Shown here: positions 1-64,000 of the stretch, piece by piece | How the letters are laid out: every line of letters begins with the position of its first letter | How positions within the stretch are numbered: position 1 is the first letter of the stretch | Assembly (NCBI GenBank): GCA_000388065.2 | Contig: KB932208.1 | Origin: Fonticula alba ATCC 38817 | Taxonomy: Eukaryota; Protista; Nucleariida | Length of the DNA stretch: 64,000 nucleotides | Strand: one strand, 5' to 3' | Made by a program: the position numbers and the translations under genes | Notes under the pieces: generated by a model | Told to the model about the DNA's origin: nothing | Database searches by the model: none | Seen by the model: the letters and a program-made list of their open reading frames with translations, nothing else

Positions 1-2730
1 GTCGTAGAGTGGAGAGGGCGTCGAATGCTCGGTCTCCCCCCCCCCCCCCCGGCCCCCCCTGCTGCAACAACAGACACTCGCCCCAGGCCGGAGGGCCCGC
101 ACCCGGGCTGAGGGGCTGCGATCTGGCAGGAAGGGCCACTGTTGGACATCAACACGCCGCCTGCCAAGCCGTGGGCTACACCGAACCGCGTCAGCCGGTC
201 GGGGGCGTTCTACCTTTTCAGTCGCGCCATTTTTAAGGCGGCGATCCAGAACCACCGGAACGGGGTCCGCGTTCGGCAACCCGGGGGGGGGGGATTCGGC
301 GCGATCAGCCCGTCCGGCGGGGCGGGCCCGGGGGGGGGGGGGGGCTGCCCCGGCGGCCCGGGGGGGGGGGGGGGGGGGGGGGGGGCGGCCAGCCGCAAGG
401 AAAAAAGCAAGCCGGCCGGCGCTCCCCCGGGACGAGGGGGAAATCTTTCCCCCGACGCACGGCAGCTGCCACTGTTGAATGACCCTTTCCACGAAGGAAG
501 AGGCTGGCTTCAAGACGCGACACAATTCCGGCCAGCCCTCTCGGCCAACCAGGCCCCGAGACAAGCCACGCAGATCCGACGGCAAAAGAAACACCATAAG
601 TGGGATGATGTTTCGAATGGCATTTCGAGATTTGCACGGGCGTGGGTGTGATTTGTGCCGGTGATCTCGTCGGGTGATCGGTCGCGCCTCGGAGATCGCC
701 TGGTCTCCATCATGGCCCCGTTTCCGGCGCGGCCTCCCCCCTCACTCTGGGGATGGGAGAAGTTTGCAGGTCCCAGCCCGGGAGAGAGGTCGGCGGCCTC
801 GTTCAAGAGACCCTCGGACCGAGGCGCATGTTGCGGCAGGCTCAGGGTTTGGACTTGAAGCTATCCACAATGAAGGGGCGCCGCCTAGGCGCCGGGTGAC
901 CAGGCAAAGAGGGGAACCAGGCGCTCGACCCAATCATCCCCTCCCCCCCCCGCAGAGAACGCCCGGGAGTATGGTCGCCGGGCGGGGGCCATAATGTCAG
1001 GACAGCAGCCAAGGGAAAGGGCGACCCCCGCCCTCCCCCCGCCCCCGGCTGGAAACCGCCCGCCGGGACAGGGGGGACCAAAAAAAGGAAGAAAAAATAA
1101 TGCCACACATCATGGCCCACCGGGAGAACGAAGCAATACAGGGGTGGACGGGCCTCTTCCCTTCATGTTGGACCTGCGCCCCCCCCCCTCAGAAAACGGG
1201 CGAGAAGGGAGAAAACAGCCGCGGGACGGGGCGTCGCCAGCGACCGGGGGTTTTCCCACTGCTCCGCGGAGAGTGGGCATGTCCCACCGCTTCTGCAGCT
1301 TTTCGAGCGGCCAGCGGCGTGTCTTGTTGCGGGCCCTGGTGTGCGGCTCTGGCTGGCGAGCGGTGTGTTCCCTGGGAAGGCAGGAGCCGTTGGCCGAGGA
1401 TCCCCTCCCCTCAGAGAGGGGATGCCAGGGGGGCCGGGGCGGGGGCTGAGTCCTTGGATGCCTCGAGCGAATTCTCGGTCGCCCGCTTCCCCCCCTCTCC
1501 GGACCCGGGGAGGGCGGGGGGGGGGGGCAACAAGACCGCGTCGGCGGTGTCCGGAGTGGCAAGAGGGAGAGAGGGGCCAGGTCACGTCCGTTCCAGAGGG
1601 TCTGGAGCCTGGCTGCGGGCGCGGCCCGCCTTCCCTCTTCCCTCTCCCCCCCGTCGAGCGGACCCCATCGTCGATGGCGCGGAGGCGGTGCCGGCCGGCC
1701 GGCCGCCGTTCAGGCCGTCCCCTCGGCAGTGGGATGATGCAGCGTTTGGTCGATCCTCGCGGCGGCACCCGGGCTCTTGCGCGTCCTCCTGCGGCTGAGG
1801 CCGTGAGTCGCCCTCGGCGGCCACGCGAGGCCTTTTTTTGCCACTCTCCCGCCGCCCTATTGCCGCATGATGGGGCCTCAATCTTGTTGGCTGGATTATC
1901 ACCCTTTCGATTTTTCACCACAAAGTCAAGGTTCGACCAGGAACCTTCTCTTCCTCTCCTGCCCCTCTCCCCTTCTTGCCTTCTGCTCCCTCCTCCTCCT
2001 CCTCCGCCTCCTCTTCTCGCGTTCTCCCTTTCCTGTGGCCCTCTTCCTGCTCGCTTGCCCCTCGGTCTTCGGCGTCTCCTGCGCACGTCTCCCGCATTCC
2101 TGCCCTCTGTCCCTCCGGCTGCGTGTATCTGGCCGGCCTGTGCCCCTTGTCGAGCAGCATGTCGCGTGTCGGCTTTTCGTGCTGCTGCTGCTGCTGCTGC
2201 TGCTTCTCCCCCGGGGGCATCCCAGGGGTGTGCTGACTCGGCGTGCCGTCGACATATTGGGTGCTTCCAGTGACCCTGGCCTTCCTCTCCCCTGTCGGCG
2301 GAAACCACGGTTGTTGGTCGGGCCCGTTGTGTGTTGCATGCGCCCGTCTGTCAGCGGCAGACTGCCGTGCGTCTCCCCGTCCGGTCAGCCCCTCTCTCTC
2401 TCTCTCTCTCTCGTTCCGGGTCTTGGTGTGGCCATGGCGGCTGCGCTCTGCTCCACCTCGCATGTAGGTGGGGTGGACGGACGGACGGACAGACGGATGG
2501 GCGGGCGGACGGACGGGGGACTGTCCATGATACACGCGCCTACAGGAAGAGCGCAGGCATCCGAGGTCGCGCAGGGAAACCGCGAGGATCTTCCATTTTA
2601 ACCACCCCCTTTTTCGGATACAATGTGCATCCGACGGCACACACCCACCCACCCACCCATGTCCTAACCTTGGCCCTTTCTTTTGTTTGTCCGGCTTCCC
2701 CTTCCTCCCGCTCGCTTTTCCCTTCCACAG

Positions 2731-3402
2731 ATGGCCAAGTCGAAGAACCATACCTCTAAGAACCAGAGTACGCCCTCCTCGCCTCTTTCCTTCAAGGCGC
2801 CATTTCTCGACGCACTCGTATCCTCGCCTGCTGCCTGTTTGTATGTTGTCGCCATTTTGACCGTGTGTCCGTCCCCTCCCTCTCCGCGCTCCTCCTCCCA
2901 GGCCGCAAGGCCCACCGCAACGGTATTAAGAAGCCCAAGAAGGAGCGCTACATCTCCAAGAAGGGTGTACGTACTCGTCTGTCATTCGCGTGGGTTTTCC
3001 CTGCTCCTCGGGCGCGCAATGTGTGTGGGTCGGGGTGTCGTCTCCGGGGGCTCGGGGCCTGTGCCGTTTCTCCTCTCTCTTTCTCCCTCTTTGGCCCCCC
3101 TGTCTTGTGCAGGGGGACGCCAGCAGCGGAGACATGGACGACGGGATCGGGGCTGGCCGCAACCCCCTCGCACAGACGCGCCCATGCTCCGCTCATCGCC
3201 GCCGTTTTTTTCCCCTCGCCGCGCTCTCGCGCACACGGCTATCGTCTTTTTTGGGCATCCCCTGACCCACTTTCTCCTCGCCCTTCCCTCCCCCCCCCCG
3301 ATCCGCGCGCAGGTCTGCACCAAGTTCCTCCTGAACCAGCGCTACGCTCTCCAGGGCACCTTCCGCGCCGTGAACCCCGAGCGCTTCCAGAAGAAGGACT
3401 AA
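2731..3402 (+). CDS. RPL29: 60S ribosomal protein eL29 (3 coding exons: 2731-2767, 2902-2966, 3313-3402)
   Basis: Spliced translation [46 protein letters not shown] matches the L29e signature ([19 protein letters not shown]). GT-AG introns restore the frame. Confidence 0.95.
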   Translation: [223 protein letters not shown]

Positions 3403-4457
3403 GCTCCTTGATCTCTTGGTCTATGTGTCTCTCTTTCCCCATATATACACACCTGTGAGCACTTCCACATCCGTCTTCTCTCCCCCCGTATGTTCCCCCC
3501 CGCGGCGGGAGGACGGTGCGCGTGTAGGATTTGCCATCCACGCAGTGCGAATGTATATGGCAATGATATAACATGGGTATTTCCATTCCCCCTCCTCCTT
3601 GTCTGTTTCTCTGGGTTCGCCTTTTTTTGGCGGGGGGGTCGTTTTTTTTTTACTACACGCGCGCCGCGTATGATGCTCTCTCGTTCTCCTTCGGGCGCCC
3701 GAGGCGCGAGAGAGCGAGAGAGGGGTGTGGTAGCCATGATTTCCCGATTGCGCGCGGATGTCATGTGGAGAGGCGCCCGCGAGAGAGGGGGCGGGGAAAA
3801 AGGGGACCCAGGTTTGTGCACGCTCGAAGCGCCGAGGCCAGTCGTATGTGCGGCAGGCGGCGGCGTTTCCACGCCCGCTCGTGTGGCGGGCGCGCCTGGC
3901 TCGAGGCGAGCAGGCGCACATTCATGACACGGCTCCCGTCTCGGCGCCGCGAAATCCTCACGGGGGCATCTGCAGGAGGCGAGGCGGAGCGGGGGCCAGC
4001 CTGGCTTTTTGCCCCGGTCTTGGCACAGGGGTGTGCGCTTTTTCCTGGGCCCTGCCTCCTTGCATCCTCAGTCGCGATGGGGGTGTTGTGGGCTTGCCGC
4101 GGCAGGCCCGTGTGCTGTGTGCACCATGTCCGCCTCTTCCGGCGCCCCCATCTGCCGTGATTGGTCGCTCGATGCCGCCCGGCCGCAACCCTCCAAATGG
4201 TTCTCTTGTGCAAAGTGCCACTGAGCGAACCGGAGTGGCCGGCCAGGGCGAACGCCCTTCGAAAAGATGAAAGAAAGAGTCTACCACTGCCGGGGCTAAC
4301 ACCCGGCCTTCGACCGCGAAGGAAATGCCAACCCAAGGCCGGGGATTCGGCGGGAGCTATGGGATGCTCAAGTTGCAGATTTCTATTTGACTGGGGGAGA
4401 TCCCAGATCGGAGGGAGGAGAGAGGACATGGGGGGGGATAGAGAGGCCACACATGTG

Positions 4458-4975
4458 TCATCGGGGACAGAGGAGAGGGTCAGTGGATTGGGTGTGGAAA
4501 GTCGATCCCGGAGGCGGCGGCATGTGGGCGTGCGTGTGCGCATTTTTGCCCCCGAGGAAAAGGGGACGAGGTGGAGGGGCGGGACACGTACGGGTGGCCT
4601 TGCCCAGGTATGAGGCAGTGACTACGGGCTCGGGCCGGGCGGCGAAGACAAGCTTCTCCTTGAGGATCGCCACCACCGAGTAGGCGACGCCCTGGGCCTG
4701 GCTGTCGGTGGAATCGGTGTCCCCGGACGGGCGATCAGCCGGTGAACGTGTCCAGGGGTCGAGTTCTGGGTTTGCTGGCGATCCTCTTTGCCCTGGGCGA
4801 CCCTTCTTCAGGACGACCAGGGGCTTTTTCAGTGGGGCAACCTTCCCACGAAGGCGGTGTCGCCCAATGGTCAGGACATAGGCTCCCTATTTGTCATGTG
4901 CGTGTGTATGAGGGCACGCATGCATGCGTAGACGGGGGCACATGTGCGTGTGAGGAAACGAGCAGCTATGGCAGG

Positions 4976-5045
<70 letters not shown>

Positions 5046-5423
5046 AGGGGGGGGGGGGGGGGGGGGGGGGGAGGCGTAGGCGCCTGCCGGGGACGAGGCC
5101 GGTTTGCATGCGAGGAGGCGACCCTGCTCAAAGCGCACCATCGAGTCCTTGGACAGGCGGCCGACGACTTGGCCAGCGCGGACATCCCGCACGAGGCCCG
5201 ACTGCGTGGCCGAGGTGGGGTCATCGTCACAGGTGGCAGACGCACCGTCCGTGCCGGCGTCATTACCCCCATCGGCGTCCAGCCCACCAGGGGGCGCCGA
5301 GTAGCAGGGGTCCACCGCGCCGGCACAGCCCTCCGCATCGTTTTGAATCTTGCCCTGTAGCTCAATCATGGCCACAGGCAGGGGATATGCCCCTTCGGGA
5401 ACATCCACCATGATGGTGGCCAT
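4458..5423 (-). CDS. CTF8: Chromosome transmission fidelity protein 8 (Ctf18-RFC subunit); exons 5423-5139 and 4886-about 4592; 3' end uncertain
   Basis: AMIELQGKI, then after a GTGCGC..ATAG intron GAYVLTIGRHRLRGKVAPLKKPLVVL and YSVVAILKEKLVFAARPEPVV, matching the Ctf8 motifs MELQG / L.VG.H.L.GK...L.KP..VL / Y.V.A.IK.K..F..RP.P. Confidence 0.85.
4979..5071. repeat. Poly-G tract (poly-C on the sense strand) in the CTF8 intron
   Basis: 66 G + TA + 25 G, seen directly. Confidence 0.9.
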
Positions 5424-5823
5424 GTTCGAGGGTCAGGGGCGAGCTGTTTCGAATGCGCCGAGGAGCGACAGAGGGGGCAACGGGCTGGTAGGGCTATTCA
5501 ACAGGGGGGAAAGAGCAGTGGGGCTGTTTTATGCCCGCCTCAATGGGTTGCTCCCCTTTCTCCCTCCTCCGGTTTTCAGGCGAGATCCCCCCTCGATGGT
5601 CCTCCCCCTTCCCCACACCGAAAACATCAGTCTCCCGAGGGAGACACGGGCAGAAGCATCGAAGCCCCCCCCCCCCCTCCGGGCGTGGTGTGCCGAAGTA
5701 ACAGCCTTTTTAAAATACGGTGTATTTTGGTTGGCACATGGTCATATGATCAAGGGCCGCGCCGATCGGCGCCCGGGGCGGTTGTCGTCTTCCCCCCTCC
5801 CCGCCCCGGGAGAGGCAGCCCAC

Positions 5824-8800
5824 TCAGGCCAGGCCCTGGTAATAGGCGGTCAGGGCCTTGGGCGGCTGGTAGCCCGAGCGGAGGGGCGAGGAGCGGTTGA
5901 CTTGCACCGAGCATGGCTGCCCCAGGAGAGCGAGCTTTGGCAGTGGCGAATTGGATTTGTCAGTGCGCGTGTGTGTACGTGTGGCAGGGGCATTTTGAGC
6001 GCCACATGCGTCCGGCGTGCTCGTATGCGGCGCGTACCTGATCCGGAGAGCTGGTTCGGGGGACAAAGTAGGCAATGTGAGGGGAGATCTTGTGGCACGC
6101 CTCGAAGATGGCATCACTGGTGCAGGCCGCCGGCATGGGGGATGTCAGTGGGGGGGGGGAAGGGGACGCAGGAGTCAAGGCGCGCGTGATGGAAAGGGGA
6201 GAGGGGAAGGCCCCGTCAGGACGCACGCCGGAGGGGAAACCATGTTCACGCAATCAAACTGCCCGCTGCCAATCAAATTGTCCCGGTGGGCATTGATATG
6301 CCCCCGGGAGTTCGACGACCCGGCATATACCACGCCGCCCCATGGCGGACTGAGGAAGATGATATCCGCCTTTGGGGGGGAGTGCAAAGGGATGGTGGCG
6401 GGGAGATGGGGAGGAGGCAGGTCAGAGGGGAGGCCAGCTAAAGTCGGCACAGTGGCGCCCACATGCGCACCTCAAGGGTTCCATTGTGCGCCAGCTCGAG
6501 GAAATCACCCTGGATGAAGGTGATCCGGTCATGGACACCATACACCCGGGCGTTGTTCTCGGCCATGGCCAGGCGGAAGGGATCCAGATCGATGGCGATG
6601 ACTGGAATGGGTGAGTGGGGCGCAGGGGGCGCGGAGGGTGAGGCACGGAGCACGATGGTACCACAAGCCCCGAAGGGCGGGCCGAAGAGGGGAGAATCGA
6701 AGGTGGACGTACCTTGTGCGCCCAGTCGAGCAAAGGCAATGGAGTTGCCGCCAGCACCGCAGAAGGGGTCCAGCACGATCAGCCCTGGGCGCAGACACTG
6801 CTCGTCCAGCGAGAAGGACCCGAGACAGCGCTGGGCAATGTCGAGGGCGATCTTCTCCGGGGTCACCGAAAACCAAGACTCCCGGTCCATATGGATTCCC
6901 TGGTCGAAGCGGGAAAAGAGCTGGTAGCGCTGGGCAAAGTACTTCAGCATGGCTGGCTCAAAGTGCTCGCGCTTGGCAAGGACCAGCTCGCGGTAGCGAG
7001 CCTGAAAGGCAGGCGTCCCGCGGTGGGCGAAGCAAAACTCGGCCACGGCGTCGGACGGAGAGCCGGCCCCCCGTTGACGAGTGTCGCGAGTGGATCGGCC
7101 TCTCTGGCCGCCGGTCTGGCCGTTTTGCCGGGGAGCCGAGGAGCCGCCACGCGATGGGGCATCAGATGCCGCGGACCAGCCACCGGGAGTGGAGGTGCGA
7201 TTGCCAGCCTGGTGGTTGTCCGCATCATCGTCATCATCACCAGCACCATGGTTGTTGCCATACTCCTCGACGCATCCTTCGGAGGAGTCGGCATCGGAGT
7301 CGGCATCGGAGTCGGCATCCGAATCACTGTCCTCACTCGCACTCGAGCAGTCAGACATGGAGTCGGAGCCGTCGGAGTCGTCGGCCTCTTCGGAATCGGT
7401 CAGCATGGTGTCACTGTCCTCGTCCCCGGAGGTGGCATCCGTGGCGTCGCTGCTGTCGGCGTCGATGTCATCGCTGTCAGCCTCATCACCAGACGCGGTG
7501 TCCTCCTGATCGTCCTCGGCCTCCTCGCGCATGCGACGACTGTGCCGAATGGCACGCGCCCGGCGCCAAACATTGTACTCATCCAAGCCCTTGGTCTTGA
7601 GGAGATACTCATCATCCATGAAGTCTACACGGCGGCGGGAGGTCAGCGAAGGAAAACAGCAGGGGAGAGAGAAAGAGAGGGAGGGAGAGAGAGAGGGAAA
7701 AGCACAGGAAGCATGGGCCTCGTGGGTTTATGCAGTGCGCACCCTCATCGCAGCCGGCCTTTCGCGTGTCGACGCGCTGCTCGACGATGCGCACGCCGCG
7801 CGAAAAGTATGACGAGAAGTCGCCGACACTGGAGCCGGCCACCTCAGCCTCGGTGGCATCCAACGAGGACACCGGCAGTGAGGCCTCGGTGTCGGAGTCC
7901 GAATCGAAGACAATGTGCAGCCGGCGAACCTGGGCATGCGAGCGGAAAAGCGGCGCCACGGTCAAACTCTCCCCTTCATCCGACCGATCGTCCTCCAGCT
8001 CGTCGAGCAAATCCTCCGGGATGCTGGGGTCCTGCTCTTCATCGGGGGCAGTCCGCTCGATCAATTCGGCCGAGGCTTGCTCATAGTCGGCGATGATTGA
8101 GTGGCGACTGCCCGGGGCCGATGAGGACACGGCGCCCGGGGCCATGGTGGCCGCCAGGACGGGGCCCACATCCGGCAAGGTCGGCAGATTCGGATATCCC
8201 GGGACCTGAACCGATGGCAGGGGGAAGGCCGGGGGCAGGGGCATCGGCAAGGGAGCAACCGCCGCTCGGCGGCGCTTGGCCGTGTGTGTCAGAGGAGGCT
8301 CCGCCCCCGACGGGGAAGAGGAGTCATCCTCAGAGTCAGAGTCATCTGAGGAATCACTGTCGGCCGTGAGGATCGAGAAGGAGATCGAGGGCTTGACCTT
8401 GTCGGACTGATCGGAGTCGGATTCCGACATGGGGTCGGGCTCGAACTTCGGCCCGGGCGTGGGCAGGGGCGCATGCTTGGGCTCGAGATTGGCCGGTTGC
8501 TTGGCATGGCAGGCGGATGCCGGCGCCGCCAGCGAGCGAAGATGCGTCGCCTGGGCCAGCAGGAGTTCCTCCATGGCGGCAAGGCGTCTTTCCGTGGACT
8601 TTGCCAGGGACGCCTGGCCCTCGAGCAGCTGAGCCAGCTGTTCTTGCGTGCGATCGACCGATGCTTGAAGTCGGGCAAGAGCATCGGCCTCATGGGCAGC
8701 GGTATCCTGGACCTGTTGCTCTAGGCGCCGAGCCGACTCCAAGGTTAGGAAGCCCACCTTCTCGGAGCGCAGGCGCGCCGCCCGGGCCCACTCCATGGGC

Positions 8801-9567
8801 GAGAGATGGAAGGCCGATGGCGCGGCCTCGCCATTCAGTGGGGAATTGGCCGAGGGGAAGCCGCCGGCCATGCCCATGCGCCAAGGCCAGAAGATCTCCT
8901 CGCCAACAGGGATAGAGCCGCCAGGGGGGGCAGGCATCAAATCCGCCGGATGTCTGGGCAGGATGAAGTCCCCAAAGTGTTGGGCATCCCCCGGGCGCAG
9001 GGGCGACCGGAGGAAGGTGTGGTCCAGCGAGTGGGTGTCCGAAGTGTGCTGTGCGGTGTCCGAAGCGAAGGGGTTGTACGGCGCGTAGGAGATGTCATTG
9101 TCGACCGGCTTGGAGGGTGGCGAATCGTGGCAGGGGCCGGCCTCGCTCACGGCCTCCGGAGGGGAATCATCCTGGTCGGGCTCTTGGGGAGGACCATCCT
9201 GGTCGGGTTCCTGAGGAGGATCATCCTGATGGGGGCCCTCCTCGGAGGCGGGAGACTCTTCGGAGGAGGGGGAGAACATCCAGCGCAGCGGCGAGGTGAC
9301 CAGACGATAAAGGAGGGAGGGGGGTGGGCTGGGGACGGCTGGGGCATCACCAACCACCAGGGCATTGGCAACTGCGGCAATATCCGTGCCATGGGCAGGG
9401 GGGCTGGCTGTGGGCGACCTCAGATGGGACTGCCGAGTCGAGGCCTTCTCCGCTTGTGGGCGTTGGAGCCCAGTGGCTCGGCGTCTGGTTGAGGATTGCG
9501 AGCTTTGCCGGGAGGCCACAGGGGCCGAGCTAACAGGAGGCATGCCGACCTGGGCGGAGGGGTCCAT
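5824..9567 (-). CDS. TGS1: Trimethylguanosine synthase with long acidic/Pro-rich N-terminal extension (about 6 exons, roughly 1050-1100 aa)
   Basis: KYFAQRYQLFSRFDQGIHMDRESWFSVTPEKIA, SAM motif LDPFCGAGGNSIAFA, VIAIDLD, ADIIFLSPPWGG, IAYFVPR and C-terminal KALTAYY. ORF 7612-9567 splices in frame into ORF 6438-7619 through intron 7742-7625. Confidence 0.9.
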
Positions 9568-10260
9568 TCTGGAAGCGTGGGGGCGGAGGGAGCCGCCACT
9601 GCCGGTCGTAGTGTCGAGGAGAGGGCGAGGGGGATGGGCTCACGAGACAGGGGAGGGGAAACGTCCAGCCGGCAAAGACGGGCACCTGGGGGGACTGGAG
9701 AGAGGGGATTATGGGGGAGGGGGTGGGAGGGGAAAAGGGGAGGGGGAAAGGGTGCCAAGAGGCGCGCACTCCCGGGCCCACAGGGGCCATGCTCTTGACC
9801 GGGGCAGCTGGCGGGCGGGGAGGGCGGACGAAGGACCCCGGAGGGGAAAGAGAACCGACGACCAAGATGGCATGCCTGCATGGCGCGCGCGCGCCACGCA
9901 TGACTCTCGGGATTCCGTGGGCAGGAGTCCATTGGCAGTTGTTGCGTTGTGGAAGGGTGTGTGCGCATTTTTGACATCGGGCACCACCTTGGGGGGAGTC
10001 CCGGGGGAGGAGGACAGCCGGGGAGGAAAGGAGGGAAAAGAAGGGTGTGGAGGTTTGGTTGCCTCGCCGCCGGCCCTCCCCTTTCCGGAAAGACCAACAC
10101 CGGAGGGGACGATCGTTTGGATGTTTATTGGGAGTCGCGATGTGGGTGTGTATGAACGTGCTTGGGCATGTCCCGGATACAGGTGCGTCGAGGGGAGGGC
10201 GGGGGGATATGTCAGGCGGGCGGGCCGGTAGTCAGACTTGTGTGCCGCTGCGCCGGGCCA

Positions 10261-10836
10261 TCAATCGTCCTTGATGCCGGTGCCGGGAGCGGCGGTCGTA
10301 GCCCGAGCCGGGGCCTTGAGGGACATAACCCCGAGGAAGGCAAGGACCACCGACACGCCCAGGACAATCAGACCAGCCGGCAGGGCCACGGCCCAGTAGC
10401 GGTCGGGGAAGAAGGCGTGGATGGTTTGGTCGGCGTCGACAAAGGGCTGTGCCATGGGCCGAGGGGTGTCAGAGGGAGCCCAGGGCGGCGGGGCAAGAGA
10501 AAGGGCTATTGGGGATAGAGCGAGCTGTCGGCATGGACTTGGCCTTCGGCATAATGGTGGACTTTTGGGTGGACGCACCATGATGATCACCCACATGGTG
10601 TAGTACAGGAAAATCAGCGTCGACACCAGGATGACAGTGACACCCACGGTGCGGTCAGTAAGGACACCCTGTTAAGGGAAAGGGTACCAGAGGCACAAGC
10701 CAGGGGGGGGGGGGGGAGCCGGGGAAGAGAGACCGGGGCGAGGGGGAGAAGGGAGGAGGGAGGGGCGGTTAGTTGAGGGGCATCTATTGGACGGGGGCCC
10801 GGGAGAGTGGAAGGGGGAGAGGGGGAATCTGACCAT
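10261..10836 (-). CDS. DPM2: Dolichol-phosphate mannose synthase regulatory subunit 2 (exons 10836-10834, 10668-10579, 10446-10261)
   Basis: M-GVLTDRTVGVTVILVSTLIFLYYTMWVIIM-PFVDADQTIHAFFPDRYWAVALP matches DPM2 (TD..VG......S..IF.YYT.WVI.LPF.D....IH..F.PR.YA..IP). Two TM helices. Confidence 0.9.
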
Positions 10837-11148
10837 ATTGGCAGGGCTCGGATTTCTCTCTTTCTCTCTCGCTCTCAATCAGGAAGAGGGGGGAGGAGGG
10901 GGGGGGGGGAGGCGAAAGCAGGCAAAGGAGGCGAGGGGGGCTGCTCCCCAGGTCAACAGGCCGGGGGGTGCCTCTGGCGTGCCTGAAGAGGCCTAGCCTC
11001 CTTGCGGCCTCAGATCGCCGCCGGTGGGCATGTGCTGTGCGCATGTGCTAGACAGCTTGCCCCCTCCTCGCCAGAGTGTCGCTAGAGGGCGGGCTTCAAT
11101 GGTCACGGAGGGGCCCTTCTTTCGCAAGAGGGGTCGGGTCCGTTGTGC

Positions 11149-11176
11149 GTGTGTATGTGTGTGTGTGTATGTGCGT

Positions 11177-11227
<51 letters not shown>
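11149..11227. repeat. (GT)n microsatellite in the DPM2/IMP4 divergent intergenic region
   Basis: About 80 nt of near-perfect GT dinucleotide repeat, seen directly. Confidence 0.95.
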
Positions 11228-11228
<1 letters not shown>

Positions 11229-11849
11229 TGGGTGTTGGACTACCCGCGCCAGGCGGGGCAAAAGCGCAGCCCGAAGGGCGACATGCAAAGTGGGGGCGTC
11301 AAATGCGGCGAGAAGTATCACATGTCACGCCAAATCACGCGGACATCCCATGCACAAAGCATGGGCTTGGATCAGTGTCTGAGACTTGGGCCGGCCCCCT
11401 GGTCGTGTTCCTCCGTTGTGTGTGAGCGCGTGGCCTCTCGTCGTTCGGCTCTCTTCCTTGCCCGCGCGCGTCTGGCATGGAGCGAGCAATCTGTCGGTGA
11501 GTATGCTCCGTTGCATGGGTGGCCTCCGCATTTCCCTCTGTCTCGCTTTCTCCCCTGTCCTTCCTTTCATTCTTCATGCTTTCTTTCCTGTGTCCTTCTC
11601 GCCCGGCCGGCCTGTGAGATCATTTTTTCGGTTGGTTGCCGGATGGTCGCCGTCCTGTTGGGCTGGCGCATCTGACACCGTTTCCTCCCCCCCCCCCCCC
11701 CCCACCCCTCTTCTTTACTCCACCTTTCTGCGCCTCCCCCCTGTGCTCTCTCTCTCTCTCTCTCCCTCCACAAGTCCAGGCCTTGTTCGGTGCTGATCCC
11801 CCTTTTCTTGATCACCTTTTCTCCCTACTTCTAAGAAGAAACGCCCATC

Positions 11850-13448
11850 ATGGTACTGTCGCCTTCGGGAGGACCCCCCGCAGGAGCTCCCGCTGCCTTT
11901 TGCGATCATCTCCGCCTTCCCCCTTCGCTTCGCCCTCTCCTCTTCCTTCGTCCCACATTTCCCCCCTCGGCCGCTTTCTTACTGAGCTCTTCCCCCATCG
12001 CCACTGCCGGTTGTTGCCGGTTGTTTCCCCCGGCCTGTTGTCTCTGGCGTCCGGTCTCCTCATCCAGCTGCGGTACGTGCGCTGGCGATGTCACTTTCCC
12101 ATTGCGTCTCTCTTCCGGGCGGGATGGCCTGTTCTAACTGTTCGTCCTTCCTATTTTCCCTCACAGTCGCCAGACTCGCGAGCGGCGGGAGTATCTCTAC
12201 CGCAAGTCGCTCGAGGCCACCGAGCGCGAGGAGTACGAGAAGCGCCATCGCATTCGCGAGGCCTTGAACGGTATGTCCTCCCTTGTGGCGTCTTGCCGGG
12301 CTCTTTCACCTATTCACTCTTACTGACCCACTTGCTCCCCCCCCCCCCCCCCCTGTGTCCCCCTCCAATCTGCAGCTGGCAAGCCCATCCCCACCGAGCT
12401 GCGCGATGACGAGCTTGCCCTGCGAGAGAAGATGCAGCTCGAGGACCCGAACTCTGGAGGTGCGCGCATAGATCAAGCTCCTCCTTGCTCTGTCTTCCTT
12501 TCCGCCTGAACGCTCACCGGTCTGCCCGGCGCTTCGCATGTCCGACATAGTCCCCGACCATGATGATGAGTATGCCAATGCCGGCATGTTCGACCCGAAG
12601 ATTGTGGTCACCACCTCGCGCGACCCCAGCTCGCGCCTGGACCAATTCACCAAGGAGATGCGCCTGGTCTTCCCCGGCGCCCAGAAGATCAATCGCGGTA
12701 ACTATGTGATCAAGGAGCTGGCGGATGCCTGCCGCGCCAACGGCGTGACGGACCTGATCATCTTCCACGAGACCCGTGGCGAGCCCGGTGTGTCGCTCGG
12801 ACCTCCTGCCCTTTGCTCCCTTCCCCCCTTCGCCCCGCTGCCCGGCAATCTGACCATGTTCTTTTCATTTCCTCCAAGATGGCATGATCGTCTCGCACTT
12901 TCCCTACGGCCCGACGGCCTACTTCTCCCTTCACAATGTGGTGCAGCGTCATGACATCGAGGACCGGGGCACTGTGAGCGAGCAGTTCCCGCATCTGATT
13001 TTCGACCAGTTCACCACCCCCTTGGGCCTGCGTGTCAAGTCCATCTTGCGCCACTTGTTCCCTGTCCCCCGGCCGGATAGCCGCCGGACGATGACCTTCG
13101 CCAATCGGTCGGACTACATCAGCTTCCGGCACCATGTGTTTGTGCGCCATGGCGGCGGCGAGCGCGGTGGTAATGAGGTGGATCTCAGCGAGGTGGGCCC
13201 TCGTTTTGAGCTGAAGCGTATGTCTTCTTTTGCGCCATTCCCCTTTCCCTTTTGCCTTGCCTTCTGACCTTTCTTCCTCTCGCCTTTTCCCCTCCCTTGT
13301 CCTGCGCCGGTGTGTGCGTATGTGTGTGTGTGTATCTGCGGCTAAAGTTTACAAGATTACCCAGGGCACCATCGATATTGGCGAGGCCGACGTCGAGTGG
13401 GTCGCGCGCCCGTACATGAACACCTCCCACAAGCGCGATTTCCTGTAG
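11850..13448 (+). CDS. IMP4: U3 snoRNP protein IMP4 (Brix domain), multi-exon with ATG-only first exon and 5-nt microexon
   Basis: [103 protein letters not shown]. Confidence 0.96.
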
Positions 13449-14276
13449 GCGGTGCTTGTGTCTGGGTGGGCCTGCCCTTTCCCCCCCCCCCCCCCCCTCG
13501 CTCCTCCTGTTGCTTGTCCATCTTTTCTATCCCCTTCCTTTCCTTTTGCGAGACGGCCCCATGTAAAGTAGTCCGTACCTTGCTTCCGCCCGGTCGGTGT
13601 TTCGTCTCTCCCTGTCCCCTTCTTCGCCTCCAGACGATCATAGCAAGGGCACCCCACCTGTCTCCGGTCTCCATCTTATTTTCCCTGGTGCCCACGTACA
13701 CTGTGTTCCCTTTCCGCTCTCTTGCCCCGCACATTCATGTGCCCTGCTACTTCTCCCCCGTGCACAAACAAACATCTAGATATCTCTGTCCCTCTCTCTC
13801 TCTCTCCCTTCTCAGATGGCTGATCGTGGTTATCGGGGCGTCTCTTCTGTGGGCACTCCCTCTCCCGGCCGAGTGGGATGGAATTGTCTGTTTTTTTTTC
13901 TCGGTGTATTGTATTGGACGGGTGTTTGGCGGGCGCAGGGGAAGCCACCAACGAGCAAAGGGATCTGAAAGAAAGCATGGCAGCCGTTGCCGGGCTTACG
14001 TCGGTGGGGGGAAGAGGAAATGGTGCGGTGGGGGGGGGGGCGTCATATGAACAGGCGCACGCACAATCAAACAGGGAGAGAGAGAGAGAGAGAGAGGCGA
14101 GCATGCATGTATCTCATAGGCCCCCTTCTCTAACACACACACACACACACGGCCACTGGGGAGCCTCCGACATGTGCGCGACCACGGGGGGCCCACAAAG
14201 AGGGGGAGGGGGGAAAGGGCAAAGAGGGCATATGCCGAAGGACAGGGATGGCAAGAGGTGGGGGATGCGGGGGGAC

Positions 14277-15170
14277 TTACTCCTGGTCCTCGGAGCGGAC
14301 GGCAGAAGAGAACTCGCGAGCCTTCTGGCGGAAGATGGCATTCTCGGAGAAGAACTTGGGCAGCATGTTGTCCATACCGCCGAGGTTCTTGACAAAGGTG
14401 GCATAGCCGGCAGCGATGCCGCCGACAATGACCAGCGGGGCGACGCTCAGACGGCGGACACCGTTCGGGTAGGCTGAGGCAAAGAGGCACCGAGAAAGGG
14501 AGAGAGAGAGAGAGAGGGAGGGAGCATTAGCAGGAGCAAGCAAACGGGCCAACGGGCGGCGGGTGGCCGGCAGGGGATGCGCATCAAGGACGCACGGTAG
14601 AGAAGGGCGGCGGTGGCAAGACCGGCACCAGCGGCAACGGCATGGCCGGTGGGGGTGATCGGCTTGTTGTCCTCGCTGCAAAGGGACTTGGCCAGACCGC
14701 AGGACAGGGTGTAAATCGCAACCGCGAGGCCTGGGGCCGAGATGGAGCAAGGCTCACGAGCGTCAGTGCGTGCGTGCGTGCGTGTGTGCGCGCGCGCGAG
14801 CGCGCGGAGGAGGGTAGAGATGTGCCAGGGAAGTGGAACAGGCGGCAACAACATGGGCCCAGCGTAGGGCAGGACGCACCCATACCGCCGCCGAAGCGGA
14901 GGGAATAGTGGCGGGGGAAGTAGTTGGTGGGGACATCGCGGTGCAGGATAAACTTGTACATGTTGGCAATAACAATGGCTGATTGGGGCGACAGCGAGCA
15001 ATCTCAGGTCAGCGGAGGCGAGAGCGAGAGGGCGGGAGAGACAAAAGCCACGACGAAAGCCCGGACGCACTGCTGCCGAAGACGGTGATACCCTTCTTGA
15101 TGGCCGAATCCACGACCGTGTCAGTCGGGCTCAGGGAAAAGGTCTCGAGGATGTTGTCGATGCTGCTCAT
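14277..15170 (-). CDS. Small polytopic membrane protein, Tim17/Tim22/Tim23 superfamily, possibly complex I subunit NDUFA11/B14.7 (4 exons)
   Basis: Spliced MSSIDNILETF..SAIKKGITVFGS-TIVIANMY..FGG-GLAVAIYTLSCGLAKSL..HAVAAGAGLATAALL..-..PLVIVGGIAAGYATF. Four Gly/Ala-rich hydrophobic helices. Family assignment is by pattern only. Confidence 0.55.
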
Positions 15171-16673
15171 TGTGGCGACTGATCTCCGCTGTGGCCTGTC
15201 TGGTCGAGGGCGAGGGCGAGAGGGGAAAAGAAAGGGGCGAGGGAGGGGAGCCTGGTTTGCGGTGTGGCAAACGACAGGCGGGCGCTAGGGCGGAAAGGAG
15301 GGGGGGGGGAGGGGGGAGGGGGAGGAGGGGAAGGAGGCGAGAGCACCGTCTGATGCCGGGGCCCGGCGCCCCCGGGGGGTCGGCACCGGCAGCCGAAAAA
15401 AAAGATACGCCATAAGCCGAGGCCGCTGGCGAGGAGGAGGGGGAGGAGGAAAATCTCGCTCGCCAACAAGCCGACATGCCTCGGTGCTGGTGTCAACCGC
15501 TGTGCTCGGTCGGTCCTGGGAGTGTGTGCGGCTCGGTGTGTGCGGGGGGCGTGGGCAGTCTCAGCGTTTAGGTGCCCGTGCAGACATTGTTGTCAGTGCC
15601 TGGTTGAGGGCAGCCACCTTGGTTGGTGCGCTTGCCGGGGCGGCCCAGAGAGGCGCCGAACCCCGGCTCTAATCGCGTGACTGCCCACCCAAGAGGTTGC
15701 CATGGACCCCCTCCTGCCGCCGGGAGGCGGGCCTCCTCCCCCCCCCCCACCCGCCCCCCTTACGGCGTCTGTTCTCGGGAGCCACACAGTCGAAGGAGGC
15801 ATTCCCAGCACTGGCGGGCAAGCCCCTTCAGCATGGAAGCCTGTCCAGCTGCCCCCCCCCCCCCCCCCCCCCCCCCCTCGCAGCAGGAAATACATACCCC
15901 ATCGAAGAGCCTCTGCAAAGAGGCACGCTCAGACGCCCCGGGCGCCTCCAGTGTGATTGCCGACGCCGTGGTCGCGGCCACTGCCGACGGCCGGCCATAG
16001 GCAGGTGCGCGCGTATTTTCCCGGCGGGCGGGGCCCCCCGGGCCCCCCCTCTCACTCGTGTGACGCCCCAGGCGCCCCCCCCCCCCATGCTCTTCCCTGT
16101 GGCCACTCCTCCGCCCGATGGGCTGGGGTTCTCGTCGCCGAGGTTTAGGTTGTCGCAACACCATTCCAAATACATGCCAACGCACATCACATGTTACACA
16201 TGTCCGTTAGTTTTAAACTTCGCGCCGTGTCCCGGAGATCGCCAGGTTGCTTTGTTTGTCTTGCCCGTCCTGCCGAGGGGGCGTCCGGCGGCTGGGTGCC
16301 CGCAGACCACATGTGCTGGGTGCTCCCCCCCCCCCGGCCCGGGAGACGGATCTACTTGATGGAATGCCCTGATCGCCTGGCAGCCGGGGATGAAGACACC
16401 ATCGGCCGAGATGGCCACGCCTGTGCGCCCTTTGCCGGGGAAGAAAACCCCGCCGGAGGACCACCTCCCCGAGGAGGCAGCACGTCACCCCTCTCCTCTC
16501 CTCTTCTCCGCTCTCTCCCCCCCCGGCATCCTGCCACCCTTGTTTGGTTGATTCATCCACCTCCCCCATTTGCTTGTGCATACACTCGGACACTTTCACA
16601 TCTGCCTTTTGATCAGGGTCGCCTACGCACCCCGAGAGAGAGAGAGGGCGAGTGACCTCGCGCGAGCCGCAAA

Positions 16674-19600
16674 ATGAAGTCGAATGCGAAGAAGCCCACG
16701 GGCGCGGGGATGAAGCAGCCCGTCCTCTCGCACTTCTTCCGCCCCTCGGCTGCCAGCGCGGCCGCCGTCACCACCGCCACGGCGGATCCTGGCACCGCCC
16801 CGTCCGCAAGCAATGTCCCGAATCCGAAGCGCCCCCAAGTCGACCTGGCCGCCAGCGAGTCGAGCAGTGCCACCGAGGTCAAGCGCCAGCGGACCAGCCC
16901 GGCTCCCGGGGCCGCAGTCAGCCCGAAGGGCAGCTCCAAGTCCGAAGTCAAGCCGAATGTGCTTCCAAAGCCCCGGGCTCCGGCCGAGGCTGGATCTCTG
17001 GCACCTGTTGAGCTCAAGCCCGAGCCGGTTGACGGGAAGATGGCCGAGTCCGAGGTCCAGATGGACACCCACGACGCTCTTCCGATCTACCAGCCCGGCT
17101 CCCGGGGCCGCAGTCAGCCCGAAGGGCAGCTCCAAGTCCGAAGTCAAGCCGAATGTGCTTCCAAAGCCCCGGGCTCCGGCCGAGGCTGGATCTCTGGCAC
17201 CTGTTGAGCTCAAGCCCGAGCCGGTTGACGGGAAGATGGCCGAGTCCGAGGTCCAGATGGACACCAAGATCGAGGATATCGGCGATGGCCCGAAGACCTC
17301 TCGAGCCCGCATGGCAAGCAAGTCGGCCGATGTCAGCCCGCCTGCCAAGCGGCGCGCACCCCCCTCGCGGCGGTCTCCCTCCCCGGCGGCCGAAGTCCTC
17401 ACACGGTCGGGCCGGCCGGTACGCACACGCCAGCGTCGGGCCATGCTGACAATGGACAGCAGTGATGAGGATGATGTTGATGGCGGCGCGGCGGGTGGTA
17501 TTTCGTCGGCCGACAGCGACAGCGATTTCATCAACGACTCGGAGTCCTCGAGTGGGTCCTCCTCGGATGGCGGCGTTGGCTCGGACTCGGACCTGTCCGG
17601 GGCCGAAACCGAGCTCGATCCCCTGTCGGACCTGTCTGATGACGGGGAAAGTGACACCGGGCGCCGGGGCCGAAGCCGAGGTGGGCGACTGCGCCGGCCG
17701 GGCCGCGGCGTCTCACCCCCGATGCCGGGCCTCCCCCGGGGGGATGCCCCCATGACTGACTCCGCCAGCTTGGCAGACCGATTTGCATTTGGGCCTGCGG
17801 CTGCGGGCCCGTCCGCCACGGGTCCGGTGTCGGTGCCAGTGCCGCGGCGTGCCCCCAACAGCTTCCTCCCTCCGAGCAATGCCACCGCGCCCGGGAAGGG
17901 TGCCGGCTCCAAGGCGCAGTCCAAGTCCGGGGTCAATCCCTCGCCACTGGAACGCCAGGTGATGGACCTCGCGGCGCGCTGTCCCCCAGGTACCCTACTG
18001 GCGGTTGAGTGTGGCTACCGGGTCCGCTTTTTCGGACCTGATGCCATGGCGGCGAGCAAAATCCTCGGGATCCTAAGTAGCACCCCGATTTCGCGTGGCG
18101 GCCAGGCCGCTGGCGGAGGTGTGCTTGAGAGCGCCAGTGTCCCGGTGGTGCGCATTGGCATCCACGTTGCGCGGTACGCTCGGCCTTGCTTGTCCTTTGC
18201 CCAGTCTCTTTTTCCTGCCTGTCCTCTTGCACTTTTCTAACATCGGGATCTTTCGCAACTGCTCTTGCGTCCGGTTATGTTCTCCTATCTCCTTCCTGTC
18301 TCTGGCTGTCTCTCGCACTGCCTCTGGCTGTCTCTCTCACTGCCTCTGGCTGTCTCTCTCACTGCCTCTGGCTGTCTCTCTCACTGCCTCTGGCTGTCTC
18401 TCGCACTGCCTCTGGCCTCTTTTTTTTTCTCTCTCTCTCTCTCTCTCCTCCTCACTCTCTCCCCCTCTCTCTCTCCCCCTCTCTCTCTCCCCCTCTCTCT
18501 CTCCCCCCCTCTCTCTCTCCTCTCTCTCTCTCCCTCTCTCTCTCTCTCCCCTCTCTCTCCCCCCTCACTCTCTCCCCCCTCAATCTCGCTGCCTCTGGGT
18601 CTCAGCCTCGTCGGCGCTGGGCTCAAGGTTGGCGTGGTCACGCAGCAGGAGTCCGCCGCCATTAAAGCGGTGGAAGCCATGTCCGGTGGTGGATCCTCAA
18701 GCGGCCCCTTCGAGCGGAGTCTCTCGCACCTCTTCAGCCGGTCGACCTTCACCCGAGCGGATGCCGGCATTCTGACCCGATCGCTGACGCAGGCCAGTGA
18801 GGGTGGCGGGGTGTTTGGCACGGCGGACGAAGTGGCCGAGGTGGCCGCAACCGCCGGGGTCGGCGCCGACACGGCCGGCGATGAAGCCAGCGGTGACCTT
18901 GGCAGCACGCTTGATGGCTCGGCCGAGGGCGAGGGCGGGCTCATTCTCTATCTGGCCGAGGTGGAGCAGCGCCCGGGCGTGCGATTCCTGAGTCTGGTGG
19001 CCCTGTCTCCGACGACCGGGCAGGTCACATGCGACCTCATTCCGCTGGCAGCGGCCGGGGAGGCGCCTGCTTCCGGAGGCGACACCCCGGCAGGGGCAAC
19101 CCTCTTGGCCTCGAGCCATGCGACCGGCTTGCTGGAGTCACGGCTGGCTCTTTACCGGCCGGCCGAGATTGTGGTGCTGGCATCGATGGATGCCGCCGAG
19201 GCGGCGGCCGAGCGCCAGGCGGACCCGGTGGCCCGGCGATTGGCCTCCGGCCTGTGGGCCAGCTGGATTGGTGGCTTTGTCAATCCCGCGCGCGCGGGAG
19301 CCTCCAGCCAACGGGGCTTTCCGGTGCTCGGGCCGCGTGGCTGCTGGCCGAATGCCTTTTCTTTCTTCGCCGGCTTCCCGGAGGACATTGTTTCGGGTGG
19401 AGAGCTGCTCAAGGCAGAGGCCGAGACACATGGGGCTCCGAAGATGGCGACAGTGACGACCCCAGCGGCTCCGCCGCGTGCTGCCGGAGCCCCCTCACTG
19501 GCTGTGGCCAGCTGCCTGGGCCACTACATCTCGGAAGAGCGGTGCGCAAACCCCGGTATCCATGACTTTGCCCTTGCCCCACATGAAGGAGCACCAGCAA

Positions 19601-22600
19601 CTGACCTGCACCCCGGCTGGGCCGGGGGCATGCATGCCTTGTAGTTCCAAATCCAGCCATGTTGTTCGTGTGGAGCGGGTTTGCCAGTCGTTCCTGGGCG
19701 ACGCGACCGAAGATGCCCTTGTGTCCAGTGCTCGCATGTTCCTGGCTGGGGAATTGGAGCGCGCCAATGGGTCCCCCTTGGAGCCGCGACTGCCGCACGA
19801 TCTTCTGGCCGTCCCCCTGGCTCTGGCCGTGCATCATTTGCAAATTTTCGGCCAGGCCGACATCATCCTGGACTCGATTCGGCCGGAGGTGCCGACCGGT
19901 CCCGAGGTCGGGGCTGCCGCCGATGACTCGATGGCAGCTGGCCCGGCCCCCGTGGCCGCTGCTCGAAGTGTGGCCATTGACCTGCCCGAGGGGGATGCCC
20001 TCTCGGCGGTGTCTTCCTGCCTCGGCATCGCCCTCCCTCGATGCTCCCTGTCCAGTCGCGAGGAGGGGTTCTTCTCTCTGGCAGACCCGCACGATGGCGC
20101 GGCTCGGCTGCATCTCAGCGCGGACACCCTCCAGCAATTGAATGTCCTTCGCAGTGAGGATGGCCTGGTATGATGCTCGTGTCTTTGTTTCTTTTTTTTT
20201 TCTCCCCGTCTTCCTCCTTTCACCTAACATATGCCCCCCACCATTCCTCTCGCCCGTGAACAGATTCGTGGTTCCCTGCTCTGGGCCATTGACTCGACCC
20301 AAACGGGCCCCGGGGCGCGGTTGCTTCGGACTTGGCTGGCGCGGCCGCTCGCCTGCGACCGGTACTTCCCCCTCCAGTTTGCTCTCGACCCCTTGGGGCT
20401 GCCCTTTGCTGTTGACTCGCCTCTCAAGCTAACCAACTCTTTTGACAGAGCCATCGCCGACCGGCAGTCGACCGTCTGCGAGCTTGCCGGGTTGCCGTTC
20501 CCGCTGCAGGCCGACGAGCACCTACTTAGCTCCGAGGCGGAGGCGTTTCTCCAGGATCTGCGCAGTCTCTTTGATCCGAAGCCGGAAACCCGCTTCTCGC
20601 CGATCCGCATTCGCGCTTGGCCGGACTTGGAGCGGAGCTTCTCGAAGCTCCTTTCTCAGCAGGTAAACACTGCCCAAGCTCGAAGTTTGCCTTTGGCCTG
20701 GCGCTCCTCTATACTGACACCTTGAGGCACACAACCTCCCCCCCCCCCCGCGAGCAGATCACGGTCGCCGAGTTGCGCGTTTTCCTCAATGCCCTGGTTG
20801 ATCTTGACACGGCCCATGAGCGACTGAATGGGGCTGGGGATTCACCTGCAGCGGGCCCCTTCCGTTCTGGATCACTCAACCGCGCGGTCACCATCCTTGC
20901 GCGGGCCAGCGGTGTCGCTCGCACCTTGCGGGCATACCTGTCGACGCCGTCGGCCTCCGCCTCGGGGGCCTCAAGTGAGGGCCGTTCTGCCAAGAAGCCA
21001 GGGTATGGCGGTCCGCCGTGGGCGCAGCGCAAGCCGGCTACCGGAGGCCCGGGAATGGATTCCGCCTCCACCGGGCTGTACACTTCCGGTGTGTGGGCCA
21101 CATTGGAGGTGGAGCGGCAGATGGCGCCCCAGGTATCGGCCATCCGGGAGCGCATTTTCGCCCTGGAGGCCTCGTTGGAGGACCATCTGCGTGAGGATGT
21201 GGCGCCGGTGGTGCAGCGGCTGCGCAAGTCCAAGACCGCCGGCGGCTTGGCCTATCGTACCCTGCTGGGCATCACGCACCTGGTCGAGGTGCCGGCCGGG
21301 GCGCGTGCCCCGTCCGACTGGACCAAGCTCAGTTCGTATGTGCCTCCTTTGTCCCGTTTCCAAGAGCAGTGAGAGGTTGATTGTTTGGTGTTGACCCTCC
21401 CCCGCTCATTGGGCCTGTGCCCCTCGATCGCCAATTACAGCACGAAGGCCGTGGACCGGTACCATACCCCCTTCATCCAGGAGTCCGTCACACAGCTTGC
21501 GGCCCTGCGTGCGCAGGCGAAAATCGAGTCCGACCATGCATGGTTTGCCTTCATCCAGTATGTGCTCCTGGCGTTTCTGGTGTTCGTGCTGGGTCCTTTC
21601 TAATGCCCCCTCAACTGCCCTGGCTCTCGCGCAGAACCATCTCGACGGAGCATTCCGCCACGCTGGCTAGCGTGGTGGCTCTTGCGGCTCGGCTGGATGC
21701 CTGGTTCTCCCTGGCCCGGTATGCCGGCTCCTCGACCGAGGTGATGTCTCTCCCGCGATTGGTGTCCAGTCGGCCGACACTGGATGTCCGTGCCGATGGC
21801 GTGTCCAGTGGGCTGGCAGCCACCCTGCGCCAACCGGCCATCACTTTTACCATGGAACAGGGCCGGCATCCGATCGTGTCGAAGCTCATGGAGGAGGGAG
21901 CCTCCGCCAAGTACATCCCCAACGACTGTTCCCTGTCGGTGCGTCTCTCTACGCTGCATGGGCTTCTTTCAGCGGTGGAGGGGGGGGGGGGGGGGCCGGA
22001 TTTCCACCGGTCTGCCGCTCTTTTCCTTCCCTTTGCTGACCTGTGGCATGATCGCAGTCCGGTGGCCAGACGGCGCTTGTCTTGACCGGGCCGAACATGG
22101 GCGGTAAGTCCTCCTACGCGCGGTCCTGCGCGTCGATCGCCCTACTTAGCCATGTTGGATGCCATGTGCCAGCTGCGTCGGTTACGTGCTCGGTCCTGGT
22201 CGGGGGCATTCACACCCGGTACGCGTACATGTCGGCCGGGCTCCACTCCCTGCTGTGGCTCTTCTTGCTGTCCTTCTGCTAACGCCCCGGGTTATTGGCA
22301 CATGTGACGGAGCCAGCATCGGCGCACAGGATGACTTGGTCCGCGGTCGGAGCACCTTCCTCATGGAAATGCGAGAGGCGTCGGAGATTTTGGCAGCCAC
22401 CGCCCCCATAGGCTTGGTCGAGTCGGGGAGCATCTCACCCTCGGCCTTCGGCCAGATCATGAGCATGTACGACTGTCGGTGTCAGGAGTGTCTGCTTGTC
22501 GAAGGTCCCGAGCAGGCGTCCCTGCATGCGGCGGCCACGGCGGCAAGTGAGGGCACCGAGCTTCCAGCACCTCGGAGCTTGGCTGCCCTGCCCGCTGGCA

Positions 22601-23400
22601 GCACGGTGGCCGCTGGACGCCCGTTTGTCCGGCCGGCTTTCGTGCTGATGGACGAGCTGGGTCGCGGCACCGCCACATATGACGGGGCGGCCGTTGCCGA
22701 GGCGGTCCTGCAGGAGCTGGTCAATGTGGTGCGCGAGGGTGTTTTTCTTGCTTTCTTCCCGGTGGTCCGGCCGCCGTCGGCGGTGTTCCCTTTTGTTGAG
22801 TCGCCTATTCGCTGACTGCCTGCAATGTGACATTCGCCCCTTCCCTCGTGCGCGTCACGCCCCCCCCCCCCCCCCCTTTCCTTCCCTCCCCGCTCCTGCC
22901 CACGACAGTGCTCTGCACTGACCATCTTTATCACGCATTATCCGAGCCTCACTCGGCTGGCGCCCTTCTCGGGTGGTCGGATTGCCAATGCCCACATGAT
23001 GTATCTCCTGTCTGGCGGCGCAGCGGCCGGGACTGGCAGCAGCAGCAGCAGCAACAGCCAGCCAGCCATCACCTTCTTGCACCAAGTGACCGTGTCCTCG
23101 CCCTCCCCGTCTCAGGATTCAGGGAACTTCGTCGGCAACGAGGAGCAGGACCACTCGTACGGGTTGAATGTGGCCCGACTGGCGCAGCTGCCAGAGGCAT
23201 TGGTTTTGCGGGCTGGCGAAATGGCCTCCTCCATGCGGCGATCAGTCACCCGTGGCCGAGCTGCGGCCGGTTTGCACCAATTGCTTCGGGCGCTGGCCAA
23301 CTCCACCGGCCCGGATGACGCCGCTGTGGTGGCCTTGCTGGCGGACTTCCGCCAGGCGATGGACCGGTCGGGCCTGAGAGCCGAGGACCTGGTGAATTAG
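16674..23400 (+). CDS. MSH3: DNA mismatch repair protein MSH3 (MutS-beta), multi-exon; apparent frameshift at about 17070-17265 is an assembly artefact
   Basis: N-terminal PIP box QPVLSHFF. Domain [23 protein letters not shown] (MSH3-type, lacks the GxFYE Phe of MSH6). Walker [13 protein letters not shown], Walker [27 protein letters not shown]. Confidence 0.93.
16893..17265 (+). other. Assembly artefact: 177-bp direct duplication separated by an Illumina adapter fragment
   Basis: 16893-17069 is identical to 17089-17265. The spacer 17070-17088 is CACGACGCTCTTCCGATCT, the 3' end of the Illumina TruSeq Read 1 adapter. Confidence 0.95.
18301..18417. repeat. 22-bp tandem repeat (about 5 copies) in an MSH3 intron, followed by a (CT)-rich tract
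   Basis: Unit CTCTGGCTGTCTCTC(G/T)CACTGC recurring every 22 nt. Confidence 0.9.
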
Positions 23401-23725
23401 ATCCTCCTTTTTTGGCCCCCCCTCCCCCCCTTTGCCCTTGGTCTGCGCGCGCCCTGGCCCTCGCCTGTTTCCTACTCCGCCTTGCGCGAGTGCCTCACAC
23501 CAGCAATACACCCCACACAAATGTACACGAAGACAAGTGGGAGCACCGAGAAAGGAGGGAGGGGGAGTATTTCTGCCGGATCGCTTGCCAGGGGCAGGAC
23601 ACAGCCGCGCACAAGTTGCAAGGGGGGGGGGGGGAAAAGAAGAAGAAGAAGAGCACCAGCGGGAGGGCCAAAAGACGGGGCCCACTCCGTGAGAGAGCGA
23701 AGGCAGAAGGCAGGCGGTGAACCAC

Positions 23726-26700
23726 TCACCGGGTGAGGTAGCGGTTCTGGTCAAGCTGGCGCTGCTGCGACAGCCACGACCCGGCGCCTATTGAGGGGGC
23801 TCCGGTGCTGGACGAGCCGCTGCCGCCACCAGGGCCGGAGGAACCGCCGAGCCCCCCGCCAACGGCGACCGGCCTCCGGCCAGGGGGCGGCGGCGATCCC
23901 GGAGCGGCAGTCCCCCGGCGAATCAGCTGCGAGGATAGGTCGTACCAAGCGACGGCCATCATGCGCTGCTCTCGGCGCGCGGCCTTGCGCAGGGACTCAA
24001 GCTGCTCGCGGCAGGCACGCGACTCGCGCTGGGCCTGTTCCAAGTCGGCGCCACTCTGCTCAAGGAGGGCCTTGTAGCTGGCCAGCATTTCGGCCGGCGC
24101 CTCGGCCTGGGCCGCACGAAGGGCCAACAAATCCTCCTGGAGGCGGCGCTGCTCAGCATCACTTGCGCGCAAGCGCTCGGACAAAGTGTCGTGAGATTCT
24201 GCGCTCGATAGGGGCGTCATCCGTGTGAGCATCTGGCCAAGAGGGGGAAGAGAGAAAAAGCGAGAAAGGAGGGGCAGAGGCAGAGGGGGAGGGGGTTCCA
24301 GGCCGAACACGCACGCTTCAGCAGGGTCATCTCCTGGATCTGCTTCAAGGGGATGAGGACCTTGTCGTCGCCGAGATCCGGCAGGGCAGGGCGTTCGGCT
24401 GGTGCGGTCGGCGCCTCGGAGGCGCTGGTCTGCAGAGTTCTGAGGGACTGTTGGATCTCGGCCAGGTAGGCGGCCGAGGTGGCCTGCTCGGCCTTGGTGG
24501 CCCGCTCAACGGCCAGCTCCTCTCGAACAGCGGCAAGATCGGCGGCCAGTTGAGTGGCCATGGCGTCGCGCTGGCCAAGCTCCCTCTGGGCAGCGGCCAG
24601 ATCCTCGCGCAATGGCCCAAGAGCAGCCAGCTGCTCGCGCGCGGAGGCCAATGCAGCGGTACTGCCGGCCAGGTCCTCGCGCAGAGACGCAAGTGCGGCC
24701 GTGCTATTGGCCAGCTCCTCGCGCAAAGAGGCGAGGGCCGCCTCGCCGGCGGCCAGGTCATCGCGCAGCTGGGCGCACTGGGCCTCGGATGCTTGGACCG
24801 CCGCCTCGGCAGCGGCCTGGCGTGCCTGATGGTCGGCCAGTTCCGAGCGCAGGCGAGCGAGCTCCGCCTCGGCGGCGGCCAAATCGGCCCGCGCGGTGGC
24901 CAAGGCCTGGTCCGAGGCCGTGACCAGCGCCTGGGCCTGGGTCTCGGCCTGGGAACTGAGGGGAGAGAGGATGCCCATGCACATGGCGAGGTCAGGGGAA
25001 TGGACCACCAGAGTGGCTTGAATGATATGCGCACGCCCCTGGCGAGAGACAGAGAGGGGGGGGGGGGGGGGGGCGGAGGAGGGGAGGAAGAGCGGAGAAG
25101 GAGGGAGGGATAGGGTGTGGAAAAGGGACCGAGCGCATACCTCTCCGGCGATGGAGACTTCTGGGCCTCCTGCAGTCGATCGCGCAGGGTCTTGTTTTCG
25201 GCCTCAAGCCGGACAACACGGACACGGAGCCCGCCGGCGTCGGCATTGCTGGCATCCATCTCATGGATGCCACCACCCGAAAAGTGGTCCCCGGGGAACC
25301 CGGCGCCAGGGGCATCAAGGTCAAACCCGGCATCCAGCATGTCGTGGACATCGCCACCAGATGGCTGGGCCGACAGGCGGAGTTCCATTTCCTGGACGCG
25401 GCGCAGGGCCTCATCCGCCGTTCGCGTAGCCTGGTCCGCCTCATCGCGGGCCTGCATAAGGGAGGCCTCGGCTTGGGCCAGGGCCTCGCCAAGCTCAAGA
25501 TTGCGCTCGGTCAGGGCTATGGGGCAGGGGGGATGACAAGTGTCAGAGTGGGGAAAGAATAGGTCCACGTGCGAGCATGAGGGCTGAAAAGGCGGGAGCG
25601 GGGAAAGGGACAGCAGAGGAGGCCGAGGATGTCCACATACTTTCGACGCGAGCACGGAAGCGCGCAATCGAGCCGGAGGAGTTCAGCCCAGTGGTGCCGG
25701 AATCGGCGCTGGCGTCGGCACCAGCCGAAAGGCCAAGGCGCTCGCGCAACTCCTCGCACTCTGCTTGGAGGGCGCGATTTTGCTTGCGGAGATCTTGCAG
25801 CCCCTCAGCGCGGGACTTGGCCTGGGCGGCCTGGCGTTGTGCCGCCTCCAGCCGCGTGGTCAGATCGCGGATCTCCTCGGCTTGGTCCTGGAGGTTGGAT
25901 GCGGAATCGACCATCTTGCGGAGCTCGTCATTCTGACGGGGGCGCGCGCGCGCGCGCGCGACAAGTCCGAGGGAGCAGGAGGAGGAGGAGAAGGAGAGTC
26001 AGCGGGGAGGCCTGCCACCGGCCGGGCAAATGAGCGGACATACCTTCTTTGTGGCCTCACGCAGGGACTTCTGCAAGCGAGCATTGTCCTCATCGAGCTT
26101 CTGCTGCTCCTGATGCAGCATGTCACTGAGTGTGTGTGTGTGTGTGTGTGAGTAGGGGGGGGGGGGGCATTTATGTGCCCGGGTGATGGAGGAGAAGAGA
26201 GAGAGAGAGAGGGGCAGAAGAAAGGGCCAATCGAAAGGGAGGAGACAGGGGGAAAGAGGGACAGTTGGTGTGTTAGCGGAGGCACAATAGCACAGGGGAC
26301 CGCGCCAAAGGCCGAGCTGGCGCACATCTGCCCAAAAGCGGCACTCAGCTGTGAGTTCAGCTGGCGCTCGGTCTTTTCGAAGCGACGCGTGGCTTGCTGG
26401 TGCTCGTGCACAAGCAGGGCATTTTCCTCGCGCATCCCCTCCAGCTGGGAGTTCAGCTCCTGAGTGAACTTGATTCGCAGGGTCTGGTGCTCTCCCTGCA
26501 GGGACTTGTGTGATGTCTCCAGCGTGGCGAAGGTGCCCTGCAGCTGGGCATGCTCCCGCTGCAGGCGCTGGTGCTGCCCCTGGAGGGTGATAAACTGCGC
26601 TCGCAGGGCATGATACTCGGCCGAGTCCAAGTCGCTGGGAGCCAGGGACGGGGATGAGCTCCCACTGCCGGCACTCGAGGGAGCTGGCATCCCGGCATCG

Positions 26701-26841
26701 GATTCCGGCAGAGTCAGGCCGAGTTCCTCGCCCGGGGCGCCGGATGATGTGGCCTGACTGACGGAATGTGTGCCACCACTAGCCGCAGCAAACTCGGCCA
26801 TGAGCTGTGCTCACGGTGCCAGAGGAAGCCCCACAGGAGGG

Positions 26842-26916
<75 letters not shown>

Positions 26917-28229
26917 CAGAGTGGCATGGGGGGAGGGAGGAGAGCAAGACCGGAAATGGCGCGACATACGCTCTCGATGATCTTCATCAAGGACTCCTGG
27001 TGAGTCACCGGGAGGGCCATGATTCGGTTGATGTGGGGCTCATTGTCGGCGCACTGGACCGCGGCCGCCAGAACGGCCTGTCGAGGAGGGCGGAGGGCGA
27101 GGACGGAAAAGACAAACAGAGGGATGAGTTAGCGCGGAAGAGCGGGGACAACATTCTTGCACACACATATGTGTATATGGATGCATGCGGGGGCTGATCT
27201 CGTGGGGCATCCGCATGCTGACCTGAGTCAGAGCAACAATGGCTCCGGTGTCCTTCTGGCGAACGATGGAAGCCGGAGTGAGGGTGCCGAGGCCGCCTGG
27301 CGTGGCAGCGGACAACTCCTGACCGGTGAGAATAAGGGAGAGGCTCTGAGACGGGGGAGGGGAGGGGGGGAGTGGTGAGAAAGGGGCAGGGTGCGCGGTC
27401 ATGCGGGGAGGGCCGGAGCAAGAGCACATACCCGCTGAAGGCGCGAGATGGCCCGCTCCTGCAGGACCCAGTTCCCACCGGGGGACTTCTGGGAGGATGT
27501 GGAGAAATGAGGTGGGCTCCTGGGAACGAGACCGGATGATCGTCAGTGTGTGTGTGTAAGGCTGCGTGAGTCCAAGGTCGAATCTGGCACAGGGAAACGC
27601 TCCCCGGGTTCGAGTCTCGACACCCACCCCTTGGGAGGCAAGCAGAAACGCACACAAGAGCCATGATCTCCGTGAGGACAGTTCCATCGGAGAGATCCTC
27701 AATGGCGGTCACATGCTTCGAGAGGGAGTCGTACGAGCCAATCTGTGGGGAAGGGCGCTCGGAAGTTAGCAGAGGCGGGGGGCGCCCGGCGGCGGCAGTT
27801 CCATTGCACGCGTGTCAATGCGCACCCAGGCCAATAGACCCCCCGTCACAGCCTCCTGGGAGGGCATGGGTGGCGCGGCTCTCGGGGGAGAGGCTGCTCA
27901 AGGTGCACGCAGACACACGCTCGCACACACGGCCAGATGCTGAGCTTGTCCTGACAGGAGGAAGAGCGGTCGTGATGCGAGGAGGGGCGAGGAGTCACGT
28001 CGCCTTGGGAGTATGCCGGGAAAGGTGCGGTCAAGCAAGCGGACAGCGGGAGGGGGGGCGGAGGAAGACCGGACAAGGGGGAGAGGAGGCGGGAGGCAAT
28101 GGAAGAGGGAGGGAAGGCGCGGGGACTCTATTGTTTGGCTGTGTCACAGCGGGCCCACAGCGGAGGCTAGCCAAATACATGGCGATCTTCGGTCGCCGAG
28201 CCCGACGCCGGTCGCAGGGAATGGGCCAT
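23726..28229 (-). CDS. HOOK: HOOK-family microtubule/dynein adaptor (N-terminal Hook domain, long coiled coil); 5' exon(s) uncertain
   Basis: TAIEDLSDGTVLTEIMAL, AVLAAAVQCADNEPHINRIMALPVTHQESLMKIIE (Hook domain), extended heptad coiled coil, and C-terminal EQRMMAVAWYDL...SWLSQQR matching the Hook motif E.KLI.SAWY...S(F/W)L.QQR. Confidence 0.87.
26843..26915. repeat. Poly-G tract (poly-C on the sense strand) in a HOOK intron
   Basis: About 73 consecutive G. Confidence 0.9.
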
Positions 28230-28944
28230 CCCTTCCGGAGGAGGAAACATTCCGCCTCCCTGCTCCCCCCCCCCCCCCCCGCTGAACCTGGACAAAAGAA
28301 CACCGCCCAGCCGCGCTAGCCCCCAGCGAAGCACCCCGTCAGGGACAAGCTGCCTTTTTTCACGTCCCCCGCCGGCTCCCCACTCCCCCCCCCCCCCCCC
28401 AGAGAGCCGGTGGGAGCAAGGCGTCGGCGTGTTTGCGGACCGCTGCCCGCGGCGCGGGAGGGCCGCACGGTTGTGCTAGTGCGTGTGTGTATTTCGGGGG
28501 CCAAGGAAAGGCGGACGGTCGCGGTGTCAATCTCCAGGTGCCGACGGAGGGGGCGGGACCGTTGGGCCTTATTTCTGGACACGGTCCTCTCGGCCTTAAT
28601 CCGGTGCTGGGTACGGGGGCTGGCGCACCTCCACCTCCCGCCCCTGGGGTCCTGCCGGCGCAGGCGCAGGGCCGGGGGGGGGGGGGGGGAATGCGCTTGG
28701 GAACAACATGGCACAAAGACTTCTATGGGGGTGTATTGGGTGGGGGGGGAGGAATGCGCATGCGGGCGTCGGCTTTTACCGGCATCCATCTCGTCATTCT
28801 GAGGAGGAGGAAGAGGAGGAGGATGGACGGCCGATGGAGCAGCGGAGGCAGGCCAGCACAGGCAAAGGAAGAGGGGAGGGAGGCAGCAGAGGTGGCCGGA
28901 GAAGGAAACGGCCCACACCGGCAGCTGGCCTTCACGCTGGTCGA

Positions 28945-31440
28945 CTAGGAGGCCGGGGCGCCAAGCAGATCGAAAAGGAAGATGCGGCCCATGCCGGACA
29001 CGCCCTCCTTCGGGGCGTTTGTGAAGTGGGACTGCTGCAGCGGGGCGGTCTTGGGGTTGAGGACATTCCACCGACCGAGGCGCTCTTCTGAGGAGACAGC
29101 CGCAGCCAGATAGCGGCCGCAATGGCTGAAGGACAGGCTCACAACGTGTCCCGGGGCCTGGAGCCGCGGCCCATCAAGAGGGGCCAGCCGGCGGAAGGAG
29201 GCATCCACACGCCAGAGTTGGATAAAGCCATCGGAGCCAGCTGCGAGGCACGCGCAAGGGGGAAAGGCGGAGCATCGTCATTAGCGACAGGAGGCGGGAT
29301 TGACACGGGCACAAGATGCGCCCGGTAGGTGGGAGAAGGGAGCACTAGACACAAATGGGGCAAGAGGCGAGGCGAGGGGGGGTGGGGGGAGGGGGTGCAG
29401 GGAGTTGAGGCGCACCGGTGGCCGCGATATCGGTGAAGGCACAGGCGGCCACGGCTTCCACAGCGGCACCGTGCACGCGGAGGATCTGGTCGCTCTTGAT
29501 CTCGGACTGGGTGAGGCCGCTCTGGACGGCGCTCACGCCGACCGACGAGATGGGCTCGACGAAGTCGGACGCCGTGGCGGCATCCACCTCCGCCTGGTCG
29601 AAGGCCCGGCCGAGCTGACGCGCCAGCGACACCGTCTGGCTGGTGGACGGGCCAATTTGCATGACCGGGCGGCGCTTGGTGTTGGACCAAAGAGCGACGG
29701 TCCCATCATCGGCGCCCGAGATCCAGTGGTCCTCATTGATCAGGCTCACGGCCTCGATGACGGGCGGCGGGGCTGGGGCATTGGCGGGAGGAGCCGGGGT
29801 GTCGGTGGCCGGCATGGCGTCCCCGCTGGCCAGGGCCTGCAGCAGGGCCTGGCTGGGATTGAAAGCGGAGGACCGGAAGACAAGATGCGACTCCTCGGGA
29901 ATCTTCCACTGGCGGCAGGAGCTTCGAGTGGCCGGGGCAATCGGGTCAGTTGCCAGCATGGGGCCCGGGGAGATGGGTCAGGAGGGAGGGGGGAGGGCGA
30001 GGACGAACCGATCGCGAGAGCCAACACTCAGGCAGCGCTCGCGGTACAGCGAATCGATGCTGTTGATGGTGTCCTGGTGACCGAAGCTGAACAGGGGGGG
30101 GGCGGGAGTTAGAAAGACAGAGCCAGGGGTCCGGGCGATGGGAGGCGTTTTTTTTTCCAAAAAAAAAAGACATACAGAGTCTCAATGTATGAGAACTGGT
30201 CGGCATTCCACACCTTGATGGTGCGATCGGCCGAGGAGGAGAACAGGTGCGAGGAGCCGCGGCGGAAGGCCAGACCCTGGAGGCACAGACAGAGGAGGGA
30301 ACACAAGTCGAAGGACGGTGCGAGAGGAGGTCAAAACCAGGCGCCCATGAGAGCGAGCCGGAGGGTGGGGGAAGGGGGAAGGAGCGAGCGAGAGAGGGAG
30401 GGCCAAGGACAAGGAGAGGGAAAGCTGTGCATACCGTGACGGGACCGCGGTGGTGGCGCAAAGTGTGGAGGTACTTGCCGGTCTGCGCGCACCAGAGGAT
30501 GATCAGGTGGTCCGAGCCACCAGAGGCCTGAAAGGAGAAGGGCGAGGAAGAGAGGAAGAGAGAGAGAGGTAAATAGGGGCGCGGGTGAGGGGGGAGCACA
30601 ATAAACACATGGGTGGGACTGGCAGCCGCTGCATGGGCCAGGCCAGTGGCCCAGGACATGGCGCACCAGGGTCAGACCGTCGGAGCTGATGGCCAGGCAG
30701 AGGACATGCCCGGTGTGGCCGAAGTGCGTCTCGTCCGCGGCACCGGCCGCCTGGCCGGCGGCCAGCTTCTGCTGCTTGCGGGGGTTCTTGCGCGCGGTGT
30801 TGGCGAAACGCAAAACAGCCCGAGTGGCACGCTCATGTCGGATGATGTCACCACCCTTGCAGGCGGAGAAGATGAACTTCCCGCAGGGGGACATCAGGGC
30901 CGTGGTGAGAGGCCTCCGGTGGGGCGAGCGGATGTCCACAGAGGGGGACAGCCGAGGCCACGGGGCGTCAGCCTTGGAGGCCAGCTTGCGGAGATGAGTC
31001 GCCACGTTGTCGGCGATGGGGGTGTATGCACGGCTGGTGCCGGCGAACTGGAGCCGAAAAAAAAAGGGACAGCGGTCAGAGAGAGAGAGAGATCCAGGGG
31101 GGAATCGGAGGCCTGAATGGGGGAGGGGGGCAGTTTCACGCACCGCCTCCTGGCGCAGGCGCGAGGCAATGATGTTGCGATCCAGATCAGCGGCATCGAT
31201 CTCGGTCTCGGCGCGGATGCGGTTTTCCTCCTCCAGCTGGGCGAGGTACTCCTTGGCCAGGCGAACGCGCTTCTCGGCCGGGGTCTCCTTGGTCTGGCCC
31301 TCGGTGTCGCTATCGGCATCGGTGGACTGATCACCGGCCTCCTGGTCCGAGTCGGAGTAAAGGTCGGCAAATGAGCCGCTCTCATCGTCCTCGTCGTGGT
31401 GCGAGCGGGAGCGCTTCGCGGGCTTGTCCTGGGGTGCCAT
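28945..31440 (-). CDS. RRP9: U3 snoRNP-associated WD40 protein RRP9 (U3-55K), multi-exon
   Basis: Acidic N-terminus then ETPAEKRVRLAKEYLAQL, GHTGHVLCLAISSDG, ASGGSD, LFSSSADRTIKVW, LFGHQD.I.SIDSL.RERCLSVGSRD, HWISGADDG, LAAAVSSEERLGRW. Confidence 0.93.
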
Positions 31441-32598
31441 GGGTGTCGGCCGGCGTGGGGCGGGTCGAGAGAGAGAGGGGGAATTGCGGTGAGGCGAGGT
31501 GAAGCAAGACGGGTCAGGAGGAAGGGAAGGGAGGGAGGATGCCACAAGCAGGGTGTGTGTGTGTGTGTGTGTGTGTGTGAGTGGGCAGTGGTGGACATAC
31601 CAGCGAGGCTGGGCCGCGCTTCGACGCGGCACGGGCAACAGCGGACGACATGGTCGGGCGGATGCCGGGGCAAGAGTGTTTGGGGGGGGGGGGGGGGAGG
31701 AGGGCCTAGGCAAGGGCGAGGGAGGGGAAGAGACAGCAGGGGGAAAGCAAGGGGGGCAGGGGAAAAAGCCACGACAGGAGCAAGGGAGAGGGGAGGGGGG
31801 ATGTTGCGGCCGGGCCGGGCGAGAGGGAAGGGCACTGCGGTGCTTTTTTGGGCCACCTGGATCCGCCCGTCTCTGAATCAGGCAGGGGTCGGGGAGGGGG
31901 GGGCGGGTCACTCATGTGTGCGCGTGGTCGCCTCGACCCGGCCTTTCTCCGAGGAGCTCGTGGAGGGGCACGGCGCTCGGTCCGGGCGGGGACAGGGTCC
32001 CCGTCGTCGTGTGGGGCGGTCAGCTCTCGCCGCCCTGGACACCGAATCTCAGTGCCACACCGGAGCTTCCGTGTTGGAAGGGCAACGACGCGGCCGTTCG
32101 GTGTGCCCAAAGAAAATCCTTCCCAGACCGGGGGCGGGCGGAAACCAGAACACTCCCCACATGGCCGTACGTCGAAAGTAGGGTTCCCGGCCGGGGGGGT
32201 TATACGGAATTTGGAGTAGCAACTGCCGACGGTAGTCGGCCGGTCCGTTGGCCTGCATCTCGGGAGCGCCCGCCATCTTGGCGAGCCCACTTCCCCGTTC
32301 CCCCCCCCCCCCCCCCTCGCCCCGCTCCTCGCCCGTCCACCCTGCGGCCCTCGCCCTCTTGTTGCCAGCGACCCGGTTGTCATCGTTCCGCCTCCCCTGG
32401 TGCATGGTCCGCCCTAGCGGGGGTGTTGTGCACCCGGATGCCGGCTCGAGCACAAGCGCGCGAGATTGTTGCCCTCCTTTTCCCCGCCCCCATGAGGCTC
32501 CGCGCGTGCTGATGGAGGGGATCTATTTTTTGCTTTTTTAAAACGGCGGAGGCACGAGGAACGCGCGCGCGCGCGCGCGCATGCAGAGGGGGGGGGCT

Positions 32599-33334
32599 CT
32601 ACATGTATGCGCTCTCGGCCGCATCGGCCGAAGGAACCGCATCCAGCACGGAAGGCGGGAGGCCATACACGGCCGCCAGATGCTCGGAGGCCTGGCGAAC
32701 TTGCCCAGCAAGCAAGGTCAGCTGCTCGGCAAAAGTGCCAGCCAACTGCTGCACATCCACCGGAGACTGGAGGGAGGCCAGGCTCTGCAAGCTTTGGCAG
32801 GTTGCCGACACATGGTAGGCCCCGACACAGGAGGAGCTGGACCGGAAGAAGTGTGCCAGCTCATAGAGCCGGGCCAGGTCCTGCGGAGTGGCGGGCCCGG
32901 TGCGACTGGCAAGCTGGCTGGAGCGAAGGGGGGCATTCGCCAGGTAGTTTGGTTGGGTGTGTTTCGATCGAGGTTTTCCGGGAGTGTTTGTTTTTTTCAG
33001 CCGGCCGATGGCCCGGGGTGGGGAAGGGCGGGGGCACATGGGTCAGGGGGGTAGATACCGGCAGGGCATGTGGACGAAGAGAGGGAAAGGGAGAGGGGGA
33101 GGAGGCCAGGGGGCGAGGCGGCGGGGAATAGATGTACCTGTAGAACCCCCGCATGTTGAGGATGTTCAGATTTGACTGGCGGATGAAGCCGTCAACCACC
33201 TCGCGGGTGAAGTCACGCTCGACCGAGTCATCGCAGCCCAGCAAATCGGAGAAAACCTGGAGATCGATGAACTCCGACGAGAGGGCGGCGTGAAGGCCCT
33301 CGGCCTGGAGGAGCTGCGGCGGCGAGGAGGCCAT
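32599..33334 (-). CDS. Histidine phosphotransfer (HPt) protein, Ypd1/Mpr1-like (exons 33334-33138, 32917-32599)
   Basis: IDLQVFSDLLGCDDSVERDFTREVVDGFIRQS and LYELAHFFRSSSSCVGAYHVSATCQSLQ align to the Ypd1 pattern (I...I..MDDDD..F....I..F..Q / L..LGHFLKGSS..LG...I...C..IQ). The phospho-His is conserved. Confidence 0.85.
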
Positions 33335-35033
33335 GTTCTCCACGTTTCCCAGGTGCTCTCTTGGCAGGAGGGGCAAGGCGGGGAAGGAACGGTTGAGCAG
33401 GTCGAGGAGGGGGGGGGGGGGGGGGGGGGGGGGGAAAAAAATGGGTTTTGGGGCCCGGGGAGGGAAAAAGAAGGGGAGAGTTAACACATTTTTATTAAAA
33501 AAAGAAAAAAAACAAAGAAAGGAAAGAACACCACCCAAAGGGAACTATTAAAATTTAGAGGGGAAGTTATACAACCCCACAACCACCCCACCTGAAACAG
33601 CGGCCCAGGCACCGAGCCACACTTCCCCGCCAGTTGCGAGGAAACGGGGGGAGGGAAAATGGTTCGCCAGGGGGGCGCGTTCCAGCGAGCGAGAGAGAAT
33701 GCCCCCGGTCACTTGAAATGGCGGACCTGGCTTGGCCAAAACAGAGAGCCCTCGCCCGGCAGTCATCCCCCCCCCCCCCCCCCAGCCGAAAGGGGGAAGT
33801 CTGGCTTCCACAGCGCCGGCCAGCAGCCAGCCCGAGCCCCGCCTCACCAACCCAAGCCGGGGGGGATCAAGCTTGACGGACCGCCACGGGCGGGCGAGAC
33901 CAGAGGACACCCCGCCCCCAAGGCGCTGGCGGCCCTTTTTTTCGCAGGGAGGTGGCGGGGCCGGATGTGGACGGGCCATCGCGGAACTGCCAATCGTCCC
34001 CGGGTTCCGGGCGCCCCCCGCCGGGGGGCAGGGAGGCCTCGGTCTGGCGGGTCTGTCTGTCGGCAGGCCGCGCTCCGTTTCTCCGCCACCCAGCCTGGGG
34101 CCCCATCATTTCACAGAGGTCTTTTCCCAGAGGCGGGCGGGCGGACGGAATGCCCAACCCACGCGCGTACCAACAAACAAAAGCCGGGCGCCGGAGCACC
34201 TCCCCTCGAGGGAGCGCTATGGAGGGCCGCTGGGCCTGATTTGCCGGCGATCCATGTGATACTCTTTCTGAGGGGCCCAAATGCGGACTGGCACAGCGGA
34301 TGATGCTTCTGGCGGGGCTTCTTAAGGGCTGGGGCCGGGCAAGGAAGCGACCGCAGAAAGGCCGGACTTGACGAATGTCGCCCTGTCAGACGGGTGGTCC
34401 ATCACGATGTTCATGTTCACACGTTGTAGAGTCCCCGTAGGGGGACACTTACCTTGTGGTTGAAGATTTGGGGACCGCCGTAGGCTGGAAACAGAGCACG
34501 GAAAACCAAGCGCATTGTTCACTCGGATGGATTGCCGCCCCGAGGGGAGGAACGTCAGGACCCAGGTTGATCCGGTCACTCTTCTTTTTTTCCCTTTTGC
34601 CCCCCCCCCCTCCCCCGGCAGAGACAGCGCATTCAGGCACATTGTCCGCCTGTCCGCACGGCATCGCCCCACCGGGCATCCTTCTCCCTTGGTCTTTCGC
34701 ACCTCGGCCCGCTGGCCGCCAGGACCCCTCCCACGCAGGAAGGGGAGGGGGCCAAAAGGCGACGTGCTTCCGGGAGGGGGGGGGGGGGCGGGGGCGGGGG
34801 ACCACACACGGCTCGGGCTTGGACGGGTTTTATACAACTTCTATTTGATGCGTGTGCCCCCAGGCGACACGCTAATGGGATGACAGTGGAGATGCGCGTG
34901 TGCGTGTGCGGGGAGGAAAAGCGGCGCGGGAAGGAGGAGCGCAATGGGACAGGGCAGCCCCTCCCCCTCCGCCCCCCCCCCCCCCTTCCGGTGGAAGTGT
35001 CACTTCCTCGCCGGCGGCCACTTTCCCCGCCAC

Positions 35034-39249
<4,216 letters not shown>

Positions 39250-41139
39250 GCTGGGCGGGCGACCGTCGTCCGGGCCAGTGCACGCGAGAGAGGGCGGGAG
39301 CGGAAAGGGAGGAAGGAGGAGGGAAACGGGAGCGATGCAAGGAGGCGAAGTGGCAAGCGGCAGAGCGGACAGGGCGGGAGGAGAGGGGGGGGGGGATGGT
39401 ATGGCGCTCGGGGTCCGAAGTCGCGGCGGGATGGGCCTCCAGGGGACGAAAAGAAACCCGGCAAGGCCCCGGGAACCCGGAGGAGGCATGGAAGCGCTTC
39501 ATGGCGACCACGCTTCCCCCCCCCCCCCCCCCCCCCCCCCGTTTCCAGCGCCGGACGCATGGCTCAGGGGGGGGGGGCCCACTCCGGGAACACATGCGGC
39601 CGGACACTGGGACTCGGCCGGACAGCCGGCACATACTCGCAGGGTTACAGCGCGTCGCCACACCGAGAGCGAGAAAAAGAGGGGAGAGGGTCTGACCCAG
39701 AAGCCCGGAGGGCGGGGGCGGCGGGGGAGCAATCTGGCCCGGGGCAGCCACGCGCCTCCAGACCGACAACCAGAACCGGAAGCCCCCCGGACTTGGGGGG
39801 CGGGGGGGGGGGGAGGGGGGGGCCTTCGTCGTGAAGCATCACCCCCGGTTCCCGCCGCAGGAAGGGCGATAGTCGCACACAGCGTGGAGGAGATGGGTCT
39901 CATGCGGGCCATTGGTTCAGATCCCTGGTGTTATCATGTGATGCGCTCGCCACGGCGGTGACCGGACGGTAATGTCGTTTGTTAGTCACACGGCAGGTGC
40001 CGGTTAAGATAGGCCTGGCAGGGTGCTCGATGGGGGGGATGCCTGCCTCAGGTCGCAGGGGCCGGGGCAGGGGCAGGTCCGCCACAGATCGGTGGTCGAA
40101 GTGGGGGCCGCCGCCAGGGCAGGAAAACTTCGCCCTTTGCCGCGCTCTCGCAGGGGCGTCCTCTGTGGGCACCTGGGTGCCGAGGGCCTTCCCCGCCTAG
40201 ACTGCCCCTTTCCGGCTTCTGCAGGGGCCTGCTGTGTGGTGTGCTCCCGACGCCAGATGGAAATCCCCGGGGCTCTCGGGTCTGACCAGCACACACCCCC
40301 CGGGGGCGGGGGGGGGGGCAGGGGCGTCCGGTGCTCCCCGTGAGCGCTACTATCTGGGGGTGGACTTTCACAATCATGGAAGATGCCAATCGTCCGTCCT
40401 TTTGGGCGGAGCCAAGAGTGAGAGAGGGCGGCCCCAACATCTTGGGGGGGGGCGGGGGGGAGAGAAGGCTTATCCTGCCTCGCGGGCATATGACCGCGGC
40501 ACTTAAAAAAGTGTGAATAACCGGCAGCGCCAAGGTCAAGCCGGCCGATTGATTTCAAGGAGGGGGCGGCATCCCTCTCTCTTGCTGCCTGGGCCCGGGG
40601 GGCCGCATGAGCAGGGATGCGGGATCTTTGGGGCGAACGCGCTTCCACCGTGCGCATGCGTGTGCGCGCGCGCGCGCGTGTTCGAGCGGCTGACTGTCGT
40701 GGGGCTGGGGGGTCTGGTCGGGCTTCGTGGTCGCAACATGCCAGCGTGCAGTTTCTGATGGCCCCCCCCCCCCACACCAGCCCGGGCCCCTCCTCCTTCG
40801 GCGGGAATCCCCCGCGCAACACGTTTGCACTGCTGGCCTGCCGAGAAGGTCTGCCCAAGGCAGCCCGATCGAACCTTTGGGCATCTTGCCGGCCCTCAAA
40901 AGGGATCCACGCAACTGGCACCCGCCAGGAGCGTTATCTTCCCTCCCTCTCCCTCTTCCGCCCCTCCTTCTCCCCTCCCCCCTCCCCATCCCCCAGACCC
41001 GCCCGGAGACCCTTCCCTCTCCCCTCTCCCCCTCTCCCCCTTGCCCGAGGCGGAACGACACGCAGAGCACACACACGCGCACGCTGTCAAGCACACACAC
41101 ACACACAGACGCGCAAACACATTCACAGTCACACACACG

Positions 41140-43062
41140 ATGGACAACATCCCCACCAACGTCAGCTGGGCCGAGCTGGCCGGGCAGATGGTCGACACGG
41201 AGTCGCCGATGGGCCGGCTCTCGCTGCAGGCCTTCCACCTGCTTGACCAGTTCCTCTACCCCTCCGGGCCGCCGACCGAGACGCTGACCCTCACGTCGCG
41301 ACTGCTGATCGACGTCAAGAATGTGATCGTCATTTTTGCGCTCTTCCGCCTGCTTTCGCCCTTTGTGCTGGATGTCATCCGCCACGGCCCGGTGGTGGTG
41401 GCCGGCGAGTATCGCGATGCCCTGATGCGCACGGTCTTCACCATGGGCAAGGCCATTCCGGCGGTCCGCCGTCGCATTGACCGCGAGCTGGCCGGCGCGA
41501 AGCAGCAGATCGAGCAGCAGGTGGCCCCGGTGTTCCCGGGGATCAACCGGTATGCGGCCCTGCCCGAGCGCGGCCTCTCGGTGGACGAGGTGAAGCAGGC
41601 GCTGGATCGCCATGCCGAGCTGGGCACCGTCCAGCTGGAGAAGGGTCGTGCCTCGGGCACCCTGTACTGGGGTGGAACCGACATCACCGAGCTCAGCGTG
41701 CACTCCTTCGAGCGCTTCACCTGGAGCAACCCCCTGCATGCGGACATCTTCCCCGGTGTGCGGAAGATGGATGCCGAGGTGGTGGCCATGTGCCTGGACA
41801 TGTTCAATGCCGGTCCGAATGCCGGTGGCACCACGACCAGTGGCGGAACCGAAAGTCTGCTCCTGGCCTGTAAGGCGCATCGGGACTGGGCCCGCGCCAC
41901 GCGTGGCGTCACCGAGCCGGAGATGTGCGTCTGGCATTATTCTTTCCCCCTTTTCATGTCCCTTCTTCCTGGGTCCTCCTCTCTCTCTCTCTCTCTCTCN
42001 NNNNNNNNNNNNNNNNNNNNNNNNNNNNNNNNNNNNNNNNNNNNNNNNNNNNNNNCCCCCCCTCTCTCTCTCTCTCCCTCTCTCACTCTCGCTCTCGGTC
42101 TCTCCTCCTTTCTGACGTCCCTCCTCCTCGGTCGGTGGCCCCCATCAGGATTGTCCCGGTCACGGCGCATGCTGCCTTTGACAAGGCGGCCAGCTACTTC
42201 AACATCAAGATCTACAAGGTGGGCATCGATGGCAAGACCGGCAAGGTCAACCTGGCTGGCGTGCGCCGTCTGATCAACCGGAATACCATCATGGTGCGTC
42301 ATCCGGGCGCCCCATTCTCCGGCCCCTGGCTTTTTGCCCTGCCTCGGGGAGCATGTTGCCCTCTTTCTTCCCGTCTCGTGGCCACTCTGCTGACCCTGCC
42401 GGCCTTTGTTCGCTTGCCCTGCCGGCCTTTGCTCGCCGGACAGCTTGTTGGCTCGGCTCCCGGGTTCCCCCATGGGATCGTCGATGACATTGAGGCTCTG
42501 GGTCGGATGGCGCGCCGCGCTGGCATTGGCCTGCATGTGGATTGCTGCCTCGGTGGCTTTGTGGTTCCATTCATGGAGGAGGCTGGCTTCCGCCTGCCCG
42601 GGCTCTTTGACTTCCGGGTGCCCGGGGTGACTTCCATCTCGTGCGACACGCACAAGTATGGCTTCGCGCCCAAGGGGTCCTCGGTGATCATGTACGCCAC
42701 GCGTGCCCTGCGGGCGTATCAGTACTTTGTGACGCCGGACTGGTCGGGCGGTATCTATGCCTCGCCGTCGATCGCTGGCAGCCGGCCTGGCGCCGTGCTG
42801 GCTGGTGCCTGGGCTACCATGGTGTACATGGGCCGTGCTGGCTATGTGGCTGCCACTCGGCAGATGGTGTCCGCCGCGCGGCGCCTGACTCAGGGCATCC
42901 GCGAGATCGAGGGGCTCTATGTGATTGGCGAGCCGCTGATCACGGTGGTGGCCTTTGCCAGCGACAAGTATGACATCTTCGTTGTCAGCGCCGAGATGAC
43001 CAAGCGTGGCTGGAACCTCAACACGCTGCAGTTCCCCTCCAGGTGCGCATCTCGCTCTCTCC

Positions 43063-43108
<46 letters not shown>

Positions 43109-43468
43109 AAACGAGTGGGAAATGGGGCCTGCACGGACTGCTTCTCTTGACCCCCGGCCCTGGGAAACTGACTCTCCTTTTTGTTCACCCTCTTCGCCCC
43201 TCCCCCCTGGCCCTGGACTGCCGCTCGATGTGTCCTCTTCGTGCTCCCCCCCCCCAGCATTCACTACTGCTGCACCATGCTCACCACTGACCAGGTGGTC
43301 AACCAGTTCCTCGCCGACCTGGGTGAGATTATGACCGAGGTTCGCCGGCACCCGGATGCCAAGCCCACCGGCACGGCGGCCATCTACGGCATGGCTGCCG
43401 CCCTGCCCGATCGGTCGATCATCTCCGAGGTGACCACCACCTTTGTGGATGCCCTGTACAAGGCGTAA
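41140..43468 (+). CDS. SGPL1: Sphingosine-1-phosphate lyase (PLP-dependent group II decarboxylase fold), multi-exon
   Basis: SGTLYWG, SNPLHADIFPGVRKMDAEVVAM, TSGGTESLLLACKA.RD, AHAAFDKAA.YF, LVGSAPGFPHG.VDDI, LHVDCCLGGF, SISCDTHKYGFAPKGSSV (PLP Lys), SPSIAGSRPG. N-terminal TM segment. Confidence 0.96.
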
Positions 43469-43910
43469 GACAGAGGCATCCCACAGGAGGCGGCACGGGG
43501 GGCCGGCGGAGCATACTTGGCAGGCATGCCGCCCCCCCCCCCCCCTTCCCCTTTTTGTGTGCCCCCAACCTGGCAATATAGTTCCCCATGGATTGTGGTT
43601 TCGGGGTCCGCTGGCACCTCGCTCTCGTGATGTGGTCACACCGCTCTTTGTTATTGGCCCGATGTTTGGTGGCCTTGCGTATGTGCATGTGTGTGGGTGT
43701 GTGTGCGGGGGCGGGGACGGAGACGGACGGTCGCCGGGGGGCGGGCCAGCGGGGAACGTCCCCGGCCGGCCGGTGCTTGACGCGGCATTTTTTTTTTCTC
43801 GGGGCGGGGCACTTCCTTTGAGCGGGAATCAAGCCATCATCTGCCCCCTCCTGTCGCCCTTTTGCCCCGACCATACCCTTCCGTCGCTTTTTTTCTCTGC
43901 CCTCCCCATC

Positions 43911-44647
43911 ATGTCCACACCCGCCAAGTCGGTCGTGGAGGATTCCCCGCCCGGCGTTGCCGCCGAGCAGCCCCCCCTGCGGGTGCCCTTCTCGGCCACC
44001 ATTCCTGACACGCCGATTGTCGTCTCGGCCATGAGCATGGACACTTTGCAGTCGGCCAAGTCCGACCTGGCCGACCGCATCCAGTCCCTGGTTACTGATG
44101 CCGGCAATTCGGTGAAGCACTGCATCCGGGGGACGAACGTGCAGAATGTATGTGCTTCCCTTTTCCCGCGCTCACACGTGTCCTTCCTCGGTTCGGCACG
44201 CCGATTTCCTGACCCATTTCTCCCGCCTCCCTCCTTGGATGTCCCTTCCTCGCTGGAAGGAGCTCGCACGAATGAGCAAGAACCTGGCACAGGCCGAGCC
44301 GGATATCCTGTCCACCGGCCAGGTGCGCCCGGAGCCCCTCTTGGCCCTGCTCGCACATGACGCACATCTAACCAGATCCCCCCCCTTCGCGGCTCCTCTT
44401 CTTTCTGCGACGGACAGAGCGTCCGGCAAATGCACATCAGCGTAAATACGCTCATTGGCCAGTGCGTTGGGTGTGTGTTTGCCGCCCTTCAACCTGATCT
44501 TCCACTGACTGCGTCTCCTTCTCCGTTTGGTCATTCTCCGCGGGCGCGCACCTGTGTGCTTGCAGGGCATACGAGGTTGAGCGGCACATGCAGGCCATCA
44601 GCTCGATCATCGAGCGGGCTGACCCGTCGATGTGGCTGGTCGAGTGA
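43911..44647 (+). CDS. BORC subunit 7-like protein (4 exons)
   Basis: Spliced LADRIQSLVTDAGNSVKHCIRGTNVQN-ELARMSKNLAQAEPDILSTGQ-SVRQMHISVNTLIGQ-AYEVERHMQAI parallels metazoan BORCS7 (L.EKV.....D.....KQ..KGS.S.E.L....RN....E..I......L.KM). Recognised from memory, not by search. Confidence 0.62.
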
Positions 44648-44832
44648 TTGCGCCCCTGCCCTCAGTGTTTCAGAATCAATGCATGTCAATCCCCTCATTT
44701 CTTCACGACTTTCCCTGATCCGCCCACTTGGCGTACACTTGATGGGCTCGGCTCGGTCGAGTGGCCGCAGGCGGGGAGGGAGAGAGAGAGAGGCAGCGGG
44801 AGAAGCCGAGAGAGCAAAGCAGAGGGGGAACC

Positions 44833-44870
<38 letters not shown>

Positions 44871-44874
44871 GAGG

Positions 44875-44940
<66 letters not shown>

Positions 44941-44980
44941 GAGAGAGAGACGGGGAGGGAGAGAGAGAGAGAGAGAGAGG

Positions 44981-45049
<69 letters not shown>
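44833..45049. repeat. (GA)n microsatellite, about 215 nt
   Basis: Long, slightly interrupted GA dinucleotide array between the BORCS7-like gene and STE24. Confidence 0.95.
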
Positions 45050-45052
<3 letters not shown>

Positions 45053-45423
45053 GGGAGGCGGGGGACAGGTAGGGACATATGCGCTTTCATGGCGGCTGGG
45101 CTGGGCCTGTTGCGAGGGTCGGGGCAGATCGCGGCCGATCATGGCCGATGCGTTGGCACTCTCGCTCGATGTGCTCCCAACCGAAGGCTTGCCCCCGCCC
45201 CGAAGGCCGCCGGAGGGCCGGTTGTCTGACTCACTTGGGTCGCAACAGGGCGGGCATCATTAGAGTGCCCCCGGGGCGGTGGTTCTGAGAAAGGTCTCCG
45301 GGTAGCTAGATCACCTCCCTTCGCGCCTTCCTGGGTTCCTTCCTCTCCCTGGCTGTCTTTCCTTCTCGCTCCCTCCCTCCCTGCCCCCCCCCCTCCCCCC
45401 CCCGCCCCTGTCGATACACCACC

Positions 45424-47110
45424 ATGGCTGACATCGCTTCCGGCTTGCTTGCCGCGAAGCCCGAGGTGGCCAGCCTCACGATCGCGGGCTTCAGCTTGAA
45501 ATCCATCCTCGCCACCTTTTTCCTGGCTACCTTCCTGTTTGAGGTGCGTCACGCTCCGGCCGATGTCGCATGCCCTGGGTGGCCCGCCGAAGGGATGAAG
45601 TGTCGAGGCGGGGACCGGGGAGGCTTCCTTCACATGCTCACACGTAGTCCCTCCGTACCTCCACCTGGCAGCGTTATATCTCGGTTCGGCAGATCCGGAT
45701 GACGCGCATCAAGAAGCGCCCGGCCATCTTGAATGGCATTGTCGACGATGACGAGAAGTTCCTCAAGACCCAGGGTATGTGTTCTCATCGGCCTGGGGGT
45801 CGCGCGCCGGAGCGTGTCCGGATCAGCCCCTCCTCTGCCCGTCTCTTCGCTGGCCATTCCTGACCTCCTCATGTGTCAGATTACTCCTACGACAAGCTGG
45901 TGTTCGGCTTCGTCACGTCGACCCTGGAGATGTTCAAGTCCATGGTCTTCTTCCACTTTGATCTGCTGAAGGCCACCTGGGATCTTTCGGCCCACCTGCT
46001 GGAGGCGTATGGTCCGGCTTCGCTTGCGGGCAACCAGCTGGCCATTTCGCTCATCCTGCAGAACATCCTCTTCTTGTCGGAGACCCTGTTGGAGCTGCCC
46101 CAGTCCCTGTATTACAACTTCGTCATTGAGGAGCGGGTGCGTGTCAAGCCGGCCGTTCGCCCCCCCCCNNNNNNNNNNNNNNNNNNNNNNNNNNNNNNNN
46201 NNNNNNNNNNNNNNNNNNNNNNNNNNNNCCCCCCGCGCGCGCACGCGCGCCAACATAGTATGGCTTCAACAAGCAGACCCTGCGGCTGTTTGCCACCGAC
46301 CAGGTGAAGAACCTCTTCATCAGCATGATCATCCAGACGGCCATCATCCTGCCCATCATTTATCTCATCGGGTGGGGCGGTGAGCGCTTCTACCTGTGGG
46401 TGTACTTCTTCCTGCTGGGTGCGTTTGCCTGCGTCATTTGTCACGCATGCCATGCCGGTGCTTGCTCGAGGCTGACAGCGGAGCGGCCTTTTCGCCGGCC
46501 CGGAAACCCCCTCTCCCACCGTCATCCAGCCTTCCAGCTGGTTTTCCTGAACATCTACCCGACGCTCATCCAGCCGCTCTTCAACAAGTATGAGCCTCTG
46601 CCGGAGGGGCCGCTGCGAGACACCATCTACAAGCTGGCCAAGAAGATCTCCTTCCCCCTGACCGCCATCTACACGGTGGACGGGTCAAAGCGTTCGGGCC
46701 ATGCCAACGGTGCGCCGGCTTTTGTTGCCTGGTAGCCAGCGAGTCAGCCAGAGTCACACGCCCCCCCCCCCCCCCCACCCCCCTCCCGCCCGTACCACCC
46801 CCCCCCCACCCTCCCGCTCTCACCCCCCCCCTCTCCCCCCATCCTCCTCAGCCTACTTCTACGGGTTCTTCANNNNNNNNNNCCATCCTCCTCAGCCTAC
46901 TTCTACGGGTTCTTCAATAACAAGCGCATTGTCATCTACGACACCCTGATCAAGTCCCTGGAGCTGCCGGAGGTGGAGGCCGTCATGGCGCACGAGCTGG
47001 GCCACTGGTACCACAGCCACAACCTCAAGAACATGGCCATCCAGTACGACAGATGCTTTCTTTTTCTCTTTTTCGCATAAAGCATCCTTCCTTCTGCTGG
47101 GCTTTCTTTT

Positions 47111-47141
<31 letters not shown>

Positions 47142-47886
47142 CCTGTCCCTCTCCGCCTCATTCATCCGTGATGGTCATCCCGTCGCCGCTCGGTGCCACT
47201 CCTCAGGCAAGTGTCCACCTTCTCGATGATGTATGCATTCAGCTTCTTCGTCTTCAACCGATCCCTCTATTCCTCCTTCGGCTTCCATGTGCCGGCGGAC
47301 CAGGAGCTGCCCTACCTGGTCGGGCTGACGCTCTTCCTCCAGTGCTGGTCGGCTCTGAACCTGGCCATGAAGCTTCTGATGGTGCGCCGTCGGGAGGGGG
47401 ATTCCTGCGCCGCGCCCCGCTTCGGGCATTGGGCCTCTCCTCGACTGACACCCTCGCTTGCTCCCCTTCTCCTCGCCTGGCCGTTTGGACGCAGAATATG
47501 GTGTCACGCTCGTTCGAGTTCCAGGCCGATGCCTTTGCCTGTGGGCTCGGCTATGGCAAGGTCCTGCGTTCGGGCCTGCTCAAGATGCAGCTGGAGAACA
47601 TGTCCCAAATGCTGCCGGACTCCCTGTACTCCGTACGATCACATCATGGCCGGGGAATGGGCTCTACGGCTCCTTCCTAGGCCGTTGCCTCTTCGCCCTG
47701 GGTGTTTGCTTTTTAAATGCCCGTCCCTTGTGCCTCTCCGTGCGCCCGCTGACTCCTTCTTCCCGCCATGACTGGCCTGCCAACTTGCGGCCCTTGCTTT
47801 GAACCGTGCAGCTGTACAACTACACCCACCCGCCGATGCTGGAGCGCATCTCGGCCATCGACAAGCTGCTCCAGAAGAAGGATTAA
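45424..47886 (+). CDS. STE24: CAAX prenyl protease 1 (M48 zinc metalloprotease), multi-exon
   Basis: [67 protein letters not shown] (HExxH), SRSFEFQADAFA, DSLYS.YNY.HPPMLERI. Confidence 0.96.
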
Positions 47887-48461
47887 GCATTCGCCCCCCC
47901 CCCCCCCCCCTTCGGTTCCTCCCCTCGAAGCCCGGTGCAATGCGCAGGGGCTGCTCGTTTCTCTTGAAGCATGCCATCTTCCCGGGGATGCCTTTGTACT
48001 GTGGGATACACATGCACACGAGCGATGTGTCGTGTATATTTTTTTCGATCAGCCCCACCCTTCCGGGGGGAGGAGACGGGGCGGGCGCGGGGACAGGGGG
48101 GGCGGGGGACGAGAAGTGGCCAAGGAGGAAGTTGGCCGATTTGGGCGCCTCTGTCCGCCGAAAAGGAGCTGGGGGAGGGGGGGGGGGAGGGGAACAAAAT
48201 TTCGATGATTGTTTATCTGCCTGGTCGAGGCGCTGCTACCGGAGCCGGCGAAGCGGGAGAGGGAAGATGGTCTTGCCGGGGAGCAACACAGCGAGCAACA
48301 AGCAGAGGGGAAGAGTGTGTGGGTGAGGGCTGGTGCCTGGCACTTGGGGACCCGGAACGGGGACAACCCTCATTCTAATGTGCGTGTGCGCTGGGGGCGT
48401 CGGTTTCCTTTTTTTTTTTTGCCACGGCGTGGTGGGGGCCTCCAAGCCGGGGAATGTCTCT

Positions 48462-48693
48462 TCACAGAATGACGCAGGGATCCGGGAAATGGTCAGCGGT
48501 GGAGTCATTAGGGGAGCCTACACCACCGAGGGTGCGATCGTCAAGTCGGGGGGGGGGGGGGGGGGGGGGCCTTTGCGACCTGGGGGGGAGAAGGAACAAA
48601 AAAGGCCGAGGACAGGAGGGGAGGGAGGGAAGTGGTGGCGGTCGAACGAGGCACGTAGCACGCACTGGTGGTGGTCTTGGCAATGATCTCCAT
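48462..48693 (-). CDS. Putative 27-aa CAAX-terminated (prenylated) peptide precursor, a-factor-like; exons 48693-48666 and 48517-48462
   Basis: Kozak context GCCGCCACG-ATG-G. GTGCGT donor at 48665 and TAG acceptor at 48518 join in frame, and the intron carries the C-run typical of introns here. Product MEIIAKTTTSSPNDSTADHFPDPCVIL-stop. Confidence 0.68.
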
Positions 48694-49046
48694 CGTGGCG
48701 GCGGACAGAGGGTTCTGTTGGTGTGGGGTGCGGCCAAGGGTGCTCAATGAGGGAACAGGTCCTGGGCGAGGTGTTTCCAAGGGAGGTGTGGCCGTGGTGG
48801 TAAGCGCGGCAATGACGGGGGTGACTCGGACGATCGAGGGTGGTGTGTGTGTAGCCTGGCAGAAGTGGAGCTCTGAGGTAGCCACGAGAGCCGGGGGATA
48901 GCGGGATATGGGCGATTGCACGAGGGGAATGACTTAACGACGAGAGGGGGGATGAGTGCGCATGCAGAGGCGTGTGCGTTTGGCAAGAGGAGCTGAGGAG
49001 GTGGTAGATGCTCTTTCGTGTTTGACCGGGGCCACAGGGCTGGGTC

Positions 49047-49054
49047 TTTTTATA
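49047..49054 (-). promoter_or_regulatory. TATA-like box (TATAAAAA) upstream of the CAAX-peptide gene
   Basis: An AT-rich TATAAAAA on the minus strand is rare in this GC-rich DNA and lies about 350 nt upstream of the peptide ATG. Function is inferred. Confidence 0.4.
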
Positions 49055-52000
49055 GGCCACCCCCGGGGGCCGTCAGGCTCGCCTCGTGGCGAGGAGGCAC
49101 CAGGAGGCAAGTTGTCCCCCAGACGCGATGTCCATCGGGGGGGGGGGGGGGGGGGGNNNNNNNNNNNNNNNNNNNNNNNNNNGTCCCTGGACAGCCGATG
49201 GCACATGGGCATGTGGTGCCGGGAAATTCCATACTGGCCGTGGCCCATGCGCTTGGCCGGCAATAGATCATCCAGGGCACCTGCACCTGCACCCGCGCCC
49301 ACACCGACACCCACACACAGACATACGCACACAGGGCCAGGGGACGGGAGGGAGCCCGCAGGAAGGAAAGGGCTCAAGAAGGGGGGCAAATTCACGGCAA
49401 GTGAGACACTTGGCCCCCGGCTGGCGCCCCCTGCGTGGCTCCGTCACGCCCCTGCGGCCCCCGGTCCCGATGCCGGTCTGGGGGGCGATTGTTATTGTTG
49501 GTCGTCTTTCCGGGAAGCGTGATGCTTCTTCGTCCGGTAGAGTGTTCATTAGCCGGGCTTGCGCCGAGCGGGTGCGCCCGCTGGATCTGGCTGTTTGCCC
49601 CCAGGGTAATGCCACACATGCGGACCGATTGTCGAGATGCCGGGCTGAGAGCCAATCGCGATCGGCGAGCAGGCAGATTGCGTGTTTGGGCTGCCCACTG
49701 GTCCTGCCGAAGCCCCGAACGGAGGGAGGCAGCGAGACCGGTGAAGAGTCGAGCGCATGTGCGGCGCTGGCGAGGGCGAGCATCGAGACCGGGGGCGGGG
49801 GGGGGGGGGGGGAGATATTCAGTGTCCGGGGGCGCCGGAGCTCCCGGGTGTGCGTTAGGGCTCGTCCAGGCGCGATGGGCTCATTGCGGGCAGATTGGCA
49901 ACGCAATTCGGACAAACGCAATGCTTGTCCGGCGTCGTGAGGCAACACTGGGACTAGCCCGGGATTTGGCCGGTGGTGGCCGGAGAAGCAAGGGCACCCC
50001 GTGTGGCGTGCGTCGGCCAAGGGCAGCCGGGCATACTTCGCCCCTCAGCGCCCGGCGGTCTCACACGAGGGCGGATGTGGCGGAAAAGGAGTAAGCGAGA
50101 TGGCGCACCCTGCTGAGCGGCCCAGCCAGTTGTAGGTCTGATGCCAGCGAATGGGCTCCGCCCCCGGGACCAGGGGCTGGGGAAAGCGGAATGCATGCAC
50201 CGGGGATGTCTGTCTGTCCGCCTGGCCTCGGCTGCCCCCCCCGGGGGGGGGGGGGGGGGGGGGGAGAGGGCGGGGCATGGGCCGCGAGGGGGATGGGTGG
50301 GACTGGCCGAGTCTGTCGGGCGGGGTCCGGTGGTCAGAGGGTGCGGGGAGAGGGCGGGGGGAGGGCGGGGGGAGGTGGGCTCCCATAGCTAGGAGGCCGT
50401 CATGCCTCCCGCTGCCAGAGGCGGCGCGCGCTCGGGCGGCATGGGCATAAGTGCCGGACATGGGCATGCTGCGCTCGCGGGTGAGTTCGGGAGCTTGGCT
50501 GTCGAAAAGGGGCAGGACGCCGGGCCGTGGACACATGTGAATGCGTGCTTGCGCATTCGGTTCTGCGCGAAGCTGCTCCTGTGTCCTGGCGTCGGATGAT
50601 GTCTGCTCGGATGGGTTGATGTCTACTCGTGCGCGTGCGGGGGCCGGGAGAAGGTGGCGATGCGAGTCGCTGGTCGAGCGGGGGGGGGGGGGGGGGGGGA
50701 CCTGGACGGGAGACGGGCACAAAGAAATTGGTGGCCGGGCTCGGGGAAATTGCGGTTTCTCCTACCTCCGGGGCCAATGAACCGGAGCGTCTGGACCCGC
50801 GCCGGCGAGGTATAGCAGGCAGGCAGGCAAATGAACCCCCCGGCGACGCGGCCCTTCCTTTCCTCCAGGCCTCCATGAGCGGGCGACATATTGCTGGGGG
50901 AGGAAAATTCGTGCCTGGAGATTGTTTCCCTGTTTCGGGCGTTTGTCAAGCGGATTTTCGTCCGGTGGCTCCATGACAAGGCTAGTTCCACCCTTCGCTC
51001 CTCGGCCGGTCTTGGCTGCCTTCCCGGTCTACCCTTCGCCCGGGCTGGTCCCTCCCGGCCGGTGTGCTCGATGGGCTGCCTGCCCGGCAAAGGGCTCGGC
51101 GCATCCTGGTGGCGACCTTCTCCGGGGCAAAAAAGGAAAAAAAAAACCCTCGCCCGCCCAGACCCGCGGGGGGCCGAGAGGGAACCATCTCTGGGTGTTG
51201 AGCTCCGCGAGCAGTGGCTCGTGGGCGGCCGACAAGCTGTCGCGAGTCTCGCGAGGCGCCACCACCGACTCTCCCCAGGCCAATGGGCCTTCGAGGTCCG
51301 GCCATGGGGGGATAAAACGCCGGACCCCTCGCTGGCTGGTGAGACCAGCGGCATGGCGGGAGCCATCCCCGGGGGTTCGCCCGAAACTGGCCCCCTCTGC
51401 CTCGGTCTCCCTCGGGGAAGATCCAGCGGGGCAGGCGGCCGGTCGGTCGAAAGACCAACGGTAGACGCCTGCGCTCGCCGCCTGCCTGCGCTCGCCTCCC
51501 CACGGCCGCGGCACTGAATAGAGGACAGGACCACTCGACAGGGGGCCCGTGCCCGGAAGCACCAAGCCGAGAAATGCCACCCCGAAGCGGGAGGTGACCC
51601 GGACGGGCTTTAACGGGTCGGGGTCACATAAAGACCATCGGCAGCATGGCCAGTGGCGGGGAATATCTTGACAAGCATGTCTGTCCGTTCCACATGCACC
51701 CCCCCCCCCCCCCCTTGCGAGGCGTGTGTGCTGTGTTTGAATATGTGCATATACGTGCGTATGATCGCGTGCGTGCGTGTGTGCCGAGGCGCTCGGCTCC
51801 CCGGGGTGTCTTCTTGTTTGGACGGTCGCCGATGGTGGGGGATTGTTTTTATTAGGAGGATAAACCAGCCACTCGGCCACGGGGCCGCTTCCCCGGGGAG
51901 AGGGCGAGTGTGTATGTATGTGTGTGGCGCCTGCCGGCCCTCCGGCGGCCTGGACGCACTTGCCGTTCGGTTGGGGGCATTGCCGAGACGGGGCACCCTG

Positions 52001-53211
52001 GGTAACTTGCTCGAGGGCGGAGAATGGCCCGGGCGGCGGAGGGAATAGATGAGCCACAGGTCCCTGGGGGTTTCACTGGGCCCCTGCCGGGGCGTGTTCC
52101 GGCGACTTCCTCGACGGAACTTAATCATTTCGCCCTTTCGGCCTCTCCCACCGGCCCGACGCCGAGACGCGTCGAGTCTTTGTCGGAGCCGTCAGAGAGG
52201 CCCGCCGGGAAGAGCCCCTGCCGAAGTGCGAGCGAGACCCCCCCCGGTGCTGGTCAAACATCGCTCTCTGGTGGAGCGCCTGCTCAACGCCTCACGTCTC
52301 GCGGTCCGGCAACATACACGTGCAGCTACTGACAGCGGGGGAGGGCGGGGGGGGGGGGGGGGGGATTTAAAATGCTTTCCTCGACACAGCACAGGCCCGC
52401 CGCGTGCTCGGGTGCAACCCCCATCGACCAAGGGATCGCGTCGGGCTGTTTTGTTGGCTGGCGTCGAAACCGCCGCGAGTCGGAAGGCCGGGACGCGGGG
52501 GTAGCCATCATGGCTGGGTGAGCTCTGCGTCGGGAAAGCTCTTCTGCCGCCTCCCGGCTGTCCGGCACGAATGCCGAACCAAACCGGCCGGACGCCGGGC
52601 AGGGCATTCGTGTGCACGGCTCACCCCTGTGCGCAGGTCCGCAGTGGATCTGGCATCGAGCCCGGGGGAGAAAACGCCCTCTCCCGTTGCCCTCCATCCG
52701 CGGCGGTCGCGTGCCCGGGGGGCGGGGGCGACCATGAGGGCCCCGAACGCGCCCCGCACCCTTTGGACCCGTGTCTCGGGCAGTGGAATTAACACGCTCG
52801 CGGGCCGGCCTCCTTGGCCAGTGGGTGCTGCCTGGAGAGTTCTGACCGGCAGGCCGGGTGATGGGGCAGACCGGGCGCAGGAACGAGGGAGGGGCCCGCC
52901 CAGGAAGGAAGAGCACACCATAAATATGTGGCCCCCCCCTGCCTGTCCCCCCGATCCGAGCGAGGCTGCCCAGATGTGGCTAGCCCACAACACCGCATGC
53001 CAACGCTCGGCATGGGTCGTCACGCGATGCCGGCCCGGCACCTTGGCGCGTAACCCGAGGTGGGTTAAGGAATGGAGGAAACTGGCGCGATTGCACTCCC
53101 CACAATGCGGTGTCGGCGGTGTTTTATTTCGATTGTGGCGTAGCACAAGTTCCGCCATTGGGGCGGTGCTCCTGCTCCAAGTGGGGAGGGCGCCCCCCAA
53201 AAAGGACCCCG

Positions 53212-56200
53212 CTACTCCCGGGTGGAATGCGTCGAATCGCTCGAATCAACGTGCAATGCCTGGGAGGAATGATCCATCTCCACAGGGGGTTGGTGTTCTG
53301 GGGGCGGCGCCGCGGTGGCTGCCAGCTCGGAGAGGCCCGAGGGTTCGCCCGAGGAGCTCGAGCTGGGCTCATGTGCCGATGCCTCGGGGGTGGGGGAGGT
53401 CTCCCCGGAAACCGGAGCGACAGCCGCCTCGAGAGCCCCGGCGGCGGCGGCCTTGGCGGCCCGGCGGCGCTGGCGAAGAGTCAAATAGACGACCACCGTG
53501 CCCAGCATCAAACAGAGGAGGATCGAGCATCCTACTGACACGCCGATGACCATGGCTAATGAGGTGAAGGATAGAGAGGGCGGGAGAGGGGGGAGGTGAG
53601 AAAAAGGGCAGCGGAGGGGAAAGAGAGAGCAGAGGAGGGGAAAGAGAGAGGGCAGTGAAGAGGGAGGAGAGAGGACAGTGAAGAGGGAGGAGAGAGGACA
53701 GTGAAGAGGGAAAGTGAAGAGGAAAGAGAGAGCAGAGGAGAGGGAGGAGAGAGCAGTGAAGAGAAAAGAGAGAGAGAGAAGCGAGGAAAACCGAGAGAGA
53801 GAGAGAGAGAGAGAGGGCAGCGGAGAGGAGAGGAAGAGGCAGGGGGAAAGCCACCAGACACGCACTCCTCCAGTAGAGCTCGCGCTCTTCGTTCCACTTG
53901 GTACATTGATCAGTCCGGCGCCCGGAGCACTGAAGACAGCCCTCGGCACAGGAGAGGCAGACGCCCGGCGCGCCCTCGGGGCTGGAGCCGAAGAAGCCCG
54001 CCGGGCAGCTCTCCACACAGCCGACCCCTTCGTGGAGGAAGGCATTGAGGATGCAGCGCTGGCAGTTGGTGCCGTCCGGGGGGTCGCAGCGATCGCACAG
54101 GCGGTCCTGGCAGGGGACACACGACCGGCCTTCGGTGTCTTCCACAAAGCCCACCGGCGGGCAGGACTGGACGCAGGAGCCGCCATGCAGGAGCAGGTCC
54201 GACAGGCAGGTGACGCAAATGGCTGTCGGGGAGCTGGTGTTGGGATTCCGAGCGCACGTGGAGCACAGGTGGGGGCAGGCCGCGCACACCGGCGAGCCCC
54301 GGTCATCCAGACTGGAGATGTAGAAGCCATCCCGACAGCGGGAATGGCACGACCCGTCGATCAGCTCAAAGGCCTCGTGGCAAACGAGGCACAGCTCGGC
54401 GGGCGGTCCGTCCGGGTCCTCCTCGAGGCCGCCGCCCTGGTAGTCCGGGTTCAGCCGGCACGTCCGGCAGGAGGGGTCGCAAGAAACACAGCGCCGGCCG
54501 TGCGGGGCGTCAAGGCGCGTGCCGTCCTCCGGACACGCCTCAACACAGGTCCCCAGCGAGGCATGAAGCAGGAGGGGCTCATGGCAGGCGGTGCACCGGT
54601 CGGCGAAGTCCTCGCACTCGAGGCAGGCATTGGTGTCGCAGGGGAGGCAGTCGGCCGCGTGGGAGGACCCGTCGCCGGGGCCCGGGGAGACCGGGTGGAA
54701 GGTGCCGGCCGCGCAGCGGGCCCGGCATTGGCCCTCCTGCAGGAGGAGCCCCGGAGCACAGCCGGTGCATTGGCGCCCGGAGGGGCCGTCACACGTGGCA
54801 CATGTGCTGGCGCAGGGGGCACACGCGTCCCCTTGGGGGAAGTACCCCTCGAGGCAGGCGCCCGGCCGGTTGCCATCCGGGCAGGTGGCCCCGGGGGAGG
54901 GGGCACGGCCATCGGTGCAGAGGTCGCACCGGTCAACCTCCGGGCCGGAGCATTGTCGACATCCCGCGGCACAGGGCTCACACCGGCCGGACAGGGTGAA
55001 GTACCCCTCCGGACAGGGGCCCGCTTGACAGGGCCCCCCGGCGCCGGGGGGGTGAAGGAGCAGGCCGCCGGCACAGCGGAGGCAGGCATCCAGGTCGGCC
55101 GGCGGGCAGGCGGCACAGCCGGCGGCCCGGCAGGGCTGGCACTGGGCCCCCACCCGGGGGTCTTCGCTGTCGATGGCCACGGTCCCATCGAGGCAGCGTC
55201 GGCGACACATGCCGGCGGCCGGATCGAGGGACAGCCCCCCGATGCAGCGGGTGCATTGGGTCTCCTGTTGCCCGGTGCACTCGGCGCATGTGGGATGGCA
55301 GGCCAAGCACACCCCGGCCGGGCCGGGGGCCGTGCCCTCGGGGCACGCCTCGCGGCAGTCACCCTGCCAGAGGTAGGGCGCAGCAGGGGCAACGCCGGCG
55401 GCCACATCGCCACGACAGCGAAGGCATTGGCCAGGGAGCGGGCCGGTGCACACCTCGCAGCTGGCACTCGCGCACGAAGCACTGCAGGGGGCCGGTGCTT
55501 GGGAGTCGGAGCTGGCCGAGTCCGGGGAGGGGGGGCTGGCGAGGAAGGGCCCGCAGGGGCTGTGGCATGCGGCCGGGTCTTCGCCCTCGAAAGAGGGGCC
55601 GGTGATGGAGGAGCTCGCCGGGAGCAGGCCCGCCCGGCAGGAGAGGCAATCCCCGGGCCCCGGGCCGGAGCATGTGTCGCACAGCGGATGGCAGGCCGGG
55701 CAGAGGGGGCTCTCGGGGGGGCTGGGAGCATGGCCGGCCGCCGGGCAGGCGTCGCCCTCCGGGGCGCAGGAAAAGTCCCCCAGCAGAAGCCGCCGGCCGA
55801 CGGTGCACCGGTCGCACTCGGCCCCGGAGGAGCATGTCAAGCAGTCCTCCGGGCAGGGATCGCACGCGACGCCGAAGAGCCCAGGGGCCAGGGGAGCCGC
55901 GAACCAGCCATCCAGGCAGCCGGTGCAGGTGGCCTGCGGGGTCCCCGGCTCGAGGCAGGCCAGGCAGCCGGCTGGGCAGGCCACGCACTCGGCCGCCTCG
56001 GTGGGGGAGGTTCCCTCGGGGCAGCGGCGCCCGCAGCGGCCGGTGGCCGGGTCCAGCAGGAGCCCATCGACACAGGAAGTGCACGCGGTGGGGCCGAGCC
56101 CGGCACATGTGGCACAGCTGACATGGCAACGGGTGCATGGGGGTTGGTGGCCATGCTCATCGGGCTCGTCGGTGTACCAGCCCGGCTGGCAGGCGTCGCA

Positions 56201-56695
56201 AATGGTGGCCTCCCCCTCGGAGCCGGTATCCAGATGGTGGCAGGCGGCGCAGTGGCCGCCGCCGGAGCAGGGAAGGCACTGCCGACCCGGGGCCAGGGCC
56301 GTGCCCGGGGGGCAGGCCGGCACGCAGTGGCCATTGAAGAGGACATTCGGGGCGAAGCAGGCGGCACACTCGAATTCCGACCGGGAGGCCGAGGTGCAGG
56401 CGGCGCACGACCGATGGCAGGGGAGGCAGGCGCCGGCGCTGGTGTCGTGGAAGTGCCCCAGCGAGCAGGCAGTGCAGGGGGCTGGCTGGTCGGTGCTTTT
56501 CGGGGCCGTGCAGGAGGTGCAGCCCGAGGGGCAGGGGGTGCAGGCGCAGTCGGGGGCCAGGTAGAAGGCCCCTTCGCAGAGGGTGCCCTCGCAGGCGGGC
56601 CGGACGGGCGGTGCCAGGAGCAGGAGCCCGGCGAGCAGCAGCACCAAGAGGAGGAGCGCGCGAGGGGGGCGGCAAGGTGGAGATGGCACAGCCAT
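53212..56695 (-). CDS. Type I membrane protein with many furin-like (CxxC) cysteine-rich repeats, about 1060 aa (exons 56695-53866, 53555-53212)
   Basis: Signal peptide (RALLLLVLLLAGLLLLA) and repeated C.PCH.SC.TC.GP....C..C..G.YL..G.C...CP.G units. A GTGCGT..TTAG intron joins in frame to the TM helix MVIGVSVGCSILLCLMLGTVVVYL, a basic stop-transfer RQRRR and a short Ser/Pro/Glu tail. Confidence 0.85.
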
Positions 56696-58139
56696 TCTCT
56701 CCGTGTTTCCAGGGGGGGGGAAGCCGAGCCGGGGTGCGGGCGCTATCGGGGCAGGGGCGGGGGGCGGGGGGGTCCAGCAGGAGGGGCGGCGTCAGGCACG
56801 CGGTGTCAGACACGGAATGGGCTCCAGGTCGCGAGGAGAGCAAGGGGCCAGGAGGGGGGGTGCCATACCGGGCGGCGTGTCGGTGCACGGGGCGGGGGCG
56901 TTCGAGAAGGAGGGGAGGGGAGGGGAGAGGCTGGGGCNNNNNNNNNNNNNNNNNNNNNNNNNNNNNNNNNNNNNNNNNNNNNNNNNNNNNNNNNNNNNNN
57001 NNNNNNNNNNNNNNNNNNNNNNNNNNNNNNNNNNNNNNNNNNNNNNNNNNNNNNNNNNNNNNNNNNNNNNNNNNNNNNNNNNNNNNNNNNNNNNNNNNNN
57101 NNNNNNNNNNNNNNNNNNNNNNNNNNNNNNNNNNNNNNNNNNNNNNNNNNNNNNNNNNNGGGGGGGGCAGCCGAGCCGGCCATCCGGAGAGAGGGGATAG
57201 GGGGCGGCGGAGGTTGCCGGGCGCCTGTGAGCGGTGTGGTTCGGGAGCAGCGTGGCCACCCCCGGTCGCAAGGGGGGTGTGGCGGCGCGGGCCGCGCGCG
57301 CGCGCGCGGGACTCGTCCCGGGGGGGAGGCACCCCCGCAAGATCGTCGCGATACCACCCCGGGAGGCCGCCACAGCGAGGGCGGAGGCGCCTGGAGGAGG
57401 GCCCCATTCTTCCGGGAGGGGGCTTCGGCTCCGGGCACGGGCCGGATCGCGGAAGCTACTCTCTCTCGGGTCCGGGGAGATCCCGGAGACGGTCGGAGGG
57501 TGGTCGATCGGTGGCAGCCTGGGGGGGGGGGGGGGTTTACTGCCCCGGTCGATCGATGATCGGGCGTGGCGATGGTCGGATCGCGAGACGCTCCCCGGCT
57601 GATCGATCTTTGCCCCCCCCGGGAGCGGGATGGCCCCCCCCCCCCCCCCCCGCCGCCCCCCCCCCGGGCAGGCCGGAGCGCCTCCTCATCGGCTCGAGCG
57701 CCTTCTCTGGGCGNNNNNNNNNNGCCTCCTCATCGGCTCGAGCGCCTTCTCTGGGCGGCGTCTTCGACGCGCCGCCTCGCCGCCCCGGGCGTGCCCCCCC
57801 TGAGCAAGGACCGCACAACCGGCCAGAGACTGGACTGGCGAGGACCGAGTGCCAATGAACCGGCATTCCGCAGAGATCAGCCGCCTGCACGTGCTCATGG
57901 TTTCATACGTGGGCACATGGGAGCGACGTCGCCGTCCGGGCGTGGGGGCTTTATTTTTTTTCTGTCCCCCGACGGCGGCCCGGGGGGGCTGTGTGTGGAG
58001 CGGGGTGTTCCGCTTGAAAGGGCGCCCCGGCTCGGGGGAGGATCCCCTCCCGGAGGAGGGCTAGGACACCTCCCGTTCCTTCTCCGCCTCCCCCTTCTTT
58101 CTGTTCTCTTCTTCCGTATCCCGCATTCCCCCCACCATC

Positions 58140-58415
58140 ATGCCTGCCTGTCTGGCCTGCAAGGGCGACCTCGAGGAGGCTGGTGCCTATGTGACGACGC
58201 AGCTGGGTCCGCTGCATGCCGAGTGCTTCACCTGCATGGCGTGCGGGGTGAACCTCAGCGACGGCCGGGGCTTCCTGGCGTACCAGGGGGACTTTGCGTG
58301 CAGCATGCCCTGCCGGGCCAAGGCGGCGCGCGACCCGTCGCTCATCCGCCAGTATGGGAGTTCTTGGCGCTCGGGTGCTGGCTGGACGAAGCGCGATGCG
58401 CCGGCGCAGAACTGA
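58140..58415 (+). CDS. Single LIM-domain protein, CRIP-like (91 aa)
   Basis: C4-x2-C7...H26-x2-C29-x2-C32-x2-C35...C54-x3-C58. The terminal C-x3-C (CSMPC) spacing and the MPxC start match CRIP-type LIM domains. Confidence 0.85.
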   Translation: MPACLACKGDLEEAGAYVTTQLGPLHAECFTCMACGVNLSDGRGFLAYQGDFACSMPCRAKAARDPSLIRQYGSSWRSGAGWTKRDAPAQN

Positions 58416-58739
58416 GCCGGCTCCCTCCCTGTTGTGTGTCCTCGTGCAGAGGGCGCATTCTCCGCTCCTGCGCGCCGTGGGAGGGGGGAAAATACATTTG
58501 CATGTCTGTGCGTGTCGCTCTCCTGTCCTGCGGTTTTCTCCTGTCCTGTGGCCGTCTCCTCTCCTGTTATTCTCTCTTGGAGTGGCGAGGGGGAGGGGCC
58601 ATGCGTCAGTGTGTGTGTGTGTGTGTGTGCGTGAGGATGGGGTCTCTTTGCCAACTGTAGGAGGTGGGGGGCCGAGGGCACACGCCGCAGTGGTAAGGCA
58701 GATTGCATGAAATAGACTTTCGAGAGGAGGCAGTGTAAG

Positions 58740-58811
58740 GGGAAATTAGTCTAGTGGTATGATTCTCGCTTAGGGTGCGAGAGGTCCCGGGTTCGATTCC
58801 CGGATTTCCCC
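58740..58811 (+). tRNA. tRNA-Pro (AGG)
   Basis: Cloverleaf GGGAAAT/ATTTCCC acceptor, CTCGC-TTAGGGT-GCGAG anticodon arm, CCGGG-TTCGATT-CCCGG T arm. Confidence 0.96.
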
Positions 58812-59192
58812 TCCTTTTTGCATCCGGCCCGGCCCAGCCGCGGCTGAAGACTGCCGCCGCCCACGGGAAGAGGGGGACTGTTCGAGGGTGAGCTCGCTGG
58901 CCGTTTGGGGCATGTGCAGGCCGCACCCCCCCCCCCCCCCGCCCCGCCTCGCGGCGGCGGGGGACAGCTGCTTTTTGGGGGAAATGTCCCCAACCGTGCA
59001 GGAGCCTTTGAACCAGCGCCGATGGTCAAAAGAGCTCCGGCCACGGGGCGTGGCGGCGCCATCCATCCTTTGAAGCTTTTCAACAGGCCCGACGATACAT
59101 ACACACACACCGACACGCCGACACACGGCGAGGATGAGTTCCCAGGGCGGCAAAGGACCCCCCTCCCCAGGCAGTGGCTCTTCCTCCCGAAG

Positions 59193-59223
<31 letters not shown>

Positions 59224-59339
59224 CAGTCGCCGCCCGTGTGTTCCTCGGACCGAGGAAGGGACACGGAAGGGCCGAGAGGCCCAGAGAGAGAGAGAGACGG
59301 AAATAAGAGACGGCGGCCGGAACAGTGCAAGCACCCGAG

Positions 59340-59411
59340 GGGGGCTTAGCTCAGTGGTAGAGCACTCGACTCCAGATCGAGCGGTCAGTGGTTCGATCCC
59401 TCTAGTCCCCA
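59340..59411 (+). tRNA. tRNA-Trp (CCA)
   Basis: GGGGGCT/AGTCCCC acceptor, GCTC-AGTGGTA-GAGC D arm, CTCGA-CTCCAGA-TCGAG anticodon arm, T arm with one U:U mismatch, discriminator A. Confidence 0.9.
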
Positions 59412-59617
59412 ACCTTTTGCTTGCCCCAAAGCATGGCCGAAGAGAGAGAGCCCGAGAAAAGGGCCCGTCCGCTGCTCTTTTTCTCTCCACGTCATTGCTT
59501 TTTTTCGCTCGCAGATACGGCGAGCCCGGGCCACGGCGCGTGTGGCGACAAAGGTAAAAAAAAAAAAAAGCACCGGCGCTGGGGTGTCGGGAGCAGCGCC
59601 GAAAGGCAAAAGAGAGA

Positions 59618-59689
59618 AGGGCCCACCCGGGGTTGATCCGGGGACCTGTCGATCTGCAGTCGACCGCTCTACCACTGAGCTATAGACCC
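59618..59689 (-). tRNA. tRNA-Cys (GCA)
   Basis: GGGTCTA/TGGGCCC acceptor, GTCGA-CTGCAGA-TCGAC anticodon arm, U73 discriminator. The T loop ATCAACC is atypical. Confidence 0.92.
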
Positions 59690-59775
59690 GCGCTTCTGTG
59701 GGAGAGGGTGCCGAGGAGGCTAATTTGTTTGGTGCATTTTTCGCGGGCGCGCCATGGCGATCGGACAAAAGAATG

Positions 59776-59849
59776 TGGCCCCAGCCAGGATCGAACTGAC
59801 GACCTTCGCGTTATTAGCACGACGCTCTAACCAACTGAGCTATGGGGCC
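59776..59849 (-). tRNA. tRNA-Ile (AAT)
   Basis: GGCCCCA/TGGGGCC acceptor, TCGTG-CTAATAA-CGCGA anticodon arm, GTCAG-TTCGATC-CTGGC T arm. Confidence 0.96.
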
Positions 59850-61295
59850 CTCTATGTGTGGATGGGCATCCACCCTGGTCAATAAAAGGCAACCGTCAGT
59901 GTGGCCGCCGGGCGCCCGGGGCAGGACCACACCACGGTCCTGCTGCCTTTTCCCTTGGGTCTCTCGTGCTCGATACTACCAACGGGGGGGCCATATAGGT
60001 CCCGGATGTCCGTCCGCCCCCAAGAAAGGTGCCCCTGGTCGGGCTGGCACTGGCCCGCCCCAATCCGGCCAAGAGCCCCTGACGCATGCTCGTTCCGGCC
60101 GGGACACCAGTGTGTGGCCCCATGCCCAACCCCCCATCGGCGGGTGGGTGAACAACCGAGTCCCGGGTCCGGGGGGGATCGAGAACCTCGGGCGCGTGGT
60201 CTGAGGGCCCAAGGCCGAGGCTCGTCGGGGGCCACACGAGGGCAGGTTACCAAGGGGGGGGGGGGGGGGCGGGGACCGGGGGCCGGGGGTCGTGGCCTGA
60301 TGATGGCAGGCCGGGCACGCTGGAAGTTTGATGGGGGGGTGTTGGGGGGATGGATAGTTCGGTGTCACCCGTGTCGTCGGCCGGTCGCGCTGCCAGTGCG
60401 GATGCCACACGCTATGAGAGCTGGGTGCTGGCAAATCCACTTTCAAGGGGTATTATTTATTATTGATCCACATGTAACGGATCTCCCCCGGCCTCGGGCC
60501 GTCTCGCGTTCATTTCCCCCCCCCCCCCCGCCCCCTCCCCCGGGCACCGCTTAGATGCACTAACGGCAACTGGCCTGCCTTCTGTCGTCGCGCCTCCGGG
60601 TGGGCCCTCCTCCGGGAGGCGGCCCCTCGGACGCCGAACATCGCGCGGCCCTCTGCGCCGGCCATCATCGGGCTCTGCCTGGAGGGCCGATCCTGCCGCT
60701 GGGCCCGGCGCGCGGGCGGGGGCCTCCCCCCCTCGCGCAAGGAGGGGCCTCCGCTGGACTGCGGAGCGACGGGGACCGAAAGGGACAAGCCCCTGCGAGG
60801 AGGGCGGCGCCGGAAGGCCACCGGGCAGGCACGTGGGCCATCGGGTCCCCCTCGAGCCCGGGTGCGGGGGCTCCAGAGACCGGGGCGCAACCGGGCTATT
60901 GTCCAGGCGCCGGCGCACGTCTGTCCTCCGCCTGGCGATGGTGGAAGCCGGGGCAGCCTGGAACTCGTTTGAGACTGGTTCGCCGCGCTGGTGAATATTG
61001 TTATGATTTCCGCGCGCGGCCGGGGCCCCTGCCGGGACTTGGTGCCGGTGCGCGTGGTCCAATCCTAGGCCGGGCTCCGGGGCGTTTGATCGCGATCGGC
61101 CCCCTGTGGTGGTTGCGTGGACGGAGCTCGCCGAGGTGGCCCCCTGCTCGAGGGGCTCTGAGCCGGTGTCTGGGCTGCCCGGTGTCGGGCATCTCCCCGG
61201 AGGCCGATCGCCGAGTGTGAAATATTTTTATGATACGCGGACGGATCGGTCCCGAGGAAGAAGGCCCTATTGTGTGCGTGTGTGCGCGTGTTTTG

Positions 61296-61550
61296 TGAGT
61301 GTGAGTGTGTGTGAGTGTGTGTGTGAGTGTGTGTGTGAGTGTGTGTGAGTGTGTGTATGTGAGTGTGAGTGTGAGTGTGAGTGTGAGTGTGAGTGTGAGT
61401 GTGTGTGCATGTCCGTGTCTGCGTGTGCCCGTGTGTGTGCACATCCGTGTCTGCGTGTGCCCGTGTGTGTGCACATCCGTGTCTGCGTGTGTCCGTGTGT
61501 GTGCATATCCGTGTCTGCGTGTGTCCATGTGTATGCATATATCCGTGTAT
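61296..61550. repeat. (GTGAGT)n/(GT)n tract followed by a 32-bp minisatellite (4-5 copies)
   Basis: Unit GTGTGTGTGCACATCCGTGTCTGCGTGTGCCC recurs at 61413, 61445, 61477 and 61509 (anchor CCGTGTCTGCG). Confidence 0.9.
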
Positions 61551-61948
61551 GTGTGTGGCCAGACAGATCCCCCTCGCGTCGCCCCCCTTCGCCGGCGGGG
61601 AGGGCCGGGCGACAGACGGGCAGCCATCGGAGGGGAGGCGCCGATACCCGCCCCGCAGGGTGTTGGTAGGCCGAGCGGAATAAACACAATCGGCCCCGCC
61701 CGGGAGGCGGTCTTTTCACGCGCCCCGTCGTCGGCAGGCCGTTCGGGCCGCCCGCCGTGTGGCAGGTATTTAGCCGGCTCGTGGCCCGGCCCTGGCGCCG
61801 TGGGATTGGACACCTGTTTTTTTCTCCCTCCCTCGCCTCTCCCTCTCTCTCTCTCTCTCTCGTCCGCCTAGCCTCTTCGGCCGACTCCCTTCCCCTCCCC
61901 TCTCCCAGCCGGTGGCCGTCCTTCCGCTCCGCCGACCGCTTTGCCTCC

Positions 61949-64000
61949 ATGAGACCCTCAGCTGGAGGCCGGGCGTCGATCCGGTGCCCCTGGCTCCTGC
62001 TCTTGCTCCTGGCCGCCTGCCAGTTGGTGCTCTCCTCCCTGTTCCTTCCCCTGGTTTCGGGCCTGCCCGCACGGGACCCCCATGCCCTGGTGGCCCAGTT
62101 GACCAATGACAGTGTGGCCCAAATGGCTCGGTCCGAGGCCGATGCCTTGGCCCTTGCCCTGAAGGCGGCCGGCGGCGACCAGCGCATGGTCCTGGCCCTG
62201 TACTACGGGCTGCGGTTCAACTGGGACGCCGGCCACCAGGCGAATGCCCTGGCCGGGCTGGATGCGTCGCCCGTGTGCCCGGACTCCTGCCCGGGGAATT
62301 GCGACAAATACGGCTGCATCAGCTGCCCCCGCGGCATGGGCATGGCCTTCGACGACAGCACCTACTGCACGCAAATGTGGGAGTACTGCCAGCTCCAGAT
62401 GATTCCCTCCGAGGATGGCGCCGAGGTGGACCCGGATGCCGATGGCACCATCGGCATCTTCTGCCCCTCCGGCTGCATGATCTACGACCGGGGCAGTCGC
62501 CAGTGCGTCCAGTGCTTTGATGGGTATTCCCAGGTCGGCAACCTGTGCATCCAGTGCCCCTGGGATTGCTACCATTGCAGCAGCTATGATTACTGCTCTT
62601 CCTGCTACATGGGTTACTACCTGAGTGGGGGGAGTTGCCTGTCCTGCTCGGCGAACTGCTCCAGCTGCACCTCGGCCACCAGCTGCTCATCCTGCTTCAC
62701 CAATCACTTCAAGCATCTTGGTGGCTGTGTGGCCGCCTGCCCGGGTGGCTACTTCGCGTCCGGCGATGCGTGTGCCTCCTGCTCGGCCAACTGCAACTCC
62801 TGTTCCTCCGGCTCCGTGTGCACCTCTTGCAAAAGTGGCTACTTCCGGCACAACAATGCCTGCGTGTCCTCCTGCCCGAGCGGCTTCTTCGGTGCGAGCG
62901 GTGCGTGCTCCTCCTGCTCGGCCAATTGCACGGCCTGCACTTCCGGCACCAACTGCACGGCATGTGCGTCCGGCTACCTCCGGCACAATGGCGGCTGTGT
63001 GNNNNNNNNNNNNNNNNNNNNNNNNNNNNNNNNNNNNNNNNNNNNNNNNNNNNNNNNNNNNNNNNNNNNNNNNNNNNNNNNNNNNNNNNNNNNNNNNNNN
63101 NNNNNNNNNNNNNNNNNNNNNNNNNNNNNNNNNNNNNNNNNNNNNNNNNNNNNNNNNNNNNNNNNNNNNNNNNNNNNNNNNNNNNNNNNNNNNNNNNNNN
63201 NNNNNNNNNNNNNNNNNNNNNNNNNNNNNNNNNNNNNNNNNNNNNNNNNNNNNNNNNNNNNNNNNNNNNNNNNNNNNNNNNNNNNNNNNNNNNNNNNNNN
63301 NNNNNNNNNNNNNNNNNNNNNNNNNNNNNNNNNNNNNNNNNNNNNNNNNNNNNNNNNNNNNNNNNNNNNNNNNNNNNNNNNNNNNNNNNNNNNNNNNNNN
63401 NNNNNNNNNNNNNNNNNNNNNNNNNNNNNNNNNNNNNNNNNNNNNNNNNNNNNNNNNNNNNNNNNNNNNNNNNNNNNNNNNNNNNNNNNNNNNNNNNNNN
63501 NNNNNNNNNNNNNNNNNNNNNNNNNNNNNNNNNNNTGTGCCGCCTGCTCGGCCAACTGCACGGCCTGCACCTCCGGCACCAACTGCACCACCTGTGCGTC
63601 CGGCTACCTCCGGCACAACGGCGGGTGTGTGACCGCCTGCCCGTCCGGGTTCTTCGCTTCGAACGGCGCCTGTGCGGCTTGCTCGGCCAACTGCACGGCC
63701 TGCACCTCCGGCACCAACTGCACGGCCTGCAGCGCGAGCTACCTCCGGCACAATGGCAGCTGTGTGGCCTCCTGCCCGTCCGGGTTCTTCGCCTCGAGCG
63801 GCGCCTGTGCGGCTTGCTCGGCCAACTGCACGGCTTGCTCCTCGGCAAGTGCATGCACCACCTGTGCCACGAACTACTTCCGGCACAATGGCGGCTGTGT
63901 GTCCTCCTGCCCGAGTGGCTTCTTCGCCTCGGGCGGATCTTGCCTCGCGTGCTCGGCCAACTGCACGGCCTGCTCCTCGGCCAGCGTGTGTACCACCTGT
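61949..64000 (+). CDS. Secreted/surface furin-like Cys-rich repeat protein with 45-aa tandem repeats; runs off the window end
   Basis: ATG at 61949, signal peptide MRPSAGGRASIRCPWLLLLLLAACQLVLSSLFLPLVSG, then an open frame with CSANCTACTSGTNCTTCASGYLRHNGGCVTACPSGFFASNGACAA repeats on a 135-bp period. Gap at 63002-63535. Confidence 0.88.
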   Translation, partial: MRPSAGGRASIRCPWLLLLLLAACQLVLSSLFLPLVSGLPARDPHALVAQLTNDSVAQMARSEADALALALKAAGGDQRMVLALYYGLRFNWDAGHQANALAGLDASPVCPDSCPGNCDKYGCISCPRGMGMAFDDSTYCTQMWEYCQLQMIPSEDGAEVDPDADGTIGIFCPSGCMIYDRGSRQCVQCFDGYSQVGNLCIQCPWDCYHCSSYDYCSSCYMGYYLSGGSCLSCSANCSSCTSATSCSSCFTNHFKHLGGCVAACPGGYFASGDACASCSANCNSCSSGSVCTSCKSGYFRHNNACVSSCPSGFFGASGACSSCSANCTACTSGTNCTACASGYLRHNGGCVXXXXXXXXXXXXXXXXXXXXXXXXXXXXXXXXXXXXXXXXXXXXXXXXXXXXXXXXXXXXXXXXXXXXXXXXXXXXXXXXXXXXXXXXXXXXXXXXXXXXXXXXXXXXXXXXXXXXXXXXXXXXXXXXXXXXXXXXXXXXXXXXXXXXXXXXXXXXXXXXXXXXXXXXXXXXXXXXXXCAACSANCTACTSGTNCTTCASGYLRHNGGCVTACPSGFFASNGACAACSANCTACTSGTNCTACSASYLRHNGSCVASCPSGFFASSGACAACSANCTACSSASACTTCATNYFRHNGGCVSSCPSGFFASGGSCLACSANCTACSSASVCTTC

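Follow-up and report, generated by a model that had tools for sequence, protein, structure and literature searches.

Does a short reading frame ending in a CaaX box, lying tail-to-tail with the gene for the CaaX protease STE24, belong with that protease as substrate and maturase, or do two independent genes meet here by chance? The question arises in a stretch of 64,000 nucleotides from contig KB932208.1 of Fonticula alba ATCC 38817 (assembly GCA_000388065.2), called the window below. A sequence-only reading of this DNA had proposed a substrate-plus-maturase mini-cluster, comparable to a eukaryotic RiPP locus or a proto-mating locus. The peptide has the layout of fungal lipopeptide pheromone precursors and therefore, if translated, bears on when such signals arose; it would in that case be a new, unannotated CaaX micropeptide in the closest protist relatives of Fungi. 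A functional unit with STE24, argued from adjacency, would if real be a rare instance of substrate-protease clustering in a protist. To our knowledge no mating has been described for F. alba, and a search of the literature on Fonticula together with pheromone, CAAX or Ste3 found no earlier description.

The STE24 gene

The protease gene and the two assembly gaps that interrupt it are as follows.

45424-47886, + strand: STE24 / CAAX prenyl protease 1 gene (H696_05044), nine exons, 451 aa
45424-45543, 45672-45774, 45880-46136, 46259-46418 and 46530-46709, + strand: STE24 exons 1-5
46896-47043, 47207-47381, 47495-47632 and 47812-47886, + strand: STE24 exons 6-9
46169-46228: assembly gap 1, within STE24 intron 3 (46137-46258), coding sequence untouched
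46873-46882, with flanks 46840-46915: assembly gap 2, within STE24 intron 5, an unmerged contig overlap

The nine-exon model translates without internal stops into 451 residues identical to the NCBI protein H696_05044 of F. alba, which was the only F. alba entry among the best matches listed, and it ends at a TAA codon (47884-47886, + strand). Its product is covered over its full length by Peptidase_M48_N (1.2e-49) and Peptidase_M48 (2.9e-41), both above the curated cut-offs, and carries the zinc-binding HEXXH motif as HELGH at residues 306-310. Residues 26-450 align collinearly and at full length with yeast Ste24p (4IL3; E=1e-85), with EFQAD of the Fonticula protein opposite EYQAD of 4IL3. 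The last three introns are supported by joints in RNA contigs. Identity to the nearest fungal orthologues is at most 47%, as expected for a deep-branching lineage.

Set beside Ste24p and ZMPSTE24 (peptidase family M48A), the Fonticula protein is collinear over its full length with both 4IL3 and 4AW6, has both Pfam domains, the HEXXH motif, the conserved E-x-Q-A-D and the C-terminal motifs, matches its orthologues in length, and shows no notable difference from them. STE24 is an intact, expressed, full-length orthologue of the M48 CaaX proteases, predicted to be active on prenylated substrates. It is the single annotated F. alba counterpart of Ste24/ZMPSTE24, the zinc metalloprotease of the ER that has a housekeeping role and is found throughout eukaryotes, and its sequence has the character of an ordinary, unspecialised orthologue that is not dedicated to a linked precursor.

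Neither assembly gap harms the coding sequence, as both are intronic. The alignment with 4IL3 runs without a break across the exon 3/4 junction, where the intron holding gap 1 lies. Gap 2 sits between two copies of the same segment of about 32 nt, in which the acceptor of intron 5 is followed by the beginning of exon 6, and this duplication is an artefact of assembly overlap. RNA contigs of 1358-1417 nt span gap 2 and run straight from the end of exon 5 into exon 6 at 46895/46896; they carry 853-855 nt on the 5' side of that joint, a length that agrees with the model, in which exons 1-5 make up 820 nt and a short 5'UTR precedes them.

An unannotated spliced transcript beside STE24

The assembly GCA_000388065.2 has no gene called at 48202-48997, within a 5.3-kb annotation gap beside STE24. 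Logan contigs from four RNA runs (X1-X4; two samples, one study, with strandedness inferred from splice sites alone) place a small transcription unit in this gap, whose parts are listed here in their order of transcription together with the spacer that separates them from STE24.

49046-49054, - strand: putative TATA box TATAAAAAG for the peptide transcript; the 5' end of the RNA contigs follows 57 nt downstream
48202-48997, - strand: unannotated transcription unit, given as the extent of the spliced RNA in contigs from runs X1-X4; 648 nt after splicing
48934-48963, - strand: upstream ORF in the 5'UTR, nine codons, weak start context ctctgcATGC
48666-48693, - strand: peptide coding exon 1 (MEIIAKTTT, then base 1 of a Ser codon); ATG at 48693, context gccacgATGG
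48518-48665, - strand: peptide intron, 148 nt, phase 1, GTGCGT...TAG, holding a long poly-C run
48462-48517, - strand: peptide coding exon 2, (S)SPNDSTADHFPDPCVIL plus stop TGA at 48464-48462; CaaX box CVIL
48202-48461, - strand: 3'UTR, at least 260 nt, with an A12 run and an overlapping, noncoding-like ORF of 90 codons in a different frame (48508-48236)
47887-48201: spacer between the convergent units, with zero RNA depth at 47947-48098

The intron joint, from 48516/48517 to 48665/48666 (CT..AC on the + strand), was found in all four RNA runs, that is, in both samples, and its donor resembles those of STE24. Removal of the intron creates a frame of 27 codons, MEIIAKTTTSSPNDSTADHFPDPCVIL, which ends in CVIL and exists only after splicing. 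The spliced RNA holds four ATGs in all, and the 27-codon frame begins at the first of them in a strong context, after a 5'UTR of about 304 nt. At the upstream end the RNA contigs stop at 48997, and positions 49011-49086 have zero depth. Of the motif TATAAAA the window holds just two copies, both strands counted (128 kb), and the putative TATA box is one of them. The micro-gene is a genuine, once-spliced transcript with a putative TATA box of its own, and is absent from the annotation.

Homopolymers in the spacer (poly-C at about 47893-47912 and a G-rich run at about 48171-48194) interrupt the RNA contigs. Joints from 47913/48192 to 49136 were considered as further splices and rejected as poly-G/poly-C assembly artefacts.

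Coding potential of the 27-codon frame

It is probable, judging by codon usage and start context, that the 27-codon frame is coding and specifies a peptide. Its codon-usage log-odds score is +15.0 bits, where windows of 27 codons from STE24 score 19.3 +/- 5.1 bits and the noncoding null scores -13.5 +/- 10.5; this value was reached by no more than 0.4% of the null windows, and by one of the 434 ATG-ORFs that served as controls. Exon 1 of the peptide was the sole coding-like window of 30 codons on either strand between 47.9 and 53.3 kb. The signal comes mostly from the first 17 or so codons, and the C-terminal 10-12 codons are near neutral.

The chief alternative is that the spliced RNA does not code for protein, or is mere intergenic noise, and that a frame ending in CVIL arose in it by chance, so that STE24 would have no substrate here. 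We think this unlikely, although several observations favour it. The frame takes up just 27 codons between a long leader with an upstream ORF and a 3'UTR of at least 260 nt, its last codons score near neutral as described above, and RNA depth is low, at about 5 against about 30 for STE24. The peptide is unannotated, and neither it nor the 90-aa alternative ORF nor a 91-aa unspliced ORF has an exact match in a collection of 15 billion proteins; searches by tblastn and blastn found no paralogue or repeat of the peptide or its mRNA within the window. Loose CXXX-stop motifs are also frequent, with 58 in the six frames of the window. Against a noncoding origin, however, stand a codon score within the coding range that only 0.2-0.4% of noncoding controls equal, a reading frame preserved across the confirmed phase-1 intron, and a start codon that is the first AUG in strong context. 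The strict motif, C-[AVILMF]-[AVILMF]-X-stop, is rare where the loose one is common: it occurs four times in the six frames of the 64 kb, which places it before about 0.1% of six-frame stops (an estimate that sets four motifs against the roughly 3,000 stops expected from base composition), and at this density about 0.04 would be expected within 600 bp of a given point. The CaaX motif alone is weak evidence, and it is lifted above chance by the transcript, the splice, the start context and the codon usage.

Known classes of structural RNA do not account for the transcript. A search of positions 47880-49156 against Rfam returned only a chance-level match to a lncRNA (E=0.64), and the peptide intron has no snoRNA-like element. 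The idea of a snoRNA host gene was rejected on these grounds, Rfam having detected neither a snoRNA nor any other known ncRNA. The overlapping 90-aa ORF was likewise rejected as a real product; it scores -41 bits, has 15% A-ending codons and spans the A12 run.

Linkage of the peptide gene to the protease

The sequence-only reading had placed the stops of STE24 (+) and of the CaaX peptide (-) about 575 bp apart in convergent orientation, and the exon model together with the RNA-confirmed intron bears this out, with a distance of 576 bp. Each of the two genes has its own promoter, and about 3.6 kb separates these promoters. STE24 has an RNA depth of about 29-34 and the peptide gene one of about 5-6, a difference of some five-fold, and between the two samples the two genes showed small changes in opposite directions (n=2, too few to judge co-regulation). 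Around the pair lie genes for WDR75, a PLP decarboxylase, BORCS7 and a protein of 1057 aa that has a signal peptide, Cys-rich repeats of furin-like type and, towards the C-terminus, a single hydrophobic region, and which we read as a Cys-rich secreted or single-pass membrane protein. None of these neighbours is related to mating or prenylation, and no 7TM receptor, ABC transporter or exporter, or HD/HMG or other mating-type regulator was found within 10 kb on either side.

The neighbourhood was compared with the STE24 loci of seven early-diverging fungi. In all seven a convergent gene lies 67-218 bp downstream of STE24, and these genes mostly differ from one genome to another (IGPD, SSB, Zip, 2-Hacid_dh, TAF4, and PEX8 twice). 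A CaaX mini-gene adjoined STE24 in none of the seven, so the short CaaX ORF sought near STE24 in relatives did not appear there, and the neighbourhood is not conserved in these fungi. Strict CaaX-stop motifs were not enriched near the fungal STE24 genes either (10 in 28 kb, compared with 39 in the 152 kb taken as a whole).

The account we favour, with rather better than even confidence, is that two independent convergent transcription units are neighbours by chance and that the micro-gene is most likely translated; that they lie side by side is most likely a coincidence. It is no trivial one, as the prior for one given gene to lie next to STE24 is about 2 in 6000, and about ten times that figure if every gene for prenyl processing would have counted. 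In this account the micro-gene, whose RNA is spliced once, would be transcribed from its own TATA box and is most likely translated, from its first AUG in strong context, into a peptide of 27 residues with CVIL at its end. Its cysteine would be geranylgeranylated by GGTase-I, given that X is Leu, a residue that places a CaaX box in the GGTase-I class (PMC9231725). Rce1 and/or Ste24 would then cut off the VIL tripeptide, and the C-terminus so exposed would be methylated. The product would be a small peptide anchored in a membrane by its lipid or, with less likelihood, a lipopeptide that is exported. Ste24 may act on the CVIL peptide as it may on any CaaX protein.

A selected mini-cluster, in which an a-factor-like precursor is kept beside the Ste24 that trims it at both ends, at the CaaX tail and at an N-terminal extension, seems to us very improbable. 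It would explain the short distance between the stops and an adjacency that is rare a priori, and it has a precedent in biochemistry, in that yeast Ste24 acts at two steps in maturing a-factor (PMC2148179), as had been correctly stated in the sequence-only reading. The peptide also has the layout of an a-factor-type precursor, for which a criterion in use is an ORF of less than 100 aa ending in CaaX or CPAX, not sufficient alone (PMC10569646): it is 27 aa long, ends in CVIL and is rich in Ser and Thr in its N-terminal half (7 of the 10 residues at 7-16). Several observations argue against selection for linkage, however. The genes are convergent with separate promoters, their expression is unequal and not parallel (n=2 samples), the protease is an unspecialised full-length housekeeping orthologue, the linkage is not shared by the seven early-diverging fungi, and receptor and exporter genes are absent within 10 kb. 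By its motif the peptide is predicted to be geranylgeranylated, whereas a-factor is farnesylated; geranylgeranylated a-factor is less active than the farnesylated form, and it is contested whether Ste24 serves as a CaaX protease in general (PMC9231725). Ste3-type receptors, moreover, are counted among fungal novelties (PMC10406608).

The precursors of a-factor type (S. cerevisiae MFA1/MFA2, Neurospora mfa-1, basidiomycete Mfa/Phb) resemble the Fonticula peptide in being very short (36 aa in Mfa1p, from the lengths of its parts as given in PMC2148179), in their S/T-rich N-terminal part and C-terminal CaaX box, and in coming from small independent transcripts that annotation often misses. They differ from it in that farnesylation calls for an X other than L, F or M, where CVIL ends in Leu (a prediction from the motif only), and in that Fonticula stands outside the Fungi, to which Ste3 receptors are reported to belong as a novelty (PMC10406608).

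In S. cerevisiae, STE24, MFA1 and MFA2 lie on three different chromosomes. We know of pheromone genes that are linked to receptors, as in the P/R loci of basidiomycetes, or that are unlinked, and of none linked to STE24. Eukaryotic RiPP loci that combine a precursor with a processing protease include Galerina AMA1 with POPB and the ustiloxin-type clusters. The Fonticula locus is like them in that a short precursor-like ORF adjoins a protease gene. Their enzymes, however, are dedicated paralogues, co-regulated with the precursors and linked to them across producers, while the Fonticula protease is the single annotated housekeeping orthologue.

Both partners named in the sequence-only reading are thus real, STE24 being intact and the CVIL ORF spliced and coding-like, but the functional unit drawn from them has found no support beyond adjacency: the promoters are separate, RNA levels are unequal, and the neighbours bear no relation to mating. 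We consider it very improbable that F. alba, of the lineage sister to Fungi, makes a geranylgeranylated, a-factor-like lipopeptide signal and keeps one of the precursor genes linked to the Ste24 that matures it. If it did, lipopeptide signalling would predate Fungi, and the locus would be a eukaryotic cluster of a housekeeping protease with its substrate.

There is scarcely any likelihood that the CaaX protein is longer, with up to about 100 aa, and begins at a non-AUG codon upstream of Met1, an N-terminal extension that was rejected on composition: upstream of the ATG the frame stays open over 76 codons, but a run of this length is about 15% likely at this GC content (an estimate from base composition), and the stretch is noncoding-like, with flat GC1/2/3 (0.63/0.63/0.64), 20% A-ending codons and a score of -22 bits. 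The gene model that was missing from GCA_000388065.2 is now added, with the 27-codon frame as its predicted product.

A transcribed, spliced gene beside STE24

The window, which begins near position 1,700,371 of Fonticula alba scaffold KB932208.1 (GCA_000388065.2) and has a GC content of about 65%, contains the CaaX prenyl protease 1 gene, STE24, followed by an annotation gap of 5.3 kb, which is just the kind of place in which to expect a gene missed by annotation. In the NCBI record, nothing is annotated between STE24 and the minus-strand gene at 53212-56695. Assembled RNA contigs indicate that both STE24 and a peptide gene lying in this gap are real at the RNA level.

Features of the locus
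43911-44647, plus strand: small annotated BORCS7-domain gene (141 aa), between the PLP-decarboxylase gene and STE24
45424-47886, plus strand: STE24, nine exons
46169-46228: assembly gap in STE24 intron 3
46873-46882: assembly gap of 10 N in STE24 intron 5, with a copy of one ~32-nt stretch on each side
48518-48665, minus strand: peptide gene intron, 148 nt, phase 1, GT..AG joint in 4/4 RNA runs (two samples)
49054-49046, minus strand: TATA motif TATAAAAAG, 57 nt upstream of the RNA contig 5' ends
53212-56695, minus strand: annotated gene for a 1057-aa Cys-rich protein without a confident Pfam family

The peptide reading frame opens with an ATG at 48693 (minus strand), encodes MEIIAKTTT up to the donor GTGCGT, which is the commonest donor among the STE24 introns, and continues past the acceptor ...GTGTAG as SSPNDSTADHFPDPCVIL to a TGA at 48464-48462 (minus strand). 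Contigs of this gene span from about 48997 down to 48202, and RNA depth is zero within the intron and again at 49011-49086. The string TATAAAA occurs twice in the whole window, counting both strands.

The nine-exon STE24 model gives a clean translation of 451 aa, identical at every residue to H696_05044. The ~32-nt duplicate flanking the 10-N gap (46840-46915) comprises the intron-5 acceptor and the start of exon 6, is present in single copy in RNA, and is an unmerged contig overlap of the assembly. The last three introns are confirmed by 1358-1417-nt RNA contigs from four runs, in which the end of exon 5 is followed directly by 46895/46896. Ahead of this exon 5/6 joint the contigs extend for 853-855 nt, a length that fits a short leader together with the 820 nt of exons 1-5; neither gap therefore conceals coding sequence. 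Both M48 Pfam domains are present in the protein, as is HELGH at residues 306-310; residues 26-450 align to the Ste24p structure 4IL3 (E=1e-85) as well as to human ZMPSTE24 structures, and its closest relatives, fungal STE24 orthologues, reach 47% identity at most. This is an ordinary, expressed housekeeping orthologue, unspecialised, and not a dedicated paralogue.

Coding potential and predicted product

The spliced RNA of the peptide gene is 648 nt long and holds four ATGs. Its frames were scored with a codon log-odds model trained on ~4,100 codons from strongly periodic coding windows of the 64-kb window, with the peptide locus left out of the training set.

ATGs of the spliced RNA and codon log-odds
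First ATG: 9-codon uORF, weak context
27-codon peptide ORF: strong context (gccacgATGG, compare caccaccATGG of STE24); +15.0 bits
Two further ATGs, in another frame: 90- and 45-codon ORFs; the 90-codon ORF scores -41 bits
Open frame upstream of Met1: -22 bits
STE24 27-codon windows: 19.3 +/- 5.1 bits, 5th percentile 11.5
Stop-free noncoding windows: -13.5 +/- 10.5 bits

The peptide ORF score is matched by only 0.4% of noncoding windows and, among 434 noncoding ATG-ORFs with 15-60 codons, by a single one; between 47.9 and 53.3 kb the sole 30-codon window on either strand reaching 10 bits or more covers peptide exon 1. The codon signal is strongest over the first ~17 codons. Strict CaaX-stop motifs are rare in the six frames of the 64 kb (four), and loose CXXX-stop motifs are common (58). 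We consider the gene probably coding and production of the predicted 27-aa peptide likely; even taken by itself, this unannotated gene is a worthwhile discovery. A noncoding small RNA is a possible, if rather doubtful, reading. The peptide and the alternative ORFs are absent from a collection of 15 billion proteins. A search of the locus against Rfam returned no family match. The remaining readings, among them a longer CaaX protein begun at a non-AUG codon, are very improbable.

A geranylgeranyl group is predicted for the Leu-terminal CVIL box, given that GGTase-I accepts CaaX boxes whose last residue is Leu, Phe or Met (PMC9231725). Going by established CaaX biology, the aaX tripeptide would then be cut off by Rce1 and/or Ste24, and methylation would come last. 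The peptide resembles a-factor-type precursors in being very short, S/T-rich in its N-terminal half and CaaX-tailed, but a-factor is farnesylated, whereas CVIL predicts a geranylgeranyl group. CaaX is the sole strictly conserved feature of a-factor-type genes and is insufficient to identify them (PMC10569646). Counting against a true pheromone homologue are the lower activity of geranylgeranylated a-factor and several reports doubting that Ste24 is a true CaaX protease (both PMC9231725), and also the listing of Ste3 as a fungal novelty in a data set that took in Fonticula (PMC10406608). Our literature search found no paper tying Fonticula to pheromones or CaaX peptides.

Adjacency of the two genes

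The sequence-only reading had proposed that the pair forms a substrate-plus-maturase mini-cluster or proto-mating locus. It described the convergent stops correctly (they lie 576 bp apart), and the yeast Ste24 role in a-factor processing that it invoked is accurate (PMC2148179). The RNA of both genes and their adjacency are confirmed; the functional unit is unsupported by orientation, expression (n=2), neighbourhood or comparative data, leaving nothing beyond adjacency. The two promoters are separate, ~3.6 kb apart and facing each other. The RNA contigs leave 47947-48098 uncovered and thus give no sign of a transcript that the two genes share or in which they overlap, although homopolymer runs do interrupt the contigs in this region. 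RNA depth is ~29-34 for STE24 vs ~5-6 for the peptide RNA, and the small differences between samples run in opposite directions for the two, which at n=2 is uninformative. The neighbouring genes checked (WDR75, a PLP-dependent decarboxylase, BORCS7 and the Cys-rich protein) include no other mating or prenylation gene.

The synteny check put forward with that proposal, run on seven fungi of early-diverging lineages, all of them outside the nucleariids (Rhizophagus, Mortierella, Syncephalis, Cladochytrium, Gaertneriomyces, Phlyctochytrium and Spizellomyces), returned unrelated genes and no CaaX motif enrichment by STE24. At all seven loci STE24 is followed, after 67-218 bp, by an ordinary gene in convergent orientation: IGPD, SSB, Zip, 2-hydroxyacid dehydrogenase, TAF4 or, in both Phlyctochytrium and Spizellomyces, PEX8; in Gaertneriomyces a PEX8-domain gene lies ~8 kb further downstream. 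The F. alba neighbourhood shows no conservation with these seven loci. Up to 2 kb from the fungal STE24 genes, strict CaaX-stop motifs are not more frequent than elsewhere in the loci (10 in 28 kb vs 39 in 152 kb), and a single one of them belongs to an ORF with an ATG and 15 or more codons. This Syncephalis plumigaleata ORF (L004:9847-9908, plus strand; 19 codons from ATG, ending CFVL), whose stop precedes the STE24 start codon by ~95 nt, probably arose by chance or is a leader ORF, because its AT-rich locus has 0.41 CaaX-stop motifs per kb.

F. alba has about 6,000 genes (at least 5,044, judging by the locus tag), among which the prior for one given gene landing beside STE24 is ~3e-4. Accepting every gene of the prenyl or pheromone pathway as a hit raises the prior about ten-fold, and it is higher again if several such micro-genes exist; the coincidence was singled out after hundreds of such DNA stretches were read. 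We know of no case in which selection has clustered a substrate gene with a housekeeping protease. On balance we favour two real genes that are neighbours by chance; a functional cluster appears highly unlikely, and the proposed functional link, being unproven, is for now to be treated as coincidence.

Other features of the surrounding sequence

Shortly before the STE24 start, 44700-45055 is occupied by a long (GA)n/(AG)n microsatellite with C-rich tracts. Long homopolymer runs (poly-C at ~47893-47912 and ~48541-48561, G-rich at ~48171-48194 and ~49140-49156) fragment RNA contigs and yield false joints in the read table. From the peptide gene promoter to the next annotated gene, ~4 kb (49200-53200) hold no annotated gene and no Pfam match, and neither strand shows a coding-like window as far as 53.3 kb; in a locus whose other intergenic spacers measure 0.4-1.9 kb, such a length is unusual. 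The 1057-aa protein beyond it has a signal peptide, one C-terminal hydrophobic segment and dozens of furin-like or growth-factor-receptor-type Cys-rich repeats (12% Cys; weak GF_recep_IV match, E=0.008).

Follow-up and report, generated by a model that had tools for sequence, protein, structure and literature searches.

A spliced, RNA-supported micro-gene in Fonticula alba with a 27-codon open reading frame for a candidate prenylated CaaX peptide

The stretch of Fonticula alba DNA analyzed here (the window, 64 kb of contig KB932208.1) carries two neighboring transcription units that face each other (Table 1). The plus-strand unit is a multi-exon gene for a Ste24/ZMPSTE24-type CaaX prenyl protease of the M48 family, whose homologues all carry the domains PF01435/PF16491 and are named STE24 endopeptidase. 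Its coding sequence is interrupted by six RNA-validated introns of 111 to 186 nucleotides (nt), several of which have GTGCG donors, and the intron at 46709-46894 contains a 10-N assembly gap. The minus-strand unit is a two-exon gene with a short main open reading frame (ORF), referred to here as the candidate. The two genes are convergent (tail-to-tail), with stop codons 576 nt apart; the mapped RNA 3' ends lie at position 47911 at least for Ste24 and at about 48202 for the candidate, leaving up to ∼290 nt between them.

TABLE 1 Coordinates of the candidate micro-gene and of the neighboring protease gene (positions are those of the window)
Feature	Coordinates	Strand	Length	Remarks
Ste24/ZMPSTE24-type CaaX prenyl protease gene (M48)	45424..47886	+		Multi-exon; HELGH present; product ends ...LYNYTHPPMLERISAIDKLLQKKD*
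Ste24 exons	45879-46135, 46258-46417, 46529-46708, 46895-47043, 47207-47380, 47494-47632, 47812 onward	+		From spliced RNA contigs
TATA box, TATAAAA	49048..49054	-		Lies 51-57 nt before the outermost 5' end of the RNA contigs
Exon 1	48666..48997	-	332 nt	5' UTR of ∼304 nt plus first 28 nt of CDS; from RNA contigs
Upstream ORF (uORF), MRTHPPSRR-TAA	48934..48963	-	9 codons	Weak start context ctgcATGc; same frame as main ORF
CDS part 1	48666..48693	-		ATG 48693-48691 in gccgccacgATGG; MEIIAKTTT plus first base of a Ser codon
Intron	48518..48665	-	148 nt	GTGCGT...TAG, acceptor ...gtgtag/g; internal C run of ∼25 nt; RNA joint
CDS part 2	48462..48517	-		(S)SPNDSTADHFPDPCVIL plus TGA
CaaX box codons TGC GTC ATT CTG (CVIL)	48465..48476	-		From sequence; TGA directly after
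3' UTR	48202..48461	-	∼260 nt	RNA contigs ending 48202-48207

The window, part of a GC-rich and homopolymer-rich genome, contains seven N gaps (including 49157-49182, 46169-46228, and 46873-46882), several of them flanked by long C/G homopolymers, and C/G runs of at least 10 nt occur 70 times in its 64 kb. One N gap, at 49157-49182, is located ∼100 nt beyond the TATA box of the candidate on its upstream side, which leaves the far-upstream promoter sequence incomplete. Farther away, a plus-strand ORF at 41925-43334 contains a domain of the pyridoxal-dependent decarboxylases (PF00282, E = 6e-10); on its upstream side, this ORF is broken by the N gap at 42000-42055.

A preliminary description, made from the letters alone, had read the minus-strand locus as a hidden gene with a Kozak start, a GTGCGT donor, a C run, a TAG acceptor, and an in-frame join, and each of these elements is present where it had been placed. 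The minus strand reads gccgccacgATGGAGATCATTGCCAAGACCACCACCA/GTGCGT...(C run)...GGTGTAG/GCTCCCCTAATGAC...TGCGTCATTCTGTGA, and the spliced frame encodes the 27 residues MEIIAKTTTSSPNDSTADHFPDPCVIL, followed by TGA at 48464-48462. With A at −3 and G at +4, the start codon matches the Ste24 start (caccaccATGG) in context, and the GTGCG core of the donor is common to several Ste24 introns. At 27 codons, the RNA-validated spliced ORF has the length of an a-factor-type precursor, and its last four codons, beginning with the Cys codon at 48476, place a C-terminal CaaX box directly before the stop (CVIL-TGA, 48476-48462).

According to the RNA data, the small spliced gene at the predicted coordinates is real. 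The data came from two samples of the source organism, whose four RNA runs, assembled as Logan contigs, were aligned to positions 45800-51700; since such contigs are directionless, the strand of each transcript was taken from its intron ends. The splice junction for which the preliminary description had proposed an RNA check was found in all four runs, as a joint (48516 to 48665, depth 4.5 to 6.6 in the RNA contigs) that skips 148 nt and, with the cut moved by +1, has the ends CT..AC, that is, GT..AG on the minus strand. Record 5 of run X11 joins 48207-48516 to 48665-48726, and record 8 of run X6 covers 48665-48997 and then continues for 44 nt more across the joint. Record 11 of run X7 covers 48742-48997, so that two independent assemblies (X6 and X7) stop at 48997, and record 7 of X6 covers 48202-48420. 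Taken together, the contigs define a spliced transcript of ∼648 nt running from 48997 to about 48202 on the minus strand, and the proposed gene model (start, intron, frame, and short dedicated transcript) is thereby fully supported. A separate run search also found exon 2 in all four RNA runs (share, 0.46 to 1.00). As a positive control, the same runs yielded a fully spliced contig of the plus-strand neighbor with its six GT..AG introns. RNA depth was ∼5 for the candidate versus ∼30 for Ste24, and depth at the junction, relative to that of Ste24, was 0.20 to 0.23 in one sample and 0.14 to 0.15 in the other; in these RNA data, expression of the candidate is modest, at about one-fifth of that of the neighboring gene.

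Four further joints (46781 to 48171, 46781 to 49136, 47914 to 50678, and 48192 to 50678) were rejected as assembly artifacts of homopolymer runs and not splicing; they have sides of 19 to 21 nt, noncanonical ends, and poly-C/G letters in between. Farther upstream of the candidate, the region appears silent in the four small RNA runs, which gave no contigs at 49346-50527 and 50725-51700, and what depth appears at 50528-50724 falls where homopolymer joints are located.

The TATA box motif TATAAAA occurs twice in the window, both strands counted, compared with 0.11 copies expected from shuffled sequences; the other copy, at 34828-34834 (minus strand), may mark another TATA-driven gene. At the opposite end, the last exon measures 316 nt, and an ATAAAC at 48216-48211 (minus strand), in an AT-rich island directly before the ends of the RNA contigs, resembles a poly(A) signal. 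A run of 12 A's at 48409-48420 (minus strand) lies inside the 3' untranslated region (UTR) and could cause internal oligo(dT) priming artifacts in poly(A)-based libraries. The spliced RNA contains four ATGs in total. The first opens the uORF, whose TAA (48936-48934) bounds the main ORF because the two share a frame; the second opens the candidate ORF; and the third and fourth open a 90-amino-acid ORF from 48508 and a 45-amino-acid ORF nested in it. Since the stop codon of the main ORF sits in the last exon, the splice would not trigger nonsense-mediated decay. The arrangement is that of a small ORF at the first strong AUG of a dedicated capped, spliced, and polyadenylated mRNA. Neither the transcript nor its intron contained a snoRNA or any other known RNA in an Rfam search of 47600-49400 at a permissive E value, and the sole match, to WT1-AS (E = 0.9), was set aside as meaningless.

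We next turn to the question of whether the 27-codon ORF is coding, for which codons were scored against a table trained on the RNA-validated Ste24 coding sequence (a small set), with the base composition of the transcript itself as background. The mean log-likelihood per codon was +0.11 for the candidate ORF, −0.95 for the 80 in-frame codons upstream of its ATG, −0.87 for the 90-amino-acid ORF, and +1.03 for Ste24, which is the training gene. None of the 363 other stop-free 27-codon windows of the transcript matched the summed score of the ORF (their maximum was −1.5, versus +3.8), which makes the ORF the sole such window with a positive score, and stop-free shuffles of its own bases reached that score in 0.095% of trials (P = 0.00095). 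The bias is visible in the adenines: the 18 A's of the ORF are split 11/7/0 over codon positions 1, 2, and 3, and the probability of finding no A at position 3 is (2/3)^18 = 6.8e-4, or 1.5e-3 when the ACCACCACC repeat enters the count a single time. Position 3 is A in 2% of Ste24 codons and in 19% of the codons of the upstream in-frame region, the latter being the background value. The signature is thus specific to the frame, its effect is modest relative to that in Ste24, and a stretch of 27 codons gives limited power; under the same background model, 5 to 25% of stop-free windows from other noncoding stretches match the score of the ORF. With these qualifications, the coding-type codon bias of the ORF is statistically supported, and the ORF is the most plausible coding unit of the transcript.

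The CaaX box is to be judged against how often such an ending arises by chance. Among the 1,747 stop codons in the six frames of the window, four are preceded by C-[AVILM]-[AVILM]-X, two of them with strict aliphatics, and the chance rate at a random ORF end is ∼1 to 2 per 1,000. The three remaining motifs are not plausible gene ends: two lie in noncoding-looking frames, and one belongs to a Brix-domain exon running into an intron. The latter is the Brix-domain-like (IMP4/RPF-type) exon at 12854-13264 (plus strand), whose frame continues into an apparent intron and terminates fortuitously at CLAF-stop. For a genome measuring a few tens of Mb, we estimate some two thousand occurrences of the motif alone, and the main ORF of a short transcript would end in a CaaX box by chance in ∼0.1 to 1 cases per genome. 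On account of that last figure, the motif alone is weak evidence and proves nothing by itself; the RNA-validated gene model and the frame-specific codon bias raise the odds beyond what the motif gives.

Homologues and relatives of the candidate were sought in several ways. An exact look-up in a collection of 15 billion proteins returned no match to the 27-amino-acid peptide, and the 90-amino-acid alternative, the 50-amino-acid unspliced ORF, and the 91-amino-acid exon 2 ORF were likewise absent; since none of the four products is in the collection, the locus is unannotated. BLASTN and TBLASTN searches with the transcript and the peptide as queries found no paralogue in the 64-kb window, and a degenerate DNA pattern for DHFPDPCVIL-stop had 0 matches in JGI metagenomes. 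When the last 40 residues of the genomic exon 2 ORF were used in a homologue search, three candidates shared words with the query and none scored. The neighbor was used as an anchor as well. Homologues of the Ste24 ORF spanning exon 2, intron, and exon 3 had at best 42 to 66% identity, and the best match to Ste24 exon 3 in metagenomes had 68%; neither the homologue search nor the metagenome search led via Ste24 to a syntenic locus in a close relative. Separately, the DNA runs X5, X8, X9, and X12 to X16 (labeled as another organism, 2025, and as soil, sediment, sludge, and feces metagenomes) share 6 to 48% of the 31-mers of this mostly noncoding stretch, and for the runs of the other organism (X8, X9, X13, and X14) and some metagenomes the share of the locus is given as 10 to 50%. 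It follows that other public data sets contain this species or one very closely related to it.

These results bear first on the possibility that the locus gives rise to a spliced, polyadenylated noncoding RNA (or to fortuitous short ORFs) in which CVIL-stop is a chance motif. We regard this as a genuine minority possibility. CaaX-stop arises by chance ∼4 times per 64 kb, and one chance case over the hundreds of short transcripts of a whole genome would not be unlikely; on a strand with 42% C, stop codons are rare and a 27-codon ORF is unremarkable; the exact look-up, the metagenome pattern, and the homologue search all returned no homologue; and the transcript is expressed at a low level and has a long 5' UTR (304 nt) with a uORF. 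What speaks for translation instead is a codon-position bias that is specific to the frame and to the ORF (P of ∼1e-3), together with an optimal AUG context, and no Rfam family of the kind that would make the transcript a host gene (for example, a snoRNA) lies in the transcript or its intron.

A translated transcript might also yield a different product, either the 90-amino-acid protein from 48508 (MTPPLTISRIP...) or a form of the candidate with a non-AUG N-terminal extension, of up to ∼107 amino acids, in the CaaX frame. The former is the longest ATG-initiated ORF of the spliced RNA, and the CaaX frame indeed contains no stop in the 80 codons before the ATG. The start codon of the 90-amino-acid ORF, however, stands in an unfavorable context (cctaATGa) and comes after an optimal AUG; this ORF also has a noncoding codon score and reads through the run of 12 A's, and the codons of the would-be extension score as noncoding and carry A at position 3 as often as the background; neither product is in the protein collection. 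We therefore regard a different product as improbable. More improbable still, and largely refuted, is the reading in which exon 2 would terminate a larger CaaX protein (for example, a G-gamma subunit or a small GTPase) with upstream exons beyond the gap at 49157-49182. Rho/Rap GTPases and G-gamma subunits do typically end in CxxL, and an N gap does lie close upstream of the TATA box, but exon 1 is one continuous RNA block (48997-48666) joined to exon 2 and containing the in-frame TAA at 48936-48934, no RNA contigs fall on 49346-50527, and the TATA box stands directly upstream. Because that TAA sits within continuous exon 1, a long protein translated from far-upstream exons, a prospect raised in the preliminary description, is excluded. 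To another ORF and a larger protein jointly we assign a small residual probability.

The best explanation of the locus is, in our view, a micro-gene transcribed by RNA polymerase II, whose main ORF would be translated into the 27-residue prenylated precursor, and we give this explanation an even chance. Its parts would be the TATA box, the first exon of 332 nt, the intron of 148 nt, the last exon of 316 nt, and the poly(A)-signal-like element. Maturation of the peptide can be predicted from the CaaX box. The C terminus has the features of a substrate of protein geranylgeranyltransferase type I (GGTase-I): Cys at −4, aliphatic residues at a1 and a2, Leu at X, and a flexible upstream linker, which is polar and Pro rich (STADHFPDP). 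By sequence rules, X = Leu sets the peptide apart from the a-factor class with its farnesylation signals (X = A, M, S, etc.). In Saccharomyces cerevisiae Rho5, CVIL occurs naturally as the CaaX box, and it is regarded as a canonical geranylgeranylated sequence; it gives a gel shift with yeast GGTase-I, is completely modified by human GGTase-I in yeast reporters, and also shifts when farnesyltransferase is present (PMC11304957, PMC11152559). The earlier expectation of a geranylgeranyl rather than a farnesyl group, drawn from X = Leu, is therefore sound as a prediction.

Prenylation, removal of the aaX residues, and methylation of the peptide are predicted from established enzymology. GGTase-I would attach a geranylgeranyl group to Cys24, after which Rce1 or Ste24 would cut off the VIL tripeptide and a Ste14/ICMT enzyme would methylate the prenyl-cysteine left at the C terminus. 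The resulting lipopeptide would be small and acidic, with 24 residues at most, and its biogenesis would be like that of an a-factor-type pheromone precursor. That the peptide is both translated and prenylated appears to us evenly balanced. Beyond this point, N-terminal processing, export, receptor, and biological role are speculative: the lipopeptide might be trimmed at its N terminus and leave the cell through an ABCB-type pump to serve as an intercellular cue, or it might stay behind as a membrane-anchored micropeptide. Of these two fates, export would be slightly favored because the characterized genome-encoded CaaX peptides of <50 amino acids are, to our knowledge, all fungal pheromones. 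The function originally suggested, that of a secreted mating or aggregation lipopeptide, is hypothetical, and that the peptide is in fact an exported a-factor-like signal we consider doubtful.

The proximity of the candidate to a Ste24-type gene invites comment. Ste24 acts twice on a-factor, removing aaX and making the first cut at the N-terminal side (PMC2148179, PMC2134828). The chance that one of the four CaaX-stop motifs in the 64 kb would lie within 1.5 kb of Ste24 is ∼0.2, and adjacency in a eukaryote is no evidence of a functional link; we note it as a coincidence worth remembering.

The locus matters at several levels. At the least, it is an RNA-supported spliced micropeptide gene that annotation pipelines have missed. 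If the noncoding reading were true, it would be a spliced noncoding RNA with a coincidental motif, and a prenylated micropeptide that stayed in the membrane would count as an unusually small CaaX protein. More far-reaching is the scenario that a nucleariid-grade amoeba outside the Fungi exports a geranylgeranylated, carboxymethylated micropeptide as a cue (for aggregation, sorocarp formation, or cryptic mating) to a receptor other than Ste3, which we put forward tentatively and think rather unlikely. We know of no description of a sexual cycle for Fonticula, and the secreted prenylated peptides known to us are solely pheromones of the Dikarya; the literature searched yielded no lipopeptide pheromone outside the Dikarya. 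If true, the scenario would place a-factor-style lipopeptide signaling at or before the base of the Holomycota and would provide a natural example of a geranylgeranylated secreted peptide. A CaaX micro-gene in a close relative of the Fungi makes it testable whether lipopeptide signaling is older than the Fungi or convergent in an aggregative amoeba, and the peptide is short enough for synthesis and assay.

Among known systems, the candidate is most like the fungal a-factor-type precursors (S. cerevisiae MFA1/MFA2, M-factor, the basidiomycete Mfa/Phb precursors, and the a-factor-like precursors of Sordariomycetes and Leotiomycetes), with which it shares a very short ORF, a Ser/Thr-rich N terminus, a CaaX C terminus, the lack of a signal peptide, and a gene of the sort that annotation usually overlooks. 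Yeast a-factor ends in ...WDPACVIA, and the D-P just before the Cys region of the candidate recalls this ending. Unlike the fungal a-factors, the candidate has an intron and no detectable sequence homology to them, its X = Leu predicts a geranylgeranyl and not a farnesyl group, and it comes from an organism apparently outside the Fungi. The a-factor likeness originally noted is one of form (length, Ser/Thr-rich N terminus, and D-P-x-C/CaaX) and does not extend to detectable homology. The precursors of a-factors have <100 amino acids, typically ∼21 to 65, and a Ser/Thr-rich N terminus is common; the CaaX/CPAX end is the single strictly conserved feature of a-factor genes and yet is not exclusive to them, CTIL ends occur among putative a-factors, and identification of an a-factor needs evidence of conservation and expression (PMC10569646). 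Maturation of a-factor proceeds by prenylation, aaX removal, and methylation (PMC2134810, PMC2148179, PMC10569646), followed by a nonclassical Ste6/ABCB export pathway (defined in PMC2134810).

As a GGTase-I substrate, the candidate compares with Rho5, to whose tetrapeptide its CVIL is identical, which predicts the same lipid and the same postprenylation processing (PMC11304957, PMC11152559; the yeast Rho CaaX boxes are listed in PMC11304957). Related CxxL substrates are S. cerevisiae Rho1 (CVLL) and the G-gamma subunits. Whereas Rho and G-gamma substrates are folded intracellular proteins of 65 to 330 amino acids, the candidate has just 23 residues in front of its aaX and neither a GTPase nor a coiled-coil domain. 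On the receptor side, Ste3, the canonical receptor family for a-factor, is listed among the fungal novelties (domains found to ≥99% in fungi) in a survey whose data set included Fonticula (PMC10406608). The arbuscular mycorrhizal fungi, which are non-Dikarya, have STE3 and STE6 orthologues and no identified pheromone gene (PMC3834313). They pose the same question as the locus described here, whether lipopeptide pheromones exist outside the Dikarya (PMC3834313), from the opposite side: there the receptor and the exporter are known and the peptide is missing, and here it is a candidate peptide that is in hand.
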